A stretch of DNA of 64,000 nucleotides, taken from NCBI GenBank assembly GCA_032249235.1, contig JAVVGF010000001.1, forward strand, positions 1-64,000, read 5' to 3'. Of the stretch, positions 1 through 64,000 are shown one piece after another. How positions within the stretch are numbered: the first letter of the stretch is position 1; every line of letters begins with the position of its first letter. The DNA comes from Thermoproteota archaeon. Lineage in GTDB: Archaea > Thermoproteota > Thermoprotei > Gearchaeales > Gearchaeaceae. The position numbers and the translations under genes are program-made. Under the pieces are notes generated by a model, which saw only the letters and a program-made list of their open reading frames with translations, was not told the DNA's origin and made no database searches.

Positions 1-342
1 AATTCTCATTCCTTTTTCTAATGCTTCAGTTATAACTATCTTTTTACCTTTGTATTTAATTAGATCTTCTCGAGAATAAGGGAAAATTTCTACATCTAAA
101 TTTCCAACAAGAAGCATGCTTACTCTTATCATGTTCTCTATAAAGCCTTTGTTCTTGAATTCATCAGAAACGATTAAAATATCTATATCGCTTTCTCTTA
201 AAGGATTGCCATATACTCTTGAACCAAATATGTAAGCTTCTTCAACTTTAAGCTCTTTTTTCAGTTTATTTAGCAGCTTAGCAATTTCTTTTTTCTTTCT
301 TTTAGAAATTTCAATTTTTTCAAGTTCTCTTTCTATGTTCAT
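1..342 (-). CDS. Minimal nucleotidyltransferase (MNT), partner of the HEPN protein; 3' end runs off the window
   Basis: Manual translation from the ATG at 342: MNIERELEK...AYIFGSRVYGNPLRESDIDILIVS (GS...DxD Pol-beta motif). Its start overlaps the HEPN stop (ATGA). Confidence 0.85.
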   Translation of the reverse strand, partial: MNIERELEKIEISKRKKKEIAKLLNKLKKELKVEEAYIFGSRVYGNPLRESDIDILIVSDEFKNKGFIENMIRVSMLLVGNLDVEIFPYSREDLIKYKGKKIVITEALEKGMRI

Positions 343-734
343 AATTCTATTTGCAGATTTGTTCTATTCCTAACCCAATTAATAACTTTTTCAGCAGCCT
401 CAATGCATCTTTTGGCAATTTCTTCAGTATATGCTTCTGAAGGAACAGCATTTGCAGCATTCGGATATCTTGAAATTGTATAATGAGGATTTAGAAATTT
501 TAATTCATCAATTATTTCTTCAGCATTCAACATTTTCCCAAGTCTAATTAAATTATTTCCTTTCGCAGGTAATCTTTTTTTAGATATTATGTAATATGCT
601 TTAAGCGCTTTTTCAGCAGCTTGATGGCATAAAAATGAAGATACGCTGAATTCCTTTATTTCGAATATTTTCTTAGCTTGTCTAAGATTGTGCAATGCTT
701 CTTTCCACCAATCTAGCGCTTCTTCTCGTATCAA
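339..734 (-). CDS. HEPN domain protein (HEPN-MNT pair)
   Basis: FLCHQAAEKALKA and YTISRYP motifs; directly upstream of the MNT gene. Confidence 0.9.
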   Translation of the reverse strand: MIREEALDWWKEALHNLRQAKKIFEIKEFSVSSFLCHQAAEKALKAYYIISKKRLPAKGNNLIRLGKMLNAEEIIDELKFLNPHYTISRYPNAANAVPSEAYTEEIAKRCIEAAEKVINWVRNRTNLQIEL

Positions 735-780
735 ATTTTTCTCAATTCAAATTAATCAATTTCAATAATAATAAATAATT

Positions 781-1506
781 GTGCGTTTAGTTGCTTTTCT
801 CATGTTGTCATTATTAATATTAATCTTCATTCAGCCTGTTTATTCAATACCTGATTGGGCTAAAGTAGGAAATTATGCAAAGTATAGATTCACTTATGAT
901 GGTATCATAATGCATATCCAAGTTAGAACTTACACTAATATTGCTCTTAGCAAGTCCATAATAAGATGCGAGGGTTTCAGATACATTAACATAACAGACG
1001 TGCGTGAACAGACGTTCGTTGTTCAGTCTCGTTATGAATTGAATGTAAGTATATTACCTTATTGCCAAACCTTTCAAACACAACCTAGTAGGCTTTATGT
1101 AGCTTATGAAACATTATTTTCAGAACCAGATGAAAACCAGTTCTATGTAAGTCCGAAAAGTATTGATGGTAGTGAATTGCAATTTAACACTACATAGCCT
1201 GGAGCTAGCTTAAAAATTTACATAAAGATCGACAAAAATACTGGCTGGTTCATTAAATATACAATTATACGTGAAGGGGAATTCATGATTCTTCTCTCAA
1301 ATCCTCCCATATCAGTTAATGGAAATATGATATTTCAAATGGAGTTGGTTGATAGCAACTTTATTCATAGTTCATTTCTTGATTTTGACCTCGATATCTA
1401 TATGGCTTTAATTTTAATATTTGTGCTTGGTGCTCTTTCTTTTGCGATCATTTTACTATACAAGAAAATAAAAAGCTTAAGTATTGCTAAAGTGGCGCAA
1501 GCTTAA
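781..1506 (+). pseudogene. Secreted, C-terminally membrane-anchored protein interrupted by one in-frame TAG (1195-1197)
   Basis: ORFs 781..1197 and 1285..1506 share a frame, and 1198-1284 is open (PGASLKIYIKIDKNTGWFIKYTIIREGEF). Signal peptide at the N-terminus; TM helix plus basic tail at the C-terminus. Confidence 0.7.
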
Positions 1507-1633
1507 TTCATTCTTGCTTTCAACGAGTTATTCTCACTTAACCTCATCATTATTCATATTTTATTAAATCTGGCTTATTGCAAGAATTCATGTAAAAATG
1601 ATTTTAAATTGGTCTAAAAATAATATTCTAGAA

Positions 1634-1707
1634 GCCTCGGTAGCTTAGCTGGTTATAGCGCCGCACTGGTAATGCGGAGGTCGCGGGTTCAAATCCCGCC
1701 CGAGGCT
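1634..1707 (+). tRNA. tRNA-Thr(GGT)
   Basis: Acceptor GCCTCGG/CCGAGGC, anticodon arm CCGCA-CTGGTAA-TGCGG, T-loop GGTTCAAATCC; no intron, no encoded CCA. Confidence 0.97.
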
Positions 1708-1915
1708 TATTATAAAAAATTAGCCTAGCTTGCGAGTATTTTTCGCATAATATAGCGATATAATGAAAGCAATATTTTCTCAATCAAGTTCCTTGCATTT
1801 AATGTTACGGCTTTCCATTCAAGAACTTAATGAAATCAATTCTCAAGCTTTTAAAAAAAACGGAGAAGCTAAAGCTCTAACAAGCTTTTATTTAAGATAC
1901 ATCATCAACTTTACA

Positions 1916-2959
1916 ATGGAAAGTTATATAAAAGGCTTGCATCATATAACACTCGTAACAAGAAATTATCGCGTCAATTCATGGTTTTATACAAAAATTT
2001 TGGGATTGAAACAAGTAAAGCTAAGCGTAAATCAAGATGACATTTTTCATAGGCATGCATTTTATGCAAATGAAAATAAAACAGTAGGTTCAACAATAAC
2101 ATTTTTCGAATGGCCCTTCTTAGATGAAGGATATGTAGGTCTTGGATCTCCTCATCACCTTTCATATCTTGTTAATTCTTTGGAAGCTTTGATTAAATGG
2201 AGATCTTGGCTTAAATATAACAAAATTCCTGTAAGCAAAATATATCATAGATTGAATGGTGCTTCAATCTATTTTAAAGATCCTGATGGCGTTTTGATTG
2301 AAATTAAAGTCAATTTAAGCGAAAAGATTGATGAAGGATATTTAAATGAGCTAATGAGAGATGAGAAGGAAGTCAAGGAGTTAAGCTCAGATATGAAATT
2401 AATTGCTTTTGAGCATGCGACACCTATAACTATCGTAGACCATGAATTAATTCGATTCTTTGAGAAAATATTGGGCTTGAAGAAGAGCTATGAGATAATC
2501 AATCCTGATGATCCAAGAACAAAAATTCTAGCTATAGGAAATGATGAAAAAGAAGATTTCCTTCGCTATATTTATTCTGATTCAGCTATCGAAGGATATG
2601 TAGGCATTGGTTCAATTCATCACATAGCTTTCGCAGTAGAAGATGAATATCAACAAAGAGAAATAATGAAGAAGCTTAGCTCTTTGGGAATAAGAAATTC
2701 AGGAATAATAAACAGGTTATGGTTTAAATCGCTCTACTTCAGAGAATTGAATGGTAACCTTTTAGAAATTGCAACAATTGGTCCTGGATATGAAATAGAT
2801 GAAAAGCCAGAAGAACTAGGAACAAAGCTTGTTTTACCTCCTTGGCTTGAAAAATATAGAAAAGAAATTGAATTGAAATTGAAGGAACAAGATGAAAGTA
2901 ACCAAGCAGTCTTCCCGCCGAAATTCAAGAATCCTCCAGATCCTCCTGAAAAATTATAA
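1916..2959 (+). CDS. VOC/glyoxalase-family ring-cleaving dioxygenase (MhqO-like)
   Basis: GLHHITL, HHIAFAV, FKSLYFRE, EIATIGPG and LGTKLVLPPWLE motifs. Start moved from 1763 to the ATG at 1916, where family similarity begins. Confidence 0.85.
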   Translation: MESYIKGLHHITLVTRNYRVNSWFYTKILGLKQVKLSVNQDDIFHRHAFYANENKTVGSTITFFEWPFLDEGYVGLGSPHHLSYLVNSLEALIKWRSWLKYNKIPVSKIYHRLNGASIYFKDPDGVLIEIKVNLSEKIDEGYLNELMRDEKEVKELSSDMKLIAFEHATPITIVDHELIRFFEKILGLKKSYEIINPDDPRTKILAIGNDEKEDFLRYIYSDSAIEGYVGIGSIHHIAFAVEDEYQQREIMKKLSSLGIRNSGIINRLWFKSLYFRELNGNLLEIATIGPGYEIDEKPEELGTKLVLPPWLEKYRKEIELKLKEQDESNQAVFPPKFKNPPDPPEKL

Positions 2960-2993
2960 CTGACTTATTGATATATTTATAAGCTAGTTATAA
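2954..2993. promoter_or_regulatory. Tandem 17-bp palindromic operators (candidate ThiR sites) overlapping the TATA box of the ECF operon
   Basis: TTATAACTGACTTATTG (2954-2970) and TTATAAGCTAGTTATAA (2977-2993); a related motif occurs at 8757-8785. Confidence 0.6.
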
Positions 2994-3005
2994 GAAAAAT
3001 TTGGG

Positions 3006-3635
3006 ATGGCTATGCAGAAAAGTAAGAGTTACAGGTATACAAGTTTAGATGTTTCTGCTTTAGCAGGTGTAGCAGTCATATCTGGTGTTATATTCTTGAT
3101 TGCAAGCAACTATGTATATTATCCTCTTAAAGGACTTACTCCATTATTCCCTGCAATGTCAGTAATATGGCCTGTTATGTATGGAGCTTGGTTTATAGGA
3201 GGAACTGCTGCTGCTTACATTATTAGAAAGCCTGGAGCTGCTTTCTTCGGTGAATTTCTAGGAGGCTTGGTAGAAGCTGTTTTAGGTTCAAGTTTCGGAA
3301 TTAGCGTATTGATTTGGGGGGCTTTGCAAGGATTGGCAAGCGAAGCTGCTTTTGCAATATGGAAATATAAGAGATATGATTATGTTAGCATGAGCTTAGC
3401 AGGCTTCCTACCTGGATTACCTATTCAAATAGCTGGCTGGTACATGTTTCCAGATCTTTATATTGCTGTGATTGATTATGCAGGTTATGGTGGCCTTGCA
3501 GCATTCATATTATTGCATTCAATAAGCGGCTTAATAATTGCAGGAATACTTACTAAGTATTTCATAGACAAAATCGCTTTAACAGGAATCTTCGATCTAT
3601 TTGAAATTGGAAAAGAAGTAAAGAAGAAGATTTAA
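3006..3635 (+). CDS. ECF transporter S component, YkoE-like (thiamine/HMP)
   Basis: GAWFIGG..AAYIIRKPGAAFFGE and GALQGLASEAAF motifs; about 6 TM; next to thiamine genes. Confidence 0.8.
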   Translation: MAMQKSKSYRYTSLDVSALAGVAVISGVIFLIASNYVYYPLKGLTPLFPAMSVIWPVMYGAWFIGGTAAAYIIRKPGAAFFGEFLGGLVEAVLGSSFGISVLIWGALQGLASEAAFAIWKYKRYDYVSMSLAGFLPGLPIQIAGWYMFPDLYIAVIDYAGYGGLAAFILLHSISGLIIAGILTKYFIDKIALTGIFDLFEIGKEVKKKI

Positions 3636-3636
3636 G

Positions 3637-5169
3637 TTGGATTTTTTAAAAGTAAATTCATATTTTTTCAAATATGCGAATTCTAAAGATTGGATTCTAA
3701 GAAATATTAGTTTCAGTTTAAACAAAGGAGAAACGCTATTAATATTAGGTCCAAACGGTAGCGGAAAGTCAACGCTTGCTCTTTCATTACTTGGAATAGC
3801 ACAAAAATATCCTTCTGAATTCAAAGGAGAAATAATCTATAAAGGAAAGAGCATACAAGAGTATGAAAGATATGAGCTTGCAAGAGAAATTAGCATAGTT
3901 CAACAAGATCCTGAAGCACAAATCATTACCTTATACGTCGAAGATGAAGTCGCATTCGGTTTAGAAAATTTACTTTACAAAGATATCGAAGAAAGGATTT
4001 CTAAAGCACTGAAGCTTGCAAGAATAGAACATAAAAGATATGATGAAACTTATTCTTTGTCTTATGGAGAGAAACAGAAGGTTATTCTTGCAAGTGTTCT
4101 TGCAGTTGATAATGAGCTTTTGATTCTAGATGAACCTACTTCAAATTTAGATTCGTTATCTAGAAAAGAATTTTTCAGAATACTCAAAGATCTAAAGGAA
4201 AGAAATGTGTCTACAATAATAATAGAGCATAATGTAGATGAAATTGCAAAGTTCGTAGATAAAGTTCTAGTTTTGAATAAAAGAGGAGAATTAATAAAGT
4301 TTGGAAAGTTTCCAGATGCAATTTATGAACTAAATACAGAAGATTTAGAAAAACTGGGAATTTGGCTTCCTTTTTCTTTAGAATTAAAATTATTCAAAAA
4401 GAACAAGATGAATAATAAAACAATTAAAAATATAAATGAAAAAGTATTAGAGATAAAAAATCTTAATTTTAAATATAAAAAACCTGTATTAAATAATATA
4501 AATTTAATTTTCGAAAAAGGGAAGTTATATTCGATTCTTGGCCCTAATGGTGCTGGAAAGACTACGCTTTGCAAGATCATCGCAGGCTTGTTAAAGAATC
4601 AGTCTGGCGAATTGAAATTTTATAATTCAAGTAGCGTTCGCTTTTGTTTCCAAAATCCTGACGTTCAATTTATAGGGAATACTGTGCTTGAAGAGCTAGA
4701 GATTTCTTATAAGTTCAGTAAAAACAAAAAATACAATCCGATTGAAATTTTGAAAACCTTCGGTTTAGAAGAATTATCCAATTACAATCCCCATATGCTA
4801 AGTGAAGGACAGAAGAAAATGCTGACTATTGCTTTATCTTTAATTTATGATCCTGACATTTTGATTTGTGATGAACCTACGTTTGCTTTAGATAGGTATA
4901 ATGCTAGAAGGATAATGGACATTTTGAGATCTTTAACTTATGAAAACAAAACAGTCATATTTACTACACATGACATTAGATTTGCTCTCGAATATGCAGA
5001 TCACATTATCTTCTTAGAGAATGGTGAACTGAAGTTTAATGGTTATGTTTATGATTTCATTAAAAGAATTGGCGAATTCAACATAGCTTTGCCTGCAGCT
5101 TTCGAATCTTTGAACTTTGAAGAATTGAGAAATTTCATTATTGAAATTCGTGGAAACAATGAAATTTGA
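3637..5169 (+). CDS. ECF transporter ATPase with two ABC domains (YkoD-like)
   Basis: Two Walker A motifs (GPNGSGKS, GPNGAGKT) and two DEPT Walker B motifs. Confidence 0.9.
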   Translation: MDFLKVNSYFFKYANSKDWILRNISFSLNKGETLLILGPNGSGKSTLALSLLGIAQKYPSEFKGEIIYKGKSIQEYERYELAREISIVQQDPEAQIITLYVEDEVAFGLENLLYKDIEERISKALKLARIEHKRYDETYSLSYGEKQKVILASVLAVDNELLILDEPTSNLDSLSRKEFFRILKDLKERNVSTIIIEHNVDEIAKFVDKVLVLNKRGELIKFGKFPDAIYELNTEDLEKLGIWLPFSLELKLFKKNKMNNKTIKNINEKVLEIKNLNFKYKKPVLNNINLIFEKGKLYSILGPNGAGKTTLCKIIAGLLKNQSGELKFYNSSSVRFCFQNPDVQFIGNTVLEELEISYKFSKNKKYNPIEILKTFGLEELSNYNPHMLSEGQKKMLTIALSLIYDPDILICDEPTFALDRYNARRIMDILRSLTYENKTVIFTTHDIRFALEYADHIIFLENGELKFNGYVYDFIKRIGEFNIALPAAFESLNFEELRNFIIEIRGNNEI

Positions 5170-5920
5170 AGATATAAATCCCATAACAAAGTTCTTGATT
5201 GCGATATTAGTTTTCGCTGTAGTAATTTTCGTTAAAGGAATAATACCTTTAGCCTTAGCTTCATTTTTATTTCTTATCTTGATTTTAATTTATACTTCAA
5301 AGAAATCATTCAGTCTTTTTCTTTTAAGCATATTGCCCTTCTTGATGATTATTTGGATAGTCAATGCTGCTTTTACTTTTTGCGGTAAAGAAATAATGAA
5401 TTTCTTCACTTGGAAGCTTACAGATGCAGGTTTCATTGCAGGAACGACAATAACTTTGAGAATATTTACCATGCTTTTAGCTTCTTACATTTTTGTTTCT
5501 TCTACAAATCCAAGAGACTTCCTTCAAGCACTTGTTAAGTATTTTAAAATGGACTATAGGATTGCTTTTGCAGCTTTCATTGCCATAAGATTGCTTAAGG
5601 AATCGAGAGCAATAATCAATGATTTCAACCAAGCATTTAAAGCTAGAGGACTTAATCCTTGGAATCCTAGAAGATTCTTTGCTTTGATTTCCTTAATTTT
5701 CTTTTCAACAATGAGAAGATTATTTACAATAGCAATTTCTGCAGAAAGCCGTGGATTTGGGAGTTACGATTATAGAATTTTTAGAAGGGAATTGAAAATA
5801 GGATTAAATGATTATTTATTTTCAATTATTATTTCATTAATAATTATCTTTTCATTTTTAATTGGAATTTATTATAATGATTTTTATTTTGGTGTATATT
5901 CTAATAGTTTTTGTCCTTAG
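5159..5920 (+). CDS. ECF transporter T component (YkoC/EcfT)
   Basis: INPITK N-terminus, ARG and SRGF coupling motifs, multiple TMs; ATG at 5159 (the ORF extends to 5141). Confidence 0.88.
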   Translation: MKFEDINPITKFLIAILVFAVVIFVKGIIPLALASFLFLILILIYTSKKSFSLFLLSILPFLMIIWIVNAAFTFCGKEIMNFFTWKLTDAGFIAGTTITLRIFTMLLASYIFVSSTNPRDFLQALVKYFKMDYRIAFAAFIAIRLLKESRAIINDFNQAFKARGLNPWNPRRFFALISLIFFSTMRRLFTIAISAESRGFGSYDYRIFRRELKIGLNDYLFSIIISLIIIFSFLIGIYYNDFYFGVYSNSFCP

Positions 5921-6304
5921 TTACTTATAAGTTTCGAAAATTACTTTATTCTTGTCATTAAGTATTAATATAGCTTTGCTGAAATTTTCTCTTGCAATTT
6001 CATCAATATCTCCTAAATACATGTTAGCTACTTTCCATTCATCTTTCAACTTCCATGTTGCGACTAAATGAACCTTTCCCCTTACTTCAATTATCCTTAT
6101 CTTATCTAAATATTCATCATTTACATCAATCGGTAAATAAACAAAAGAATCTTCTTCTCCAAAAATCCTTCCTTTTATTAAATATCCTTCCTTCTCTAAT
6201 TTATCTAAAATTGAATTTAATTCTTCGCCTTTAGCTTTGAGGATTTCACTTAGCTCCTCAACGCTTAATACCCTTCTAATTTTTGTTAATTCCTGTAAAT
6301 TCAT
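5921..6304 (-). CDS. Hypothetical protein with N-terminal winged helix
   Basis: LSVEELSEIL...ILDKLEKEGYL wHTH-like pattern; fills the gap between convergent operons. Confidence 0.55.
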   Translation of the reverse strand: MNLQELTKIRRVLSVEELSEILKAKGEELNSILDKLEKEGYLIKGRIFGEEDSFVYLPIDVNDEYLDKIRIIEVRGKVHLVATWKLKDEWKVANMYLGDIDEIARENFSKAILILNDKNKVIFETYK

Positions 6305-6370
6305 TATACTCTATTATACAATGAAAATAAATAGGTTAGTAGCTTGAATGAAATGCTATAGCTTGAAGAA

Positions 6371-7015
6371 TTAAACTGTGCTGATTTGCTTTAAAGCTTT
6401 TCTATATTCGAGGATTTTTGATTTGAATGTTCTCGCAGCAGCTTCTGGATCTTCAGCTTTCAATATCGCTGAGATTACAGCTATGCCATCTACGCCTTTG
6501 GACAAAACTTGTTCAACATTCTTCAAATTTATGCCTCCTGAAGCGAATACAGGAATCTTAAGTCTTCTCTTTGCTTCTGCAACGACACTTAAAGGAACTA
6601 TTTCGCAACTATCAACACTTGAAGTTGGGAAGCATGCACAGAAAGAAATGTAATCAGCTCCTACTTTTTCAGCCCAAATAGCTCTTTCTAAATTGTTACC
6701 TATTGTATAGCCTACAATCATATCCTTCCTTATTTTTTTGACATCTGAAGGCAAAATATCATAATTATCAAAATGAACGCCATCGGCACCTAGTTCTAAG
6801 GCTAAATTATGATCGTTATTGATTATCAACAACGCATCATACTTTCTAGCAAGATTCAATAATTCTTTTCCTAATATCTTAGCTTCTTCTATGCTTTTCC
6901 AATTAGACCAGAGTTGCAGAATATCGACGCCGCCTTTCAAAGCTTTTTCAACTCTTTTTAGCAATTCTTCTTTTTCTATACTTGCATCAACTACTAGATA
7001 CAATCCTCCTTTCAT
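6371..7015 (-). CDS. thiE: Thiamine-phosphate synthase family protein (atypical ThiE)
   Basis: LYLVVD, ALKGGVDILQL, LIINND, GADGVH, ASGGIN and GIAVISAI TIM-barrel motifs; several catalytic residues are altered. Confidence 0.85.
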   Translation of the reverse strand: MKGGLYLVVDASIEKEELLKRVEKALKGGVDILQLWSNWKSIEEAKILGKELLNLARKYDALLIINNDHNLALELGADGVHFDNYDILPSDVKKIRKDMIVGYTIGNNLERAIWAEKVGADYISFCACFPTSSVDSCEIVPLSVVAEAKRRLKIPVFASGGINLKNVEQVLSKGVDGIAVISAILKAEDPEAAARTFKSKILEYRKALKQISTV

Positions 7016-7041
7016 CGTTAATGAACTAATTTAACTTCGAT

Positions 7042-8085
7042 TTATTTGTTTCTAAATTCCCTCCAGAATGCTTCCCAATAAGGATCTATATCAACACTTT
7101 CAATCATGATTTTTTTGTTATCTTCAATCAACCATCTTCCATAACTTTTATCTTTAATTTCTCCGATCTCGAATGCCTTTATTCCTTCTTTTTTTAATTC
7201 TTTTATCAAATCTTCAGCATAATTTTTTTCAACACAGCAAAGTAATCCTCCTTCGTTCAAAGATTTTAGAGGATCTATTTTGAACAGCTCGCAAACTGCT
7301 TTTATATCTTCATCGATTTCTATTTTATCTTTATATACTACGACTCCTTTTTCTGAAGCTTCACAAAGCTCATATATAGCGCCCAGGAGGCCTCCTTCTG
7401 TACAATCATGCATAGCATGAACAACCTTTCTAAGACCCAATTTAGCTGCAGTTAAGCTATCTTTTACTGTTGAAAATGAATATAGCATATCGCTTAGTTT
7501 CTTTTGAACTCTAGTTCCTAGTTCTTTTTCAACTTTTTCTTTGAAAACCCTTGCAAGTATTGAAGATGCGGAGATAGCAACTCCTTTTGTTAGTATCAAT
7601 GCGTCTCCTTCTTTAGCCATCGAGCTAGATACATATTCATCTTTTTTTGCAAAGCTAAACATTACGCCTCCGCCAACTACAGTGAAATTACATCCTTCAT
7701 ATTTTCCAGTATGTCCGCCTATGATTGCAATTCCTAATTTTTCCATTTCTTCATGTATTGAATTCCAGTATATTTCGAAATCTGAATAGCTCAATTGAGG
7801 AGGTAAATTATAATCAAGGACTGCAAATTGCGGAGCTACACCTGATGTTGCGAGATCTGAAGCAAGCAAATGAACTGTTATCCATGCTGATTCTTTTAAT
7901 CCCAATGATGGAATGATCGATAGAGGATCTGAAGTGATGAGCAAAACGTTTTCTTCATCTATTTTAACAGCAGCGAAGTCTCCTCCAAGCTTTGGACCTA
8001 AAATAACTTTTTCATTACTTTTCCCTAATTTTTTGAATATTACTTCTTTCAAAAACCTTTGACTGGCTTTACCTAATTCACTCAT
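7042..8085 (-). CDS. AIR synthase-related (PurM/ThiL/HypE superfamily) ATP-dependent protein
   Basis: GGDFA, TSDP, ASDLATSG, IIGGHT and AMHDCTEGGL motifs. Confidence 0.88.
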   Translation of the reverse strand: MSELGKASQRFLKEVIFKKLGKSNEKVILGPKLGGDFAAVKIDEENVLLITSDPLSIIPSLGLKESAWITVHLLASDLATSGVAPQFAVLDYNLPPQLSYSDFEIYWNSIHEEMEKLGIAIIGGHTGKYEGCNFTVVGGGVMFSFAKKDEYVSSSMAKEGDALILTKGVAISASSILARVFKEKVEKELGTRVQKKLSDMLYSFSTVKDSLTAAKLGLRKVVHAMHDCTEGGLLGAIYELCEASEKGVVVYKDKIEIDEDIKAVCELFKIDPLKSLNEGGLLCCVEKNYAEDLIKELKKEGIKAFEIGEIKDKSYGRWLIEDNKKIMIESVDIDPYWEAFWREFRNK

Positions 8086-8746
8086 TCCTTGTTTTCACCC
8101 CTAAGCAAAGGAAAGCTCCGAAAGGGAATTTTCTTGACTTAAGACTTCCAAATATCTTTGGAAAGGCTGTAGTATCCCAATACACTATTTTGAAATTGTT
8201 GTTCAATGCATTTTTTAGTTTTTTCTTTATTCCTAAAATTGAATAAAAAGTAGTATTAATATAGTATGGATTTTTGCCTAACGCAATTTGTATCATTCTT
8301 CTCAAAGTAGGTAAGCTCCATTTATTCATTAAGCCTATTATTAAGCCTTTTCTTGAAACTCTTGTAGCCTCCTTTATTACTTCTTCCAACCTAGGCATAT
8401 ATTCCATACATGTTATGAAGGCAATAGCATCGAAAGATCTATCTCTAAAAGGCAAATAATGTGCTTCTCCTTGAACTAAATCTCCTCTCCATCTCTTTTT
8501 AGCTTCCTTTAGCATTAGTGGCGAAATATCCATACCTACAGCGTATAGATTGAAATTTTTCTCAAACCATCTAGTAAAATAGCTCGTTCCACATCCAACT
8601 TCGAGTAAACTTTCAGCATTTCCCAATTCTTTTAATGCTTTGCTCAATAGTTCTTTTTCAAGTTCTACTACTTTTTTGTATTTTGTTTCATAGAAACTCT
8701 CATAATTCTCGACATATTCTTTTCTTAAAAACCAAGGCAGACTCAT
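8078..8746 (-). CDS. Class I SAM-dependent methyltransferase
   Basis: LLEVGCGT, GMDISPLML and LPFRDRSFD motifs. Confidence 0.9.
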   Translation of the reverse strand: MSLPWFLRKEYVENYESFYETKYKKVVELEKELLSKALKELGNAESLLEVGCGTSYFTRWFEKNFNLYAVGMDISPLMLKEAKKRWRGDLVQGEAHYLPFRDRSFDAIAFITCMEYMPRLEEVIKEATRVSRKGLIIGLMNKWSLPTLRRMIQIALGKNPYYINTTFYSILGIKKKLKNALNNNFKIVYWDTTAFPKIFGSLKSRKFPFGAFLCLGVKTRNE

Positions 8747-8756
8747 TAATATACAC

Positions 8757-8785
8757 TAATAAGTCAGTTTATAAATTAGTTATTA
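8757..8785. promoter_or_regulatory. Divergent promoter with candidate ThiR operators
   Basis: TAATAAGTCAGTTTATA (8757-8773) and TTATAAATTAGTTATTA (8769-8785) in the 38-bp gap between divergent starts. Confidence 0.55.
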
Positions 8786-9732
8786 TGTTATATCCTGAGG
8801 AATTATTCATTAAAGATATTTTACCTAATTTCAGAATTGTTTTGGCAAAAAAACTAATAGAGAAAGGATATTCACAATCTAAAATAGCTAAGCTTATAGG
8901 CGTAACGCAAGCAAGGGTTAACACATATGCCAAAGCTGACTTGAAAAAAGCATTAGATAAGATTGAAGAGATTGGCTTCAATATAGAAGAATTCAACTCT
9001 TTAATCGATTCGATTGTCAATGAACAATCTTTAGATGCAATATTCATACTTAGGAATCTTAGAAATTATTTCCTTTCATCTTTAACTTCTGGCTTATTGT
9101 GTAAATATCACATTAAAGTAGCTAACTTAAGTCCTTATTGTGATGTATGTTTAAAATATAAAGAAGTCTCGAGCTTAACTGAAAGATTGAAAATGATGCA
9201 AGAGATTAAAAAAGCCGTTGAAAATTTAGTTTCTTCAAAAGAATTCTTCTTTTTAATTCCAGAAGTATATACAAACTTGGCTTATTCACTACCAAATCCT
9301 CAAGGAATAAATGATGTTTTATCTTTTCCAGGAAGAATAATAAAGTTCAAGAATGCTGTGAAAATAATTTCAGAACCTGAATTCGGGGCTTCTAAGCATA
9401 TAGCTAACATGTTAATAGAAGCAAATAAGAAAAATCAGGAGATAAGGGCTTGTCTCTGCATAAAGTATGATGAAAATATTTTAAGGATAATTAAATCACT
9501 TAGATACTCTTTTGCCTTCAACTATAAGAAGAAGAAAATTTATCAAGATCCTGTAGTGGAAGCTTTCAAGGAATTCTTGAAGAATAATCCTGTGCCACAG
9601 ATATTGATAGATAAAGGAGGAAAGGGATTAGAACCTGTATGTTATATATTTGGCAGAAATCCTTCAGAAGTAGTTAGTATAGCCTTGAGTATTTCTAAAA
9701 GTTATTTCGAGCGAGTAATAGTTGCGATATAG
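8785..9732 (+). CDS. thiR: ThiR-type regulator: XRE HTH fused to a ThiN (thiamine-phosphate synthase-like) domain
   Basis: YSQSKIAKLIGVTQARVNTY HTH; LIPEVYTNL, PGRI, PEFGASKHIA and GGKGLEP ThiN motifs; start placed at the ATG at 8785. Confidence 0.8.
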   Translation: MLYPEELFIKDILPNFRIVLAKKLIEKGYSQSKIAKLIGVTQARVNTYAKADLKKALDKIEEIGFNIEEFNSLIDSIVNEQSLDAIFILRNLRNYFLSSLTSGLLCKYHIKVANLSPYCDVCLKYKEVSSLTERLKMMQEIKKAVENLVSSKEFFFLIPEVYTNLAYSLPNPQGINDVLSFPGRIIKFKNAVKIISEPEFGASKHIANMLIEANKKNQEIRACLCIKYDENILRIIKSLRYSFAFNYKKKKIYQDPVVEAFKEFLKNNPVPQILIDKGGKGLEPVCYIFGRNPSEVVSIALSISKSYFERVIVAI

Positions 9733-9766
9733 TTTTAAATTTGTATTTTTTTAAAGAAATAGCATC

Positions 9767-10615
9767 ATGATAAGAAAAGTTGTAATACCTGCTGCAGGCT
9801 TAGGTACTAGATTATTATCTGTAACAAAAGAACTGCCTAAAGAAATGCTACCGATATTTTATAGAAACTCAAATGGTGATATTTATCTAAAGCCAATCTT
9901 ACAAGTCATTTTTGAACAGTTTTATAAAGAAGGATTTAGGGAATTTTGCTTTATCGTAGGTAGAGGAAAAAGGGCTGTAGAAGATCATTTCACTCCTGAT
10001 TTTTCATTTCTTTCGTTGCTAAGAGAAAGGGGAAAAGAGAAAATTGCTAAGATGATGGAGGAATTTTATGAAATGATTCAAGATTGTATAATTGTTTGGA
10101 TAAATCAACCTGAACCTTTAGGTTTTGGTCATGCTGTTTATTTATCGAAGAAATTTGTGAGAGACGAACCGTTTATAGTAGCTGCAGGTGATACTGTAGT
10201 CCTAACAAAGAACGAATCTCATATTAAAAGGTTAATAAATAAGCATCAAAAAGAAGGAGCAATTGCTACTCTTCTTCTTCATGAAGTTGAAGATCCAAGC
10301 GAATACGGCGTTGCAATAGTTAAGGATGAAAAAGTCATAAAGGTGGTTGAAAAACCTAAAGAAAAGATTTCAAATTTAGCAATATTGCCAATATACGTAT
10401 TTGAGCCAATAATCTTCAATTCTCTGGAAGCTACTCATAAAGGCCATGGAGGAGAAATCCAGCTAACTGATGCAATACAAAAACTCATATCTTGGGAACT
10501 AAAAATAACGTATGAAATTTTAGATAAGGAAAGTAAATGCTTAGACATCGGTCATCCAATATTTTATTATAAATCTTTGATTGAATCTTTTGAATCCTCT
10601 ACTTGGCTTAAATAA
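9767..10615 (+). CDS. galU: UTP-glucose-1-phosphate uridylyltransferase
   Basis: IPAAGLGTRLL..TKELPKEMLP, QPEPLGFGHAV and GEIQLTDAI motifs. Confidence 0.85.
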   Translation: MIRKVVIPAAGLGTRLLSVTKELPKEMLPIFYRNSNGDIYLKPILQVIFEQFYKEGFREFCFIVGRGKRAVEDHFTPDFSFLSLLRERGKEKIAKMMEEFYEMIQDCIIVWINQPEPLGFGHAVYLSKKFVRDEPFIVAAGDTVVLTKNESHIKRLINKHQKEGAIATLLLHEVEDPSEYGVAIVKDEKVIKVVEKPKEKISNLAILPIYVFEPIIFNSLEATHKGHGGEIQLTDAIQKLISWELKITYEILDKESKCLDIGHPIFYYKSLIESFESSTWLK

Positions 10616-10637
10616 TAGTTATTTCTAATAAGAAAAA

Positions 10638-11936
10638 ATGAAGGTTGGCGTAATAGGAGCAGGATATGCAGGGTTAACTTTAGCATGTCTTGCTGATAAA
10701 GGTCATGAAGTTATTTTCATCGATGTAGACGAGAATAAGGTTAAAAAAATAAATGAAGGCTTATCTCCTATTTTTGAACCGGGCTTAGATGATATAATTA
10801 GAAGAAACATAGGTAAGAGAATATGGGCATTCAACGATTATCATAAACTAATTGATTGCGACGTTATTTTCATATGCGTTCCAACACCTTCAAATGATGA
10901 CGGCTCTATCAACTTATATTATGTTCGAAATGCAATTGAAAACGTTGCAAAAGTTTTGAAATTCATAAATAAGTTCGTCGTCATCGCTGTTAAGAGCACT
11001 GTTTTGCCAGGAACAACGATTTCTCTAATCCCAATCATTGAAGAAATATCGGGTAAAAAAGCAACAATAGATTTCGGCATTTGCATGAATCCAGAGTTTT
11101 TAAAAGAAGGTAGTGCAGTCCGTGATTTCTTAAATCCAGATAAAGTAGTCATTGGCATTATCGATGAAAAATCTAAAGAAATCATGCTTGAATTATATAA
11201 ATGGGTTGATGACAGAGTTCCTAGAATAGTAACTAATCCAAATACTGCTGAAATGATAAAATATGCACAAAATGCAGCATTAGCTTCGAGAATCTCATTC
11301 ATAAATGAAATTGCAAACATTTGTGAAAAGTTCAATGTTGATATATTAGATGTAGCTTATGCGATAGGATTAGATCCTCGTATAGGTCCATATTTCTTGA
11401 AAGCTGGTATAGGTTTTGGAGGAAGTTGCTTACCGAAGGATTTAAAAGCTTTGATTAATGCAGCAGAATCAAAAGGAGTAGATGTGATGGTTTTGAAGTC
11501 TATTTTAGAAAGAAATGAGAAGCAACCTTATAGAGCAATAGAATTGTTGAAATCTTTCATTCCTAACTTAAAAAATAAAAAGATTGCGCTACTTGGTTTA
11601 TCTTTTAAATCCAATACAGATGATATAAGAGAATCTTCTGCAATAAAAATAGCTAAGAAGCTAATTGAAGAAGGTGCATATGTTAAAGTCTATGATCCTA
11701 AAGCTATGGAGAATGCGAAAAAGGTTTTAGGAGAAAAAGTAGAATATTGCAAATCAGCTATAGAATGTCTAAAAGATTCTGATGCATGCATTATTGCAAC
11801 AGATTGGGAAGAATTCAAAGATATCCACTATTCAAAATTCAAAATTCCAATAATTGATGGAAGAAGAATATTGGATCGCATTAAAGCTAAAAATTTGGGA
11901 AATAGATATAAAGGTATAGGATGGCCGGCGAATTAG
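10638..11936 (+). CDS. ugd: UDP-glucose/GDP-mannose 6-dehydrogenase
   Basis: GAGYAG, CVPTP, KSTVLPG, NPEFLKEG and GFGGSCLPKD motifs. Confidence 0.9.
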   Translation: MKVGVIGAGYAGLTLACLADKGHEVIFIDVDENKVKKINEGLSPIFEPGLDDIIRRNIGKRIWAFNDYHKLIDCDVIFICVPTPSNDDGSINLYYVRNAIENVAKVLKFINKFVVIAVKSTVLPGTTISLIPIIEEISGKKATIDFGICMNPEFLKEGSAVRDFLNPDKVVIGIIDEKSKEIMLELYKWVDDRVPRIVTNPNTAEMIKYAQNAALASRISFINEIANICEKFNVDILDVAYAIGLDPRIGPYFLKAGIGFGGSCLPKDLKALINAAESKGVDVMVLKSILERNEKQPYRAIELLKSFIPNLKNKKIALLGLSFKSNTDDIRESSAIKIAKKLIEEGAYVKVYDPKAMENAKKVLGEKVEYCKSAIECLKDSDACIIATDWEEFKDIHYSKFKIPIIDGRRILDRIKAKNLGNRYKGIGWPAN

Positions 11937-12337
11937 AAGATGAGGAGTTGAAAAGAATTCTTGAAAAGAAATATAGAGAAATATTAAAAGAATTCGAAAA
12001 ACCTAAGCTAAAATATGGAAAACCTATTGTTTTAAATTCGAATAATTTTGATGAATATATACAAAAAGCAAAAATTGCTATTATAGATTTTTGGGCTGAA
12101 TGGTGTATGCCATGTAAAATTATTGCACCTATAATTGAAGAATTAGCAAGAGAATATCCTGATGTATTATTTGGAAAAGTAAATGTTGATGAAAATCCAG
12201 ATTTAGCAGAAAGATTTTATGTTTCAGCAATACCTACATTAATTCTTTTTAAAAATGGTGAATATCAAGATAGAATCGTTGGCGTTGTTCCAAAGATAAA
12301 ACTTCAAAAACTTATTGATAGCTATCTCAGTATTTAA
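11921..12337 (+). CDS. trxA: Thioredoxin
   Basis: DFWAEWCMPC and SAIPTL motifs. Confidence 0.93.
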   Translation: MAGELEDEELKRILEKKYREILKEFEKPKLKYGKPIVLNSNNFDEYIQKAKIAIIDFWAEWCMPCKIIAPIIEELAREYPDVLFGKVNVDENPDLAERFYVSAIPTLILFKNGEYQDRIVGVVPKIKLQKLIDSYLSI

Positions 12338-12372
12338 ACTTCATCTTTTTTATAGGGATGTATACATAAATC

Positions 12373-12399
12373 TATAAATCAAAAAAGAAAAGATTTATA
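12373..12399. promoter_or_regulatory. Inverted repeat overlapping the BRE/TATA of the wHTH gene
   Basis: TATAAATC-11 nt-GATTTATA, ending about 28 bp before the ATG at 12428. Confidence 0.4.
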
Positions 12400-12427
12400 A
12401 ATAAGTTCTTTTAGAAAATATACAACT

Positions 12428-12742
12428 ATGTCAGCACAAGCAAAAACTGAAAAGGAAGAAGCAAAAGTATATGTAAAAGGTAAATGGTTAACAGTAAAAG
12501 AAGTATCTCAAAGTTATGGTAAACCACTAACTGCAACCGCAATTGAAATTTTAAAATGGTTAAGAGAAAAAGGAGAACCTGTATATTTCTTAGATTTTGT
12601 TAAAGAATTAAATCTAAATAAAATTACAGCATATTATACTTTAAGAAAACTTGAAGCAAAAGGTTTAATAGTAAGAATAGGTAAAAGAAACGCTCTTATA
12701 GGATTAACTCAAAAAGGTTTTGAAGAAAGTCAGAAAGCTTAA
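12428..12742 (+). CDS. Small basic winged-helix DNA-binding protein (Lrs14/TrmB/MarR-like)
   Basis: ELNLNKITAYYTLRKLEAKGLIVR...LTQKG wHTH signature. Confidence 0.8.
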   Translation: MSAQAKTEKEEAKVYVKGKWLTVKEVSQSYGKPLTATAIEILKWLREKGEPVYFLDFVKELNLNKITAYYTLRKLEAKGLIVRIGKRNALIGLTQKGFEESQKA

Positions 12743-12766
12743 AAATAATTTAATTTAAATTTTTTT

Positions 12767-13456
12767 ATGTTACCTATTTCTGAGATATTCTATTCTATTC
12801 AAGGCGAGGGCTTAAATCTAGGAAGACCTTCGATTTTCATTAGGCTTTATTATTGTAATCTTTATTGTTCTTGGTGCGATACTAAATATACTTGGTTGAA
12901 TCAAGAGAAAGCTAAAGAGGGCATTGATTATTTTCTAATGGATAATGAAGTAATTTATAAAGCAATTTCAAGCTATCCTGCTAACAATGTAGTGATAACA
13001 GGTGGCGAACCTCTTTTACATCAATCGAAATTGGTTGATTTGATCAAATTACTTAAAACTAAAAACTATAGTGTAGAAATAGAAACGAATGGAACGATCA
13101 TGCCTAAGGCAGATTTGATCGATAAAGTAGATTTATTTACAGTTTCCCCTAAGTTAGCAAATTCAGGAGTTAAATACGAACATAGAATAAGAAAGGATGT
13201 TTTAAAGTTATTCTCATCACTTGAAAATGCTGTGTTTAAATTTGTAATACAAGAGAAAGAAGATATCGAAGAGGTTTTATCGCTCGTTAAAGAATTAGGA
13301 ATAAAAAATGAAAAGATATTTTTAATGCCTGAAGGAACTGACCCATCGATATTGCTATCAAGGTCTTCATGGCTTGTTGAAATATGTAAGGAATTCAATT
13401 TTAAATTTAGTCCAAGACTCCATATCATGATTTGGGGCAATAAAAGAGGGGTTTAG
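12767..13456 (+). CDS. queE: 7-carboxy-7-deazaguanine synthase (radical SAM)
   Basis: EIFYSIQGEG, CNLYCSWCDT, TGGEP, ETNG, VSPKL and PRLHI motifs. Confidence 0.92.
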   Translation: MLPISEIFYSIQGEGLNLGRPSIFIRLYYCNLYCSWCDTKYTWLNQEKAKEGIDYFLMDNEVIYKAISSYPANNVVITGGEPLLHQSKLVDLIKLLKTKNYSVEIETNGTIMPKADLIDKVDLFTVSPKLANSGVKYEHRIRKDVLKLFSSLENAVFKFVIQEKEDIEEVLSLVKELGIKNEKIFLMPEGTDPSILLSRSSWLVEICKEFNFKFSPRLHIMIWGNKRGV

Positions 13457-14166
13457 TAAGGAAGATTGTATTTCTTTTTAAATTCTCTTTGTACTACCTT
13501 ACCTAGATCATTATATATTAAAATGATGAAATACAAGCTTAAAGCAGCTAATATAATACCTAATATTGAAAGATAACTTTGATTATAAATTATACCAAAG
13601 ATGTAAAAAAGTAAAGGTCTTAAGTAACCATCGACAGTTTCTATAGTATCAAAAGTAAAGTATAATACCACAAAGAATCCTATCAATGAAATTAAAAAAA
13701 ATGAATGTCTAGATAAGTCATTTTCATTTAAATCTTTACTTAATGAATAAAAGGATAAGACTAAGGAAAGTATTAATATAGATGCTATTATCAATAAAAT
13801 CCTTAATATAAATATTCCAACTGCTACGCTATTCATTAGAGGATTTTTAAAAATAACATTTATGATATCATAACTGAATCCTACATATGAAAGTAATATT
13901 ATGAACTCTACAATGAATAAAATGCTGAAAATAATAATTAAAATACCTGTTATTAAATAACTAATTCTATAACGTGTTTTTTCCTTTGATATCGAGAAAA
14001 ATCCTCTAGCAATTTCTATGAAGCTCGCGAAAATTAAAACTTCTCCAAGAACTGGAGAACCAGGTATAGGTAAACCTATGAATATAACTGCTAATAAAAA
14101 TATGCCTATGCCGAGAGTGATCTTTGTAAGTTTATTTAATATTGCATCTCCACTTAATCCTTGCAT
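13453..14166 (-). CDS. Hypothetical multi-pass membrane protein
   Basis: 237-aa ORF with 6-7 hydrophobic segments. Confidence 0.65.
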   Translation of the reverse strand: MQGLSGDAILNKLTKITLGIGIFLLAVIFIGLPIPGSPVLGEVLIFASFIEIARGFFSISKEKTRYRISYLITGILIIIFSILFIVEFIILLSYVGFSYDIINVIFKNPLMNSVAVGIFILRILLIIASILILSLVLSFYSLSKDLNENDLSRHSFFLISLIGFFVVLYFTFDTIETVDGYLRPLLFYIFGIIYNQSYLSILGIILAALSLYFIILIYNDLGKVVQREFKKKYNLPY

Positions 14167-14194
14167 ACCTAACTCCTTCTATCTTTATTCAAAT

Positions 14195-15160
14195 TTAAGC
14201 TTTATTGTAGAAGATGAATTTTTTTATGCTTCCATATTTTATCTCTCTGAAGACTTCGTTTGCTTCTTCAAGTTTGAAATATTTCTTCTCTACATCGCTT
14301 ATATTCATTTTCTTAAGTAATTCAAAAGACTTAATTATCTCTACTTGATTGGGTATACCAATTCCTATTATTTTTTTGTTTTCAAAAAAATGAGGAATCT
14401 TAATGCTTGAGAGTCCAGTTAAAATCAATTTTCCACCTTTCCTTAGCTTATTTAATATTTCTTCAATTATAATATGAGAATCGCACGTTATGATTGCATA
14501 ATCAAAATATCCTTTCTCGACATATTTTAATTCATTAGAACTCGGATCATTTTTTCTCATAGAAAAATGTTTAATTTCCATGTTTCTAATCTCAGCGATT
14601 GCTTTGGCGAATTTTGCTATCATATCATCACCTATAATTGCTATTCTGCTTTCAAAACTATTTTCTATATAATTTAGACCCTTAAACGCAATTGCAAATT
14701 CGCATAACGCAAAAGTCTCATCTTTTATCCATTGAGGGACTTTTATCAATCTTTTAGACTTTATTCTTATAAACTCTGCAAGTCCGCCATCTGCGCTTTC
14801 TCCTGTTATTATTAAAGATTCACATAAATCTTGTCTATTCATCAAACAATTGTAGCACTTATCGCATGAATCGTATATGAAACTAATTGCAACTCGTTCA
14901 TTTAGTTTGAAATTGCTGACCTTTGAACCTAATTTTTCAATTCTTCCTATAATCTCATGTCCAGGTATCAAAGGAAGCTTCCTTGGATAGCCATATAGCA
15001 TCCATTTACCTTCAATAATATCCAAATCAATTTTGCATATTCCACAATACTCGACTTTAACAAGAACTTCATCCTCTGCTAGCTCTTTCAATCTTATCTC
15101 TCTAGCTACTAAAGGTTTTTCTTCTATATTTGATGGCTTTACTAAAAAACAAGCTTTCAC
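14195..15160 (-). CDS. Zn-dependent alcohol dehydrogenase-like protein (MDR family) with degenerate nucleotide-binding domain
   Basis: CGIC, PGHEIIG and structural Zn CDKCYNC...C motifs; GxGxxG missing. Confidence 0.8.
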   Translation of the reverse strand: MKACFLVKPSNIEEKPLVAREIRLKELAEDEVLVKVEYCGICKIDLDIIEGKWMLYGYPRKLPLIPGHEIIGRIEKLGSKVSNFKLNERVAISFIYDSCDKCYNCLMNRQDLCESLIITGESADGGLAEFIRIKSKRLIKVPQWIKDETFALCEFAIAFKGLNYIENSFESRIAIIGDDMIAKFAKAIAEIRNMEIKHFSMRKNDPSSNELKYVEKGYFDYAIITCDSHIIIEEILNKLRKGGKLILTGLSSIKIPHFFENKKIIGIGIPNQVEIIKSFELLKKMNISDVEKKYFKLEEANEVFREIKYGSIKKFIFYNKA

Positions 15161-15600
15161 GAACTACTTTCTATTAATCTTTTATGCGTCTTCATCATAC
15201 ATCTATTCCATATTATTTCAATGTTGTTTTTCTTTGCAAGTTCAACAGCTTCTTTATTATATATGCCTTCTTGAAGCCAAATTAGCTTAATATCGCCTCT
15301 TTCAATTGCATCTTTTACTACATTTATCACATCTTCAGAAGGTCTGAAAACGTCAACAATATCTATTTTTATATCCTTTGGTATATCCTTAAGGCTTTTA
15401 TAGGATTTTTCTCCAAAAACTTCGTCTGCAAATGGATTAACAGGTATTATTTTATAGCCTTTTGTTTTGAGATATAATGGAACATAATGGGCTGGCTTAC
15501 CGCTGGTTCTTGAAGCACCTACAACAGCTATTGTTTTTGAATTTTTCAATATTTCTTTTAATTTTTCATCCGAATATCCATCATCAGGTATTTCGCTCAT
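15157..15600 (-). CDS. CoA-binding protein (YccU-like)
   Basis: TIAVVGAS, IIPVNP, DIVDVFRPS, IWLQEG and NRCMM motifs. Confidence 0.92.
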   Translation of the reverse strand: MSEIPDDGYSDEKLKEILKNSKTIAVVGASRTSGKPAHYVPLYLKTKGYKIIPVNPFADEVFGEKSYKSLKDIPKDIKIDIVDVFRPSEDVINVVKDAIERGDIKLIWLQEGIYNKEAVELAKKNNIEIIWNRCMMKTHKRLIESSS

Positions 15601-15667
15601 ATTATTATGAATAAATTAAGCAATATTTACGATTAAATTTTATTATACCTTCTCGAAATAGTTAAAT

Positions 15668-17779
15668 ATGCAATTGGACTTAACAAGTTTTCCACTTTAC
15701 ATAGCTTTGGTATCTCTCTTATATGCAGCGGTTCAAATCGCATTGTTATTGAGACAAAATCCTGGAAGCAAAAGAATGCAAGAAATTGCTAATGCGGTTA
15801 AAATCGGTGCTACAGCTTTCCTCATTAAAGAATATTTAGTAATCCTTCCTGCAGGAGTAATATTAGCGATCGCTATTTATTTATTAGTTGGGCCAATTCC
15901 CGCACTAGGTTTCGTAACAGGTGCTTTATTTTCAGCTCTTGCTGGTTTCATAGGAATGAGTATAACAGTAAGATCCAGTTCAAGGGTAGCTCAAATAGCT
16001 AGTAAAGGCTTAGGTCATGCATTAAGTTTAGCCTTTAGAGGAGGAAGCGTAATGGGATTTAGCGTTGCAGGTTTTGCTCTTTTAGGATTGTCTTTATTCG
16101 TCTTATTATTTGGGAATGATATAGTGACGAGTCCAGCATTAATAGCTGGATTAGGATTTGGGGCAAGTTTAATTGCAATGTTCATGAGAGTTGGTGGAGG
16201 AATTTATACAAAGGCTGCAGATTTAGGTGCAGATCTAGTAGGTAAAGTAGAAGTAGGAATACCTGAGGATGATCCGAGAAATCCTGCAGTTATAGCAGAT
16301 AACGTAGGAGATAACGTAGGAGACTGTGCAGGAATGGGTTCGGACGTTTATGAATCTTATATAGTTATAGGAATTGCTTCGATAATTTTAGCAGCGCTAT
16401 TATTACAACCAACCTCTGATTTCCCCTTCAAAGATTTCTCGCTTATTTATTTGCCACTTTTAATAGGTGCATTTGGAATAATAGGTTCAATCATTGGTTC
16501 ATTATTCGTAAATCCAAAGTTGGGAAATAGATTACCTCCGATGAGGGTTTTAGATATTGCTTTCATAATTTCTAGCATAATTGTGATAACTCTAACTTAC
16601 GTAATAAGCTACTCAATAATGCCTTCAAATATTGCTCAAAGTATAACTATCGCTGCCATAACTGGAGTAGTTTTAGTAGTGGTAATCGAAAAGATTGTAG
16701 ACTACTATACTTCTTATAACTATAATCCAACAAAGTCGATTGCTGAAGCATCTAAGATAAGCGCGGCTACAAACTTCTTGCAAGGATATTCTGTTGGTCT
16801 TAAAAGCACAGCTCCTAGTGCCTTAGCTTTAGTCATCGCAGTATTGATAAGTTATTTAAGCGGCTATTATGCTACTAACAATAGTCTTTTCGCAGTATAT
16901 AACACTGCAATAGCTACGATGGCTATGCTTTCTTTAACAGCTATAGTTATGTCCATAGATTCTTATGGACCAATTACTGATAATGCAAATGGAATTGTTG
17001 AGATGAGCGGATTAGGTGAAGATGTTAGGCTCGTAACCGAAAAATTGGATGCTGTTGGAAATACTGTCAAGGCTACGACTAAAGGTTTCGCCATAGCAAG
17101 TGCAGCATTATCTGCTCTAGCCTTATTCCAAGCTTTTCAAACAGAAGTTGCAATCAAAGCACAAACTATTCCTAAATATATACAAGCATATGGTTCATCT
17201 TCAATACAGTTCGTTCTTTCAGATCCAAAGGTTATAATCGGCTTATTAGTAGGAGGTTTGCTTCCTTTCTTCTTTTCTTCTTTCTTAATAAGCGCTGTAG
17301 GAAGGACAGCGATGAAGGTTGTTCTAGAAGTGAGGAGACAATTCAAAGAAATACCTGGCTTGTTAGAAGGAAAAGCTTCACCAGATTATAGCAAATGCAT
17401 AGGTATAACTACGCAGGAATCTTTGAAAGAACTCGCTCTTCCTGGTTTGCTTGCAGTGTTAACGCCTATTGTTTTAGGCTTAATCCTAGGGCCTTTAGCT
17501 TTAGGAGGTCTTTTGATAGGAAGCGTAGTAAGTGGAGTTTTTCTAGCTTTACTCATGGCAAATGGAGGTGCAGCATGGGATAATGCCAAGAAATTCATCG
17601 AGCTAGGTAATTTTGGTGGAAAAGGAAGCGATGCTCATAAAGTAGCTATAGTGGGAGATACGGTAGGAGATCCATTTAAGGATACAGCAGGACCGTCATT
17701 GAACTCTTTGATAAAAGTCTTAAACACAATATCTATAGTCTTCCTTTCAACTATAATGACTTATGCAATTCTAGTGTGA
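15668..17779 (+). CDS. hppA: Membrane H+-translocating pyrophosphatase, K+-independent type
   Basis: GGGIYTKAADLGADLVGKVE, DNVGDNVGD and GDTVGDPFKD motifs; GNTVKA has Lys at the K+-determinant position. Confidence 0.95.
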   Translation: MQLDLTSFPLYIALVSLLYAAVQIALLLRQNPGSKRMQEIANAVKIGATAFLIKEYLVILPAGVILAIAIYLLVGPIPALGFVTGALFSALAGFIGMSITVRSSSRVAQIASKGLGHALSLAFRGGSVMGFSVAGFALLGLSLFVLLFGNDIVTSPALIAGLGFGASLIAMFMRVGGGIYTKAADLGADLVGKVEVGIPEDDPRNPAVIADNVGDNVGDCAGMGSDVYESYIVIGIASIILAALLLQPTSDFPFKDFSLIYLPLLIGAFGIIGSIIGSLFVNPKLGNRLPPMRVLDIAFIISSIIVITLTYVISYSIMPSNIAQSITIAAITGVVLVVVIEKIVDYYTSYNYNPTKSIAEASKISAATNFLQGYSVGLKSTAPSALALVIAVLISYLSGYYATNNSLFAVYNTAIATMAMLSLTAIVMSIDSYGPITDNANGIVEMSGLGEDVRLVTEKLDAVGNTVKATTKGFAIASAALSALALFQAFQTEVAIKAQTIPKYIQAYGSSSIQFVLSDPKVIIGLLVGGLLPFFFSSFLISAVGRTAMKVVLEVRRQFKEIPGLLEGKASPDYSKCIGITTQESLKELALPGLLAVLTPIVLGLILGPLALGGLLIGSVVSGVFLALLMANGGAAWDNAKKFIELGNFGGKGSDAHKVAIVGDTVGDPFKDTAGPSLNSLIKVLNTISIVFLSTIMTYAILV

Positions 17780-18460
17780 TCATTCTATTTTTATAATACC
17801 TTTTTTAGTACCAACTAATATTTCTGAAATATTTTCATAAAAGATACCATTTTCTATTACACCTTTTATCTCATTTATTTTCTCAGATAACTCTTTAGGA
17901 TTTTCTATTATTCCGAAGTTAGCATCTATTATATAGTTTCCGTTATCTGTAATTATTGGCCCGTCTTTAATTCTTTCACCAGTTCTAATTTGCACTTCTG
18001 CACCCATTTTTTTTAGTCTTAATATTACAGGTTTCAATGCAAATGGCAAAACTTCAATAGCCACTTTGGCTTTTTCTCCAATTTTGTTAGAAAGTTTTGA
18101 TTCGTCTACTAAAATTACATATTTTTTCGAACAAGAAGCTATAATTTTCTCTCTTAACAACGCAGCTCCTCTTCCTTTTAGCGCAAATTTTCTCCTATCT
18201 ACTTCATCGGCTCCGTCAAAGCTTATATCTAATTCAGGATATGAATCTAAACTCTCAATTCTTAATCCTAAAGATGAAAGCTTTAAATATATCTGGCTTG
18301 AAGCAGGTACGAAGCCTATATGCCATCCTTCTTCAGCGATCTTTTTATAAATTTCATCAATAAACAATTCAATAGTGCTTCCTGAACCAAGACCAATAAC
18401 ATTACCATCTTTAATTAATTTAATAGCTTCTTTAATTGCGTTTAGTTTTAATTCACTCAT
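17780..18460 (-). CDS. rpiA: Ribose-5-phosphate isomerase A
   Basis: GLGSGST, DGADEVD, KGRGAALLREK and TDNGNYIID motifs. Confidence 0.95.
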   Translation of the reverse strand: MSELKLNAIKEAIKLIKDGNVIGLGSGSTIELFIDEIYKKIAEEGWHIGFVPASSQIYLKLSSLGLRIESLDSYPELDISFDGADEVDRRKFALKGRGAALLREKIIASCSKKYVILVDESKLSNKIGEKAKVAIEVLPFALKPVILRLKKMGAEVQIRTGERIKDGPIITDNGNYIIDANFGIIENPKELSEKINEIKGVIENGIFYENISEILVGTKKGIIKIE

Positions 18461-18509
18461 ATTTGGATTATTGAAAATAATTTAATAAATGAAATATTAA
18501 TCAAAATCG

Positions 18510-19040
18510 ATGAAGTTCTATACTCGTACAGGAGATAGTGGAGAAACAAGCTTAATGCATGGAGAGCGCGTATTCAAAGATGATGAAAGGATTGAATGTT
18601 TAGGCAATTTGGACGAATTAAGCTCATTTATCGGTTTAGCTATTTCTAGAATCAAACATGAAGAAATTAAAAATAATTTAATAGAAATACAAAAGATCAT
18701 TTATTTTGCAGGTGCAGAAATTGCTGATACAAAAAATCAAACAAGAATAATAAAAGAAGAACATTTGGAAGCGTTAGAAAAAATAACAGATGCATATTCT
18801 TCTAAAATCGAACCTTTGAAACATTTCATTCTACCAGGAGGTTCTGAAGCTTCCTCTTTGATTCATGTTTGCAGGGCTGTTTGTAGAAGACTAGAACGCT
18901 CCTTAGTTAGGCTTAATAAGAAAGATAGGTTGAATCCTGTCCTCTTAAAATATTTCAATCGTTTATCTTCTTTTCTTTTCGTTCTAGCATTATACATAAA
19001 TAAAATTGAAGGGTATAAAGAATTAGAAGCGAAATTTTAA
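18510..19040 (+). CDS. pduO: ATP:cob(I)alamin adenosyltransferase (PduO type)
   Basis: YTRTGDSGETSL, GNLDELSS, FILPGG, RAVCRRLER and NRLSS motifs. Confidence 0.92.
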   Translation: MKFYTRTGDSGETSLMHGERVFKDDERIECLGNLDELSSFIGLAISRIKHEEIKNNLIEIQKIIYFAGAEIADTKNQTRIIKEEHLEALEKITDAYSSKIEPLKHFILPGGSEASSLIHVCRAVCRRLERSLVRLNKKDRLNPVLLKYFNRLSSFLFVLALYINKIEGYKELEAKF

Positions 19041-19203
19041 TTTTATCTTAATTAAAATTGTTCTGTTGCTAACTATTTTATTCAAAAAATTAAATAAATT
19101 TGCCTACTTCCAAGAATCACTTCATTTATTCAAGCTACTCTATCATTTTTTATGAACTTTCAAATACATTTCAGCTTATTAAAATCGCTTTAATTTTATT
19201 TCT

Positions 19204-20496
19204 ATGGACGATTTAATTAGCGAAGATAGTAAAGACAAATTTAAAGAAAAATTCCTATCTTCTATTCTTGGAAAGCATGAAGAGACTCTGAAAGCACCTT
19301 TGGATGGGATAATAGTAACCGATCTAACACATGCGGCTGCAGGCCCTTTCACCACAATGTTATTATCCGAATTAGGTGCTAAAGTAATAAAAATCGAATC
19401 CTTGATGGGAGACCAAACAAGAAAATGGGCACCTTTTGTTAAAGGCATGTCTTCTTATTTCATGAGCATGAATAAGAACAAGTATAGTATTGCGATAAAT
19501 TTGAAGAAAGAAGAAGGAAAGGAAATTCTGAAAAAGCTAATTAAAATAAGTGATGTTTTTATCGAAAATTTTCAACCTGGTGTAATAAAGAGATTGGGTT
19601 TTGGTTACGATGATGTTTCTGAGATGAATAGATCGATAATTTATTGTAGTATTTCAGGATACGGGCAGTATGGTCCTTGGAAAGAATATCCTGCATATGA
19701 TTTAACGATACTCGCTACAAGTGGTCATTTAAGTATAACTGGTGAGGAAGGAAGACCTCCTGTAAAATTCGGAGTCGCTATCGCTGATTTAACAGCTGCC
19801 TTCTTCGCTACTATAGCTATAATTTCTGCATTATATAAGAGATTAAAAACAGGTCAAGGTGAATATATCGATATTTCAATGTTCGATGCAAACTTACAAA
19901 CTCTTACATATCAAGCCTCTTATTATTTTGCTACACATGAAAATCCTAAAAGACTTGGTTCAGCACACCCTGGAATATGCCCTTATCAAGCTTTTGAAGT
20001 AAACGATGGATATGTTGTAATATGTGTTGGTAACGATAAAATGTGGCAAAGCTTTTGTAAAATAATAGATAGAGAAGACTTGATAAACAATCCCAAATTC
20101 AAAACAAACGAACTAAGAGTTATCAATAGGCAAGAATTGGTTGAGGAATTGAGTAAAACTTTGAAGAAATTTAAAAAACATGAAATAGTTGATATTTTAA
20201 TTAAAGCAGGAATACCTGCTGCATCTATTTTAAGTGTTAAAGAGGCTTTAGAAAATGAACATACAAAAGCTAGAAAGATGGTGAAAAGTTTACAAGCATC
20301 CTATGGAGACATTCTAGTGCTGGGATCTGCTTTTAAGTTTTTGAATTCAAGTGCAATTATAGCTAAAGCCCCTCCAATGCTAGGAGAAGATACTGATAAT
20401 ATCTTAAAAGCTTTGGGATATTCAGAAGAACAAATAAGAGAGCTGAAAGAAAAAGGAATTATAAATCCAGACGTTAAGAAAGATATTGAAATTTAA
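19204..20496 (+). CDS. Family III CoA-transferase (CaiB/BaiF)
   Basis: DLTHAAAGP, GAKVIKIE, ENFQPG, SISGYGQYGP and PPMLGE motifs. Confidence 0.92.
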   Translation: MDDLISEDSKDKFKEKFLSSILGKHEETLKAPLDGIIVTDLTHAAAGPFTTMLLSELGAKVIKIESLMGDQTRKWAPFVKGMSSYFMSMNKNKYSIAINLKKEEGKEILKKLIKISDVFIENFQPGVIKRLGFGYDDVSEMNRSIIYCSISGYGQYGPWKEYPAYDLTILATSGHLSITGEEGRPPVKFGVAIADLTAAFFATIAIISALYKRLKTGQGEYIDISMFDANLQTLTYQASYYFATHENPKRLGSAHPGICPYQAFEVNDGYVVICVGNDKMWQSFCKIIDREDLINNPKFKTNELRVINRQELVEELSKTLKKFKKHEIVDILIKAGIPAASILSVKEALENEHTKARKMVKSLQASYGDILVLGSAFKFLNSSAIIAKAPPMLGEDTDNILKALGYSEEQIRELKEKGIINPDVKKDIEI

Positions 20497-20805
20497 GAGT
20501 AATAATATCAAAAGTAAATATATAGTAGTTAAGGTCTTTATTTTAAAATAACTTTTATGATATTATTCTAATTTAAATTCTCTATTAATTAAATAACTAA
20601 GATCTTATTTTTTTATATAGAAGTATCGATATTTATAAATATAGCTTCTTCTTATATCTTTTTATTTAGCATATTGGTAAATAGTAACTATGTAATCATT
20701 ACTTTCTAAGATGCTTCACATCGATAGTTAATGAGAATTCTGCTTATTTCTTTCTTCTTTGATAATTTTAAATATCTTTAATTTATGTTTCCGTAAATTT
20801 ATTTA

Positions 20806-21336
20806 ATGGCAAGATTTTACGTGGTCAGTGGAGGTCCTTGTTCAGGTAAGACTACGCTCATCAAATATCTTGAATCAAAAGGCTTTCCTGTTTTACATGA
20901 AACTGCAAGGAAACTTGTTGAAAAAGGCATTTTGAAGAAAGAGGATTTTTTAGACAAAAATAAAAGAGATTTCATTCAAAGAGTTATTTTCAAAGAACAA
21001 ATCAGAGCTGAAGAATCTGTTCTTTCTTATCCTTTTGTATTTCTAGATAGAAGTGTAGTTGATGGGATTGCATATTACTGGATTATAAATCTTGAACCTC
21101 CTAGAGAAATGATAGAAATCGCTTCAAAGAGAAATTACGAATGTATTTTCATACTTGAGCAATTAGATAAATTTGAAAAAGATGAGGTAAGATATGAAGA
21201 GCCTGAAGAAGCTAAAAAAGTCCATGAACTTATTGTAAGAGCATATAACATGCTAGGCTATAAAACTATTAGGATCCCTGTTATGCCTGTAAAAGACAGA
21301 GCGATTTTAATCTTAAAGAATATTGAACTATTATAG
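20806..21336 (+). CDS. AAA_28/NadR-like P-loop ATPase or kinase
   Basis: GGPCSGKTT, FLDRSVVD and DEVRYE motifs. Confidence 0.82.
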   Translation: MARFYVVSGGPCSGKTTLIKYLESKGFPVLHETARKLVEKGILKKEDFLDKNKRDFIQRVIFKEQIRAEESVLSYPFVFLDRSVVDGIAYYWIINLEPPREMIEIASKRNYECIFILEQLDKFEKDEVRYEEPEEAKKVHELIVRAYNMLGYKTIRIPVMPVKDRAILILKNIELL

Positions 21337-21387
21337 GAATATTCTATTACTAGAATTTAAATAGGGAATTTTAAGTTATAAGCTAAA

Positions 21388-22116
21388 TTGACGCTCCATT
21401 ATGAAATTGAACCTACATCAAAGAGAGAAAAATTAGTAGAACAATTTCTAAAATTAAAGGGTTTAGTCGATAAAATAAATGTTCCCGAAAATCCTCTCGG
21501 TCAGCTTAAGCCTTCTTCATTGGCGATTTCTATATTAGCAAAAGAATTGGGACTTGAACCTGTTTTGCATTTGAGAACAAGAGATAGGAATTTTTTGAAT
21601 CTTAAATCCGAAATTTATGGTGCAATAATCTTTGATATAAAAGATATTTTGATAGTAAAAGGTGATGCGAAAGAAGATAAAGAGTATGAAATAAAAAATG
21701 AAGAAAAATTAGAAATAATTGCTGAAAAACTCAAGGCGGATGAAAAAATTTCTAAGCTACGAATAGGTCTTCCTTTGATTAAGCTAGATATATACAATGA
21801 AAGCGTAAAAACTCGCTTAGCTTCATGCGCAGATTTCTTCGTAACGCTTCAAGTTAATAGCCCTGAAGATATTCCAGGAGAATTATTAGACTATGCAAAA
21901 AAGAACAATAAAAAAATTCAATCTTATTATTTGCTAATTTCAGACAACAATAAATCTTATCTTAAATCTTTAGGTTTTGAAATCAAGGAGAAAAGCATAA
22001 AGGAGTATATTGAAGACGTTACAATTCTTGAGAACATGCTCGATGCAGTTATTTTGTCATGTCCAAGGGATTTTAACTTTTTGTTAGATTTCTTGAATAA
22101 GTATAATAAAAGATGA
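21388..22116 (+). CDS. Methylenetetrahydrofolate reductase family protein
   Basis: INVPENPLG, HLRTRDRN, ILIVKGD and ADFFVT motifs; upstream of the metE genes. Confidence 0.75.
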   Translation: MTLHYEIEPTSKREKLVEQFLKLKGLVDKINVPENPLGQLKPSSLAISILAKELGLEPVLHLRTRDRNFLNLKSEIYGAIIFDIKDILIVKGDAKEDKEYEIKNEEKLEIIAEKLKADEKISKLRIGLPLIKLDIYNESVKTRLASCADFFVTLQVNSPEDIPGELLDYAKKNNKKIQSYYLLISDNNKSYLKSLGFEIKEKSIKEYIEDVTILENMLDAVILSCPRDFNFLLDFLNKYNKR

Positions 22117-23054
22117 AGATCCAATCTTTTTTAACAGGTTTATTTCCGAGGAGTAAAGAATTAAGAAAGGCTATTAGAGCCTATCAGAAGAAAGAGATAA
22201 ATAAAGAAGATCTAGAAAAGGTATATTCTAGCGAAGCTAACAAATTGATAGAGATACAAAAAGAATTAGGAATTTCATATTATCAAGAAGGAATGCTCAA
22301 ATGGCAAGACTTATTAAGACCTCTATGTAATTATCATGGTATTCAAGAAGGCACTCTAATAAGATGGTTTGAAACAAACTTCTTTTACAGAATGCCTATC
22401 ATTAAAGATAAGATTAAATATGAAGAACCTGTGCTAAGAGAATTTTATTGTCTTGATACTTTAAAAGGAGCGAATAAAGTTATGATTCCCATTCCTGACC
22501 CTTTAACCTTTGCAATTCTTTCTGAGAATTATCATTATTCAAGGATAAAAGATTTGGTTGATGATATTTCTGAGGTGATTATTGATGATATTTCTAATAT
22601 CAAAATTAATATTGATGCTTTTCAAGTTATTTCTCCTGCAATAGGATATTATGAGTTAGATGATGAAGATTTGAAATCGTATAATGATTTTCTGAAAAAA
22701 CTAAGGTATTTCAACAAAAAAATTATTGTTCATTTTAGTTTTATAAGACATCCTTCTTTCCTGTCGAAAATTCAAGATTATGATATTCTTTCTTTGGATC
22801 TTTGTTATGGAGATAGAGAGAAAATAATCAAGGCAATACCTAATTGTAATGCTCTTTCTCTTGGTTTAATAGATGTTTCTACATCGTTGATTGAAGAGGC
22901 TTCTTATTTATTGAAAGAAATAAAGCGAATTTCAAATTACAAAAAGCTTAGCGAATTATACATAACGAATTCATCTGATTTAGATCTATTACCTTATGAG
23001 AAAGCAATTGAAAAAATTAAAGTCATTAAAGAGGTTCTAAATCATGAGCTCTGA
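22113..23054 (+). CDS. Split cobalamin-independent methionine synthase, N-terminal (non-catalytic) half
   Basis: GLFPRSKEL, EGMLKWQD, RWFETNFFYRMP and DLLPYEKAIEK motifs. Confidence 0.8.
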   Translation: MKIQSFLTGLFPRSKELRKAIRAYQKKEINKEDLEKVYSSEANKLIEIQKELGISYYQEGMLKWQDLLRPLCNYHGIQEGTLIRWFETNFFYRMPIIKDKIKYEEPVLREFYCLDTLKGANKVMIPIPDPLTFAILSENYHYSRIKDLVDDISEVIIDDISNIKINIDAFQVISPAIGYYELDDEDLKSYNDFLKKLRYFNKKIIVHFSFIRHPSFLSKIQDYDILSLDLCYGDREKIIKAIPNCNALSLGLIDVSTSLIEEASYLLKEIKRISNYKKLSELYITNSSDLDLLPYEKAIEKIKVIKEVLNHEL

Positions 23055-24183
23055 AATTTTGCAAACTCAAGAAATAGGTAGCTTATCAAGGCATAAAATG
23101 TTCAAAGAAGAGTTGACTGAAAGCGAAAAGAAAGAAATCATCCAGGAAGGATTGGAACTAGGAGTAGAAAACATTGAAGAACTTGAAGATTTACTCAACA
23201 AAGGAGGTTATAAAACTTATAAAGATAAGATAGAAGAATTTGCTTCTCTTTTCGCTATAAGGATGTTCGAAAAAGTAGGCTTAGATATAATATTTAATGG
23301 TGAACAGCCAAGAAAAGAAATGTATCATTACCCACTCCAATTCATCAAAGGATTTAGATTCGTAGGTGAAGCAAGAGTTTTTGACAATCAATACTTTCCG
23401 AGAGCTGAGATCTTTGAAGAACCTATATTAATAGAGCCTTATCACTTAAAAGAGTTTCTTTTCGTCAAATCTAAGACAAAAAAGAAAATCAAAATACCAA
23501 TAACAGGAGCATATACGCTTGCAGACTGGTCTTATAATTTATTTTATCAGAAAAAATGGATAGGTAAGCTGAATGATTATTATAAGGAGAAATATGAAGC
23601 TAAAAGAGAGCTAGCTATAGAACTTGCTAGGAAAATCATAAGGAAAAATATCTTAGCATTGGTAGAAAACGGTGCTGAAATAATACAAATTGATGAACCT
23701 GCCGCTACTACTGTGCCAGAGGAAATACCAATATTTGTCGAAACTTTAATCGAATCAACAAAAGGTATCAATTGTAAATTCAACGTTCATATTTGCTTTT
23801 CAAGGGATTATAGAATGCTTTTCCCAAGTATACTCGAAGCAAAAAATGTTTCTCAACTTGCTTTAGAAATGGCTAATAGAGATACAAAAGAATTAGGATT
23901 AGAACGAAATATAAGGAAAGGATATTCTTTTCTTGAATTTTTCAAGGACTATTCTAATGAATTAGAAATTGGCTTAGGCGTTATCGACGTTCATACAGAT
24001 TTCATTGAACCTGTCGATCTAATTAAAGATAGAATAAGATATGCGATTAAACTCCTTAAAGATCCTACTAAAATATATATAAATCCTGATTGTGGCTTGA
24101 GAACCAGAACATGGAAAGTTGCTAGGGCTAAACTAGAGAACATGGTTAAGGCTGTAAAAGAATTAAGAAAAGAATTTTCATAA
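23044..24183 (+). CDS. metE: Split cobalamin-independent methionine synthase, catalytic Zn half
   Basis: TQEIGSL, IQIDEPA, VHICF, GVIDVH and INPDCGLRT motifs. Confidence 0.88.
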   Translation: MSSEILQTQEIGSLSRHKMFKEELTESEKKEIIQEGLELGVENIEELEDLLNKGGYKTYKDKIEEFASLFAIRMFEKVGLDIIFNGEQPRKEMYHYPLQFIKGFRFVGEARVFDNQYFPRAEIFEEPILIEPYHLKEFLFVKSKTKKKIKIPITGAYTLADWSYNLFYQKKWIGKLNDYYKEKYEAKRELAIELARKIIRKNILALVENGAEIIQIDEPAATTVPEEIPIFVETLIESTKGINCKFNVHICFSRDYRMLFPSILEAKNVSQLALEMANRDTKELGLERNIRKGYSFLEFFKDYSNELEIGLGVIDVHTDFIEPVDLIKDRIRYAIKLLKDPTKIYINPDCGLRTRTWKVARAKLENMVKAVKELRKEFS

Positions 24184-24236
24184 CAAAGCTATATTTCTTA
24201 GAAAAACTTTTAACCTTATAACAAGAGATTTCTACG

Positions 24237-25751
24237 ATGTTTGTAAGCATAACTAATGAGATTGCAATTGATGAAGGCTCTATCTTCGCTGGTGGCTTAG
24301 GTGTTTTAGAAGGAGATAAATTTTATGCTATGGCGAGATTAAATAAAGAATATCTTGTCTTGACTCCTTTTTATCCAAAGGGTTATATAAGATATGAATT
24401 TAAAAATAATGATCCAATTCCAGTCGAAGATAATTTTCCAGAAACTTTGTTAGATAAGTTAAAAGAAATATATAAAACTAAAATCACATTAAAGGATTTC
24501 TCAGTAAATTTAGGTTATTATGAATATAAATTAAATACTGCCAGTATAGTATTCATAAAAATTTTGGATGATAAGTTAGCTAATGAGTATTTAGGCAGAT
24601 TATATGACCATGGACAACAAAGAATTATGTTTTATAGGTATCTTATCATATCAAAGGCCTGTCTTGATTTTCTTAGCAACTATATTGGTTTTAAAAATAT
24701 CGATGTTATAGATATACAAGAGTCTTTCTTTGCCTTTCTTCCATTGTTTCTTATTGAGCTTGATGAAAGGCCTAAAATAAGATTAATTCTTCATACTCCT
24801 GTTCCTTGGGGGCATCCCAGTTTTTCTAGGGATCTTTTCAAAAATGAAATGCAATATGAGTTCATAGAAAGAGAAGTTAACATGACTACTTTAGCAGCCT
24901 CACTTTGCGATGAGATAATCACTGTGAGCAAAAAACATGAAGAGGTATCTAAAAAAATGTTACCACATTTCTCAAGAAAAATAAGACATGTAACGAATGG
25001 AATAGAAATATATCGATGGATGGATCCAGAGTTGCTCAAACATTATCAAAATAATACATTGAGCATTGAGAATTTGAAAAGTATCAAAGCGAGAGCTAAA
25101 TCGAATTTCTTAGATTTCCTGAAGAATTACAAAGAATTAAAAAAGGAAAATATGCTGATTTCATGGACTAGAAGGACAGTTACATACAAAAGACCGTATT
25201 TCATATTGAATTTCATCGAAGAAAATCCAGACTTAAATGTAAATTTCATCTTAGCAGGAAAGACAGATCCTAGAGATAACGAGGGACTTTCTTATATGAA
25301 AAGAATGAAAGAGATTAGTGAAAGATATTCGAATGTTGTATATATCTGGAAATATGATACAAATTTGGCTAAAATGGTTTTTCAAGCCTCAGATTTAATA
25401 TTGTTTACACCTATTTCGGGCTGGGAAGCCAGTGGTACTTCTATGATGAAAGCAGGGATTAACGGAACGCCTACTTTGTCATCTAAAGATGGGGCATCTT
25501 TAGAACTAATAAAAGATGGCTATAATGGATGGTTTTTTGGAGAGGAATTAAGAGAGCTCATAACACCAGGCTCTCCAAAAGCTTGGGAAGTAGATTCTCA
25601 TGACTTTCAGGATTTCAGTAAAAAAATGAAAATGATTATTGATATATGGAATAAAGATAAGGATAAGTTTTATGAAATAGCCTTAAATGCCATTCTTTCT
25701 TTTGTACCATTTGTTTCAGCAGATAGAATGTTGAAGGAATATTATGGATAA
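24237..25751 (+). CDS. glgP: Alpha-glucan (glycogen) phosphorylase, short archaeal form
   Basis: AGGLGVLEGD, HTPVPWGH, HVTNG and WEASGTSMMKAGING (PLP Lys) motifs. Confidence 0.88.
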   Translation: MFVSITNEIAIDEGSIFAGGLGVLEGDKFYAMARLNKEYLVLTPFYPKGYIRYEFKNNDPIPVEDNFPETLLDKLKEIYKTKITLKDFSVNLGYYEYKLNTASIVFIKILDDKLANEYLGRLYDHGQQRIMFYRYLIISKACLDFLSNYIGFKNIDVIDIQESFFAFLPLFLIELDERPKIRLILHTPVPWGHPSFSRDLFKNEMQYEFIEREVNMTTLAASLCDEIITVSKKHEEVSKKMLPHFSRKIRHVTNGIEIYRWMDPELLKHYQNNTLSIENLKSIKARAKSNFLDFLKNYKELKKENMLISWTRRTVTYKRPYFILNFIEENPDLNVNFILAGKTDPRDNEGLSYMKRMKEISERYSNVVYIWKYDTNLAKMVFQASDLILFTPISGWEASGTSMMKAGINGTPTLSSKDGASLELIKDGYNGWFFGEELRELITPGSPKAWEVDSHDFQDFSKKMKMIIDIWNKDKDKFYEIALNAILSFVPFVSADRMLKEYYG

Positions 25752-25787
25752 GAATATTTAAAAATATTAACAAATATTTAGTTAAGT

Positions 25788-25861
25788 GCCGGCCTAGCTC
25801 AGCCCGGTAGAGCACCCGGCTGTTAACCGGGGGGTCATGGGTTCAAATCCCATGGCCGGCG
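25788..25861 (+). tRNA. tRNA-Asn(GTT)
   Basis: Acceptor GCCGGCC/GGCCGGC, anticodon arm CCCGG-CTGTTAA-CCGGG, GGTTCAAATCC. Confidence 0.97.
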
Positions 25862-26881
25862 CTATCTTATGTAGAAATCTTTTACTCTTATTACATCAAA
25901 AGGATGCGGTGTGCTATATTCTTCTAGTAACAAATTCTCCTCAGCAACCAAGCTATGTATTGTTTTCGGTTTTATTCTAACAGGATTTCCTTGTACAAGC
26001 TTTTCTTTTCCTATTAGGTTTAGACTTTCATCATAGAATTCGACGAACCCAAAACCTTTAATTGTATTTATTGTTTCATCCTTTTCAACATGATAATGAA
26101 TCGAAGTTTTATACTCTGCTTTAATAAACAACTCTTTGACTAAGTATTTTTCGTTGTTTACTATTATCTTTTCATATCCCCATGGTTTATCTTCTCTGTT
26201 TTTATAATATTCTCTAACATATTCAAGATCTTTAATAGAATCTATTGAATGCCAGAAGACATCTTCCATGTAACATGCTATATTACCTTCACTTGCAGCT
26301 TTAGGGAATACCGTTCTTTCTATATCATTAAAATAATATTCATGTTTAAAGTAATCTAATGCTTCCCTCTTGAGATAATAAACACCTGCATTTATATAGT
26401 GCGGAAGAATTGGCTTTTCGAGAAAGTTTGTAATTTTTCCATCTTCTATGGATACAATACCATATGGGCTTTGCATTTTCGTTACTGCTATAATTATATG
26501 TTCTTTTCTTTTATTCGAGAATTCTATGAACTTCTTCAAATTAAAGTCATGAATTACATCACCGTTCATGATTACCATATCAGAATTGGTATTTTCTAAT
26601 GCATTCTTTATAGCGAAGTGTGTGCCCATAGGTTTATCTTCTATTAAGTACTTAAGCTTCAAATTTTTCCATTCATTTCCAAATCGCTCCATAATTTTCT
26701 CGTATAAATGTCCTACCATTAGATAGACTTCTTTTATTTCGCTATATCTTAGATCATTTAATTGCTTATCTAAAATCGTATAATTTTCTTTTATTTCAAT
26801 TAGAGCTTTAGGGAAATTATTTGTAAGTGGCTGAAGCCTTTTTCCATAACCTCCAGCTAATATACCACCGACTACGTTCAT
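25862..26881 (-). CDS. Sugar-phosphate nucleotidyltransferase with C-terminal cupin domain
   Basis: ILAGGYGKRLQPLT..PKAL, NGD, EKP and INAGVY motifs; KPWGYE...SIHYHVEKDET cupin. Confidence 0.88.
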   Translation of the reverse strand: MNVVGGILAGGYGKRLQPLTNNFPKALIEIKENYTILDKQLNDLRYSEIKEVYLMVGHLYEKIMERFGNEWKNLKLKYLIEDKPMGTHFAIKNALENTNSDMVIMNGDVIHDFNLKKFIEFSNKRKEHIIIAVTKMQSPYGIVSIEDGKITNFLEKPILPHYINAGVYYLKREALDYFKHEYYFNDIERTVFPKAASEGNIACYMEDVFWHSIDSIKDLEYVREYYKNREDKPWGYEKIIVNNEKYLVKELFIKAEYKTSIHYHVEKDETINTIKGFGFVEFYDESLNLIGKEKLVQGNPVRIKPKTIHSLVAEENLLLEEYSTPHPFDVIRVKDFYIR

Positions 26882-26905
26882 CGTTGATATTAACTATTAT
26901 TGCTT

Positions 26906-27226
26906 TTAAACCTTTTCTATCATTTTAAGTTTTCGTTTTATTTTCTTTAAAGTTCCACTTGTTAGCTCTATTTTTGCTTGAATATTAACATTTGATTTCC
27001 TAAGGAAAAATATGCTTGCTCTGAAATGGTCAGCAAATTCACTATTACATTTGAAAACTGCGATTCTGTTATTTTCATTAAAATATATCAATTTTAATTT
27101 TGAAAAAGAAAATGAAATGATACCATGTAAATTTTTAAAGGTATCTTCAATTGATTCTATCAAATCTTCCTTAGTAATATTGTTAAAAATCTTTACAATA
27201 AAATATCTTTGTTTATATCGTTTCAT
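26906..27226 (-). CDS. rnp2: RNase P protein Pop5/Rpp14
   Basis: KQRYFIV and TSGTLKK motifs; next to Rpp30. Confidence 0.82.
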   Translation of the reverse strand: MKRYKQRYFIVKIFNNITKEDLIESIEDTFKNLHGIISFSFSKLKLIYFNENNRIAVFKCNSEFADHFRASIFFLRKSNVNIQAKIELTSGTLKKIKRKLKMIEKV

Positions 27227-27821
27227 ATAGGAAAAGATTACTTAAGTTTTCCTTAGTCGTAATTTTATCTACATTTTCTACATTTATGCATTTCAAAAAA
27301 CTCAATATTTCCCTAGGTGCTCTAATGTCTACTTTACTTCTAGCTCCTGAAGAAATGAAAGGAGTTAAATCTTTTTTCAAACAGATAGCCATTATTTCTT
27401 TGAATTTTGGTAAAACATGAAGGAGTTCGGAGAAATTTAGCTTCAAAAATTCTGAATAAAAAAATTCCAATCTAGTTTTTCTTTGAGATAAAAAATTTAT
27501 CAATTCTTTATCAATCTCATAAATTTTATCAATATTTACACTAACAACATCTATTCTATATCTTTTTATAAAGTTTATAGTCTCTTTTTTATTAGTAAAT
27601 TCATAAGTGTATATTATTTTTTCTATTCTCTTAGGAGAGTATTTATTTGATCTTATAACATATTCCATATTTAAACTTTTACATATATCTATAACTTTAT
27701 TAACATTTTCATCTTCAATAAAACCAATAATGGAATATCCAAAATCTTTTGCTGTAGATATAATATTATTAGCTTCTTCTAAGTTGATTGGTTTAATAAA
27801 AATATCAATGAACTTTTTCAT
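27213..27821 (-). CDS. rnp3: RNase P protein Rpp30
   Basis: ISSGARSKVDIRAPRE motif; conserved gene context. Confidence 0.8.
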   Translation of the reverse strand: MKKFIDIFIKPINLEEANNIISTAKDFGYSIIGFIEDENVNKVIDICKSLNMEYVIRSNKYSPKRIEKIIYTYEFTNKKETINFIKRYRIDVVSVNIDKIYEIDKELINFLSQRKTRLEFFYSEFLKLNFSELLHVLPKFKEIMAICLKKDLTPFISSGARSKVDIRAPREILSFLKCINVENVDKITTKENLSNLFLYETI

Positions 27822-28245
27822 ATAATAAATTTTTTATAATGTTTTTTAGTTCTTTTTTATTTCCGCTAAAACTAATCACTACTTTAATGATATCATCGAA
27901 GTCTGATAGTATAATTTCTCCAAGAAAGGCTTTTTGTTTATCGAATCTCAAATGCACTCTCCCTTTCTCATCAGTTCTTTCATCTAGAATATTTATCAAG
28001 AATTGTTTATCGATTTCTTTGAGTTTTGAAGATAAATTTCTTAAAAACAATTCAGCTTCTTCATCATTCAATTCATATTCTATATTTATAATCGGATTAC
28101 GCCAATGTCCAAAGAGTTTTTTAATTATAGGTTTGCCAGGATCAAAGCTAATTAAGTTTATCATAGCCTTTTTAACTTTTTCTTCATCTTCTGTAGCATG
28201 CGAAAAACTACCAATGATTATTCTTAAACCGCTTCTAAAACCCAT
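27805..28245 (-). CDS. Exosome-associated RNA-binding protein (COG1325)
   Basis: HATEDEEKVKKA, GHWRNPI and LRFDKQKA motifs. Confidence 0.88.
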   Translation of the reverse strand: MGFRSGLRIIIGSFSHATEDEEKVKKAMINLISFDPGKPIIKKLFGHWRNPIINIEYELNDEEAELFLRNLSSKLKEIDKQFLINILDERTDEKGRVHLRFDKQKAFLGEIILSDFDDIIKVVISFSGNKKELKNIIKNLLYEKVH

Positions 28246-28297
28246 TCTAAACTAAGTATATAAACTACTTACCATCTTATATTGATAGATAGGAGAT

Positions 28298-29023
28298 ATG
28301 TTTTCACCTCCTAGTATGGGATATGATAGGGCAATAACTATATTTTCACCAGACGGTAGGCTTTATCAAGTAGAGTATGCTTTAGAAGCAGTAAAAAGAG
28401 GTCTAACGACACTTGGAATTGTGTGCAAAGACGGTGCAGTTTTAGTTGCAGAAAGGAGGAAATTTTCTCCTCTTCTTGATGAGAATACAGTTGAAAAAAT
28501 CGTGAAAATTGATGATCATATTGCTTTTGCATATGCAGGCTTAGGTCCTGATGCTAGAATATTAATGGAGCAAGCTAGAACAGATGCTCAAATACATCGC
28601 TTGCTTTATGATGAAGCCATTCCTCCAGAGACTTTGGTTAGAAGAATATGCGATATAAAGCATACTTACACAATGTATGGCGGCGCAAGACCTTTTGGTG
28701 TCGCATTTTTAGTTATTGGAATAGATAATGATAGACCAGTGTTGTTAGGCACAGAACCTGGTGGAGCATATGCAGGATATAAAGCATACGTTTTAGGCGC
28801 GGGTTCACAAGCTGCACAAGAGATTTTAGAGAAAGAATTAAAGGATAAAGAACTTACACTTGAAGAAGGAATTATTTTAGCTTTGGATATTCTAAGAAGA
28901 GTTAGTGAAAGAACTTTGACAGCTGAAGAAATAGAGGTAGGTATAATAGATGTTAAAACTAAAAAGTTTAGAAAGTTAACTAAAGAAGAAATTGCTAATT
29001 ATTTAGCTCAAATTAAAAAGTAA
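28298..29023 (+). CDS. psmA: Proteasome alpha subunit
   Basis: GYDRAITIFSPDGRLYQVEYA and RPFGVA motifs; GGAG Shine-Dalgarno upstream. Confidence 0.97.
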   Translation: MFSPPSMGYDRAITIFSPDGRLYQVEYALEAVKRGLTTLGIVCKDGAVLVAERRKFSPLLDENTVEKIVKIDDHIAFAYAGLGPDARILMEQARTDAQIHRLLYDEAIPPETLVRRICDIKHTYTMYGGARPFGVAFLVIGIDNDRPVLLGTEPGGAYAGYKAYVLGAGSQAAQEILEKELKDKELTLEEGIILALDILRRVSERTLTAEEIEVGIIDVKTKKFRKLTKEEIANYLAQIKK

Positions 29024-29058
29024 AACAAATAAGCTCAGATTTTTTTATTCTTATATTC

Positions 29059-29751
29059 ATGCCTAAAGTGGTAGCTAGATATATATCACATGGAGAAAAA
29101 TTCGAGATCATTGTAGATTCTGAATTAGCTTGGGAATATAGGCTAGGTAAGAGAAACACTTTAGATAACGTATTGGAATCAGATATAATCTATAAGGATG
29201 CAAATAAAGGTGAAAAAGCACCAGCAAGCTTACTTCAAAAGGTATTTAATACTACAGATCCAGTTAAGATTGCTGACATTATAATCAAAAGAGGAGACTT
29301 GCCTATAACTGCTGAAAGAAGAAATAAACTGATTGAAGAAAATAAGAAAAGAATAATCGATATAATTGCAAGGAATTGTATAGATACAAGAACTAATGCA
29401 CCTTTGCCTCCTTCTAGAATAGAGTTAGCATTAGAAGAAGCAAAAGTTAAAATCGACCCATTCAAGGATCCTGAAACGCAAGCTGCTGAAATAATAAAAC
29501 AATTGAAGAAAATATTACCGATAAAGGAATCTAAAGCTTTAATAGCTCTTAAAATACCTGCAGAATTCGCGAGTAAAATCTATAATCAAGTAATCACTAA
29601 ATCTTCTACTGTAATAAAGTCTGAATGGAAAAGCGATGGGTCTTGGGAAGGAGAAATTGAAATACCTGCAGGTATACAACAAAGCTTAATAAACAAGTTA
29701 AATGAATTATCAAAAGGCAAAGTAATAATAAAGAGCATAAGAGTATCATGA
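29059..29751 (+). CDS. Ribosome maturation factor SBDS/Sdo1
   Basis: GEKFEI, IYKDANKGEKA and PPSRIELALEEA motifs. Confidence 0.95.
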   Translation: MPKVVARYISHGEKFEIIVDSELAWEYRLGKRNTLDNVLESDIIYKDANKGEKAPASLLQKVFNTTDPVKIADIIIKRGDLPITAERRNKLIEENKKRIIDIIARNCIDTRTNAPLPPSRIELALEEAKVKIDPFKDPETQAAEIIKQLKKILPIKESKALIALKIPAEFASKIYNQVITKSSTVIKSEWKSDGSWEGEIEIPAGIQQSLINKLNELSKGKVIIKSIRVS

Positions 29752-30431
29752 GTAAAAGAGAGATTGTAATTCCAAGTTCACTATTATATAGCGGGAATGA
29801 TGTAAAGCCTAGTCTTACTACTTATAAATTGGGCTCAAATATCTACTCTAGTGTAATTGGTCTTTATGAAAGATCTGAAGGAAACGAAATTAAGGTGATA
29901 ACATTGAAAGGCAAGTATTATCCAAATGTTGGAGATAGAGTTATAGGCATAATAACAAAAGATTCAATTTTCTCTTGGTCTGTAGATATTAACTCTTTTG
30001 TTGAAGCTATTTTACCAGTTTCATTTGCAGTTAAAAAAAGAAAAGGAGAATTTACTGGAAATATTACTAAACTTTTAACTATCAACGATGTTATATACGC
30101 ACAAATCATTGATTTCGATAAGTTTAATCCTCCAATTTTATCTTTAAAAAAGAAAGGATTAGGCAAGATTAATTCAGGCTATCTTTTGAGTATAACCCCT
30201 GGGAAAATACCTAGATTAATAGGTAAAAAACACTCAATGATTAAGATGATTAAAGAAATGTTAGGAATTAACATAATAGTTGGAAAAAATGGAAGAATTG
30301 TTGCTTTGACTGATGATTTTAATAAAATTAAGATCCTTGAAGAAGTTATACAGAAAATAGAGTTCGAAGCCCATGTTCCAGGTTTAACAGATAGGATTAA
30401 GAATATGTTAGAAAGTAAATTATCAAAATAG
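29748..30431 (+). CDS. rrp4: Exosome RNA-binding protein Rrp4
   Basis: YYPNVGDRVIG, PRLIGKK, GKNGRI and EAHVPGLTDRI motifs. Confidence 0.93.
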   Translation: MSKREIVIPSSLLYSGNDVKPSLTTYKLGSNIYSSVIGLYERSEGNEIKVITLKGKYYPNVGDRVIGIITKDSIFSWSVDINSFVEAILPVSFAVKKRKGEFTGNITKLLTINDVIYAQIIDFDKFNPPILSLKKKGLGKINSGYLLSITPGKIPRLIGKKHSMIKMIKEMLGINIIVGKNGRIVALTDDFNKIKILEEVIQKIEFEAHVPGLTDRIKNMLESKLSK

Positions 30432-30433
30432 TT

Positions 30434-31147
30434 ATGTCGAGTTATAAAAGAGTTGATGGGAGAAATTATGATGAATTGAGACCAATTAAGGCTGAAGTAA
30501 GAGTTTTAAAAAATGCTGATGGTTCAGCTCTTTTTGAATTGGGAAACACTAAAGTAATAGCTGCAGTTTATGGCCCTAGAGAATTGCATTCGAAGCACAT
30601 TGCAGCTTCTTACGAAAGCTTAGTTAGAGTCAGGTATCATATGGTTCCTTTTTCTGTTAAAGAGAGAAAATCTCAACCTTTTACTCGTAGAGAAATAGAA
30701 ATATCGAAGGTAATAAAAGAAGCTTTGAGTGCATGCATAAGAAGGGAGTTGTTTCCTAGAAGTACTATCGATATTTATGTTGAAGTATTAAACGCAGACG
30801 GAAGCACTAGAGTGGCAAGTTTAAATGCAACAGCCTTAGCTTTAGCTGATGCAGGAGTTTTCATGTATGATTTGATAGCTGCAGTATCAGTAGGTAAAAT
30901 ACAAGGTCAGTTAATTGTTGATCTAAATGAATATGAAGATCAAAATTCTGAAGCTGATATTCCTGTTGCTTTTATGCCTTCTTTAAACAAAGTTGTTCTG
31001 CTACAAATGGATGGTATAATGACATATGAAGAGATGAAAGAAGCTTTGAAATTAGCAAGGAATGCTGCAGAAAAAATATATCAAATAGAAAAAGAATGTT
31101 TGAAAAGTTCTCTAGAATCAGTTTTGAAAGTTTACGGTTATTTGTAA
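30434..31147 (+). CDS. rrp41: Exosome catalytic subunit Rrp41
   Basis: RVDGR..ELRP, AVYGPRE and ADGSTR motifs. Confidence 0.95.
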   Translation: MSSYKRVDGRNYDELRPIKAEVRVLKNADGSALFELGNTKVIAAVYGPRELHSKHIAASYESLVRVRYHMVPFSVKERKSQPFTRREIEISKVIKEALSACIRRELFPRSTIDIYVEVLNADGSTRVASLNATALALADAGVFMYDLIAAVSVGKIQGQLIVDLNEYEDQNSEADIPVAFMPSLNKVVLLQMDGIMTYEEMKEALKLARNAAEKIYQIEKECLKSSLESVLKVYGYL

Positions 31148-31148
31148 C

Positions 31149-31976
31149 ATGGAAGGAATAAAATATAACATATTCATACCTAAGATAAGGCAAAAGTTCA
31201 TACTCAATGCGCTAAAAGAAAATAAAAGAATAGATAATAGAGCATTTAATGAGTATAGAGCAATTAAGATAAAATATGGTCATTTACCAAATGCTGATGG
31301 TTCTGCTGAAGTTAGTTTAGGAAATACGATTGTATTAGCTGGAGTTAAGATAGATGTTTCAAATCCTTTTCCATCAGAACCTGATAAAGGTATATTAATC
31401 GTCAACGCTGAATTTCCACCTGTTGCATCACCAGATTTTGAGCCAGGGCCTCCAGATGAAAATGCTATCGAATTGGCTAGAATCGTAGATAGAGGATTGA
31501 GAAAACCTGAAGTTGTAGATTTTTCAAGTCTTTGTATTATTCCAGGTCAAAAAGTTTACAGAATTTGGTTAGATATATATGCTTTAAATCATGATGGGAA
31601 TTTAGTCGATGCAGCTGGAATAGCTGCTGTTGTTGCACTAATGAATACAAAATACAGGAAATTTACTTATGTTCAAGATAAAGGCTTAGTAGATACAGGA
31701 GAAAAAGTTCAATTATCAATAAAGAACTTTCCAGTTTTCGTTACACATGCAAAAATAGGAGATCAAATAATCTTAGATCCTAACCTTGAAGAAGAAATGC
31801 TTGCAGACTGCAAAATAACGACGATAGTTTCTGAAGGAGGTCTCATAACTGGTATGCAGAAATCGGGCATAGGAAGTTTGACTCTTGAAGATATCGATAA
31901 GATTTTAATTGATTCAATTAATTTATATCAGAAAGTTAAAGAAAATATATTAAAAGAGGTAAACAGGAATGCCTAA
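31149..31976 (+). CDS. rrp42: Exosome subunit Rrp42
   Basis: FEPGPPDENAIELARIVDRG and HDGNLVDA motifs. Confidence 0.95.
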   Translation: MEGIKYNIFIPKIRQKFILNALKENKRIDNRAFNEYRAIKIKYGHLPNADGSAEVSLGNTIVLAGVKIDVSNPFPSEPDKGILIVNAEFPPVASPDFEPGPPDENAIELARIVDRGLRKPEVVDFSSLCIIPGQKVYRIWLDIYALNHDGNLVDAAGIAAVVALMNTKYRKFTYVQDKGLVDTGEKVQLSIKNFPVFVTHAKIGDQIILDPNLEEEMLADCKITTIVSEGGLITGMQKSGIGSLTLEDIDKILIDSINLYQKVKENILKEVNRNA

Positions 31977-32274
31977 AACTCCTTTCGGTCCAAGATATGG
32001 AGCGACATTAAGAAAAAGGTATGCTAAGATATGGCAAACTTATAAGTCTCCTAAAGTTTGTCCTAAATGCGAAAAAGAGGGATCTGTATATAGAATTAAA
32101 ATAGGTATTTGGGCATGCAAAAAATGCGGTACAAAATTCACAGGTGCTGCTTACAATATCTATAGCGAAATGGGTAGAATCGTGAAACTGAGAGCTGTTT
32201 TGCCAGTTGAAGAATTAAAGAAAACCAATGAATTTGCTGATAACAACATCGAGAAGACCCTCGAAGAGAACTAG
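31969..32274 (+). CDS. rpl37ae: 50S ribosomal protein L37Ae (eL43)
   Basis: FGPRYGATLRK and CPKC...GIWACKKCG.KFTGAAY motifs. Confidence 0.93.
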   Translation: MPKTPFGPRYGATLRKRYAKIWQTYKSPKVCPKCEKEGSVYRIKIGIWACKKCGTKFTGAAYNIYSEMGRIVKLRAVLPVEELKKTNEFADNNIEKTLEEN

Positions 32275-32746
32275 GAGTTTCATCAAAGATCTTGCTTTAA
32301 TTTTTGGAGGGGTAAAATTCAATAGAGGAAAATACAGTTTAGAAGAATTAATAGCAAGATTGGGAGATGAAGATAGACTTGTTGTAGTAGATACTAAAAA
32401 GGGGAATCCTAGTAGAATGCGTATATATGGAAAACATGGTCTTTTAAAGACTTATTTAATAAGAAAGGTTAAACTACTTAGGGAATTTAAAGATATAGAT
32501 TATAAAAAAATTAATAAGATATCAATATCAACAGATAACGAATTTTTAAAAAATTTTATAAATATTCTAAATATTAGAACAAATTCTAATAAAGATAGCT
32601 TGAAAATTGAAATAAATGAAAGTAAAGATGAAAAATTTCAAGAATACAAAGAATTTGTCCTTAAGAAGAACTCATATATATTAGGTCCTATATTTTTAAT
32701 CAAAGAAGCAAATGATAGAAGAAATAAAACTGGAAATCTTATATGA
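32228..32746 (+). CDS. Brix-domain ribosome biogenesis protein
   Basis: ITTSRRPSKRTRSF, NRGK and KGNP motifs. Confidence 0.88.
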   Translation: MNLLITTSRRPSKRTRSFIKDLALIFGGVKFNRGKYSLEELIARLGDEDRLVVVDTKKGNPSRMRIYGKHGLLKTYLIRKVKLLREFKDIDYKKINKISISTDNEFLKNFINILNIRTNSNKDSLKIEINESKDEKFQEYKEFVLKKNSYILGPIFLIKEANDRRNKTGNLI

Positions 32747-32966
32747 GGCAAAAAATAGAAGAGAAGCAGAACTAATTTATAATTCTCTTTTACCTGAATT
32801 TAAAAAAGGTTTTCCTGGATTATCTAGTTTTGAAATTTCTTTAAGCGAAAATAAGCTTTCTATCGTTTTAATAGGTAGAACAATTGCTAGAATTAGAGCG
32901 ATATTCAATGCAATAATGAGATGGCTTATAAGTATAGAAAATCTTAATGATATAATAGGGGTGTAA
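32712..32966 (+). CDS. pcc1: KEOPS complex subunit Pcc1
   Basis: IYNSLLPE...RAIFNAIMRW pattern; position between Brix and prefoldin. Confidence 0.78.
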   Translation: MIEEIKLEILYEAKNRREAELIYNSLLPEFKKGFPGLSSFEISLSENKLSIVLIGRTIARIRAIFNAIMRWLISIENLNDIIGV

Positions 32967-32969
32967 AAA

Positions 32970-33341
32970 TTGAGTCAACAATTGCCTCCTGAAATTCAAA
33001 ATTTGGTATTGAAAGCGAGGCAACTAGAGGAACAACTTAGATTAGTTGTAACAAGAAGACAACAGATAAAATTAGAATTGCTGGAGATTGAAAGTGTAAA
33101 GGAAGAGTTGGAAAAGCTACCTGATGATAGCGTTGTTCATAAGCAAGTAGGTAATGTTTTGATTAAGAAAGATAAGAAAAGTGTTTATGAAGAAATTAAT
33201 GATAGAAAGGAAACCTTGCAGCTTCAAGATCTAGCACTTGAAAAACAAGAAGCAAATTTAAGAAAACAATTTGAAAGCACTTCAAGAGAATTAGAAAATG
33301 CTATAAGAAGATACCAAAGTGGAGAAGGAGTAATTTCGTAG
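32970..33341 (+). CDS. pfdB: Prefoldin beta subunit
   Basis: QLPPEIQ and VHKQVGNVLIK motifs; coiled coils. Confidence 0.92.
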   Translation: MSQQLPPEIQNLVLKARQLEEQLRLVVTRRQQIKLELLEIESVKEELEKLPDDSVVHKQVGNVLIKKDKKSVYEEINDRKETLQLQDLALEKQEANLRKQFESTSRELENAIRRYQSGEGVIS

Positions 33342-33394
33342 CTACAAATTTTTTTGTTATATCTTAATAAATAAAGACCAATACTTTGTGTTTT

Positions 33395-34246
33395 ATGAGC
33401 TTAGTCGAATTCATAAATTTCAGTTTCAAGTATTCAAACTCAAACTTTTGGTCTCTTAAAAATATAAATCTAAAGATAGAAGAGGGTGAATTTGTTTTAA
33501 TTACAGGTCAAAGCGGTTGCGGTAAAACAACTTTATTGAGAAGTATAAACGGCTTAATACCTCATTATCATCAAGGAGATTATGAAGGTAAAGTTTTGCT
33601 TGACGGAAAAGAAGTTTCTAAGCATGAAGTATATGAATTAGCGAAGATAGCAGGCATAGTATTCCAAAATCCTGAAGATCAAATTTTCGCGATGACTGTG
33701 GAAAAAGAGATAGCTTTTGGCTTAGAAAACATGGGTTATGAAAGATCATACATGAGGAAAACTGTTGACGAAGTTATGGGATTGATGAGAATAGAGCATC
33801 TAAGATACAAACAGCCTTTCTTTTTAAGTGGTGGAGAACAACAAAAAGTTATTATTGCATCGATACTTGCTTTGAAACCTAAATTGCTTTTGTTAGATGA
33901 ACCCTTAAGTAGCCTAGATCCTATTTCTGCAAAATCTCTTGTTGAAGAACTTGCTAGACTAAATAAAGAATACAAAAAAACTATAATAATCGCTGAACAT
34001 AGGCTTGATCTTCTCTCGAAATATGCTAACAGGATAATAATTATGGAAAAAGGAGAGATTATTTTAGATAAAAGGATAGAAGATGTAATTTGCAAAATTG
34101 ATTTAGAATCGTTAGGAATTAATGAACCGTTGTTTGCTAAGTTTGTAAGAATTTTAGAAAACAAATATAAAATAAATTTAGGAAGATGTCTAAGCATTGA
34201 TGAATTAATTAGTAAATTTAATTATGAAAAAAATAATAGAATTTAA
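33395..34246 (+). CDS. ECF transporter ATPase EcfA1
   Basis: GQSGCGKTT, FQNPEDQ, LSGGEQQ and DEP motifs. Confidence 0.9.
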   Translation: MSLVEFINFSFKYSNSNFWSLKNINLKIEEGEFVLITGQSGCGKTTLLRSINGLIPHYHQGDYEGKVLLDGKEVSKHEVYELAKIAGIVFQNPEDQIFAMTVEKEIAFGLENMGYERSYMRKTVDEVMGLMRIEHLRYKQPFFLSGGEQQKVIIASILALKPKLLLLDEPLSSLDPISAKSLVEELARLNKEYKKTIIIAEHRLDLLSKYANRIIIMEKGEIILDKRIEDVICKIDLESLGINEPLFAKFVRILENKYKINLGRCLSIDELISKFNYEKNNRI

Positions 34247-35051
34247 AAAAGTTAGTTATAGATATCAATTTGAAGAAAAATTTGCGATTGAAGATATAAA
34301 TCTTGAAATTTATGAAGGTGAAGTTCTTGCAATAATTGGTTCTAACGGAGCTGGCAAAACTACGCTCATTAAGCATATGAATGGTCTTTTAAAGCCAACA
34401 ATAGGTGATGTTTATGTAGAAGGTTTAAATACAAAGAATGTTACTGTTGCTGAATTATCAAGAAAAGTAGGTATCGTATTTCAAAATGCTGATTATCAAC
34501 TGTTTGCTCAAACGGTTTACGATGAAATAGCCTTTGCATTAAAGAATTTCGGCTTTGAAGAAGAAGAGATAAAAAAACGAGTTGATAACGTGCTTGAATA
34601 TTTTTCTTTAAAACAATATGTTGAAAATTCACCATTACTATTAAGTGGAGGTGAAAAAAAGAGGGTTGCTTTAGCTTCTGTCTTGGTTTATGATCCTAAA
34701 GTGCTTATTTTAGATGAGCCTACAATTGGATTAGACTTTGTACAAAAAAAGAATTTGAAAAACTTGATTAGCGATATGAAAAACAGGAATAAAACAATTA
34801 TCATTGTAACCCATGATCTAGATTTCGTTGCTGAAATTGCAGAAAGAGTAGTTGTGATGAAAAATGGAAGGATATTGCGCATTGATAGTTCTAGAGAAAT
34901 ATTTTATGATGAAGATTTGCTTACAAACGCTGATTTAATTACCCCTTCAATTGTTAGAATTACAAAGGGTTTAGGAATTAAAGACAAACTATTAAGCTTA
35001 GATGAAGTTTTAGAGAGGATAGATTTTGTAATAAGAAATGTTCAGGGCTGA
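34224..35051 (+). CDS. ECF transporter ATPase EcfA2
   Basis: GSNGAGKTT, LSGGEKKR and DEPT motifs. Confidence 0.9.
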   Translation: MKKIIEFKKVSYRYQFEEKFAIEDINLEIYEGEVLAIIGSNGAGKTTLIKHMNGLLKPTIGDVYVEGLNTKNVTVAELSRKVGIVFQNADYQLFAQTVYDEIAFALKNFGFEEEEIKKRVDNVLEYFSLKQYVENSPLLLSGGEKKRVALASVLVYDPKVLILDEPTIGLDFVQKKNLKNLISDMKNRNKTIIIVTHDLDFVAEIAERVVVMKNGRILRIDSSREIFYDEDLLTNADLITPSIVRITKGLGIKDKLLSLDEVLERIDFVIRNVQG

Positions 35052-35748
35052 ATATTTCTTTTATAGAAGTAAGAATTCCTTCATCCATAAACTCGATCCT
35101 AGATCGAAATTAATCTATGTAATAATAATGTTTATATTGGCGTTGGCTAGAGGAGATTTGATATATTTGTTGATTGTTTTCATTATATCACTAATACCTA
35201 TATTTTTAGGTAAGATATTTCATAACTTCCTAGCATCGCTTAGAGCTTCAATATTTTTTATTTTACTTATTATATTCATTAATTATATATTTAGTTTTAA
35301 TATATATTTAGCAATCTCTTTGGCTCTTCGTTTTCTTATATTAATATCATCTTTTATAGTCTTTTCAATAACTACTTCGCCAGACGACTTAGCTTTAGCT
35401 CTTTATAGGATGCGTTTTCCTTATGATTTCGTTTTAACTTTTAATTTATCCGTTCGCTTTATACCAACAGTCTTTCGCGATGCTATTAATATAATCGATG
35501 CACAAAGATCTAGAGGTCTTGAAACACAGAAAGGATTTTTGAAGAGGATAAGAAACTATTTGCCAGTAATAATTCCTTTAATAGTTGTGGGAATAAGAAG
35601 AGCTATAAATGTAGCAGAATCAATGGAAGCAAGAGGTTTTGGCGCTACGAAAAAACCTACCACGTTATATGAACTTAAGTTTACATTAATAGATTATTTT
35701 TTCATCATCTCTTCTCTTCTTTTATTTTCTCTTATCTTTTTGATTTGA
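35038..35748 (+). CDS. ecfT: ECF transporter T component
   Basis: HKLDPRSK, AQRSRG and MEARGF motifs. Confidence 0.9.
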   Translation: MFRAEYFFYRSKNSFIHKLDPRSKLIYVIIMFILALARGDLIYLLIVFIISLIPIFLGKIFHNFLASLRASIFFILLIIFINYIFSFNIYLAISLALRFLILISSFIVFSITTSPDDLALALYRMRFPYDFVLTFNLSVRFIPTVFRDAINIIDAQRSRGLETQKGFLKRIRNYLPVIIPLIVVGIRRAINVAESMEARGFGATKKPTTLYELKFTLIDYFFIISSLLLFSLIFLI

Positions 35749-35791
35749 GATGAGAATAATGTTAATATATAAATAATTCATAATAAAAAGG

Positions 35792-36841
35792 ATGAAACCG
35801 AATCAAAATGTAGCCATAATAGGCTATGGCGGTTATGTTCCTTTGAGAAGGATTAAAGCCAGTGAGATTGCAAGGATTTGGGGTAAAAGTGATCGTGCAC
35901 TTCCTATTGAAGAAAAATCTGTTGCATATATCGATGAAGATACTGCAACGATGGCCGTCGAAGCAAGTCTTAATGCATTAAAAAGGGCTAGAATAGATCC
36001 ATCAGAAATAGGTGCGGTATTTGTTGGTACGGAATCAAAAATTTATACAGTCAAGCCCACATCTACAGTTGTAGCTGAAGCTTTAGGGATAACTCCTGCT
36101 ACGTTAGCATCTGATTATGAGTTTGCATGTAAAGCAGGTACCGAAGCTATACAAACATCGATCGGCTTAGTCGCTTCAGGAATGGTGAAATATGCTTTAG
36201 CAATTGGCTCAGATATAGCTCGGGGAAGACCAGGTGATGAACTTGAATATACAGCTGGTGCGGGCGCTGCAGCTTTCATACTTGCTAGAAGTGGTATTCA
36301 TGATGAAATAGCTGTAATAGAAGGTAGTGTTTCTTATGTTACTGATACGCCAGATTTCTGGCGAAGAGAAGGACAAATATATCCAATGCATTATTACAGA
36401 TTTACAGGAGAACCAGCATATTTTAATCATATTAGGAATGCTGTTTTGAGATTGATGGATAATTTAGGATTAAAGCCATCAGATTTCAATCATGTTGTTT
36501 TTCATCAACCAAATGCAAAATTTCCTCAAGAAGTTGCTAGATCTTTAGGTTTCAAACCTGAACAATATAAGACAGGATTACTCGTTCCTTTGATAGGTAA
36601 TACATATGCGGCTGCATCATTATTAGGCTTAGCTGCAGCATTGGATGTTTCAAAACCTGGAGAAAGAATACTCGTAGCCTCTTTCGGTTCTGGAGCAGGA
36701 AGCGATGCTATTTCTTTAGTTGTTAAAGATGGGATAGAGAAAGTTAGAGACTTAGCACCTAAAATAATGGACTACATTTCAAAAAGAATCTATGTTGACT
36801 ATGCATTATATGCGAAATATAGGAATAAATTCAATGAGTGA
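35792..36841 (+). CDS. Hydroxymethylglutaryl-CoA synthase
   Basis: DEDTATMA, EFACKAGT, FHQPN, GNTY and SFGSGAGSD motifs. Confidence 0.95.
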   Translation: MKPNQNVAIIGYGGYVPLRRIKASEIARIWGKSDRALPIEEKSVAYIDEDTATMAVEASLNALKRARIDPSEIGAVFVGTESKIYTVKPTSTVVAEALGITPATLASDYEFACKAGTEAIQTSIGLVASGMVKYALAIGSDIARGRPGDELEYTAGAGAAAFILARSGIHDEIAVIEGSVSYVTDTPDFWRREGQIYPMHYYRFTGEPAYFNHIRNAVLRLMDNLGLKPSDFNHVVFHQPNAKFPQEVARSLGFKPEQYKTGLLVPLIGNTYAAASLLGLAAALDVSKPGERILVASFGSGAGSDAISLVVKDGIEKVRDLAPKIMDYISKRIYVDYALYAKYRNKFNE

Positions 36842-37992
36842 AAGTGAGCGAGGTTTATATAACCGGTATAGGCTATACACAAATTTCTGAGCATTGGAAT
36901 AAATCTATAAAACAACTGGCCTTAGAAGCTAGTATCAATGCAATAAAAGATTCAAATTATTTGAAGCCTGATGTTATTATAGTATCATGTTCTCTTTCAA
37001 GTTTTTTGCAACAACAAGAATCACTAAGCAATTTATTAAGAGACTACCTAGGTTTTACGAAATTACCTAATATAAGAATCGAAGCAGGCGAATGCTCAGG
37101 GGCTGCAGCTTTAGAAATCGCATCTAGTATGATAGAAAGCGGAAGATACAAAAACATATTAGTCATAGGTGTAGAAAAACCATCAGATAGATTGCCTCAA
37201 GAATATAATGCGGCATTATCTTCTCTGCAAGATCGAGATTATTATTATTATAATGGAATAACGCATGCTTCATTATTTGCATTAATTTATAAAATGTACA
37301 TGAAAAAATACGGTTTGAAACAAGAAGATATTGCTTCTTTTGCTGTTCATGATCATAAAATGGCCTTGAATGTCGATTACGCACAATATAGATTTTCTTT
37401 AAGCATTGATAGGATTTTATCTTCTCCCATCGTTGCCGAACCTATAAGATTGTTTGAAATATTTCCTACTTCTGATGGTGCAGCTGCAGTTATGATATCC
37501 TCAAAAGATCAAGTTGAAAATAAAGATTATGCTATAAAGCTTGATGCTATAACTTCAGCAAGTGACATAAATTTTGTATACAGGAATGATTTTCTAACTT
37601 TCTACTCGCTTCAATATGCTTTTGAAGAATTAAGGAAAAAGTCAAAAATAGCTAAAAGCGACATAAATTTCTTAGAAATTCATGATTCCTATACTATTGC
37701 TGCTCCTCTTATTATTGAAAATTTAGGCTTTGCAGATAAAAATGAAGCATGTCGAATGTTAAAAGAAGGAGAATTCGAAAAAGACGGAAGTCTACCTTTA
37801 AATCCTAGCGGAGGCCTTAAGGCTAGAGGGCATCCTATAGGAGCTACACCTTTATATCAAGTATGCGAAGCTGTTCTTCAATTAAGGGGTAAGGCATCGA
37901 ATCAGGTTAAGAATGCAGAGGTTGGCTTAGTTCAATCAATGAATAACGTAGCTGATCAATCTTATTTAATTTTATTGAGGAGATATAAATGA
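36838..37992 (+). CDS. Acetoacetyl-CoA thiolase family protein (atypical active-site motifs)
   Basis: SDGAAA, EIHD and NPSGGLKARGHPIGAT motifs; lies between HMGS and DUF35. Confidence 0.88.
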   Translation: MKVSEVYITGIGYTQISEHWNKSIKQLALEASINAIKDSNYLKPDVIIVSCSLSSFLQQQESLSNLLRDYLGFTKLPNIRIEAGECSGAAALEIASSMIESGRYKNILVIGVEKPSDRLPQEYNAALSSLQDRDYYYYNGITHASLFALIYKMYMKKYGLKQEDIASFAVHDHKMALNVDYAQYRFSLSIDRILSSPIVAEPIRLFEIFPTSDGAAAVMISSKDQVENKDYAIKLDAITSASDINFVYRNDFLTFYSLQYAFEELRKKSKIAKSDINFLEIHDSYTIAAPLIIENLGFADKNEACRMLKEGEFEKDGSLPLNPSGGLKARGHPIGATPLYQVCEAVLQLRGKASNQVKNAEVGLVQSMNNVADQSYLILLRRYK

Positions 37993-38381
37993 GCGCTCCT
38001 TCATACTGGAGGGAAAAAGTATATAGATATAGGCTTATCGCTACATATTGCGAGAACTGCAACAAGAAGTTTTATCCTCCAAGACCTATTTGTTTATATT
38101 GCAATAATCAAAATCTTAAAGAAGTAAAATTACCTAACACGGGCACTCTTCTCGAATATACACAAGTTTTTCAAACATTTCCTGAATTCTCAAAGCTTGC
38201 ACCTTATTATCTTGGCTTAATAAAATTGGATGATGGAACAATTATAGTTGCTCAATTGACAGACGTTGAACGTTCAGAACTTAAAGAAGGAATAAGAGTT
38301 GAAGCTGTTTTTAGGAAGATGTATGAAGATGGCGAAGCAGGATTAATTTATTATGGCATAAAATTTAGACCTTTAGCTTGA
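37989..38381 (+). CDS. DUF35 Zn-ribbon/OB-fold scaffold protein
   Basis: CENC..FYPPR..CLYC and YGIKFRP motifs. Confidence 0.92.
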   Translation: MSAPSYWREKVYRYRLIATYCENCNKKFYPPRPICLYCNNQNLKEVKLPNTGTLLEYTQVFQTFPEFSKLAPYYLGLIKLDDGTIIVAQLTDVERSELKEGIRVEAVFRKMYEDGEAGLIYYGIKFRPLA

Positions 38382-39287
38382 GAGGTATAAAGGTTTAATA
38401 AAATCATTGTGATCTTGAATAACAATTCTATATTCTCCTTCTTTTCCTTTTTCTAAATTTCCTCTAACTAAAGCTATTTCTCCTTTTTTAAGCATCTCGC
38501 AGTATCTAAGTTTAAAGGAAACTATCGTGTATTCTTCGCTGTTTTTACTTCTAGCTGAATAAACAGATGGGAAGAAGAAACTTTTTGAATCGTTAATTAT
38601 TTCAATTTCAATTTCTTTTTTACCGAGAATTCTACTAGGTTCCAAATTTTTTCTCAAAATAAATTTTAAAGAATATATTCTGTCTTTAAACCTTCCTTCG
38701 ATTATTTTTCTTCTTTCTAATAGTTCAAATAAAGGAAATTCTATTATATTTGTTAACTCTCGTTCTTGGTATAGCTTAATCAAATCTTCTCTACTAAGAG
38801 GCATTAATATACCTCTTTCTCTGAGATTTTTTAAAGCTTTATAAACAATTTCAGGGTTTTTTCCATAGTATGCAATATCCATGTCTGAATCCTCTTTATG
38901 TAAACCAACAAGTATAGAACCTCCTATTCCAAAATTTCCCAATTCTTCTTTAGCTTCACTTGCGATTAGTTCGACAAATTCTTTAACTACTTTTTCAACA
39001 TCATCATTAGGTTCCTTGAAGATTCTTTTTAATTTTGCAATAGGATTATAATATACTTTAATCTGGCTTTTTTCGAGAATAATTGCTTCCCTTTTCAAAT
39101 ATTTTGACTTTTTTGTAATATTATAATCAACTTTTTTAATAAATTCTTCTATATTTTTTATTTTATGATATTTTTCATTTTCTTTTATATATTTTGGTAA
39201 AACAAATAATTCATCATATTTTGGATTATAGTAGATTACATAATATATATTATCATATTTATCTTTTATAGCTGCTAATTCTAGCAT
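38373..39287 (-). CDS. Predicted nucleotidyltransferase (COG1665-like)
   Basis: GIGGSILVGLH..SDMDI motif; C-terminal OB-like VRGNLE. Confidence 0.75.
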   Translation of the reverse strand: MLELAAIKDKYDNIYYVIYYNPKYDELFVLPKYIKENEKYHKIKNIEEFIKKVDYNITKKSKYLKREAIILEKSQIKVYYNPIAKLKRIFKEPNDDVEKVVKEFVELIASEAKEELGNFGIGGSILVGLHKEDSDMDIAYYGKNPEIVYKALKNLRERGILMPLSREDLIKLYQERELTNIIEFPLFELLERRKIIEGRFKDRIYSLKFILRKNLEPSRILGKKEIEIEIINDSKSFFFPSVYSARSKNSEEYTIVSFKLRYCEMLKKGEIALVRGNLEKGKEGEYRIVIQDHNDFIKPLYLSS

Positions 39288-40366
39288 TATTTTTTAAAGA
39301 AAGGAGGTTCTTGAATTCTTGCATCATAGAATTTATCTCTAATCTTAATCTGTATTGTTCCTCCAAGATAAAAATAATTTGCTTTAATGTAACCCATCGC
39401 TATTCCTTTTCCTTGACTAGGTGAATAACCTCCGCTAGTTATTTTACCTATCATTTTTTTACCTGCATATACTTCGGAGCCTTTTCTAGGTAGAGGTCCC
39501 TTATCTTTCATGATAAAACAAGCCCTAATTACATCTACTCCTTCTTCAATAATCTCTTCTATTGCTTTTTTACCAATATATTCACCTTTATTCAATGAAA
39601 AAATCCAATATCTTGCTCTTATTGGATCTATTTCCTCATTTATTTCATTACCATAAAGCAAAAAACCTGCTTCTAATCTTAATATATCTCTACTAACGAT
39701 ACCGCATGGTTTGATTCCATTATTTACAAAGTTTAACCATAATTTCTTACCCTCTTCAATACCTGTTATTATTTCAAAGCCGTTTTCTCCAGTCCATCCA
39801 CTTTTGCTTATTAATAGAGTCTTAACGCCCATTATTTCGTAATCTTTAAGAAAGCTTTCTCGCTCGAGATTTAAGGGTAGGAATTCTAATTTCTCTATTT
39901 TTCTGCCTTGAATTGCAAGCATTGCAGTTTTTAAAGTTATATCCTCAACTTCAACATTGCAATTTAAAAGTTTCGACTTTTCTTTAATCCAGTTCAATAC
40001 TTTTATCCTATTAATTGCATTGCATACTATTATAAATTCCTCTTCTTCGAGCATGAATAAGGATAAGTCATCTATAAATCCTCCTTTTTCATTAAGCATG
40101 GCTGCCGGAATGATTATTTTACCTGGTTTTAGCTTCAAAACATTTTTAGTTATGAGATAATCAAGTAAATGCTTTGAATCTTTTCCTTTAACTATTATTC
40201 TTCCCATATGAGAAACATCAAATACTCCCATCTCATTTCTAACAGCGAGACTTTCTTCTATTGAATTTGTAAAGCTCAATGCTACTTCCCATCCTGCAAA
40301 CTCTCCAATTTCTGCTTTTTTACTAACATGTATTTCTTTAAGAGGCGAAGGAATTAAGTTTTCCAT
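39287..40366 (-). CDS. gcvT: Glycine cleavage system T protein
   Basis: EFAGW, FDVSHMG, GWTGENGFE, RLEAG and ITSGGYSP motifs. Confidence 0.93.
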   Translation of the reverse strand: MENLIPSPLKEIHVSKKAEIGEFAGWEVALSFTNSIEESLAVRNEMGVFDVSHMGRIIVKGKDSKHLLDYLITKNVLKLKPGKIIIPAAMLNEKGGFIDDLSLFMLEEEEFIIVCNAINRIKVLNWIKEKSKLLNCNVEVEDITLKTAMLAIQGRKIEKLEFLPLNLERESFLKDYEIMGVKTLLISKSGWTGENGFEIITGIEEGKKLWLNFVNNGIKPCGIVSRDILRLEAGFLLYGNEINEEIDPIRARYWIFSLNKGEYIGKKAIEEIIEEGVDVIRACFIMKDKGPLPRKGSEVYAGKKMIGKITSGGYSPSQGKGIAMGYIKANYFYLGGTIQIKIRDKFYDARIQEPPFFKK

Positions 40367-40430
40367 TATGAAAAGAAGGATTTTGTTCGATTTAACTTTA
40401 TTAACCTTTTTTTAATTACTAAAAAATAGT

Positions 40431-40504
40431 AGCGCCGTGGTGTAGCTGGTCAAGCATGTAGGGCTTTGGACCCTGAGACCCAGGTTCGAATCCTGGCGGC
40501 GCTA
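40431..40504 (+). tRNA. tRNA-Gln(TTG)
   Basis: Acceptor AGCGCCG/CGGCGCT (archaeal A1-U72), anticodon loop CTTTGGA, GGTTCGAATCC. Confidence 0.96.
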
Positions 40505-42175
40505 TTTGCGAAGGTATTTTCCTTTGAGTTGATTTAATAAGCTGTCAATTTTTGTTTTAGATTCTTTAAGAGTTTTTGAATGAATCTCTACCATTCTTTT
40601 ATACATTTCGGGCTGTATTTTCTTCATCTTATGTGAATTTCTTGTCTCCTTTAGTGCATTTCGGGCTTTTACTAATTTTGAATATTCAAGGTTGATACCT
40701 GATATGATAGATTTTGTCTCTGGATATTTTGTAATCAAGAAATTAGAAATCTTTTTTAGTTCGTTTTCCTTATTTTCGATTTCTCTTCTTAGATTATTCA
40801 GCCTTGCTGTATAATCATGTTTCTTTATTAATCCTTTATCTAATCGTAAGTCGAGTTGTTCAATTTCTTCATAATCTAATATCAAACTTTCAATAAGATT
40901 TATGAATTTAGGAATTTCAGGAATTGCGACTATCTTTTCTAATACAGGCCTTCTGCTATATCTAGTATATATAAAGACAAAAAATAATAGAATTATTATA
41001 ATTACTAATATTTGATTAACTGAGTTCAAAGAATATATGAAAGGATTTATTGTTGTTTTTAGTGATATATTAAAATTATAATTAGGATAAACATTAGATA
41101 AATAATATATATACTCGTTTCCGTCTTGCTGTGTTACTAATTTATCTGGAATAGGATACAATTCTGCATTAACCAAGTATTTGATAGTTATAATTAGCGT
41201 GAAATTATCTATGATATAAAAGTTGGATTGTAAAGGATTAAATGATAAGTTTATCTGTTGTTGATTTCCGTTTACACTTCCTATTTTGTTAATATCTATT
41301 TCGCTTGTGATTATAATTTTTGCTTTTGTATAGTTCAAGTAAGCGTTAGCATAAATAGTGCTAAAAAGAGGATATCTTAATGAAACCGCGTTGTTAGTAT
41401 AGCTGAGATCTCCAAAATCATCTCTCACAGAGATTATACTTGCATCAGGTAAGATATATGGGATCCATGTTCTTACAGTTTGATTAAAACCTATGTATTC
41501 AATGATAAAAGTATCTATTATCTTTACCTTTTCCAAGTTATCTATTATTATGTTTCTAGTTAAGCTGTTTATTTTTACCCAAGGTAGATCATTTGGAGGG
41601 TTGAAGGAAAGTGTAAAAAGTGTTGTATTATATGGGGATAATGCCGTTGAATTATAATAGATATAGTAAGTACCGTTTTCATATTTTTGAATTGCATTTT
41701 TAGGTGATGATATTATAATGTTTGTTGGTGGGAAAGAAAATTTGACCTTTGTTGTTACAGTTGAAATAGGTAAGTCTGTCATAAGATAAGCGAACATATC
41801 CGTTTTTACACCTGACTGTATTTGATTAAAAATTCTCTGATCATATACCCTAGTTATCGTGATGTTTCCTTCAAAACCATTTATAGGAATTCTGAACCCG
41901 AGATAGTCATCTTTAATCGCTCCCCATTGAATTGGATATTTAGGGTTTGTCTGTAAAGAATAAAGAGATTTGTATTCTTCTGGCGTTAAATAAATTGTTA
42001 AATTAGAAATTTGTCCTTTTATTTCTACATTATCTTGAACAATAATAAATCCTGGGAAGATCTGAATGTATCTGTTCACTTTCAATTGGTTTTGTTGTTC
42101 AGCAGCAACTGTGATGATACAAATCGATAATACTATTAGAGTGAGTAACAAAGTTGCAATGCTTTTTCTTTGCAT
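40502..42175 (-). CDS. Type I membrane protein resembling ribophorin I (OST1/RPN1)
   Basis: Signal peptide, beta-rich ectodomain with INSLTRNIII..VKIIDTF and VRDDFGDL..LRYPLF, one TM helix, helical cytoplasmic tail. Confidence 0.65.
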   Translation of the reverse strand: MQRKSIATLLLTLIVLSICIITVAAEQQNQLKVNRYIQIFPGFIIVQDNVEIKGQISNLTIYLTPEEYKSLYSLQTNPKYPIQWGAIKDDYLGFRIPINGFEGNITITRVYDQRIFNQIQSGVKTDMFAYLMTDLPISTVTTKVKFSFPPTNIIISSPKNAIQKYENGTYYIYYNSTALSPYNTTLFTLSFNPPNDLPWVKINSLTRNIIIDNLEKVKIIDTFIIEYIGFNQTVRTWIPYILPDASIISVRDDFGDLSYTNNAVSLRYPLFSTIYANAYLNYTKAKIIITSEIDINKIGSVNGNQQQINLSFNPLQSNFYIIDNFTLIITIKYLVNAELYPIPDKLVTQQDGNEYIYYLSNVYPNYNFNISLKTTINPFIYSLNSVNQILVIIIILLFFVFIYTRYSRRPVLEKIVAIPEIPKFINLIESLILDYEEIEQLDLRLDKGLIKKHDYTARLNNLRREIENKENELKKISNFLITKYPETKSIISGINLEYSKLVKARNALKETRNSHKMKKIQPEMYKRMVEIHSKTLKESKTKIDSLLNQLKGKYLRK

Positions 42176-42234
42176 AATCGTTCTTTACTTATAAGGTTAA
42201 ATAAATATTAAATCTTTATTCGACATTAAGAAAT

Positions 42235-43530
42235 ATGACTAGCCTAATAGACACGGTTCCTGAAGAAGTGAAACTTAAGCATAAGGTGGCACTTCCTGAA
42301 GGGATGGGCGAATTTTATTCTTTAAAATTCATCGAAGAAAAGCTTAGCAAGAATAGAATATTTCCTCCAGAAAGGATATTCAGTCCAGATCCTCCCTTTT
42401 TTTCATTCATACCGTCTGCAGTAGATTATGTTTCGTTAAGTAGTGAATTACTTACAGCTTATACACCTTATCAGCCCGAAGTTTCTCAAGGTCTTTTACA
42501 GATTCTTTTTGAATATCAAAGCATGATATGTGAACTGACTGGAATGGATGTTTCAAATGCTTCTCTTTATGATCATTCTACAGCTTTATGCGAAGCTATA
42601 AGAATGGCATTGAAGTATACAGAAAGGAACAAGGTTTTGTTACCTAAATATATGAGGAGGGAAAGAAAGTTAGTCGTTAAAAGTTATATGGAGACGATAG
42701 GTGTAGAATTATACGAATATAAGATTGAAAAAGAAACAGGAAAGATCGATCTTTCAGATATAGAAAATAATTTAAAAAATGCAGCATGTATTTATGTTGA
42801 AAATCCTTCTTATTTCGGCATTATCGATGATAATCTTCCTAAACTTTCCGACATAGTTCATAAAAATGACTCACTTTTCATAGTAGGAGTAGAACCAATA
42901 TCTTTAGGCATAATAAGAGAACCGGGTTCTTATCAAGCAGATATAGTTGTGGGCGATGCTCAACATTTAGCCATACATCCTTTTTATGGGGGGCCTTCTT
43001 TGGGTATAATTGCTTGTAGGGAAGAATTGAAGTTGATTCATCTAATGCCTGGAAGAATAGTAGGATGCACAACAACTTTAGATGGTTCAGAACTCGGTTT
43101 TTCATTAGTGCTACAAGCAAGAGAGCAACATATTAAGAGGGAGAAAGCTACTTCTAATATAACTACAAATCAGTCATGGTTAGCAGTAAGGGCAGCCATA
43201 TATTTAGCTTTGTTAGGTAAAGAAGGATTAAAAAGGCTAGCCGCAAGAATATTACTCAATACACAAAGACTGAAAAAGGTATTAGAAGATTTTGGTTTCA
43301 TATCCAAATTTCCTCGTGCTTTGCATTTTAGGAACTTACTTATGAGCAAAGAGGAAATTCATAAAATTCAAAACGAGATGTTGAAAAAGGGCTATTTCTT
43401 TGGTAAATTATTGAGCAGTGAATTTGAAGGTTTCGAGAATTCAATATTGCTAGGAGTAAGCGAGTATCAAGATTCAAAATCTTTTGAAGAATTAAGAAAT
43501 GCATTATTAGAGGTGACTAGAAATGTATAA
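42235..43530 (+). CDS. gcvPA: Glycine dehydrogenase subunit 1
   Basis: TAYTPYQPEVSQG, NASLYD and REQHIKREKATSNI motifs. Confidence 0.93.
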   Translation: MTSLIDTVPEEVKLKHKVALPEGMGEFYSLKFIEEKLSKNRIFPPERIFSPDPPFFSFIPSAVDYVSLSSELLTAYTPYQPEVSQGLLQILFEYQSMICELTGMDVSNASLYDHSTALCEAIRMALKYTERNKVLLPKYMRRERKLVVKSYMETIGVELYEYKIEKETGKIDLSDIENNLKNAACIYVENPSYFGIIDDNLPKLSDIVHKNDSLFIVGVEPISLGIIREPGSYQADIVVGDAQHLAIHPFYGGPSLGIIACREELKLIHLMPGRIVGCTTTLDGSELGFSLVLQAREQHIKREKATSNITTNQSWLAVRAAIYLALLGKEGLKRLAARILLNTQRLKKVLEDFGFISKFPRALHFRNLLMSKEEIHKIQNEMLKKGYFFGKLLSSEFEGFENSILLGVSEYQDSKSFEELRNALLEVTRNV

Positions 43531-45064
43531 TCAAGCTAAGTATAGAGAAAGATTAGTATTCCAATACGAGGATGTTCGAAGTGATCATGCTTACTGGGTC
43601 AATGATGAAGAATTAAGTAAAGCATTATCTTTAATTCCAGAAACGATGAGAAGAAAAGAAGATCCAAACATACCTAATCTTCCTGAGAATTTAGTTGTTA
43701 GACATTATACTAGGTTAGCTAGGATGAATCATGCAATAGATATTTCAACATATCCTTTAGGTTCATGCACTATGAAATATAATCTTAAAAGCATGGAAAG
43801 GCTTGCAACAATTAAAGAGATCGCATTATTACATGATAGTTATCCTGAAGAGTATTGTCAAGGTATTCTTGAGCTTCTTTATTTGCTTGAACAATACTTA
43901 TGCGAAATAACAGGCATGGATAAGTTTTCCTTCCAGCCTTCTGCGGGTGCTCATGGGGAGCTGACTGGTGTATTCATTATTAAGAAATATCACGAAGTAA
44001 ACGGCCAAAAGGATTTAAAAAATGAAATTATCGTGCCAGACTCTGCACACGGTACAAATCCTGCAAGCGCAGCTATGGCAGGATTCAAAGTTGTAGAGGT
44101 TAAATCTAATAAAGAAGGAACTGTAGATATTGAGGATTTGAAATCTAAGGTTTCGAAAAGGACTGCAGGTTTAATGTTAACAAATCCTAACACTTTAGGC
44201 TTATTTGAAAAAGATGTACTCGAGATATCTAAAATAATACACGAAGTTGGAGGATTGCTTTATTATGATGGAGCTAATCTAAATGGTATTTTATGCTATG
44301 CAAGACCTGGCGATATGGGCTTTGATATTGCTCATTTAAATCTCCATAAAACATTTGGTACTCCACATGGTGGAGGAGGTCCTGGTGCGGGTCCATTAGG
44401 TGTTAAATCTTTTCTCAAAGAATTCCTTCCAGTTCCTATAATTGAGAAAAAAGAAAATAAATACGTTCTTAATTATGATCTTAAGTATAGTATAGGGAGA
44501 GTTAAAGAGGGTTTTGGAAATACCCTAGTTCTTTTGAAAGCCTTGCTATATATTTTAACTAAGGGTTATGAAGGATTAAAGGAAGCAAGAGAAAAAGCAG
44601 TAAGGAATACAAGATATTTCCTAGAACAAATGCAAGGTATTGAAGAGATTTCTTTAACACATAATCCTAAGCTTATGAGATATCATGAATGCTTATTGAG
44701 TGCTTCTGTATTAAAGAAAAAAACAGGCATAGATGCAAAAGATATAGCGAAAAGAATTTTTGATTATGGTTTTCATCCTCCCATGATTTACTTCCCATTG
44801 ATCGTAGATGAAGCATTGTTAATAGAATTTACAGAAGATGAGACTGAAGAAAATATAAAACAATATGCTCAAGTTCTTAAAAGAATAATACGCGAAGCAT
44901 ACGAGAATCCTTCTATTTTAAAAAGCGCTCCGCATAAAACAGCTATTGGCAGATTAGATGAAGTAAAAGCTTCACATCCTAGAACTTTAACATTGTCATG
45001 GAAAAAAGCTAAAGAAAGATATGATGAACTTTTGAAAAAACTAGCTAATTATTCTGCCGATTAA
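43523..45064 (+). CDS. gcvPB: Glycine dehydrogenase subunit 2
   Basis: PLGSCTMKYN, SAHGTNPASA and NLHKTFGTPHGGGGPG motifs. Confidence 0.95.
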   Translation: MYNQAKYRERLVFQYEDVRSDHAYWVNDEELSKALSLIPETMRRKEDPNIPNLPENLVVRHYTRLARMNHAIDISTYPLGSCTMKYNLKSMERLATIKEIALLHDSYPEEYCQGILELLYLLEQYLCEITGMDKFSFQPSAGAHGELTGVFIIKKYHEVNGQKDLKNEIIVPDSAHGTNPASAAMAGFKVVEVKSNKEGTVDIEDLKSKVSKRTAGLMLTNPNTLGLFEKDVLEISKIIHEVGGLLYYDGANLNGILCYARPGDMGFDIAHLNLHKTFGTPHGGGGPGAGPLGVKSFLKEFLPVPIIEKKENKYVLNYDLKYSIGRVKEGFGNTLVLLKALLYILTKGYEGLKEAREKAVRNTRYFLEQMQGIEEISLTHNPKLMRYHECLLSASVLKKKTGIDAKDIAKRIFDYGFHPPMIYFPLIVDEALLIEFTEDETEENIKQYAQVLKRIIREAYENPSILKSAPHKTAIGRLDEVKASHPRTLTLSWKKAKERYDELLKKLANYSAD

Positions 45065-46333
45065 ATAATGCGGAGTTGCTTCTTCAATTAATGATTCTTT
45101 GAATTTACCTATCAGGCTATTATCTTCAGTTTTTATAATCACACATCTGTAATCTTGAGCTCTTGCTTCTAAAAATCCTTTTTCTCCTTTTCCTGTAATT
45201 AAGACTTTGAGAATTTTTCCTATAAACTTTTCATTCTTCTTAAGAGTTATTTCATCGCATATCTTTACGAGCTCTTTCGATCTTCTTTTCTTAATTGAAT
45301 CGGGTAGTTGAATTAATGAAGCAGCTTTAGTCAAAGGTCTCTGTGAATATTGGGCAACATGAACCTTGTCGAACTCAATTTCTTTAATTAATTTAATTGT
45401 GTTCTCGAATGCTTCTTCATCTTCACCTGGATATCCTACAATTATATCGGTTGCTATGAACAAATCTGGATGTTCGCTTCTCAGATCTTTTATGAAATCT
45501 TTAAATTCTTTTACTGTATGCATTCTTTGCATATCTTTCAATATTCTATCATCGCCGCTTTGAACAGGAACATGACAGAATTTGTATACGTGTTCATCAT
45601 GATATAGTTTCTTTAGTCCATTAACTATCCTAAAACCGAACCATGGAGTAAACATTCCTATTCTTATTCTATATTCTCCTTTAATCTCTAACAAGCTTTC
45701 AACAAGCTCAATCAAGTTAGTATTAATATCTAAGCCATATACAGCGGTATCTTGGGCAGTTAGATATATCTCTTTAGCTCCTCTTTCAATTGCATCCTTA
45801 AAAGCTTCCTTAATCAGAGAAGGTCTATAACTATAAAGAGTTCCTCTAGTATATTTTACAGCACAGAATGAACATGAGCCTAAACAGCCTGATGCAATAG
45901 GTAATTCATATGGACCTTTACCATCATAACTAGGTATAATTTCATAAGTTCTATCGCTTCCTCCTATGAATAAATTACTTTCTATTTTGTCTTTAGTAAT
46001 TATAATAGGTATCTCCTTTATTAATGAGGGCGTTACAAATATTGCATTTTTGTTCACATTGTATAGCTTGAATGGATTAAGCTTAACCATGCAACCAGTA
46101 ACTATGATCTTAGCGTTGTTTTTTTCAGCAATTTTAGAATATTTCTCTAAAGCGTGAATGGCTTTTAATTCTGATTCATATCTTACTGCACAAGTGTTGA
46201 TTATGATCAAATTAGCTTCTTCAGGATTTTCTGTTTTAATAAATGATAGTGAATCTAAGGATTGAGAAATGAACCTACTATCAGCTTCATTAAACGTGCA
46301 TCCATATGTTTCAATAAAGTACTTGAGTTGCAT
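45041..46333 (-). CDS. tRNA t6A37 methylthiotransferase (MiaB-like, archaeal e-MtaB)
   Basis: ETYGC..N, NTCAV and GCLGSCSFC motifs; C-terminal TRAM domain. Confidence 0.9.
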   Translation of the reverse strand: MQLKYFIETYGCTFNEADSRFISQSLDSLSFIKTENPEEANLIIINTCAVRYESELKAIHALEKYSKIAEKNNAKIIVTGCMVKLNPFKLYNVNKNAIFVTPSLIKEIPIIITKDKIESNLFIGGSDRTYEIIPSYDGKGPYELPIASGCLGSCSFCAVKYTRGTLYSYRPSLIKEAFKDAIERGAKEIYLTAQDTAVYGLDINTNLIELVESLLEIKGEYRIRIGMFTPWFGFRIVNGLKKLYHDEHVYKFCHVPVQSGDDRILKDMQRMHTVKEFKDFIKDLRSEHPDLFIATDIIVGYPGEDEEAFENTIKLIKEIEFDKVHVAQYSQRPLTKAASLIQLPDSIKKRRSKELVKICDEITLKKNEKFIGKILKVLITGKGEKGFLEARAQDYRCVIIKTEDNSLIGKFKESLIEEATPHYLIGRIIS

Positions 46334-46359
46334 CAGATTAAATTAACTTAAATCCTTTA

Positions 46360-48027
46360 TTAAATACTTACTCTTCTAATTTCTCTCAATTTGTTTTCTA
46401 TTTCCTCGATTGAATATTTCCTGAAAATGATCTTAGGTTCTGAAATTTTATGTTCCTCTTTGAAAGGATCATAGAAAGCATCTTCCCATTTTATAGCTAG
46501 AGGCAAATTAAGCATTCTTCTTATTTCTTCACATTTCTTAGGCATAATGGGATGAAGAACGATACTCAACACATGAAGTATGCGTGCTAATACATATATT
46601 ATGCGAGCTGTTTCTTCTTTGTTCGTCTTAATTTTTTCCCATGGCTTTTTTTCATTGAAAAACCAATTACCTATTCTAGCTATTTCCATTGCTGAATTCA
46701 GTGCATTCCTTAATTTTACTTCTTTAAAGCTCGCGTCTATTTCCTTTATTAGGTTTTCAACTTTATTCAGGATTTCTTTTTCTTCATCTTTCAATTCTTT
46801 CGGTTTTGAAATAGAATAGTTAAAGTAGTTTTTAACGAATGTTAACACCCTGTAAATTAAATTACCTAATGTATCATTAAGATGTGAATTGACAAGTTCT
46901 ACGAAAATCTTAATTGAGAATTCCGTATCCCTTTCTTCAGGTCTAAGATAAACTAATGTATATCTCCAATAATCAGGTTCAGCGATTTGTAAAGCTTCAT
47001 CTAGCCAAATACCTATGCCTTGACTTTTAGAGAACTTCTTACCTTCATATGTTAAGAATTCAGTTGCTGAAATTATATGCGGTAAGTTGTAATCTTCTCC
47101 TGAAGCCATCAATAAAGCTGGAAATATAACTGCATGGAATGGTATATTATCCTTTCCTATGAAATAATAAGTCAGCGCATTCTTATTGAACCAATATTCT
47201 TTCCATCTATCATCTCTGAAATATTCTATTGTCGCAGAAATGTAACCTAGTACTGCTTCAAACCATACATAAATTGTTTTATTTTCAAAGTTTTCAAACG
47301 GCGCAGGAATTCCCCATTTGTTATCTCTAGTTAAAGCCCTTGCTCTAAATTCATCTTTAATGTATCCGAGGCTTATTGTTTTGATTCTTTTATCGAAATA
47401 AGGATTGTTATTAATGTATTCTATAACTTTATCTCTAAGCTTAGGAAAATCGATGAAACAATGTTCTGTTTCTCTTTTTGAAGGTGGTCTTCCGCATACT
47501 ACGCATTTAGGATTTATAAGTTGGGTAGGTTCCAATAGATTTCCACAATTTTCGCATTGATCTCCTCTAGCTTTCTCATAGTTGCATATAGGGCATGTAC
47601 CGATTACGAATCTATCTGGCAAAAATATTTTATCGTTTTCGCAATAAAGTTGCGTTACTTTTTCAAAGAAGGTAAAACCGTTTTTATGAACTTTTCTATA
47701 AAATTCTCTCACGAATTCTTTATGAACTTCACTTTCTGTTCTTGTATAGTTACTAAAAGAGATTTCAAAATCTTCGAAAATTTTCTTTATTTTAGCATGC
47801 ATTTCATCAGTAAGCTCTTTTGGCTTTTTATTCCTTTGAATTGCTTCAACTTCTATTGGTGTACCATGTTCATCAGAGCCGCTTACGAATACAACATCAT
47901 CTCCTTTGAGTCTGTGATATCTTGCTATAACGTCTGCAGAAAGTACTGAACCTATTAGGTTACCTAGATGGGGTATCGAATATGCATAAGGCCAAGCACA
48001 TGTAACGAGTACTTTTAGAGAGACCAC
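46360..48027 (-). CDS. metG: Methionine--tRNA ligase
   Basis: PHLGN, SDEHG, Zn knuckles, GKDNIPFH and KFSKS motifs. Confidence 0.96.
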   Translation of the reverse strand: MVSLKVLVTCAWPYAYSIPHLGNLIGSVLSADVIARYHRLKGDDVVFVSGSDEHGTPIEVEAIQRNKKPKELTDEMHAKIKKIFEDFEISFSNYTRTESEVHKEFVREFYRKVHKNGFTFFEKVTQLYCENDKIFLPDRFVIGTCPICNYEKARGDQCENCGNLLEPTQLINPKCVVCGRPPSKRETEHCFIDFPKLRDKVIEYINNNPYFDKRIKTISLGYIKDEFRARALTRDNKWGIPAPFENFENKTIYVWFEAVLGYISATIEYFRDDRWKEYWFNKNALTYYFIGKDNIPFHAVIFPALLMASGEDYNLPHIISATEFLTYEGKKFSKSQGIGIWLDEALQIAEPDYWRYTLVYLRPEERDTEFSIKIFVELVNSHLNDTLGNLIYRVLTFVKNYFNYSISKPKELKDEEKEILNKVENLIKEIDASFKEVKLRNALNSAMEIARIGNWFFNEKKPWEKIKTNKEETARIIYVLARILHVLSIVLHPIMPKKCEEIRRMLNLPLAIKWEDAFYDPFKEEHKISEPKIIFRKYSIEEIENKLREIRRVSI

Positions 48028-48072
48028 CTCTTCACTTTCTATATCTCATGAAGTATATGAGTTTTAGGAATT

Positions 48073-48879
48073 TTAGCAATTACATTTTTTATCTTCTCCT
48101 AATTTTGCAATTGCTCTAATAATCAAATTGTAAATTCTTTCTTCATTTTTCTTATAAACTTCTTTAACCTCTTCAAGCGAAACTCTTTCTTGCATACCTG
48201 CAGCGTAGTTCGTTATCAATGAAAGCGAGCTGTAACATAAGCCTATTTCTCTTGCAAGTATAACTTCTGGAACAAGCGTCATGCCTACTACATCTGCACC
48301 TATGTTGCGATAAAATTTGATCTCTGCAGGGGTTTCCAATCTAGGACCTTCGGTGCAAACATAACAAACTCCTGTCCGGATCTCATAATTAAACTCTTTT
48401 GCACTTTCTAGCAAGACGTTATTTATCTCAGCACAAAAAGGATTAGTCATATCGACATGTACAATTCTTGAAGAATCACCGAGTATTTCATCTTTTCCTC
48501 TATAAATTCCATCGAAGAAGCTATATTCGCGTCTTTTAGTCATATCTATGAACTGCGTTATTATTGCGAAGCTACCAATATTTAATTCCTTTTTTAATGC
48601 TCCGACAGAATTTATAGCTATTATTCTTCTAGCTCCTAGCTTTGCTAAGCCATAAATTAAGGCTCTTGAATTTATCCTATGCGGCGGTAATGCATGTTCA
48701 AAACTTTTACTTCCAGGTAATGCATGTCTATTAGTAAAAAGCACATCTTTTCCATTTATAGAATAAGTTGCAATTGGTTGAGAAATTCCAAATGGTGTAT
48801 CGACGTGCAATATTTTGCTTTCTGTCTTGAATAAATTCGCTATTCCTGAGCCACCGATTATCGCTATCTTTTTATCCAT
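48073..48879 (-). CDS. mtnP: Methylthioadenosine/purine nucleoside phosphorylase
   Basis: IIGGSG, TEGPRLETPAE, VGMT.VPE and TNYAAG motifs. Confidence 0.88.
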   Translation of the reverse strand: MDKKIAIIGGSGIANLFKTESKILHVDTPFGISQPIATYSINGKDVLFTNRHALPGSKSFEHALPPHRINSRALIYGLAKLGARRIIAINSVGALKKELNIGSFAIITQFIDMTKRREYSFFDGIYRGKDEILGDSSRIVHVDMTNPFCAEINNVLLESAKEFNYEIRTGVCYVCTEGPRLETPAEIKFYRNIGADVVGMTLVPEVILAREIGLCYSSLSLITNYAAGMQERVSLEEVKEVYKKNEERIYNLIIRAIAKLGEDKKCNC

Positions 48880-48912
48880 CTTATAAGAAATAGTTAAATA
48901 ACATAAAAGCTC

Positions 48913-49341
48913 ATGAAGAAACAGCTAAGCATTCCAACTTATGAAAAAATGTTAGAGCGATTGTACAGTATCATTGAAGTTAATCCAGAAAAATTTAAGG
49001 GATTTGAAGCTCCTATAGCTGAAATTCAAAACGTGAAGAATCGAACGATAATAACAAACTTTAGAGAAATAGCTTTAGAATTAAATAGGACGCCTGAAGA
49101 GCTTGCATCCTTCTTTTTCAAAGATCTATCTATAAATGGTATGATAGACGAAAATACAAAACAATTGATCCTTTTCGGTAAATTCACGTTTGAAAGAGTA
49201 AATATGAGTTTAAAGTTTTACATCAAGAAATATGTTATTTGTCCAATTTGTTCTAGTGTAGATACTGTTGTTGAAAAAAAAGGCAAGAATATGTTCTTAA
49301 GATGCTTAGCTTGTGGAGCTGTTAGCTCGATAATTGAGTAA
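48913..49341 (+). CDS. Translation initiation factor aIF2 beta
   Basis: YEKMLERLY, TIITNF and YVICPICSS.DT...CLACGA motifs. Confidence 0.92.
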   Translation: MKKQLSIPTYEKMLERLYSIIEVNPEKFKGFEAPIAEIQNVKNRTIITNFREIALELNRTPEELASFFFKDLSINGMIDENTKQLILFGKFTFERVNMSLKFYIKKYVICPICSSVDTVVEKKGKNMFLRCLACGAVSSIIE

Positions 49342-50018
49342 TGCTAATCTGTGCAGTTTGTGGTAGTTCTAATAAGAAAATCTCTTCAAGACGAGGCATT
49401 TGCATAGACTGCTACATAAAAGATGGCTTAATTGATCACATTAAACCGATAAAGTTAACTGTTTGTCCAAGATGTTATAGAATAAAAAAGCAGAGATGGA
49501 TTAGATTTCCAAGCTTTGAAGAACTGGAAGGCTTTTTAGAAGAAGATTTTAAAAATAAAATCGTAACTAAAGGAGGTGTTTTCATCGATGATATTCAAGT
49601 TTCTCTTTCTCCTAATTTACGTGAAGCAAAGGTCACTCTTGACCTTTATCTTGAAGATTATGGCGAAATTGCTGAAATTAATCTTGATTTGCCCATAATA
49701 TTGAATAAAACGTTATGTGAATCATGCCTTAGATTTAAAACTGAAAATTATGAAGCGTTAATTCAACTTAGAACTACCAACTCTAGGATGGTTAGTGAAT
49801 TCGAGAGTTTATTAGAAGCAATGGATCACGAAGATATCGAGACTTTAATTAAAAAAGTGAGGTTTTCTTATGGAATTGATGCATACTTTACTTCTTTAAG
49901 AGTGGCTAAGAGAGTGGCTAACGAATTTAGGAAGAAATATGGTTGTAAATATAAAGAAACCAAATCAATGGTTTCAGGAATGAAATATAGATACACACTT
50001 TTGCTTGATATGAGATGA
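49341..50018 (+). CDS. NMD3-family protein (short form)
   Basis: Four CxxC pairs and YEALIQLR motif; conserved context. Confidence 0.82.
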   Translation: MLICAVCGSSNKKISSRRGICIDCYIKDGLIDHIKPIKLTVCPRCYRIKKQRWIRFPSFEELEGFLEEDFKNKIVTKGGVFIDDIQVSLSPNLREAKVTLDLYLEDYGEIAEINLDLPIILNKTLCESCLRFKTENYEALIQLRTTNSRMVSEFESLLEAMDHEDIETLIKKVRFSYGIDAYFTSLRVAKRVANEFRKKYGCKYKETKSMVSGMKYRYTLLLDMR

Positions 50019-50052
50019 AATGATATATACCAATATATTTCAATATATCTTA

Positions 50053-50352
50053 ATGAGTAAAGAGGAATCAGGATCAGTTCGATTTCCTAAAGAAGGAGAG
50101 TTGCTAGGCGAAGTTATTCAATCTTTAGGATATGATAGAGTTAAAGTTAGATGTGAAGATAATGAAATAAGGATATGCAGGATTCCTGGTAAATTTAAAA
50201 AGAAAGAATGGCTTGAAGAAGGTGCGATAGTATTAGTTCTACCTTGGTATGGAATGCAAGAGAAGACAAGAGGCGATATCCTACATATATATAAAAGACA
50301 AGAACTCAAAGAATTAGAAAAGGCTGGTTATTTAAAAAGACTTAAAGGTTGA
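50053..50352 (+). CDS. Translation initiation factor aIF1A
   Basis: VRCEDNEIRICRIPGKFKK and RGDI motifs; start at the ATG at 50053. Confidence 0.93.
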   Translation: MSKEESGSVRFPKEGELLGEVIQSLGYDRVKVRCEDNEIRICRIPGKFKKKEWLEEGAIVLVLPWYGMQEKTRGDILHIYKRQELKELEKAGYLKRLKG

Positions 50353-51052
50353 TTATCTTTTCAAATATTTCATAATCTTCAATTACTTCTACTTTTCTGT
50401 TTCTAAAGAATTTATTTACATTCTTTATATCCCTCAAAAGAAAATTTAATGCATTAGGGTGATTTTTCTTAACAGATTGCCCAAAATCTAGAAAGTATGG
50501 TTCTTTCTTAAAATAAGCGATATTAAATTCAGAAAGATCTGCATGAACTATTCCTGCTTTGTACAATTTCTCAATAAACTCAATTATTCTTTTATATAAA
50601 TACTCAAAATCAGCTTCATTTATAGTATAAATCAAAGGAGCTGGAGCTCCGTTTTCTCCTAGAAATTCCATTACTAATATGTTATTTAGGAAAAAAATCG
50701 GTTTTGGCACATTCACTCCTGCATTATATGCTATGTTTAAATGATTGAATTCTCTCCTACACCATTCGAATACAGCAAGCCTAAAATTTTTTGAATAAAT
50801 CCTATACAATTCATCATCTAAATACATCCTCATACCTCTTTTGAACTCAGCAGAGCTTGTTAAATAGATCTTAACAGCTAGAGGTTCATCATTTTTTGTA
50901 AAGGCTAAATATACTCTAGATTCTTTTCCAGATGAAATAGCACCATTAAATCTATCCAAGATACCCTTTCTTATAATTTTGTATGCTGTCATTACAGTTG
51001 AATAATCAAATACTTCTTCAAGTGTAGCAAAACGCTCGCTATCTTTTTCCAT
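50342..51052 (-). CDS. rio1: RIO1 serine/threonine kinase
   Basis: EEVFD, SGKES.VY, AVKIY, HADLSEFN and DFGQ motifs. Confidence 0.93.
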   Translation of the reverse strand: MEKDSERFATLEEVFDYSTVMTAYKIIRKGILDRFNGAISSGKESRVYLAFTKNDEPLAVKIYLTSSAEFKRGMRMYLDDELYRIYSKNFRLAVFEWCRREFNHLNIAYNAGVNVPKPIFFLNNILVMEFLGENGAPAPLIYTINEADFEYLYKRIIEFIEKLYKAGIVHADLSEFNIAYFKKEPYFLDFGQSVKKNHPNALNFLLRDIKNVNKFFRNRKVEVIEDYEIFEKIINL

Positions 51053-51091
51053 ACAAGTTAAAATACGTTTCTTTCAATATTTGTCTATAAT

Positions 51092-51634
51092 ATGTCAACA
51101 AGCATAATAGTTAAGATTTCTCAAAACTTTATTTCAAAAATAAAAAAAGAACCTTCTTTGTTAGAAGAAATTGAAAGATATGCGTATTCAACAATCCAAA
51201 TCGATGAAGCTGCAGGCTCATTAATAATAAAAGGTAAAGATAATAAAAGCGATGTATTGAAAGTAAGAGATTTCGTAATAGCACTGGATAATTGTGTGGA
51301 TGAAAATATAGCTAAAGAAATATTGAAGAAAGATTTGATGCTTTATTTAATAGATCTAAAAGATATTGTGTCAAAAGATGAAGTGAAAAGGATTATGGCT
51401 AGGATAATAGGCGAAGGAGGGAAAATAAAGGCAAAGATTTCAGAAGTAACAGGTTGTCATATAACGATAAATGATTCAAGAATTTTATTAATTGGTAATT
51501 TCGATGAAGTGGAATATGCAAAGCAAGCAATACAAATTATTGTGGATGGTTCCCCTTTTGCAAGATTGTTCAAATACTTAGATAAAGTAAAAAGAGAAAA
51601 ACAATTAAAGCAAATTGAAGAATATACTAAATGA
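51092..51634 (+). CDS. KH-domain rRNA processing protein (Dim2/Pno1)
   Basis: RIIGEGGK KH motif; conserved context. Confidence 0.85.
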   Translation: MSTSIIVKISQNFISKIKKEPSLLEEIERYAYSTIQIDEAAGSLIIKGKDNKSDVLKVRDFVIALDNCVDENIAKEILKKDLMLYLIDLKDIVSKDEVKRIMARIIGEGGKIKAKISEVTGCHITINDSRILLIGNFDEVEYAKQAIQIIVDGSPFARLFKYLDKVKREKQLKQIEEYTK

Positions 51635-53142
51635 TCAAATTCGAGGAAATATCACCTTCAGATTTCTTTTATAGAAATAAAGAAATAGCTGGCTTTGAAA
51701 ATCCAGCTAAGGCATGCTATACTATTGTAAGAGAGTTTCTTGAAAATTCTCTAGACGCTTGCGAATTAGGAGGCTTTCTTCCTGAAATCGAAATTTATAT
51801 GAAATCAGTCAATATAGAAGAGAAAAGATTGAGAATAAAAGTTATTGATAATGGAATTGGAGTGCCGCATGACAAGATACCTTTAGCATTCGGAAAAATA
51901 TTATACAGCTCAAAATATGTTTTGAGACAACATCGCGGAATATTTGGCCTAGGAGGAAAAATGGCTGTATTGTATTCACAGATAACGACTAACAATCCAT
52001 TTCGAGTAATTTCTGCAACGCCTAATAATGGGTATATTTCCTTCTATGAATTAAAGATAGATATTTTGAGAAATGAACCTATTATTCTAAAAAGATCAAA
52101 AATAATCAACCAGAATGGTTGGCATGGATTAATTCTTGAATGTGAATTCATCGGGGATTATCTTTTATCAAAGAAGAAGATTTTCGAATATCTTTTCCAA
52201 ACATCTATCGCAGTTCCTTATGCAAGAATTTATTATCAAGATTATGAAGGCAATGCGCTTCTTTTTGAAAGGAAAACAGATAAGATTCCTCCCATTCCTG
52301 AGGAAACTCTTTTACATCCAAAAGGTGTAGATCTTGAAATGCTAAAAAGACTTATAAAAATCAATCCAAATTTACCCTTGAATCGCTTTCTCGCAAAGAA
52401 CTTTCAAAGAATAGGTCAAAAAGCTGCAGAAGAAATATTAAAACTTGCTAATATAGAATTTGAAAAACCTGTTTCTAAATTAACTGAAGAAGAAATTGTT
52501 AGGTTATATAACGTAATGAAATCTTATCCATTTAAAAGACCAAGCGCTAATTCTTTATCTCCTCTCGGCGAAAGTTTCGCTATTGGCATTAAAGAAACTT
52601 TTAATCCTGAATTTTTATCCTATGACATGAGAGAACCTTCAAGTTTTGAAGGTCATCCGTTTATTGTAGAAACTGCTATAGCTTATGGAGGTGATATACC
52701 AATTCCTGAACAAAATGAAATAAATCTATTTAGATTTGCTAATAAAATACCTTTAATATATGATAGCTACAATGATGTATCAATGAAAGTTATAAAAAAT
52801 ATTAACTGGAGTATTTATAAATTAAATATTTATCAAGAACCAATTGCATTTTTTGTTCATATATGCTCTACTAAGATACCATATAAAACATTGGGAAAAG
52901 AATATATAGCAAATCAGCCAGAAATTTATAAAGAAATAGAATTATCTATAAGAAAAAATGCAAGACTATTATCTGCATATATAAATAAAAAAAGGATCAT
53001 TGAATATCAAAAAATCAGATATAAATATTTAAAAGAGTATATTGAGAAAATAGCTAACTTTGCATGCATTTTAGCCAATGAAGATCCCAAAAAGATTAAG
53101 AATAACATTGTGAAGTTGGTCGAGATTAATGATGCCAGTTAA
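51631..53142 (+). CDS. top6B: DNA topoisomerase VI subunit B
   Basis: ENSLDA, DNGIG, RGIFGLG and RFANKIPL motifs. Confidence 0.96.
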   Translation: MIKFEEISPSDFFYRNKEIAGFENPAKACYTIVREFLENSLDACELGGFLPEIEIYMKSVNIEEKRLRIKVIDNGIGVPHDKIPLAFGKILYSSKYVLRQHRGIFGLGGKMAVLYSQITTNNPFRVISATPNNGYISFYELKIDILRNEPIILKRSKIINQNGWHGLILECEFIGDYLLSKKKIFEYLFQTSIAVPYARIYYQDYEGNALLFERKTDKIPPIPEETLLHPKGVDLEMLKRLIKINPNLPLNRFLAKNFQRIGQKAAEEILKLANIEFEKPVSKLTEEEIVRLYNVMKSYPFKRPSANSLSPLGESFAIGIKETFNPEFLSYDMREPSSFEGHPFIVETAIAYGGDIPIPEQNEINLFRFANKIPLIYDSYNDVSMKVIKNINWSIYKLNIYQEPIAFFVHICSTKIPYKTLGKEYIANQPEIYKEIELSIRKNARLLSAYINKKRIIEYQKIRYKYLKEYIEKIANFACILANEDPKKIKNNIVKLVEINDAS

Positions 53143-54190
53143 TGATAAGTTAACTTTAATTGGTAAAGAAATATTAGAACAAATAAAAAGAGAGAATTTT
53201 CCTTCAATAACTTTTCCTTTACGTTCTGTAAGCAATATAATATATGATGAAGAGACAGGCATAGTAAAACTTGGAAACAAAAAAGTCACAAGAAGAGCGA
53301 GTAATGTTAAACAGGCTAAAGTTTTTTCTCAATTACTTTGGATTGCATCTTTTGCAAAGAAGGAATTATTAGAAAAAAATAGATCATGTAGTTTGAGAGA
53401 TCTTTTTTACAACTCTTTCAATGATATAAAGATAAAATTTCAGGATCAAGATGAATCTGATAAACTCGTTGTTGAGCTTGAAACTATACTTGAAGTAGCA
53501 AGAGAACATTTCAATATAATTCCTGAAGAAAAAAGTTCAATATTTGGGGATCTCGTTGTCGAATATACGATGCCTCCAACTCATAAGGGGCAAAGAGTCA
53601 GTCTTACTACAGATCCTGATGGTAAAAATATTGGTTTGTCATTGGCAACAGCAAAGTTCGTTGATGTCAAAGCTTCAATGGTAATAGTCATAGAAAAAGG
53701 AGCTATATTTAGAAGATTTATCGAAGAACAAGTATACAAAAAATTAAATGCAATTTTGATCGATAGCGGCGGCCAAGCTCCTAGGTTTACTAGAATGTTG
53801 ATAAGAAGGCTTAATAAAGAATTGGGTTTACCTGTATATATTTTAACAGATGCAGATCCTTGGGGTATGCATATTGCAAGAGTAATAATATCAGGTTCAG
53901 CTATCTCAGCACATATTCCTGAGCTTGCAACACCAGATGCAAAATGGTTGGGTATTTACGCTACTGATATAAAGAAATACAATTTACCTTCAATTCCTTT
54001 AACTCAACTTGATATTCACAGATTGGAAACGATGAAGAGAGATCCTAGATATAGCAAAGGTATATGGAAGGATCAACTAGAAGAATTTCTAAAAATTAAA
54101 GTTAAGGCTGAGCTTGAAGCTTTCAGCAAATATGGATTGACTGCAATCATTGACAAATATTTAATGAAGAAGATGAAAGAAGTCAAGTGA
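53129..54190 (+). CDS. top6A: DNA topoisomerase VI subunit A
   Basis: LRDLFY, IEK, TDADPWG and KAELEA motifs. Confidence 0.96.
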   Translation: MMPVNDKLTLIGKEILEQIKRENFPSITFPLRSVSNIIYDEETGIVKLGNKKVTRRASNVKQAKVFSQLLWIASFAKKELLEKNRSCSLRDLFYNSFNDIKIKFQDQDESDKLVVELETILEVAREHFNIIPEEKSSIFGDLVVEYTMPPTHKGQRVSLTTDPDGKNIGLSLATAKFVDVKASMVIVIEKGAIFRRFIEEQVYKKLNAILIDSGGQAPRFTRMLIRRLNKELGLPVYILTDADPWGMHIARVIISGSAISAHIPELATPDAKWLGIYATDIKKYNLPSIPLTQLDIHRLETMKRDPRYSKGIWKDQLEEFLKIKVKAELEAFSKYGLTAIIDKYLMKKMKEVK

Positions 54191-54229
54191 TTCAATCTTT
54201 TTATTCTTCTATTATCTAATTTTTTATAC

Positions 54230-55381
54230 ATGTCATTTTACGACGTGATAATAGTAGGAGCAGGCCCAGCAGGGGCTGCAGCTGCTAAATCAGCAGCTAA
54301 AAATGGAGCTAAAGTTTTATTGATAGAAAAACATCCTACAATACAAGCAAATAAGCCTTGTGGAGAAGCTGTTAGTGCTAGGACGTTCGAGACTGCAGGA
54401 ATACCTATAAAAGATGAATTCATTGTAAATGTTGCCTATGCTCAGGTTTATTCTCCTTCATTGAAAAGAATAGATATCAAAGAAAAAGGTTTCTTAATAA
54501 ATAAATCGAGATTTATACAAGAGCTAGTTGTTCATGCTGTGGAAAATGGTGCTGAGGTAAAAGTAAGAGAAGAAGTCAAGGAAGCTGGTTTCGATGTTAA
54601 TGATAAATTAGTTAAAGTGAAAACAGTTCATGGAGAATATAAGTGCAAAGTTTTAATAGGTGCTGATGGTTATGCTTCTGTCGTTGCTAGAAGTTTTGGA
54701 ATAAATGAGAAATCTGAGCCTATACCTACTGTTCAATACATAATGGTAGGTAAAAAATTTAGAGATATCGATGCAGTCCGTTTTTATGTAGCAAATAAAT
54801 GGGCTCCAAAAGGCTATGCATGGATATTTCCAAAAAATGAAAAAATGGCTGAGGTAGGCGTTGGGGTAAGAGGCGGACCTGCAAAATTATTTCTAGATAA
54901 ATTCATTCAAGATTTTAAAGAAGAACTAGGAGGAGCTCAAATAATAGATTATAGAGGAGCACCTGTGCCAATAGGAGGTATGATCAATAATGATGTTTCT
55001 GACGGTTTCATACTTATAGGTGATGCAGCAGGTACAGTAATGCCTTTAACAGGTGGAGGAATTCATTCATGTGTTGCTTCAGGAATGATAGCTGGTGAAG
55101 TTGCTGCAAAAGCTGCGTTAGAAGGTAATAATAGTAAAGAAAGATTGATGGGGTATCGCAGAAGATATGATGAGTATTGGGGGGATAGAATCAAGAAAAG
55201 CCTCAAAGCGATGCGCGTTCTTGAAAGATTGAGCGATGAAGAATTGGATGAGCTTGCAGATATTTTAGTTGATAGTGATATCTTAGATTTAGCGAATGGC
55301 TTAGATATTAAAAGAGTAGCTCTTAAGCTTTTATCTCATCCAAGACTTGCTATAAGTGTAGCGAAAGCATTATTAAGTTGA
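54230..55381 (+). CDS. Geranylgeranyl reductase family FAD oxidoreductase
   Basis: GAGPAG, KPCGE, APKGYAWIFP and GDAAG..PLTGGGI motifs. Confidence 0.9.
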   Translation: MSFYDVIIVGAGPAGAAAAKSAAKNGAKVLLIEKHPTIQANKPCGEAVSARTFETAGIPIKDEFIVNVAYAQVYSPSLKRIDIKEKGFLINKSRFIQELVVHAVENGAEVKVREEVKEAGFDVNDKLVKVKTVHGEYKCKVLIGADGYASVVARSFGINEKSEPIPTVQYIMVGKKFRDIDAVRFYVANKWAPKGYAWIFPKNEKMAEVGVGVRGGPAKLFLDKFIQDFKEELGGAQIIDYRGAPVPIGGMINNDVSDGFILIGDAAGTVMPLTGGGIHSCVASGMIAGEVAAKAALEGNNSKERLMGYRRRYDEYWGDRIKKSLKAMRVLERLSDEELDELADILVDSDILDLANGLDIKRVALKLLSHPRLAISVAKALLS

Positions 55382-55830
55382 AGAGAGGGACATTAGATGA
55401 ATTAGATTTAAAGATTCTCAAAGCACTTGTAGAAAATGGTAGATTATCTGCGCGAAAACTATCTGAAATGTTAAACGTTTCTGTAGGAACGATTATAAAA
55501 AGAATAGAAAAGCTAGAGCAAGATGGTATAATATTAGGATATACTGCTATAGTCAATCATGAGAAATTAGGTTATGATTTAGTATCTATAATTGAAGTTC
55601 GCGTTTCTCAAGGTAAACTGCTCGATGTTGAGAATCAGATAGCTAAATTACCTAATGTTTATGGTGTATACGACATAACGGGAGATTATGATGCCTTGAT
55701 AATTGCGAGATTTAAAAGCAGGAAAGAATTGGATAATTTCATAAAAACTCTATTAGCAATGCCCTATGTTGAAAGAACCAGAACTCATTTTGTTTTAAAT
55801 GTTGTAAAAGAGGATAATAGATTCATATGA
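55378..55830 (+). CDS. Lrp/AsnC transcriptional regulator
   Basis: LDELDLKIL...RIEKLEQDGII and ITGDYD motifs. Confidence 0.92.
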   Translation: MKRGTLDELDLKILKALVENGRLSARKLSEMLNVSVGTIIKRIEKLEQDGIILGYTAIVNHEKLGYDLVSIIEVRVSQGKLLDVENQIAKLPNVYGVYDITGDYDALIIARFKSRKELDNFIKTLLAMPYVERTRTHFVLNVVKEDNRFI

Positions 55831-56579
55831 GTGAAAGAGGAGCAATTTGTCTAGTAAGCGGTGGAGTAGATAGCGTTACATGTTTATATTATGTAAAATA
55901 TCGATTAAAACCAAAAGATTTGAAAATAATATTTTGCAACTACGGTCAAAGGACGTTTGAAGAAGAAGCTTATTGCATCAAGAAAATAGCTAGCTTATTG
56001 AATTCAGAATTAAAGATAATAGATTTGAGATGGCTTGGTGAAATAAGTACTTCATTGCTTACTAAAAAAGACGTTGAGATTCCTGAAACGAAGATAGAAG
56101 ATTTATGGGATCCTGAAAAAGCAAAAGCTAGAATTTTGAGATGGTGGGACCCATGTAGAAACGCAATACTAATATTAGTAGCATTAGCTCATGCAGAAAG
56201 CCTAGATATAAAATATGGAATGAAGTATGATGTATACATTGGCATTAGAAGAGAAACGCCTATAGCTATGAAAGATAATACTCCTGAATTTATAGAGATC
56301 ATGAATAAAGTCGTAGAACATGCTACACATTATGGTGGATATAAAGTTTATGCGCCTTTAATAACTTACGATAAAGATAAAGTAGTTAAGTTAGGTGAAG
56401 AGCTAAAAGTTCCTTGGCAATTTACTTATAGTTGCTATAGAGGCGGTTTAGGTTTTACAGAAATAGAAGGTGAGAAAATACCAATTCATTGTGGATGGTG
56501 TAGTAATTGTAGAAGAAGAATTCTAGCTTTCAAAGATGCTGGTATTAAGGATCCATCATATTATTTAAAAAGTTTTTAA
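55827..56579 (+). CDS. queC: 7-cyano-7-deazaguanine synthase
   Basis: SGGVDS, YGQR, RN and TYSCY...HCGWCSNC..R motifs. Confidence 0.85.
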   Translation: MSERGAICLVSGGVDSVTCLYYVKYRLKPKDLKIIFCNYGQRTFEEEAYCIKKIASLLNSELKIIDLRWLGEISTSLLTKKDVEIPETKIEDLWDPEKAKARILRWWDPCRNAILILVALAHAESLDIKYGMKYDVYIGIRRETPIAMKDNTPEFIEIMNKVVEHATHYGGYKVYAPLITYDKDKVVKLGEELKVPWQFTYSCYRGGLGFTEIEGEKIPIHCGWCSNCRRRILAFKDAGIKDPSYYLKSF

Positions 56580-56653
56580 TTAAATTATTAAATATCTAAT
56601 TTTAAATAATATTAATAAAAGTTTTTATCTTTAATTTTAATTATTATTAAATT

Positions 56654-57133
56654 ATGATAGATAGATCTCAGTTTAGAGAGATCATGTCATATTTTGCCAC
56701 AGGAGTTACGATCGTAGCTGTGAACATTAATTCGAAACCTTATGGTCTTACTGTTAATTCTTTTACTTCAGTATCTTTAGAACCACCTTTAATATTGATT
56801 TGTATCCAGAAAGGTAAGAAAGCTCATGATATGATTTCTAGAGCAAAATTTTTCAGTATTAATATATTAACGAGCGAACAAGAGCATTTATCAGTTAGAT
56901 TTGCAGATCCTAAAATTGAAGACATTAGATTTGAAGGTGTAGATTATGAAATAGATGAATATGGTTGTCCTCTTATTAAAAACTGTTTAGCCTATATAAT
57001 ATGCAGAAAATACAAAGAATATGATGGAGGCGATCATACAATTTTCTTAGGTGAAATTGTTGAAATGATTAAAGGTCAAGAGAAACTTCCTTTAATCTTC
57101 TTCAAAAGAAATTATTATACGATTAAAATTTAA
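56654..57133 (+). CDS. Flavin reductase family protein
   Basis: FATGVT, NSFTSVSLEPPL and GDHTIFLG motifs. Confidence 0.93.
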   Translation: MIDRSQFREIMSYFATGVTIVAVNINSKPYGLTVNSFTSVSLEPPLILICIQKGKKAHDMISRAKFFSINILTSEQEHLSVRFADPKIEDIRFEGVDYEIDEYGCPLIKNCLAYIICRKYKEYDGGDHTIFLGEIVEMIKGQEKLPLIFFKRNYYTIKI

Positions 57134-57995
57134 TTTGCGGCGTTGCTGGATCTAAATACATTATTAAGAATATTAAAGCGAGATAAGGTGTTGAGAATTT
57201 AAATAATAGCCATGCATTTTTCTTTGTCGGATTCAATAATATTTTCGCTACAATAGCGAAGAAAATTGCATTCAATATGATGCTACCTGTTATGTAAATC
57301 AAGCCTAAGCCACCCACATAACTTATCAGCAGTGATATTATCGGCAAAGGTATAGATGATATAGCTATGTATTTTGCTGCTTTCTTTTCATCTGGGATTG
57401 CTGTAAGCATTTTTATGTTAGCTCTCATATAATCATCGTTTCTTCTCAACGCTAAAGCCCAGATATGCGGGTTTGTCCAAAAATATATTAACATGCCCAA
57501 TAAGAAAGCGAAGAAATTGAAGCTTCCTGTTGCTGCAGCCCATCCTCCCCATGCAGTGCAATTACCTGCAAATCCTCCTATTATTACGTTAAGAGTAGTT
57601 CTTTTTTTCAAAAAGGTATATAGCATATAAATGACAGTCGCTAAAGATATGAAAAAGGAGGTCATGAGATTAACGAAGATATAGGCTAAGGCTATACCTG
57701 AAATAATTAGAATAACTCCTGAATAAAAAGCAAAAGAAGGGCTTATGGTTCCTTTAACCAAAGGTCTTTTCTTTGTCCTATCCATTATTCTATCGCTATC
57801 GACTTCAAAATATTCGTTCAATGCTCCATTACCCATTATTGCAAGAGTTCCTGAAATTATCATAAATGAAAATTTTAATAGATCGAATTCATAACCTACT
57901 TTTATAGCTAGCAAATATGAAAAGATCGCAGTGAATATTAGCAACGTCCATACTCTAAACTTATAGAGCACTATTAGATCCTTAATCTTTTTCAC
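57123..57995 (-). CDS. ctaB: Protoheme IX prenyltransferase (heme O synthase)
   Basis: D..MDRTKKRPL, LKKRT..N..IGG, WT.PH.WAL and DY motifs. Confidence 0.93.
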   Translation of the reverse strand: MKKIKDLIVLYKFRVWTLLIFTAIFSYLLAIKVGYEFDLLKFSFMIISGTLAIMGNGALNEYFEVDSDRIMDRTKKRPLVKGTISPSFAFYSGVILIISGIALAYIFVNLMTSFFISLATVIYMLYTFLKKRTTLNVIIGGFAGNCTAWGGWAAATGSFNFFAFLLGMLIYFWTNPHIWALALRRNDDYMRANIKMLTAIPDEKKAAKYIAISSIPLPIISLLISYVGGLGLIYITGSIILNAIFFAIVAKILLNPTKKNAWLLFKFSTPYLALIFLIMYLDPATPQIKF

Positions 57996-58056
57996 CTTTG
58001 CTTTCTTAATCTATCTATTTTAATAATCTAACTATACCTACTTATATAATTGTATA

Positions 58057-58539
58057 ATGCAAGAAGTTTTCGCTGCAGTAGCAATAATAGTTAGGAGAAA
58101 CAATGAAGTATTATTCGTAAAAAGGAAAAAAAGAGAAGGAGATCCTTGGTCCGGCGATGTAGCTTTACCTGGAGGAATGCATAAAAAAGAAGATTTAGAA
58201 TTGATAAATACTGCAATAAGAGAAGTTAAAGAGGAAGTGGGGATAGATCTTTCCAAGCATGAATATATTGGCTCACTTCCTTTCCTTTCAAGCATTGTGA
58301 GGAAAGAGCTTAAGGTGAAAGCATTTATATTTGCTTTAAAAAACGAGGAATTTCCTGTAAAGAATGAGGAAATTGATGATTTTTACTGGATTTCATTGAA
58401 AAAACTAAAGAGAAAATTTGTGTATATCGAAAAGATTAAAAAAAGAAGAATAGCTTATGTTTATGAAAATATAACGATATGGGGTTTGACTTATAGAATA
58501 CTTACTTTATTGAAGAAACTATATCCTCAATTTTTTTAG
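58057..58539 (+). CDS. Nudix hydrolase, CoA pyrophosphatase type
   Basis: DPWSGDVALPGG, AIREVKEEVG and IWGLTYRI motifs. Confidence 0.9.
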   Translation: MQEVFAAVAIIVRRNNEVLFVKRKKREGDPWSGDVALPGGMHKKEDLELINTAIREVKEEVGIDLSKHEYIGSLPFLSSIVRKELKVKAFIFALKNEEFPVKNEEIDDFYWISLKKLKRKFVYIEKIKKRRIAYVYENITIWGLTYRILTLLKKLYPQFF

Positions 58540-58795
58540 CTAGAATGAAATCGAGTTCTGTGATCCCACCTTCATCATGTGTAGTCAATTTTATTGTTAA
58601 CTTATTGTAATCCTTTAATTCTATATCTGGATGATGTTCAAGTTCCTCAGCTATTGGAACAATTTTATTTATGAAATTTACTGCACTTACGAAATCATTG
58701 AATTGTAAGCTTCTTATCAAGTAGTCACCTTCTTTTCTCCAATTCTTAAGCTCCTTTAATCTTTCAACAATCTCTGCTTCTGACAATTTAACCAT
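58502..58795 (-). CDS. Pterin-4a-carbinolamine dehydratase
   Basis: AEELEHHPDI and TTHDEGGITELD motifs. Confidence 0.92.
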   Translation of the reverse strand: MVKLSEAEIVERLKELKNWRKEGDYLIRSLQFNDFVSAVNFINKIVPIAEELEHHPDIELKDYNKLTIKLTTHDEGGITELDFILAKKIEDIVSSIK

Positions 58796-58805
58796 ATTAT
58801 ATAAG

Positions 58806-59216
58806 CTAGAAATAAAGTATTAAATCTGCTTCGCTAATAAGAGAGGAGATTTCGAACAAAGTTGCAAGATCAAAAATTTTATTTAACATTTCAGAATCTC
58901 CAATCCGCTTAGATAGACTTGTTGCAATAGTAGATGTATTGCATACTTTTACTTTAATTTTAAATTTTCTTTTAAGCATCTCTAAAAATTCTATATGATT
59001 TCTTGTATTAGTCAAGTCCAAACCTGTTTGAGTTTGTATAGCTTGCTTAATATCTTCTTTTAATTCAATGAACAAATTCTTCCTTGCCAAATTTACTGCT
59101 TCATCAATTAATATTAAGGAAACTTCATGCGAACGGGAGAAAAAAGCCAAATATGCGAGCGGTACAAAAATTTTCTCGTCTTTATATAATTTATTTAGAA
59201 TAAGGCAAATCTTCAA
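58806..59216 (-). CDS. DsrE/F-like protein
   Basis: EVSLILIDEAVNLARK, VKVCNTS (conserved Cys position) and EADLILYF patterns. Confidence 0.65.
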   Translation of the reverse strand: MKICLILNKLYKDEKIFVPLAYLAFFSRSHEVSLILIDEAVNLARKNLFIELKEDIKQAIQTQTGLDLTNTRNHIEFLEMLKRKFKIKVKVCNTSTIATSLSKRIGDSEMLNKIFDLATLFEISSLISEADLILYF

Positions 59217-59449
59217 CCTTCTGCTTCCATTTCAATTACTCTATCCTCACCAGGCTTGAAAGCTTTATCATATACATGTATAATGGCAGCCATGGCGAAA
59301 AGAAGGATTGCAACAAATATACCCGCATTTCTCTGTTGTTCATAGCTTAAAAAAGGATATTGAAGATATATTAGAATCACTAGTATTATCTGTAATATTA
59401 ATAAGCCAATGATTATATAGCTGGCACTTCTTTTATCCATCTTACTCAC
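59213..59449 (-). CDS. Small 2-TM membrane protein in the Rieske/cytochrome b operon
   Basis: Two hydrophobic helices; 4-bp overlaps with both neighbours. Confidence 0.65.
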   Translation of the reverse strand: MSKMDKRSASYIIIGLLILQIILVILIYLQYPFLSYEQQRNAGIFVAILLFAMAAIIHVYDKAFKPGEDRVIEMEAEG

Positions 59450-59649
59450 CTATTAGACTTATATAATAATGTTATGAAGAACAATGTTAAAAAGCCAACT
59501 AAGAAACCTAAAAATACGCCGCTTGCAAGAGTTAAAATATTCATTCCTCCTGCAATCATGCTTCTTATTAGGCTCACTAATTGGTATGTTGAAATTATGT
59601 ATACCAACATCATAATGCTGAGTAAAAATAACATCTTATTCATATCCAT
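59446..59649 (-). CDS. Small 2-TM membrane protein in the Rieske/cytochrome b operon
   Basis: Two hydrophobic helices; overlaps the cytochrome b stop. Confidence 0.6.
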   Translation of the reverse strand: MDMNKMLFLLSIMMLVYIISTYQLVSLIRSMIAGGMNILTLASGVFLGFLVGFLTLFFITLLYKSNR

Positions 59650-60893
59650 TTCTTCATCTTGTATATTCCATAAGTTACACCGAACATTAAAGCAGCTACT
59701 AATATGCTAAGTCCTGTAACTAATGTGAAATCTGTAGATGTTTCAAAGCTCCAACCAAAAGCTCCTTTTGTATCAAGATATAGTTTGAACAAGAATATTA
59801 TAACGGTATATAATACTGCTTCAGCAACAATAATGTTACCTATTAAGACGAACTTAAATCGTTTTGAAATATGGACTTCTTTTCTTCTATCTATGAAAGG
59901 TAAAAGAAGTATGTATATTCCTACAATAATTAATATTGCTAAAGTAGTAAATGAAGCAACATCTTGTACTCCTAGGCTTCTCATAAAAGAAACATAAGAA
60001 TCTGGAAATCTTAATCTTATTAGAGTATATACAAAATAGAAATACCATTCTGGTAAAGGTATATCAGCTAATGGCGCTCTAGGGTCATATACTTCTCCTA
60101 ATTTTGCTGGAATTAAAGAAGCGAAAAGTATGACGATGCCAGTATGTATTAGAGCCCACTTACTAACGAATACAGCTCCCTTTGGGAACCATGGATAATG
60201 TTTGATTTTCTTCGGATTTCTCTTATCTCTTAGAGGATCGAAAGCCCCATGGTTTTCGAACATGTATAGCTTTATTGCTAAAAGCAAAATAATGCTTCCA
60301 GGCAATATGAAAACGTGTAATATGAAGAATCTCTGAACGATATCCTGGTTTCCAATACCTTCCATTATGAAAGCTATGAAATTGCCTAAGAATGGAACTT
60401 GCAAAGCGAAGTTATATCCAACTTGTGTAGCATAAACTGATTGAGCTGTATAAGGCAAAAGATATCCAGTAAAAGCTTGAGCTAATACAATAAATCCTAA
60501 TATTAAACTAACAATCCACATGAGTTCTCTAGGTCTTTTATATGCTCCACTAATCAATTGCCTGAAGAAATGCAACGCTGCTGTTATAAGCATTCCATAT
60601 GCTGAATACAAATGCAAGGTCCTCAAAGTTAAACCGAAAGGAATATTTTCATCAACGAACTTAACGCTTGAATAAGCTTTAGGTAAGCCATCTGCGCCGA
60701 GTGCTGAAGTTGGCACAAAATAGAATACTAATAATACACCTGTTACAACAAGAATGACAAAGAACGTTAAAACCATTGCACCTAACCAATGAGAAATTTC
60801 TAATGAATATGCAGGTATTGGTCTAAGGAAAGTATTTGTTATTCCTATTCTCTTATCGAACCAATCAAGTATTTTTTTAATTTTCTCGCTCAT
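59640..60893 (-). CDS. petB: Cytochrome b of a Rieske/cytochrome b complex
   Basis: RTLH...ALHFFR, GAYKRPRELMW, TGYLLPY, RFFILH and PEWY motifs; start placed at the ATG at 60893. Confidence 0.92.
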   Translation of the reverse strand: MSEKIKKILDWFDKRIGITNTFLRPIPAYSLEISHWLGAMVLTFFVILVVTGVLLVFYFVPTSALGADGLPKAYSSVKFVDENIPFGLTLRTLHLYSAYGMLITAALHFFRQLISGAYKRPRELMWIVSLILGFIVLAQAFTGYLLPYTAQSVYATQVGYNFALQVPFLGNFIAFIMEGIGNQDIVQRFFILHVFILPGSIILLLAIKLYMFENHGAFDPLRDKRNPKKIKHYPWFPKGAVFVSKWALIHTGIVILFASLIPAKLGEVYDPRAPLADIPLPEWYFYFVYTLIRLRFPDSYVSFMRSLGVQDVASFTTLAILIIVGIYILLLPFIDRRKEVHISKRFKFVLIGNIIVAEAVLYTVIIFLFKLYLDTKGAFGWSFETSTDFTLVTGLSILVAALMFGVTYGIYKMKKWI

Positions 60894-60894
60894 A

Positions 60895-61548
60895 TTAACT
60901 TTGTTCTCCACACGTTCTTGCAGTATTATCATTAACTATTTCTCCACCTAAGAAACCCGGCCTTAAATTATTTGGAAGATCTGTTCCTTCTAATCCTGCA
61001 GGTCCTTTTCCAAGTATTACAGGTCCTTCCATTCCTACAGCATAAATATCTCCTGTAGCTTCGTCATACTCCAATATTACTCTAGGTAATCTTCTAGGCG
61101 CTGGACCTGCAAGTACCCTTGCATTATGAGTTACATCATATACTGAAAGATGGCATAGACAAACCATGACTTTTTGATATTTGTTATAAAACGGTTCAGT
61201 ATTTGGATAATATTGATTTATGATACATCCGAGATGTTGACATATAGCGCTAAATGCAACTATATCTTGATCAGGACCTATGCCATTCTCAACCTTTTCT
61301 CCGACTTTTATTAATAAATTGACTTCACTTGTTAAAGGATAGCAAAAACGTATGAAGCTACCATTTTTTAATTCTTTTATGTTCGCTATCTTAACTCTAG
61401 GATATTTTGGTCCAACCTGTGTAGCTGAAGGATTCAAGTAATTCGCTACTGAACCTACACCAAGAATGGTTGTGATTATTGAAGCTCCTATAATTCCCTT
61501 TATGAGCGTCCTTCTCTTTTCATCTATACTTTCTTTATTCTCTGCCAT
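60895..61548 (-). CDS. Rieske 2Fe-2S protein with Tat signal (SoxL/AioB-like)
   Basis: KRRTLIK Tat motif; GIGPDQDIVAFSAICQHLGC, CLCHLS and GPAPRRLP motifs. Confidence 0.92.
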   Translation of the reverse strand: MAENKESIDEKRRTLIKGIIGASIITTILGVGSVANYLNPSATQVGPKYPRVKIANIKELKNGSFIRFCYPLTSEVNLLIKVGEKVENGIGPDQDIVAFSAICQHLGCIINQYYPNTEPFYNKYQKVMVCLCHLSVYDVTHNARVLAGPAPRRLPRVILEYDEATGDIYAVGMEGPVILGKGPAGLEGTDLPNNLRPGFLGGEIVNDNTARTCGEQS

Positions 61549-61593
61549 TGTAGGTAAAACAACTTATTTTAAAATAAATCTTCATCTATATTA

Positions 61594-62058
61594 TTATATA
61601 TTTTTATATACCAAATCCGCAATTTTTTCTGCTATTTTAGAAACGAACCATTCATCGTTTTCATTAAATGCACCTAAAGTGTAGCTATCTATATCAATTT
61701 CTCCTATAATTTCACCATTTTTATAAATAGGTACTACCAGTTCAGATTTTGTTTCAGGGAAACATTGTAAATAAACAGGATTGTTGGTTACGTCATATAC
61801 GTTGACTATTCTTTTTTCTCTTACAGCCATTCCGCATAAGCCTTTATCTATAGGTATTATTTTATGTTCTGTTTCTTTATCTCCGCTATATACAAGCAAT
61901 TCTAACTTTTCATTTCTTAATACATATATTCCTATCCAATTGTATTTGCTGAATTCTTTTCGCAACCCATCAAGTATAACCTTTAGTTTTTCTAGATCTT
62001 CTCCTTTTATTTCATCGATATGCTGAAGGAAGTTCAAATATTTTCTCTTAATAGCCAT
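61594..62058 (-). CDS. GAF domain protein (free methionine-R-sulfoxide reductase-like)
   Basis: NWIGIY, GLCG, SELVVPI and GEIDIDS motifs. Confidence 0.85.
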   Translation of the reverse strand: MAIKRKYLNFLQHIDEIKGEDLEKLKVILDGLRKEFSKYNWIGIYVLRNEKLELLVYSGDKETEHKIIPIDKGLCGMAVREKRIVNVYDVTNNPVYLQCFPETKSELVVPIYKNGEIIGEIDIDSYTLGAFNENDEWFVSKIAEKIADLVYKNI

Positions 62059-62090
62059 AGTTTATTTATATGGATACTCGATAAAAGTTT

Positions 62091-62408
62091 ATGGAAGTCT
62101 ATAAGATACATTATTCAAATGTTTTCGATCTGATTCTGCATGTGATATCTTTGATGCCATTATCTCCATTCTACACTTTAAATAGATACAAGGATTTCGT
62201 TTACTTCTATGAAGCTATGTCTGATAGCATAACTTTACATTATGCAAAAGCAAATATTGAGCCAGCTATTTACGTTTTTGATACATCGAAATTGGAATTG
62301 AAGAAACAAAATGCTCTTCCTAAGTTCGTTGAACATGGTTGCTACATAGTAATTTTCAAAAAGATAGAAGAAGATAGTTTGCTTTCTGAAACTTTAGAAG
62401 AATCTTAA
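62091..62408 (+). CDS. Hypothetical protein
   Basis: 105-aa ORF filling the gap upstream of guaB; no recognised motif. Confidence 0.55.
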   Translation: MEVYKIHYSNVFDLILHVISLMPLSPFYTLNRYKDFVYFYEAMSDSITLHYAKANIEPAIYVFDTSKLELKKQNALPKFVEHGCYIVIFKKIEEDSLLSETLEES

Positions 62409-62432
62409 ATAACAGCTGTAGGTATTATTAGT

Positions 62433-63875
62433 ATGGGAAGACTAAAAGAATTAAATTTAGAAGAAGACTTTGTTTTCGGCTTTGATGATTTCATATTATT
62501 ACCTTCTTACATAAACATTGAGCCTTCTGAAATTTCTTTAAATACGAAATTCTCACTGAATAATGAATTAAAGGTTCCCTTTGTATCTTCACCAATGGAC
62601 ACAGTTACTGAAGCTGAGATGGCTATAACTCTTGCAAGGAATGGAGGAATTGGTGTTATTCATAGAAATTGTACTATTGAGGAACAAGTAGCCCAAGTTA
62701 AAAAAGTTAAGAGAGCAGAATCCTTTATAATTAAAGATGTAATAACTATAAATCCTGAAGCTACTGTTGGAGAAGCAGCGCGATTAATGGAAGAGCATGG
62801 TATTTCTGGCTTACCTGTAGTTGATGAAAACAACAAGCTAGTAGGGATAATAACTGGTAGAGATGTGAGATTTACTTCTTATAATATAAAAGTAAAAGAG
62901 GCTATGACTAAAGATGTAATCGTAGCTGATGAAAAAATAACGCCAGAGGAATCGATTGAATTGATGAGGAAATATAGAATAGAAAAGCTACCTGTGGTAG
63001 ATAAAGAAGGTAAGCTCATTGGTTTGATAACTTATAAAGATGTTAGCCATCGAGGATTATATAAGGATGCTGTAAGAGATGAACAAGGAAGATTAAAAGT
63101 TGCAGCTGCAATATCACCTTTTGATTTGGAAAGAGCTAAAGCTTTGGAAAAATATGTCGATGCTCTCGTAATTGATGTCGCTCATTTTCATAACGAGAAT
63201 GTAATAAGAGCTACTAAAAAAATAATGGAGAACGTTAGTTGCGATGTAGTAATTGGAAATTTGGGTTCAAAGGAAGGAGTTTTAGATTCATTATCTAAAT
63301 TAGATAAAGTTGCTGGTTTAAGGGTAGGTATTGGTGGTGGTTCTGTTTGCACTACTACGCAAATAACCCGTGCAGGATCTCCAACGTTATATGCAGTAGC
63401 AGTAGCAAGAGAATGTTTAGATGAATTAGGCATGGATATACCTATAATTGCAGATGGAGGTATAAGAAGTGCAGGCGATATTGCTATTGCTATTGCTTTT
63501 GGTGCATCATGTGCAATGATGGGTTATATGTTTGCTGCATGCAAAGAAAGTCCAGCACCTTTGATGATGATCGGCGGTAGATATTACAAATTACATAGAG
63601 GAATGGGGAGTCTAAGTGCTAGACAAAAAAGGCTTACTATTGATAGGTATGCAAAGTTGCCAAAGGAGATTCCAGAAGGAACGGAAGCATGGATACCTTA
63701 TAAAGGTGAGGCATCAGAAGTAATAAGAGAATTGACTGCTGCACTAAAAGCTGCAATGGGTTATGCAGGAGCCAGGAATATAAAAGAACTACAAACAAAA
63801 GCAAAAGTTAAACGTGTTTCGCCTCATGCCTTTGCTAGAGCTTCAGATTTACTTTTCCCTGGCGAAACTAGATAG
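62433..63875 (+). CDS. guaB: IMP dehydrogenase with CBS pair
   Basis: SSPMDTVTE, GIGGGSVCTT, IADGG, RGMGS and CBS domains. Confidence 0.95.
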   Translation: MGRLKELNLEEDFVFGFDDFILLPSYINIEPSEISLNTKFSLNNELKVPFVSSPMDTVTEAEMAITLARNGGIGVIHRNCTIEEQVAQVKKVKRAESFIIKDVITINPEATVGEAARLMEEHGISGLPVVDENNKLVGIITGRDVRFTSYNIKVKEAMTKDVIVADEKITPEESIELMRKYRIEKLPVVDKEGKLIGLITYKDVSHRGLYKDAVRDEQGRLKVAAAISPFDLERAKALEKYVDALVIDVAHFHNENVIRATKKIMENVSCDVVIGNLGSKEGVLDSLSKLDKVAGLRVGIGGGSVCTTTQITRAGSPTLYAVAVARECLDELGMDIPIIADGGIRSAGDIAIAIAFGASCAMMGYMFAACKESPAPLMMIGGRYYKLHRGMGSLSARQKRLTIDRYAKLPKEIPEGTEAWIPYKGEASEVIRELTAALKAAMGYAGARNIKELQTKAKVKRVSPHAFARASDLLFPGETR

Positions 63876-64000
63876 ATCAGTTTCTTCGTCTATTCTTTTA
63901 TTCAAAACTTCCAAAATTTTCCTTGCTTTTACTTCGCCTACTATTTTAATCAATTCTTTTTCGTTTGCATTAAAAATACTCTTTAGATTTTTGAAGTGTT
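63849..64000 (-). CDS. 3' end of a helix-hairpin-helix protein, probably XPF/ERCC4 nuclease (partial)
   Basis: Manual translation: HFKNLKSIFNANEKELIKIVGEVKARKILEVL...REK*. Confidence 0.6.
   Translation of the reverse strand, partial: HFKNLKSIFNANEKELIKIVGEVKARKILEVLNKRIDEETDLSSFAREK

Follow-up and report, generated by a model that had tools for sequence, protein, structure and literature searches.

What would a methyltransferase, an AIR-synthase-like protein and an altered thiamine-phosphate synthase do together in an archaeon, beside a thiamine-type regulator and transporter? This question is raised by a locus in a Thermoproteota DNA stretch of 64,000 nucleotides, hereafter the window, from a host genome of 1.43 Mb that is 91% complete. 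The first-pass annotation of the window had described three co-oriented genes with an 8-bp overlap and a 26-bp gap, transcribed divergently from a ThiR-type regulator and close to a YkoEDC-like ECF transporter, and had proposed that the three enzymes act on an imported compound. We found the open reading frames exactly where it had placed them, with the overlap between MT and AIRS at 8078-8085 and the gap between AIRS and the altered ThiE at 7016-7041. The features of the locus are the following.

2958..2969, plus strand: candidate ThiR operator word AACTGACTTATT, a 12-mer upstream of ykoE (word count and same-genus comparison)
3006..3635, plus strand: YkoE-type ECF S component, predicted pyrimidine/thiamine uptake (PF09819, 109 bits)
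3637..5169, plus strand: YkoD-type double ECF ATPase with two ABC domains (TIGR04520, 325 bits)
5141..5920, plus strand: YkoC/CbiQ-type ECF T component (PF02361, 48 bits)
6371..7015, minus strand: altered ThiE, a thiamine-phosphate synthase without the pyrophosphate-binding residues (214 aa; TMP-TENI 156.9 bits, Pfam)
7042..8085, minus strand: AIRS, an AIR-synthase/PurM-superfamily protein, candidate hydroxyethylthiazole/thiamine kinase (347 aa; AIRS and AIRS_C domains)
8078..8746, minus strand: MT, a class I SAM methyltransferase of the Trm112-partner type (222 aa; Methyltransf_11 69.9 bits)
8758..8769, minus strand: second copy of the candidate ThiR operator word, in the 38-bp spacer between the divergent MT and ThiR genes (word count and same-genus comparison)
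8785..9732, plus strand: ThiR-type regulator with an HTH and a ThiN-like ligand domain (PF10120, 160.6 bits)

The transporter was also borne out, as the matches to PF09819, TIGR04520 and a CbiQ-type T component make up a YkoEDC-type system that spans 3006-5920 and adjoins the MT-AIRS-ThiE genes. A 127-aa open reading frame at 5921-6304 was excluded from the module, since the same-genus locus (L107) lacks it. The regulator has an N-terminal DNA-binding domain fused to a ThiN-like domain and has thiamine genes next to it, as is characteristic of ThiR: PF10120 covers residues 191-350 of the long open reading frame, while the HTH_3 match is weak (Pfam). Its likely start at 8785 is conserved in the same-genus genome, and it is the sole ThiN-domain match in the host genome. 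The operator word is a candidate; the 1.43-Mb genome contains three exact copies where 0.69 would be expected, and the copy upstream of ykoE is found at the same position in the same-genus genome with two mismatches. The third copy in the genome falls between two convergent genes, away from any gene start, and was rejected as a member of the regulon.

The first-pass annotation had made its proposal depend on whether the triplet is conserved elsewhere and regulated by thiamine. Among the best 80 loci of at least 597 relatives, MT-AIRS-ThiE was present in identical order in 46, from Bacteroidota, Kryptonia, Bipolaricaulota and Bathyarchaeia, and 4 of 20 additional Thermoproteota loci, the same genus among them, also have it. 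Chance falls far short of explaining this arrangement, as the same gene order returns in 46 of the 80 loci and in several phyla. In all 16 Bacteroidota loci scanned, MT is immediately preceded by a TPP riboswitch. Such a riboswitch also precedes the ABC importer and MT-AIRS-ThiE genes of a Bipolaricaulota locus (L011) and the AIRS-ThiN genes of a Chloroflexota locus (L080). In archaea ThiR is adjacent, being divergent from the operon in the window and in three other loci (L107, L106 and L016). In this archaeon ThiR would exert the control, and in bacteria the TPP riboswitch. The three genes belong together as one conserved unit under thiamine regulation, and on both points the outcome speaks for the proposal. 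A literature search found no description of an MT-AIRS-ThiE module with the altered ThiE; the regulon tables and supplements of the 2017 ThiR paper by Rodionov and colleagues (J Bacteriol 199:e00743-16) may list these genes. The parts of the OarX paper covered by the search (PMC11223231) mention neither a methyltransferase nor an AIR synthase.

The member of the triplet that departs most visibly from its family is ThiE. In the alignment to B. subtilis ThiE, residues R59, K61 and K159 correspond to W, N and V in the window protein, which upholds the earlier description of this enzyme as altered. From the structure papers we take these three residues to be the pyrophosphate ligands of HMP-PP. 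The same replacement was seen throughout the 46 MT-linked ThiE proteins (one of which, in L005, is broken by stops and was read from a fragment): position 59 is Trp in 45 and Tyr in one, and positions 61 (N or H) and 159 (V, A or S) are never Lys. All 12 ThiE proteins that adjoin AIRS without MT retain the Q-x-R and T-K motifs. The altered proteins have gained the invariant residues D83, S124, C126 and C137, of which the two cysteines are present in 48 of 48 altered sequences and in none of the 12 canonical neighbours, and their 16 invariant columns indicate a strong constraint. The thiazole-phosphate site is kept, with S or T at T156 and T158, the GG and (I)S motifs invariant or nearly so, and Q57 retained. 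The window protein retains the Mg-binding D93 and D112, as do some members from archaea, Kryptonia and Bipolaricaulota, whereas in most Bacteroidota proteins these aspartates are replaced (by Q, R or H, and by P). As a whole the window protein is a full-length match to TIGR00693 (160.2 bits, cut-off 145.1), whereas the four Bacteroidota proteins scored fall below this cut-off at 91-116 bits. Judging from these residues, HMP pyrophosphate is an unlikely substrate, as the altered ThiE would be unable to bind it in the known way. The protein is the sole PF02581 match in 16 of the 26 triplet genomes. Its identity as a TenI thiazole tautomerase was rejected, since NF005819 gave 95.3 bits against 251 and ThiG was not found in the host or in 24 of the 26 triplet genomes.

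MT always accompanies the altered ThiE. It exceeds the Methyltransf_11 cut-off of 21.2 bits by a wide margin, its glycine-rich SAM motif LEVGCGT and the acidic D73 after strand 2 are invariant in 32 sequences, and its fold matches SAM methyltransferases; Bud23/WBSCR22 and the Hvo_0019-Trm112 complex of H. volcanii are among its closest relatives of solved structure. The Bacteroidota operon ends, after the altered ThiE, in a Trm112-like gene in 40 of 41 loci, and the best match of its product is the archaeal Trm112, although at 63.5 bits against 77. The host genome has a Trm112-like open reading frame elsewhere, outside the operon. No MT fusions were apparent among the 150 best of 457 relatives at E ≤ 1e-10. 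Kinship with Bud23/WBSCR22 and Hvo_0019 would be expected if MT were a Trm112-network RNA or protein methyltransferase that is only co-transcribed, with the altered ThiE inactive or TenI-like and AIRS alone mattering for thiamine; the low scores of all four Bacteroidota ThiE proteins against the ThiE cut-off also agree with this. We consider it highly improbable, since MT and the altered ThiE co-occur perfectly over at least five phyla with overlapping genes, the operon stands under a TPP riboswitch, the residues of the altered ThiE are strongly constrained, and ThiG, the maker of the TenI substrate, is missing from nearly all triplet genomes.

The gene content of the carrier genomes, many of which are incomplete MAGs, bears on what these proteins might use. 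ThiE, ThiL and ThiR are present in the host genome, and ThiC, ThiD, ThiM, ThiG and Thi4 were not found in it. Since none of the known routes to the ThiE substrates exists in the host, its gene content implies that a precursor is imported, as the first-pass annotation had supposed. Among the 26 triplet genomes, true ThiD was missing from 24 and TenA from all 26; two of the 26 (G010 and G018) also carry a full de novo operon. The loss of the pyrophosphate ligands together with the missing ThiD and TenA suggests that MT and the altered ThiE probably replace ThiD and ThiE, with a pyrimidine donor that would not be pyrophosphorylated. In the wider set of 45 genomes that carry AIRS, ThiL was found in 44, ThiG in 4 and Thi4 in 1, so that 40 are without a thiazole synthase. 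ThiM was found in none of the 45, but as it occurs in only 6 of 14 control genomes it may be rare in these lineages anyway. In the two genomes with a ThiT-AIRS pair (G024 and G028) ThiE, ThiN, TPK, ThiD and ThiM were not found, and G028 has ThiL. A mutual exclusion of AIRS and Thi4 in Thermoproteota was refuted: with AIRS genomes defined by a match of at least 316 bits, a threshold set after the fact, Thi4 is present in 18 of the 34 AIRS genomes and in 166 of the 301 genomes of the sample. The AIRS family thus extends beyond thiazole auxotrophs. The AIRS profile also catches a paralogous family at 200-290 bits, and its tally of 212 of the 301 genomes is not an ortholog count.

AIRS matches PF00586 (AIRS, 40.3 bits) and PF02769 (AIRS_C, 101.3 bits) in Pfam and contains the GGHTG and MHDCTEGG motifs, from which the earlier reading had called it HypE-like and not ThiL. 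This was supported by the AF2 model (pLDDT 90.5), for which all top Foldseek matches belong to the PurM superfamily, with HypE nearest (TM 0.78) and ThiL next (TM 0.67). At the same time, AIRS lies below the curated cut-offs for HypE, ThiL, SelD and PurM. It was rejected as ThiL, with TIGR01379 at 91.6 bits against 184.15 and a genuine ThiL coexisting in 44 of the 45 carrier genomes, among them the host, where the gene lies elsewhere in the genome (G000:C5, 208.7 bits). It was also rejected as PurM from its scores and context. HypE was rejected as well, with TIGR02124 at 92.6 bits against 251.6, the C-terminal Cys missing, and thiamine genes, not hyp genes, nearby. In HypE the C-terminal cysteine carries the cyanide precursor; AIRS has a conserved D-P-Y-W tail in its place, and the window protein ends in WREFRNK.

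The neighbours of AIRS point to a different role. Of 100 loci, 79 have AIRS linked to a TMP synthase or a thiamine transporter, and its contexts include ThiD-AIRS-ThiE, AIRS-ThiN, ThiT-AIRS and APC permease-AIRS. In 8 loci AIRS directly adjoins or overlaps ThiD, and in 6 loci it is overlapped by a ThiD-type open reading frame of about 460 aa, which from its length we take to be a ThiD-ThiN fusion. A search of proteins of 609-2000 residues at E ≤ 1e-30 gave no long AIRS fusion, which is weak evidence. In the tree, the triplet AIRS proteins fall into one well-supported clade with ThiT-adjacent AIRS from genomes where a TMP synthase was not found. Because AIRS also occurs without MT beside canonical ThiE, ThiN, ThiD-ThiN or ThiT, the evidence fits its acting on the hydroxyethyl group of thiazole or thiamine better than the single-substrate order of methylation, activation and condensation in the first-pass annotation. 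From context and phyletic pattern we somewhat favour the view that AIRS is a hydroxyethylthiazole/thiamine kinase, an analogue of ThiM/ThiK. It counts against this view that, to our knowledge, alcohol phosphorylation is not among the reactions of the PurM superfamily. We know of no archaea with ThiM, ThiK or TPK.

AIRS could instead take the place of ThiD as a kinase of HMP or HMP phosphate, with ThiL-like chemistry in which a phosphate monoester is phosphorylated. The missing ThiD of the host and of 24 of the 26 triplet genomes would be accounted for in this way, and one genome (G041) that has ThiC and a riboswitch-AIRS-ThiN operon, and in which ThiD was not found, would suit an HMP-phosphate kinase and counts against our main reading. 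We nevertheless regard this role as very unlikely, since AIRS stands beside or overlaps ThiD in 8 loci, ThiD is present in 12 of the 19 non-triplet carriers, and the ThiE of ThiD-less genomes lacks the pyrophosphate site, so that HMP pyrophosphate is improbable as its substrate.

Taken together, we give about even credence to MT-AIRS-ThiE being a thiamine-repressed salvage module in a host unable to make either half of thiamine. According to this scheme, YkoEDC and transporters elsewhere would import thiamine-related compounds. AIRS, as a non-homologous stand-in for ThiM/ThiK, would phosphorylate hydroxyethylthiazole and/or the hydroxyethyl group of thiamine at the expense of ATP, giving thiazole phosphate or thiamine phosphate. 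The altered ThiE would couple thiazole phosphate to a pyrimidine donor other than HMP pyrophosphate, which the kept thiazole-phosphate site and the lost pyrophosphate site suggest; the loss of the site is observed, and the function assigned to the protein is tentative, falling somewhat short of an even chance. MT together with Trm112 would prepare or activate the donor and so replace ThiD, the donor being most likely an imported aminomethyl- or formylaminomethyl-pyrimidine. Finally, the separate genuine ThiL, whose gene is present, would turn thiamine phosphate into TPP.

The structural proximity of AIRS to HypE, an amide-activating enzyme, rather than to ThiL stands against this scheme and leads to another, in which AIRS works like HypE or PurM and activates an amide, such as the formyl group of imported formylaminopyrimidine (FAMP), and methylation creates a good leaving group for the altered ThiE. 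Both sequence and fold of AIRS are nearest to HypE. In L011 the ABC importer is co-transcribed with MT-AIRS-ThiE, and its binding protein has as best match the FAMP-binding ThiY structure 3IX1 (117 bits); neither TenA nor ThiD was found in 24 of the 26 triplet genomes. However, amide activation leaves unexplained why AIRS lies beside canonical ThiE/ThiD, ThiD-ThiN, ThiN and ThiT where there is no MT, and it would leave 40 of 45 genomes without a source of thiazole phosphate, which makes it quite unlikely in our view.

The fold of AIRS also enters a proposal in which no halves are joined and the module repairs or remodels intact thiamine that is damaged or an analogue (oxidised, ring-opened or base-exchanged): AIRS would phosphorylate or ATP-activate the compound, the altered ThiE would hold its phosphate, and the cysteines and MT would correct it. 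HypE activates thiocarbamate. The clade that triplet AIRS forms with ThiT-adjacent AIRS from genomes where a TMP synthase was not found agrees with such a function, as does a ThiE in which the thiazole-phosphate site is kept while two invariant Cys and an Asp are new. On the other hand, the L011 importer is of the pyrimidine (FAMP-binding-like) type and not a thiamine importer, AIRS also pairs with ordinary ThiE, ThiN and ThiD, where the joining of halves is the obvious job, and we know of no damaged thiamine compound that needs a methyl group. We therefore judge repair to be unlikely.

Within the salvage reading, the chemistry of the donor can be specified further, in a form that we consider possible yet doubtful. 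MT would methylate imported AmMP or FAMP to a positively charged 'onium' donor, methylation thus replacing pyrophosphorylation, and the altered ThiE would move the pyrimidinylmethyl group to thiazole phosphate, while the PurM-family kinase would be both the maker of thiazole phosphate and the missing archaeal thiamine kinase. The Trp/aromatic pair at the former pyrophosphate site and the new, possibly catalytic, Cys and Asp residues would serve this reaction. If this is true, thiamine could be assembled by a route independent of ThiC, ThiD, TenA and ThiM, and this route would be widespread among Bacteroidota of soil and water as well as in several phyla of archaea.

When vitamin B1 auxotrophy is called from genomes, the call relies on a map of thiamine metabolism that is usually treated as complete. 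Since the ThiE of this operon lacks the known mode of HMP pyrophosphate binding, the score 'ThiE present, ThiD absent' may hide an ability to use precursors. The operon occurs in dozens of Bacteroidota genera and in several archaeal and candidate phyla, and it would bring three to four enzymes new to thiamine pathways. Among these, AIRS is a concrete candidate for the long-missing archaeal thiamine/thiazole kinase, and MT, if its proposed role is true, would be the first methyltransferase to take part in thiamine assembly.

Each part of the module can be compared to a known system. The altered ThiE shares the TIM-barrel family of ThiE (TIGR00693/PF02581; B. subtilis 2TPS and 1G4T), with the thiazole-phosphate site and Q57 retained, but differs from it in the absence of R59, K61 and K159 and, in most Bacteroidota members, of the Mg ligands, the four Bacteroidota proteins scored also lying below the ThiE cut-off. 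AIRS shares its two-domain PurM fold with HypE and ThiL, together with the superfamily motifs for ATP binding, whereas it remains under every curated cut-off and has the D-P-Y-W tail and no C-terminal cysteine. In its proposed role and operon position it resembles ThiM/ThiK, the order ThiD-AIRS-ThiE mirroring thiD-thiM-thiE; its kinase role is predicted, and as a PurM-superfamily protein it is not homologous to ThiM, which has a ribokinase-like fold. MT shares the Methyltransf_11 fold with the Trm112-dependent methyltransferases (Bud23, Mtq2, Trm9, Trm11 and Hvo_0019) and has Hvo_0019-Trm112 and Bud23-Trm112 as structural neighbours. The known enzymes of this group modify RNA or translation factors, whereas MT sits in a riboswitch-controlled vitamin operon and its partnership with Trm112 is putative. 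Finally, the module has in common with the ThiXYZ/YlmB/TenA/ThiD salvage pathway (FAMP to AmMP to HMP to HMP-PP) the pyrimidine-type importers (YkoEDC here, a ThiY-like protein in L011), thiamine regulation and ThiE as the end point, but in place of TenA and ThiD the triplet genomes carry MT and a ThiE without the pyrophosphate site.

The three minus-strand open reading frames (ORFs) reported by the first-pass annotation were found at exactly the positions claimed. The genes for the class I SAM methyltransferase (MT) and the AIR-synthase-superfamily protein (AIRS) overlap by 8 bp, and 26 bp separate AIRS from ThiE:

8078-8746, minus strand: MT, 222 aa (Methyltransf_11, 69.9 bits)
7042-8085, minus strand: AIRS, 347 aa (AIRS_C, 101.3 bits; AIRS, 40.3 bits)
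6371-7015, minus strand: ThiE, 214 aa (TMP-TENI, 156.9 bits; TIGR00693, 160.2 bits versus a cut-off of 145.1)
strand opposite to MT, start 38 bp from MT: ThiR-type gene with HTH and ThiN domains (PF10120, 160.6 bits)
3006-5920: YkoE/YkoD/YkoC-type ECF transporter

AIRS scored below all curated family cut-offs (HypE, 92.6 versus 251.6; ThiL, 91.6 versus 184.15; also SelD and PurM). It belongs to a large family; in the protein collection its relatives are named by automatic annotation only, for example "AIR synthase family protein" or "HypE". The closest public locus, labelled Thermoproteota, is 81% identical. A genome of the same genus has the identical YkoEDC/ThiE-AIRS-MT/ThiR layout (locus L107). 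A 127-aa ORF between ykoC and thiE (5921-6304, minus strand; faint HTH and ORF80-like matches only) looks like a recent insertion, since it is missing from L107, where ykoC and thiE abut. Immediately 5' of ykoE, the plus strand encodes a protein of 398 aa carrying two glyoxalase/VOC domains (1763-2959); its position is kept in the same-genus genome.

The joint action of the three enzymes proposed in the first-pass annotation presupposed that the triplet recurs elsewhere and is thiamine-regulated, and both expectations were borne out. A scan with one genome per species returned at least 597 AIRS loci. Among the best 80 of these, an MT homologue lay directly upstream of AIRS in 46, a ThiE homologue adjoined AIRS in 60 and a ThiN-domain ORF was present in 9. 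The MT-AIRS-ThiE order was identical in Bacteroidota (41 loci spanning many families), Kryptonia, Bipolaricaulota and Bathyarchaeia, and was found in 4 of 20 further Thermoproteota loci, the same-genus one among them. In Rfam scans a TPP riboswitch preceded MT by 30-100 bases in 16/16 Bacteroidota loci; it was also detected 5' of AIRS-ThiN in one Chloroflexota locus and, in one Bipolaricaulota locus, 5' of an ABC importer that precedes MT-AIRS-ThiE. The same scans revealed no TPP riboswitch in loci L004, L052, L068 and L082. A SAM riboswitch in Pelobium manganitolerans (L031 11855-11956) lies downstream of the thiamine operon, at a distance of about 4 kb, and is probably unrelated to it. The word AACTGACTTATT has three copies in the genome of the window versus 0.69 expected: upstream of ykoE; inverted, beside TATA-like boxes, in the MT/ThiR spacer; and at G000:C1:344960 (L109 1461-1472). 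The last copy lies in a convergent intergenic region, flanked by the converging ends of acyl-CoA dehydrogenase and aldehyde dehydrogenase genes, and no ORF of at least 80 aa starts near it. Both thiamine promoters of the same-genus genome keep the word with two mismatches each. AACTGACTTATT is a candidate ThiR site only.

The ThiE of the triplet differs from the canonical enzyme at its anion site. We aligned it to Bacillus subtilis ThiE, whose numbering is used here together with the residue roles from its structures. R59, K61 and K159, the basic pyrophosphate ligands, are replaced by W, N and V, and Q57, the thiazole-phosphate ligands and both Mg aspartates are kept. In 46/46 MT-linked ThiE proteins position 59 was never Arg (45 Trp and one Tyr; one of the 46, that of L005, is interrupted by stops and was read from its fragment), position 61 was N or H and never K, usually followed by W or F, and position 159 was V, A or S. 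The Q-x-R and T-K motifs were retained in all 12 ThiE adjoining AIRS without MT. Two altered ThiE lacked a visible MT, both at contig ends. D83, S124, C126 and C137 were invariant in 48/48 altered sequences, whereas canonical ThiE neighbours have G, G/A, V/G/A and A/E at these positions. Judged by its residues, the altered ThiE is hardly able to bind HMP pyrophosphate as the canonical enzyme does. In a Bathyarchaeota triplet (L005 7061-7672, genome G023) the altered ThiE is split into two ORFs, its match crossing two TAA stops; either a pseudogene or an error of assembly may explain this.

True ThiD was missing in 24/26 triplet genomes and present in 12/19 other genomes with AIRS; TenA was missing in all 26 triplet genomes, and the altered ThiE was the sole ThiE-family match in 16 of them. 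Thus, MT and the altered ThiE appear to occur where ThiD and normal ThiE are absent. The genome of the window (1.43 Mb, 91% complete, about 31% GC) encodes a genuine ThiL on a different contig (TIGR01379, 208.7 bits), and its sole ThiN domain is that of the ThiR gene. In this 91% complete assembly we did not find ThiC, ThiG, true ThiD (top match 18 bits), true ThiM (a partial match only, within a 501-aa ORF) or full Thi4 (matches restricted to the dinucleotide-binding N-terminal part). The host is therefore equipped with the coupling enzyme and the last kinase, without a known route making or activating either half of thiamine.

AIRS was the constant element across loci. Its immediate same-strand neighbours, tallied over 100 loci with rough ORF calling in those of high GC, were MT and ThiE in 50, ThiE in 10, ThiD in 7, ThiN in 6, ThiT in 3, an APC permease in 2 and ThiD with ThiE in 1; 21 had no recognised neighbour. 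Pfam analysis of 92 neighbour proteins from 17 AIRS loci revealed TenA/MFS-ThiD-AIRS-ThiE in a Thermoplasmatota locus, ThiT-AIRS in two Bathyarchaeota loci, and the arrangements ECF-S-MT-AIRS-ThiE and AIRS-ThiN. In six Thermoproteota loci an ORF of about 460 aa of ThiD type, taken from its length to be a ThiD-ThiN fusion, overlaps AIRS. In a FastTree phylogeny of 101 AIRS sequences (local support values only; several rows of unusual composition), all MT-linked AIRS fell inside one well-supported clade of 59, together with ThiT-linked, permease-linked and unlinked AIRS from genomes where ThiD was not found; those linked to ThiD, ThiN or canonical ThiE fell in other clades. A second AIR-synthase-like paralogue of the window's genome (G000:C1:137209-138135; locus L002 1420-2439, minus strand; 339 aa, 29% identical), below all curated cut-offs and adjoining an AAA+ clamp-loader-like gene, belongs to a widespread family without an assigned role: its relatives score about 200-290 bits with the AIRS profile in most of 212/301 Thermoproteota genomes.

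ThiL was present in 44 of the 45 genomes with AIRS and ThiC in 5. Since ThiM was found in none of the 45 (versus 6/14 control genomes), ThiG in 4 and Thi4 in 1, most of them must obtain thiazole phosphate or thiamine phosphate via salvage, and the kinases known for this step are missing from them. The two ThiT-AIRS genomes yielded no ThiE, ThiN, TPK, ThiD or ThiM, and one has ThiL; their entire pathway would be thiamine uptake, AIRS and ThiL. The simplest reading of these gene contents is that AIRS acts as a kinase on free thiazole and/or thiamine, phosphorylating the hydroxyethyl group. Against this, the predicted fold (pLDDT 90.5) is closer to HypE (TM 0.78) than to ThiL (0.66-0.67), and enzymes of the PurM/AIR-synthase superfamily are not known to phosphorylate alcohols. 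Moreover, Thi4 occurs in 18 of the 34 strong-AIRS genomes among 301 Thermoproteota, and one MAG has ThiC, with ThiD not found.

A Trm112-like ORF of 85-100 aa follows ThiE in 40/41 Bacteroidota triplet loci, the exception stopping at a contig edge, and in 0/9 triplets outside this phylum. Its top curated match is archaeal Trm112 (63.5 bits versus a cut-off of 77). The predicted MT structure (pLDDT 90.7) is closest to uncharacterised small methyltransferases; the Haloferax volcanii Hvo_0019-Trm112 complex ranks 6-7 among its matches, which also include Bud23-Trm112. A Trm112-like ORF is also present in the window's genome, outside the operon. Because of the Bacteroidota ORF, these structural matches and the genomic Trm112-like ORF, MT looks like a Trm112-partner enzyme, the bacterial operon bringing its own partner. 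Two Bacteroidota isolates, G010 (L041) and G018 (L070), carry a full de novo cluster (ThiC, ThiD, ThiE and ThiG on one contig) plus a riboswitch-MT-AIRS-altered ThiE-Trm112 operon, and would be natural strains for seeing what this operon adds.

Clues to the donor come from the importers and from ThiE itself. The binding protein of the importer co-transcribed in the Bipolaricaulota operon is most like the formylaminopyrimidine-binding ThiY structure 3IX1 (117 bits), the window carries a YkoE-type importer, and in the altered ThiE an aromatic pair takes the place of the anion site. The new cysteines resemble the nucleophile of thiaminases and TenA. Based on the importers, the aromatic pair and the cysteines, we propose that the cell would import an aminomethyl-type pyrimidine, that MT would give it a better leaving group, probably in cationic form, and that the altered ThiE would transfer this product onto thiazole phosphate. 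Directly 5' of the triplet, four archaeal loci carry an ECF S component (L009 4622-5317, L102 2944-3510, L103 3792-4337 and L104 3323-3913). That of L009, labelled Bathyarchaeota, has weak Pfam matches only (ECF-ribofla_trS, ECF_trnsprt), and those of L009 and L102 gave no NCBIfam match; the substrate of this component may be the precursor of the pathway.

A full-text literature search returned no paper that connects thiamine operons with a protein of the AIR-synthase family, a methyltransferase or Trm112; the regulon tables of the 2017 ThiR paper might list the genes described here. The module falls within thiamine salvage, and what the proposed reading would add to it is a new activation chemistry.
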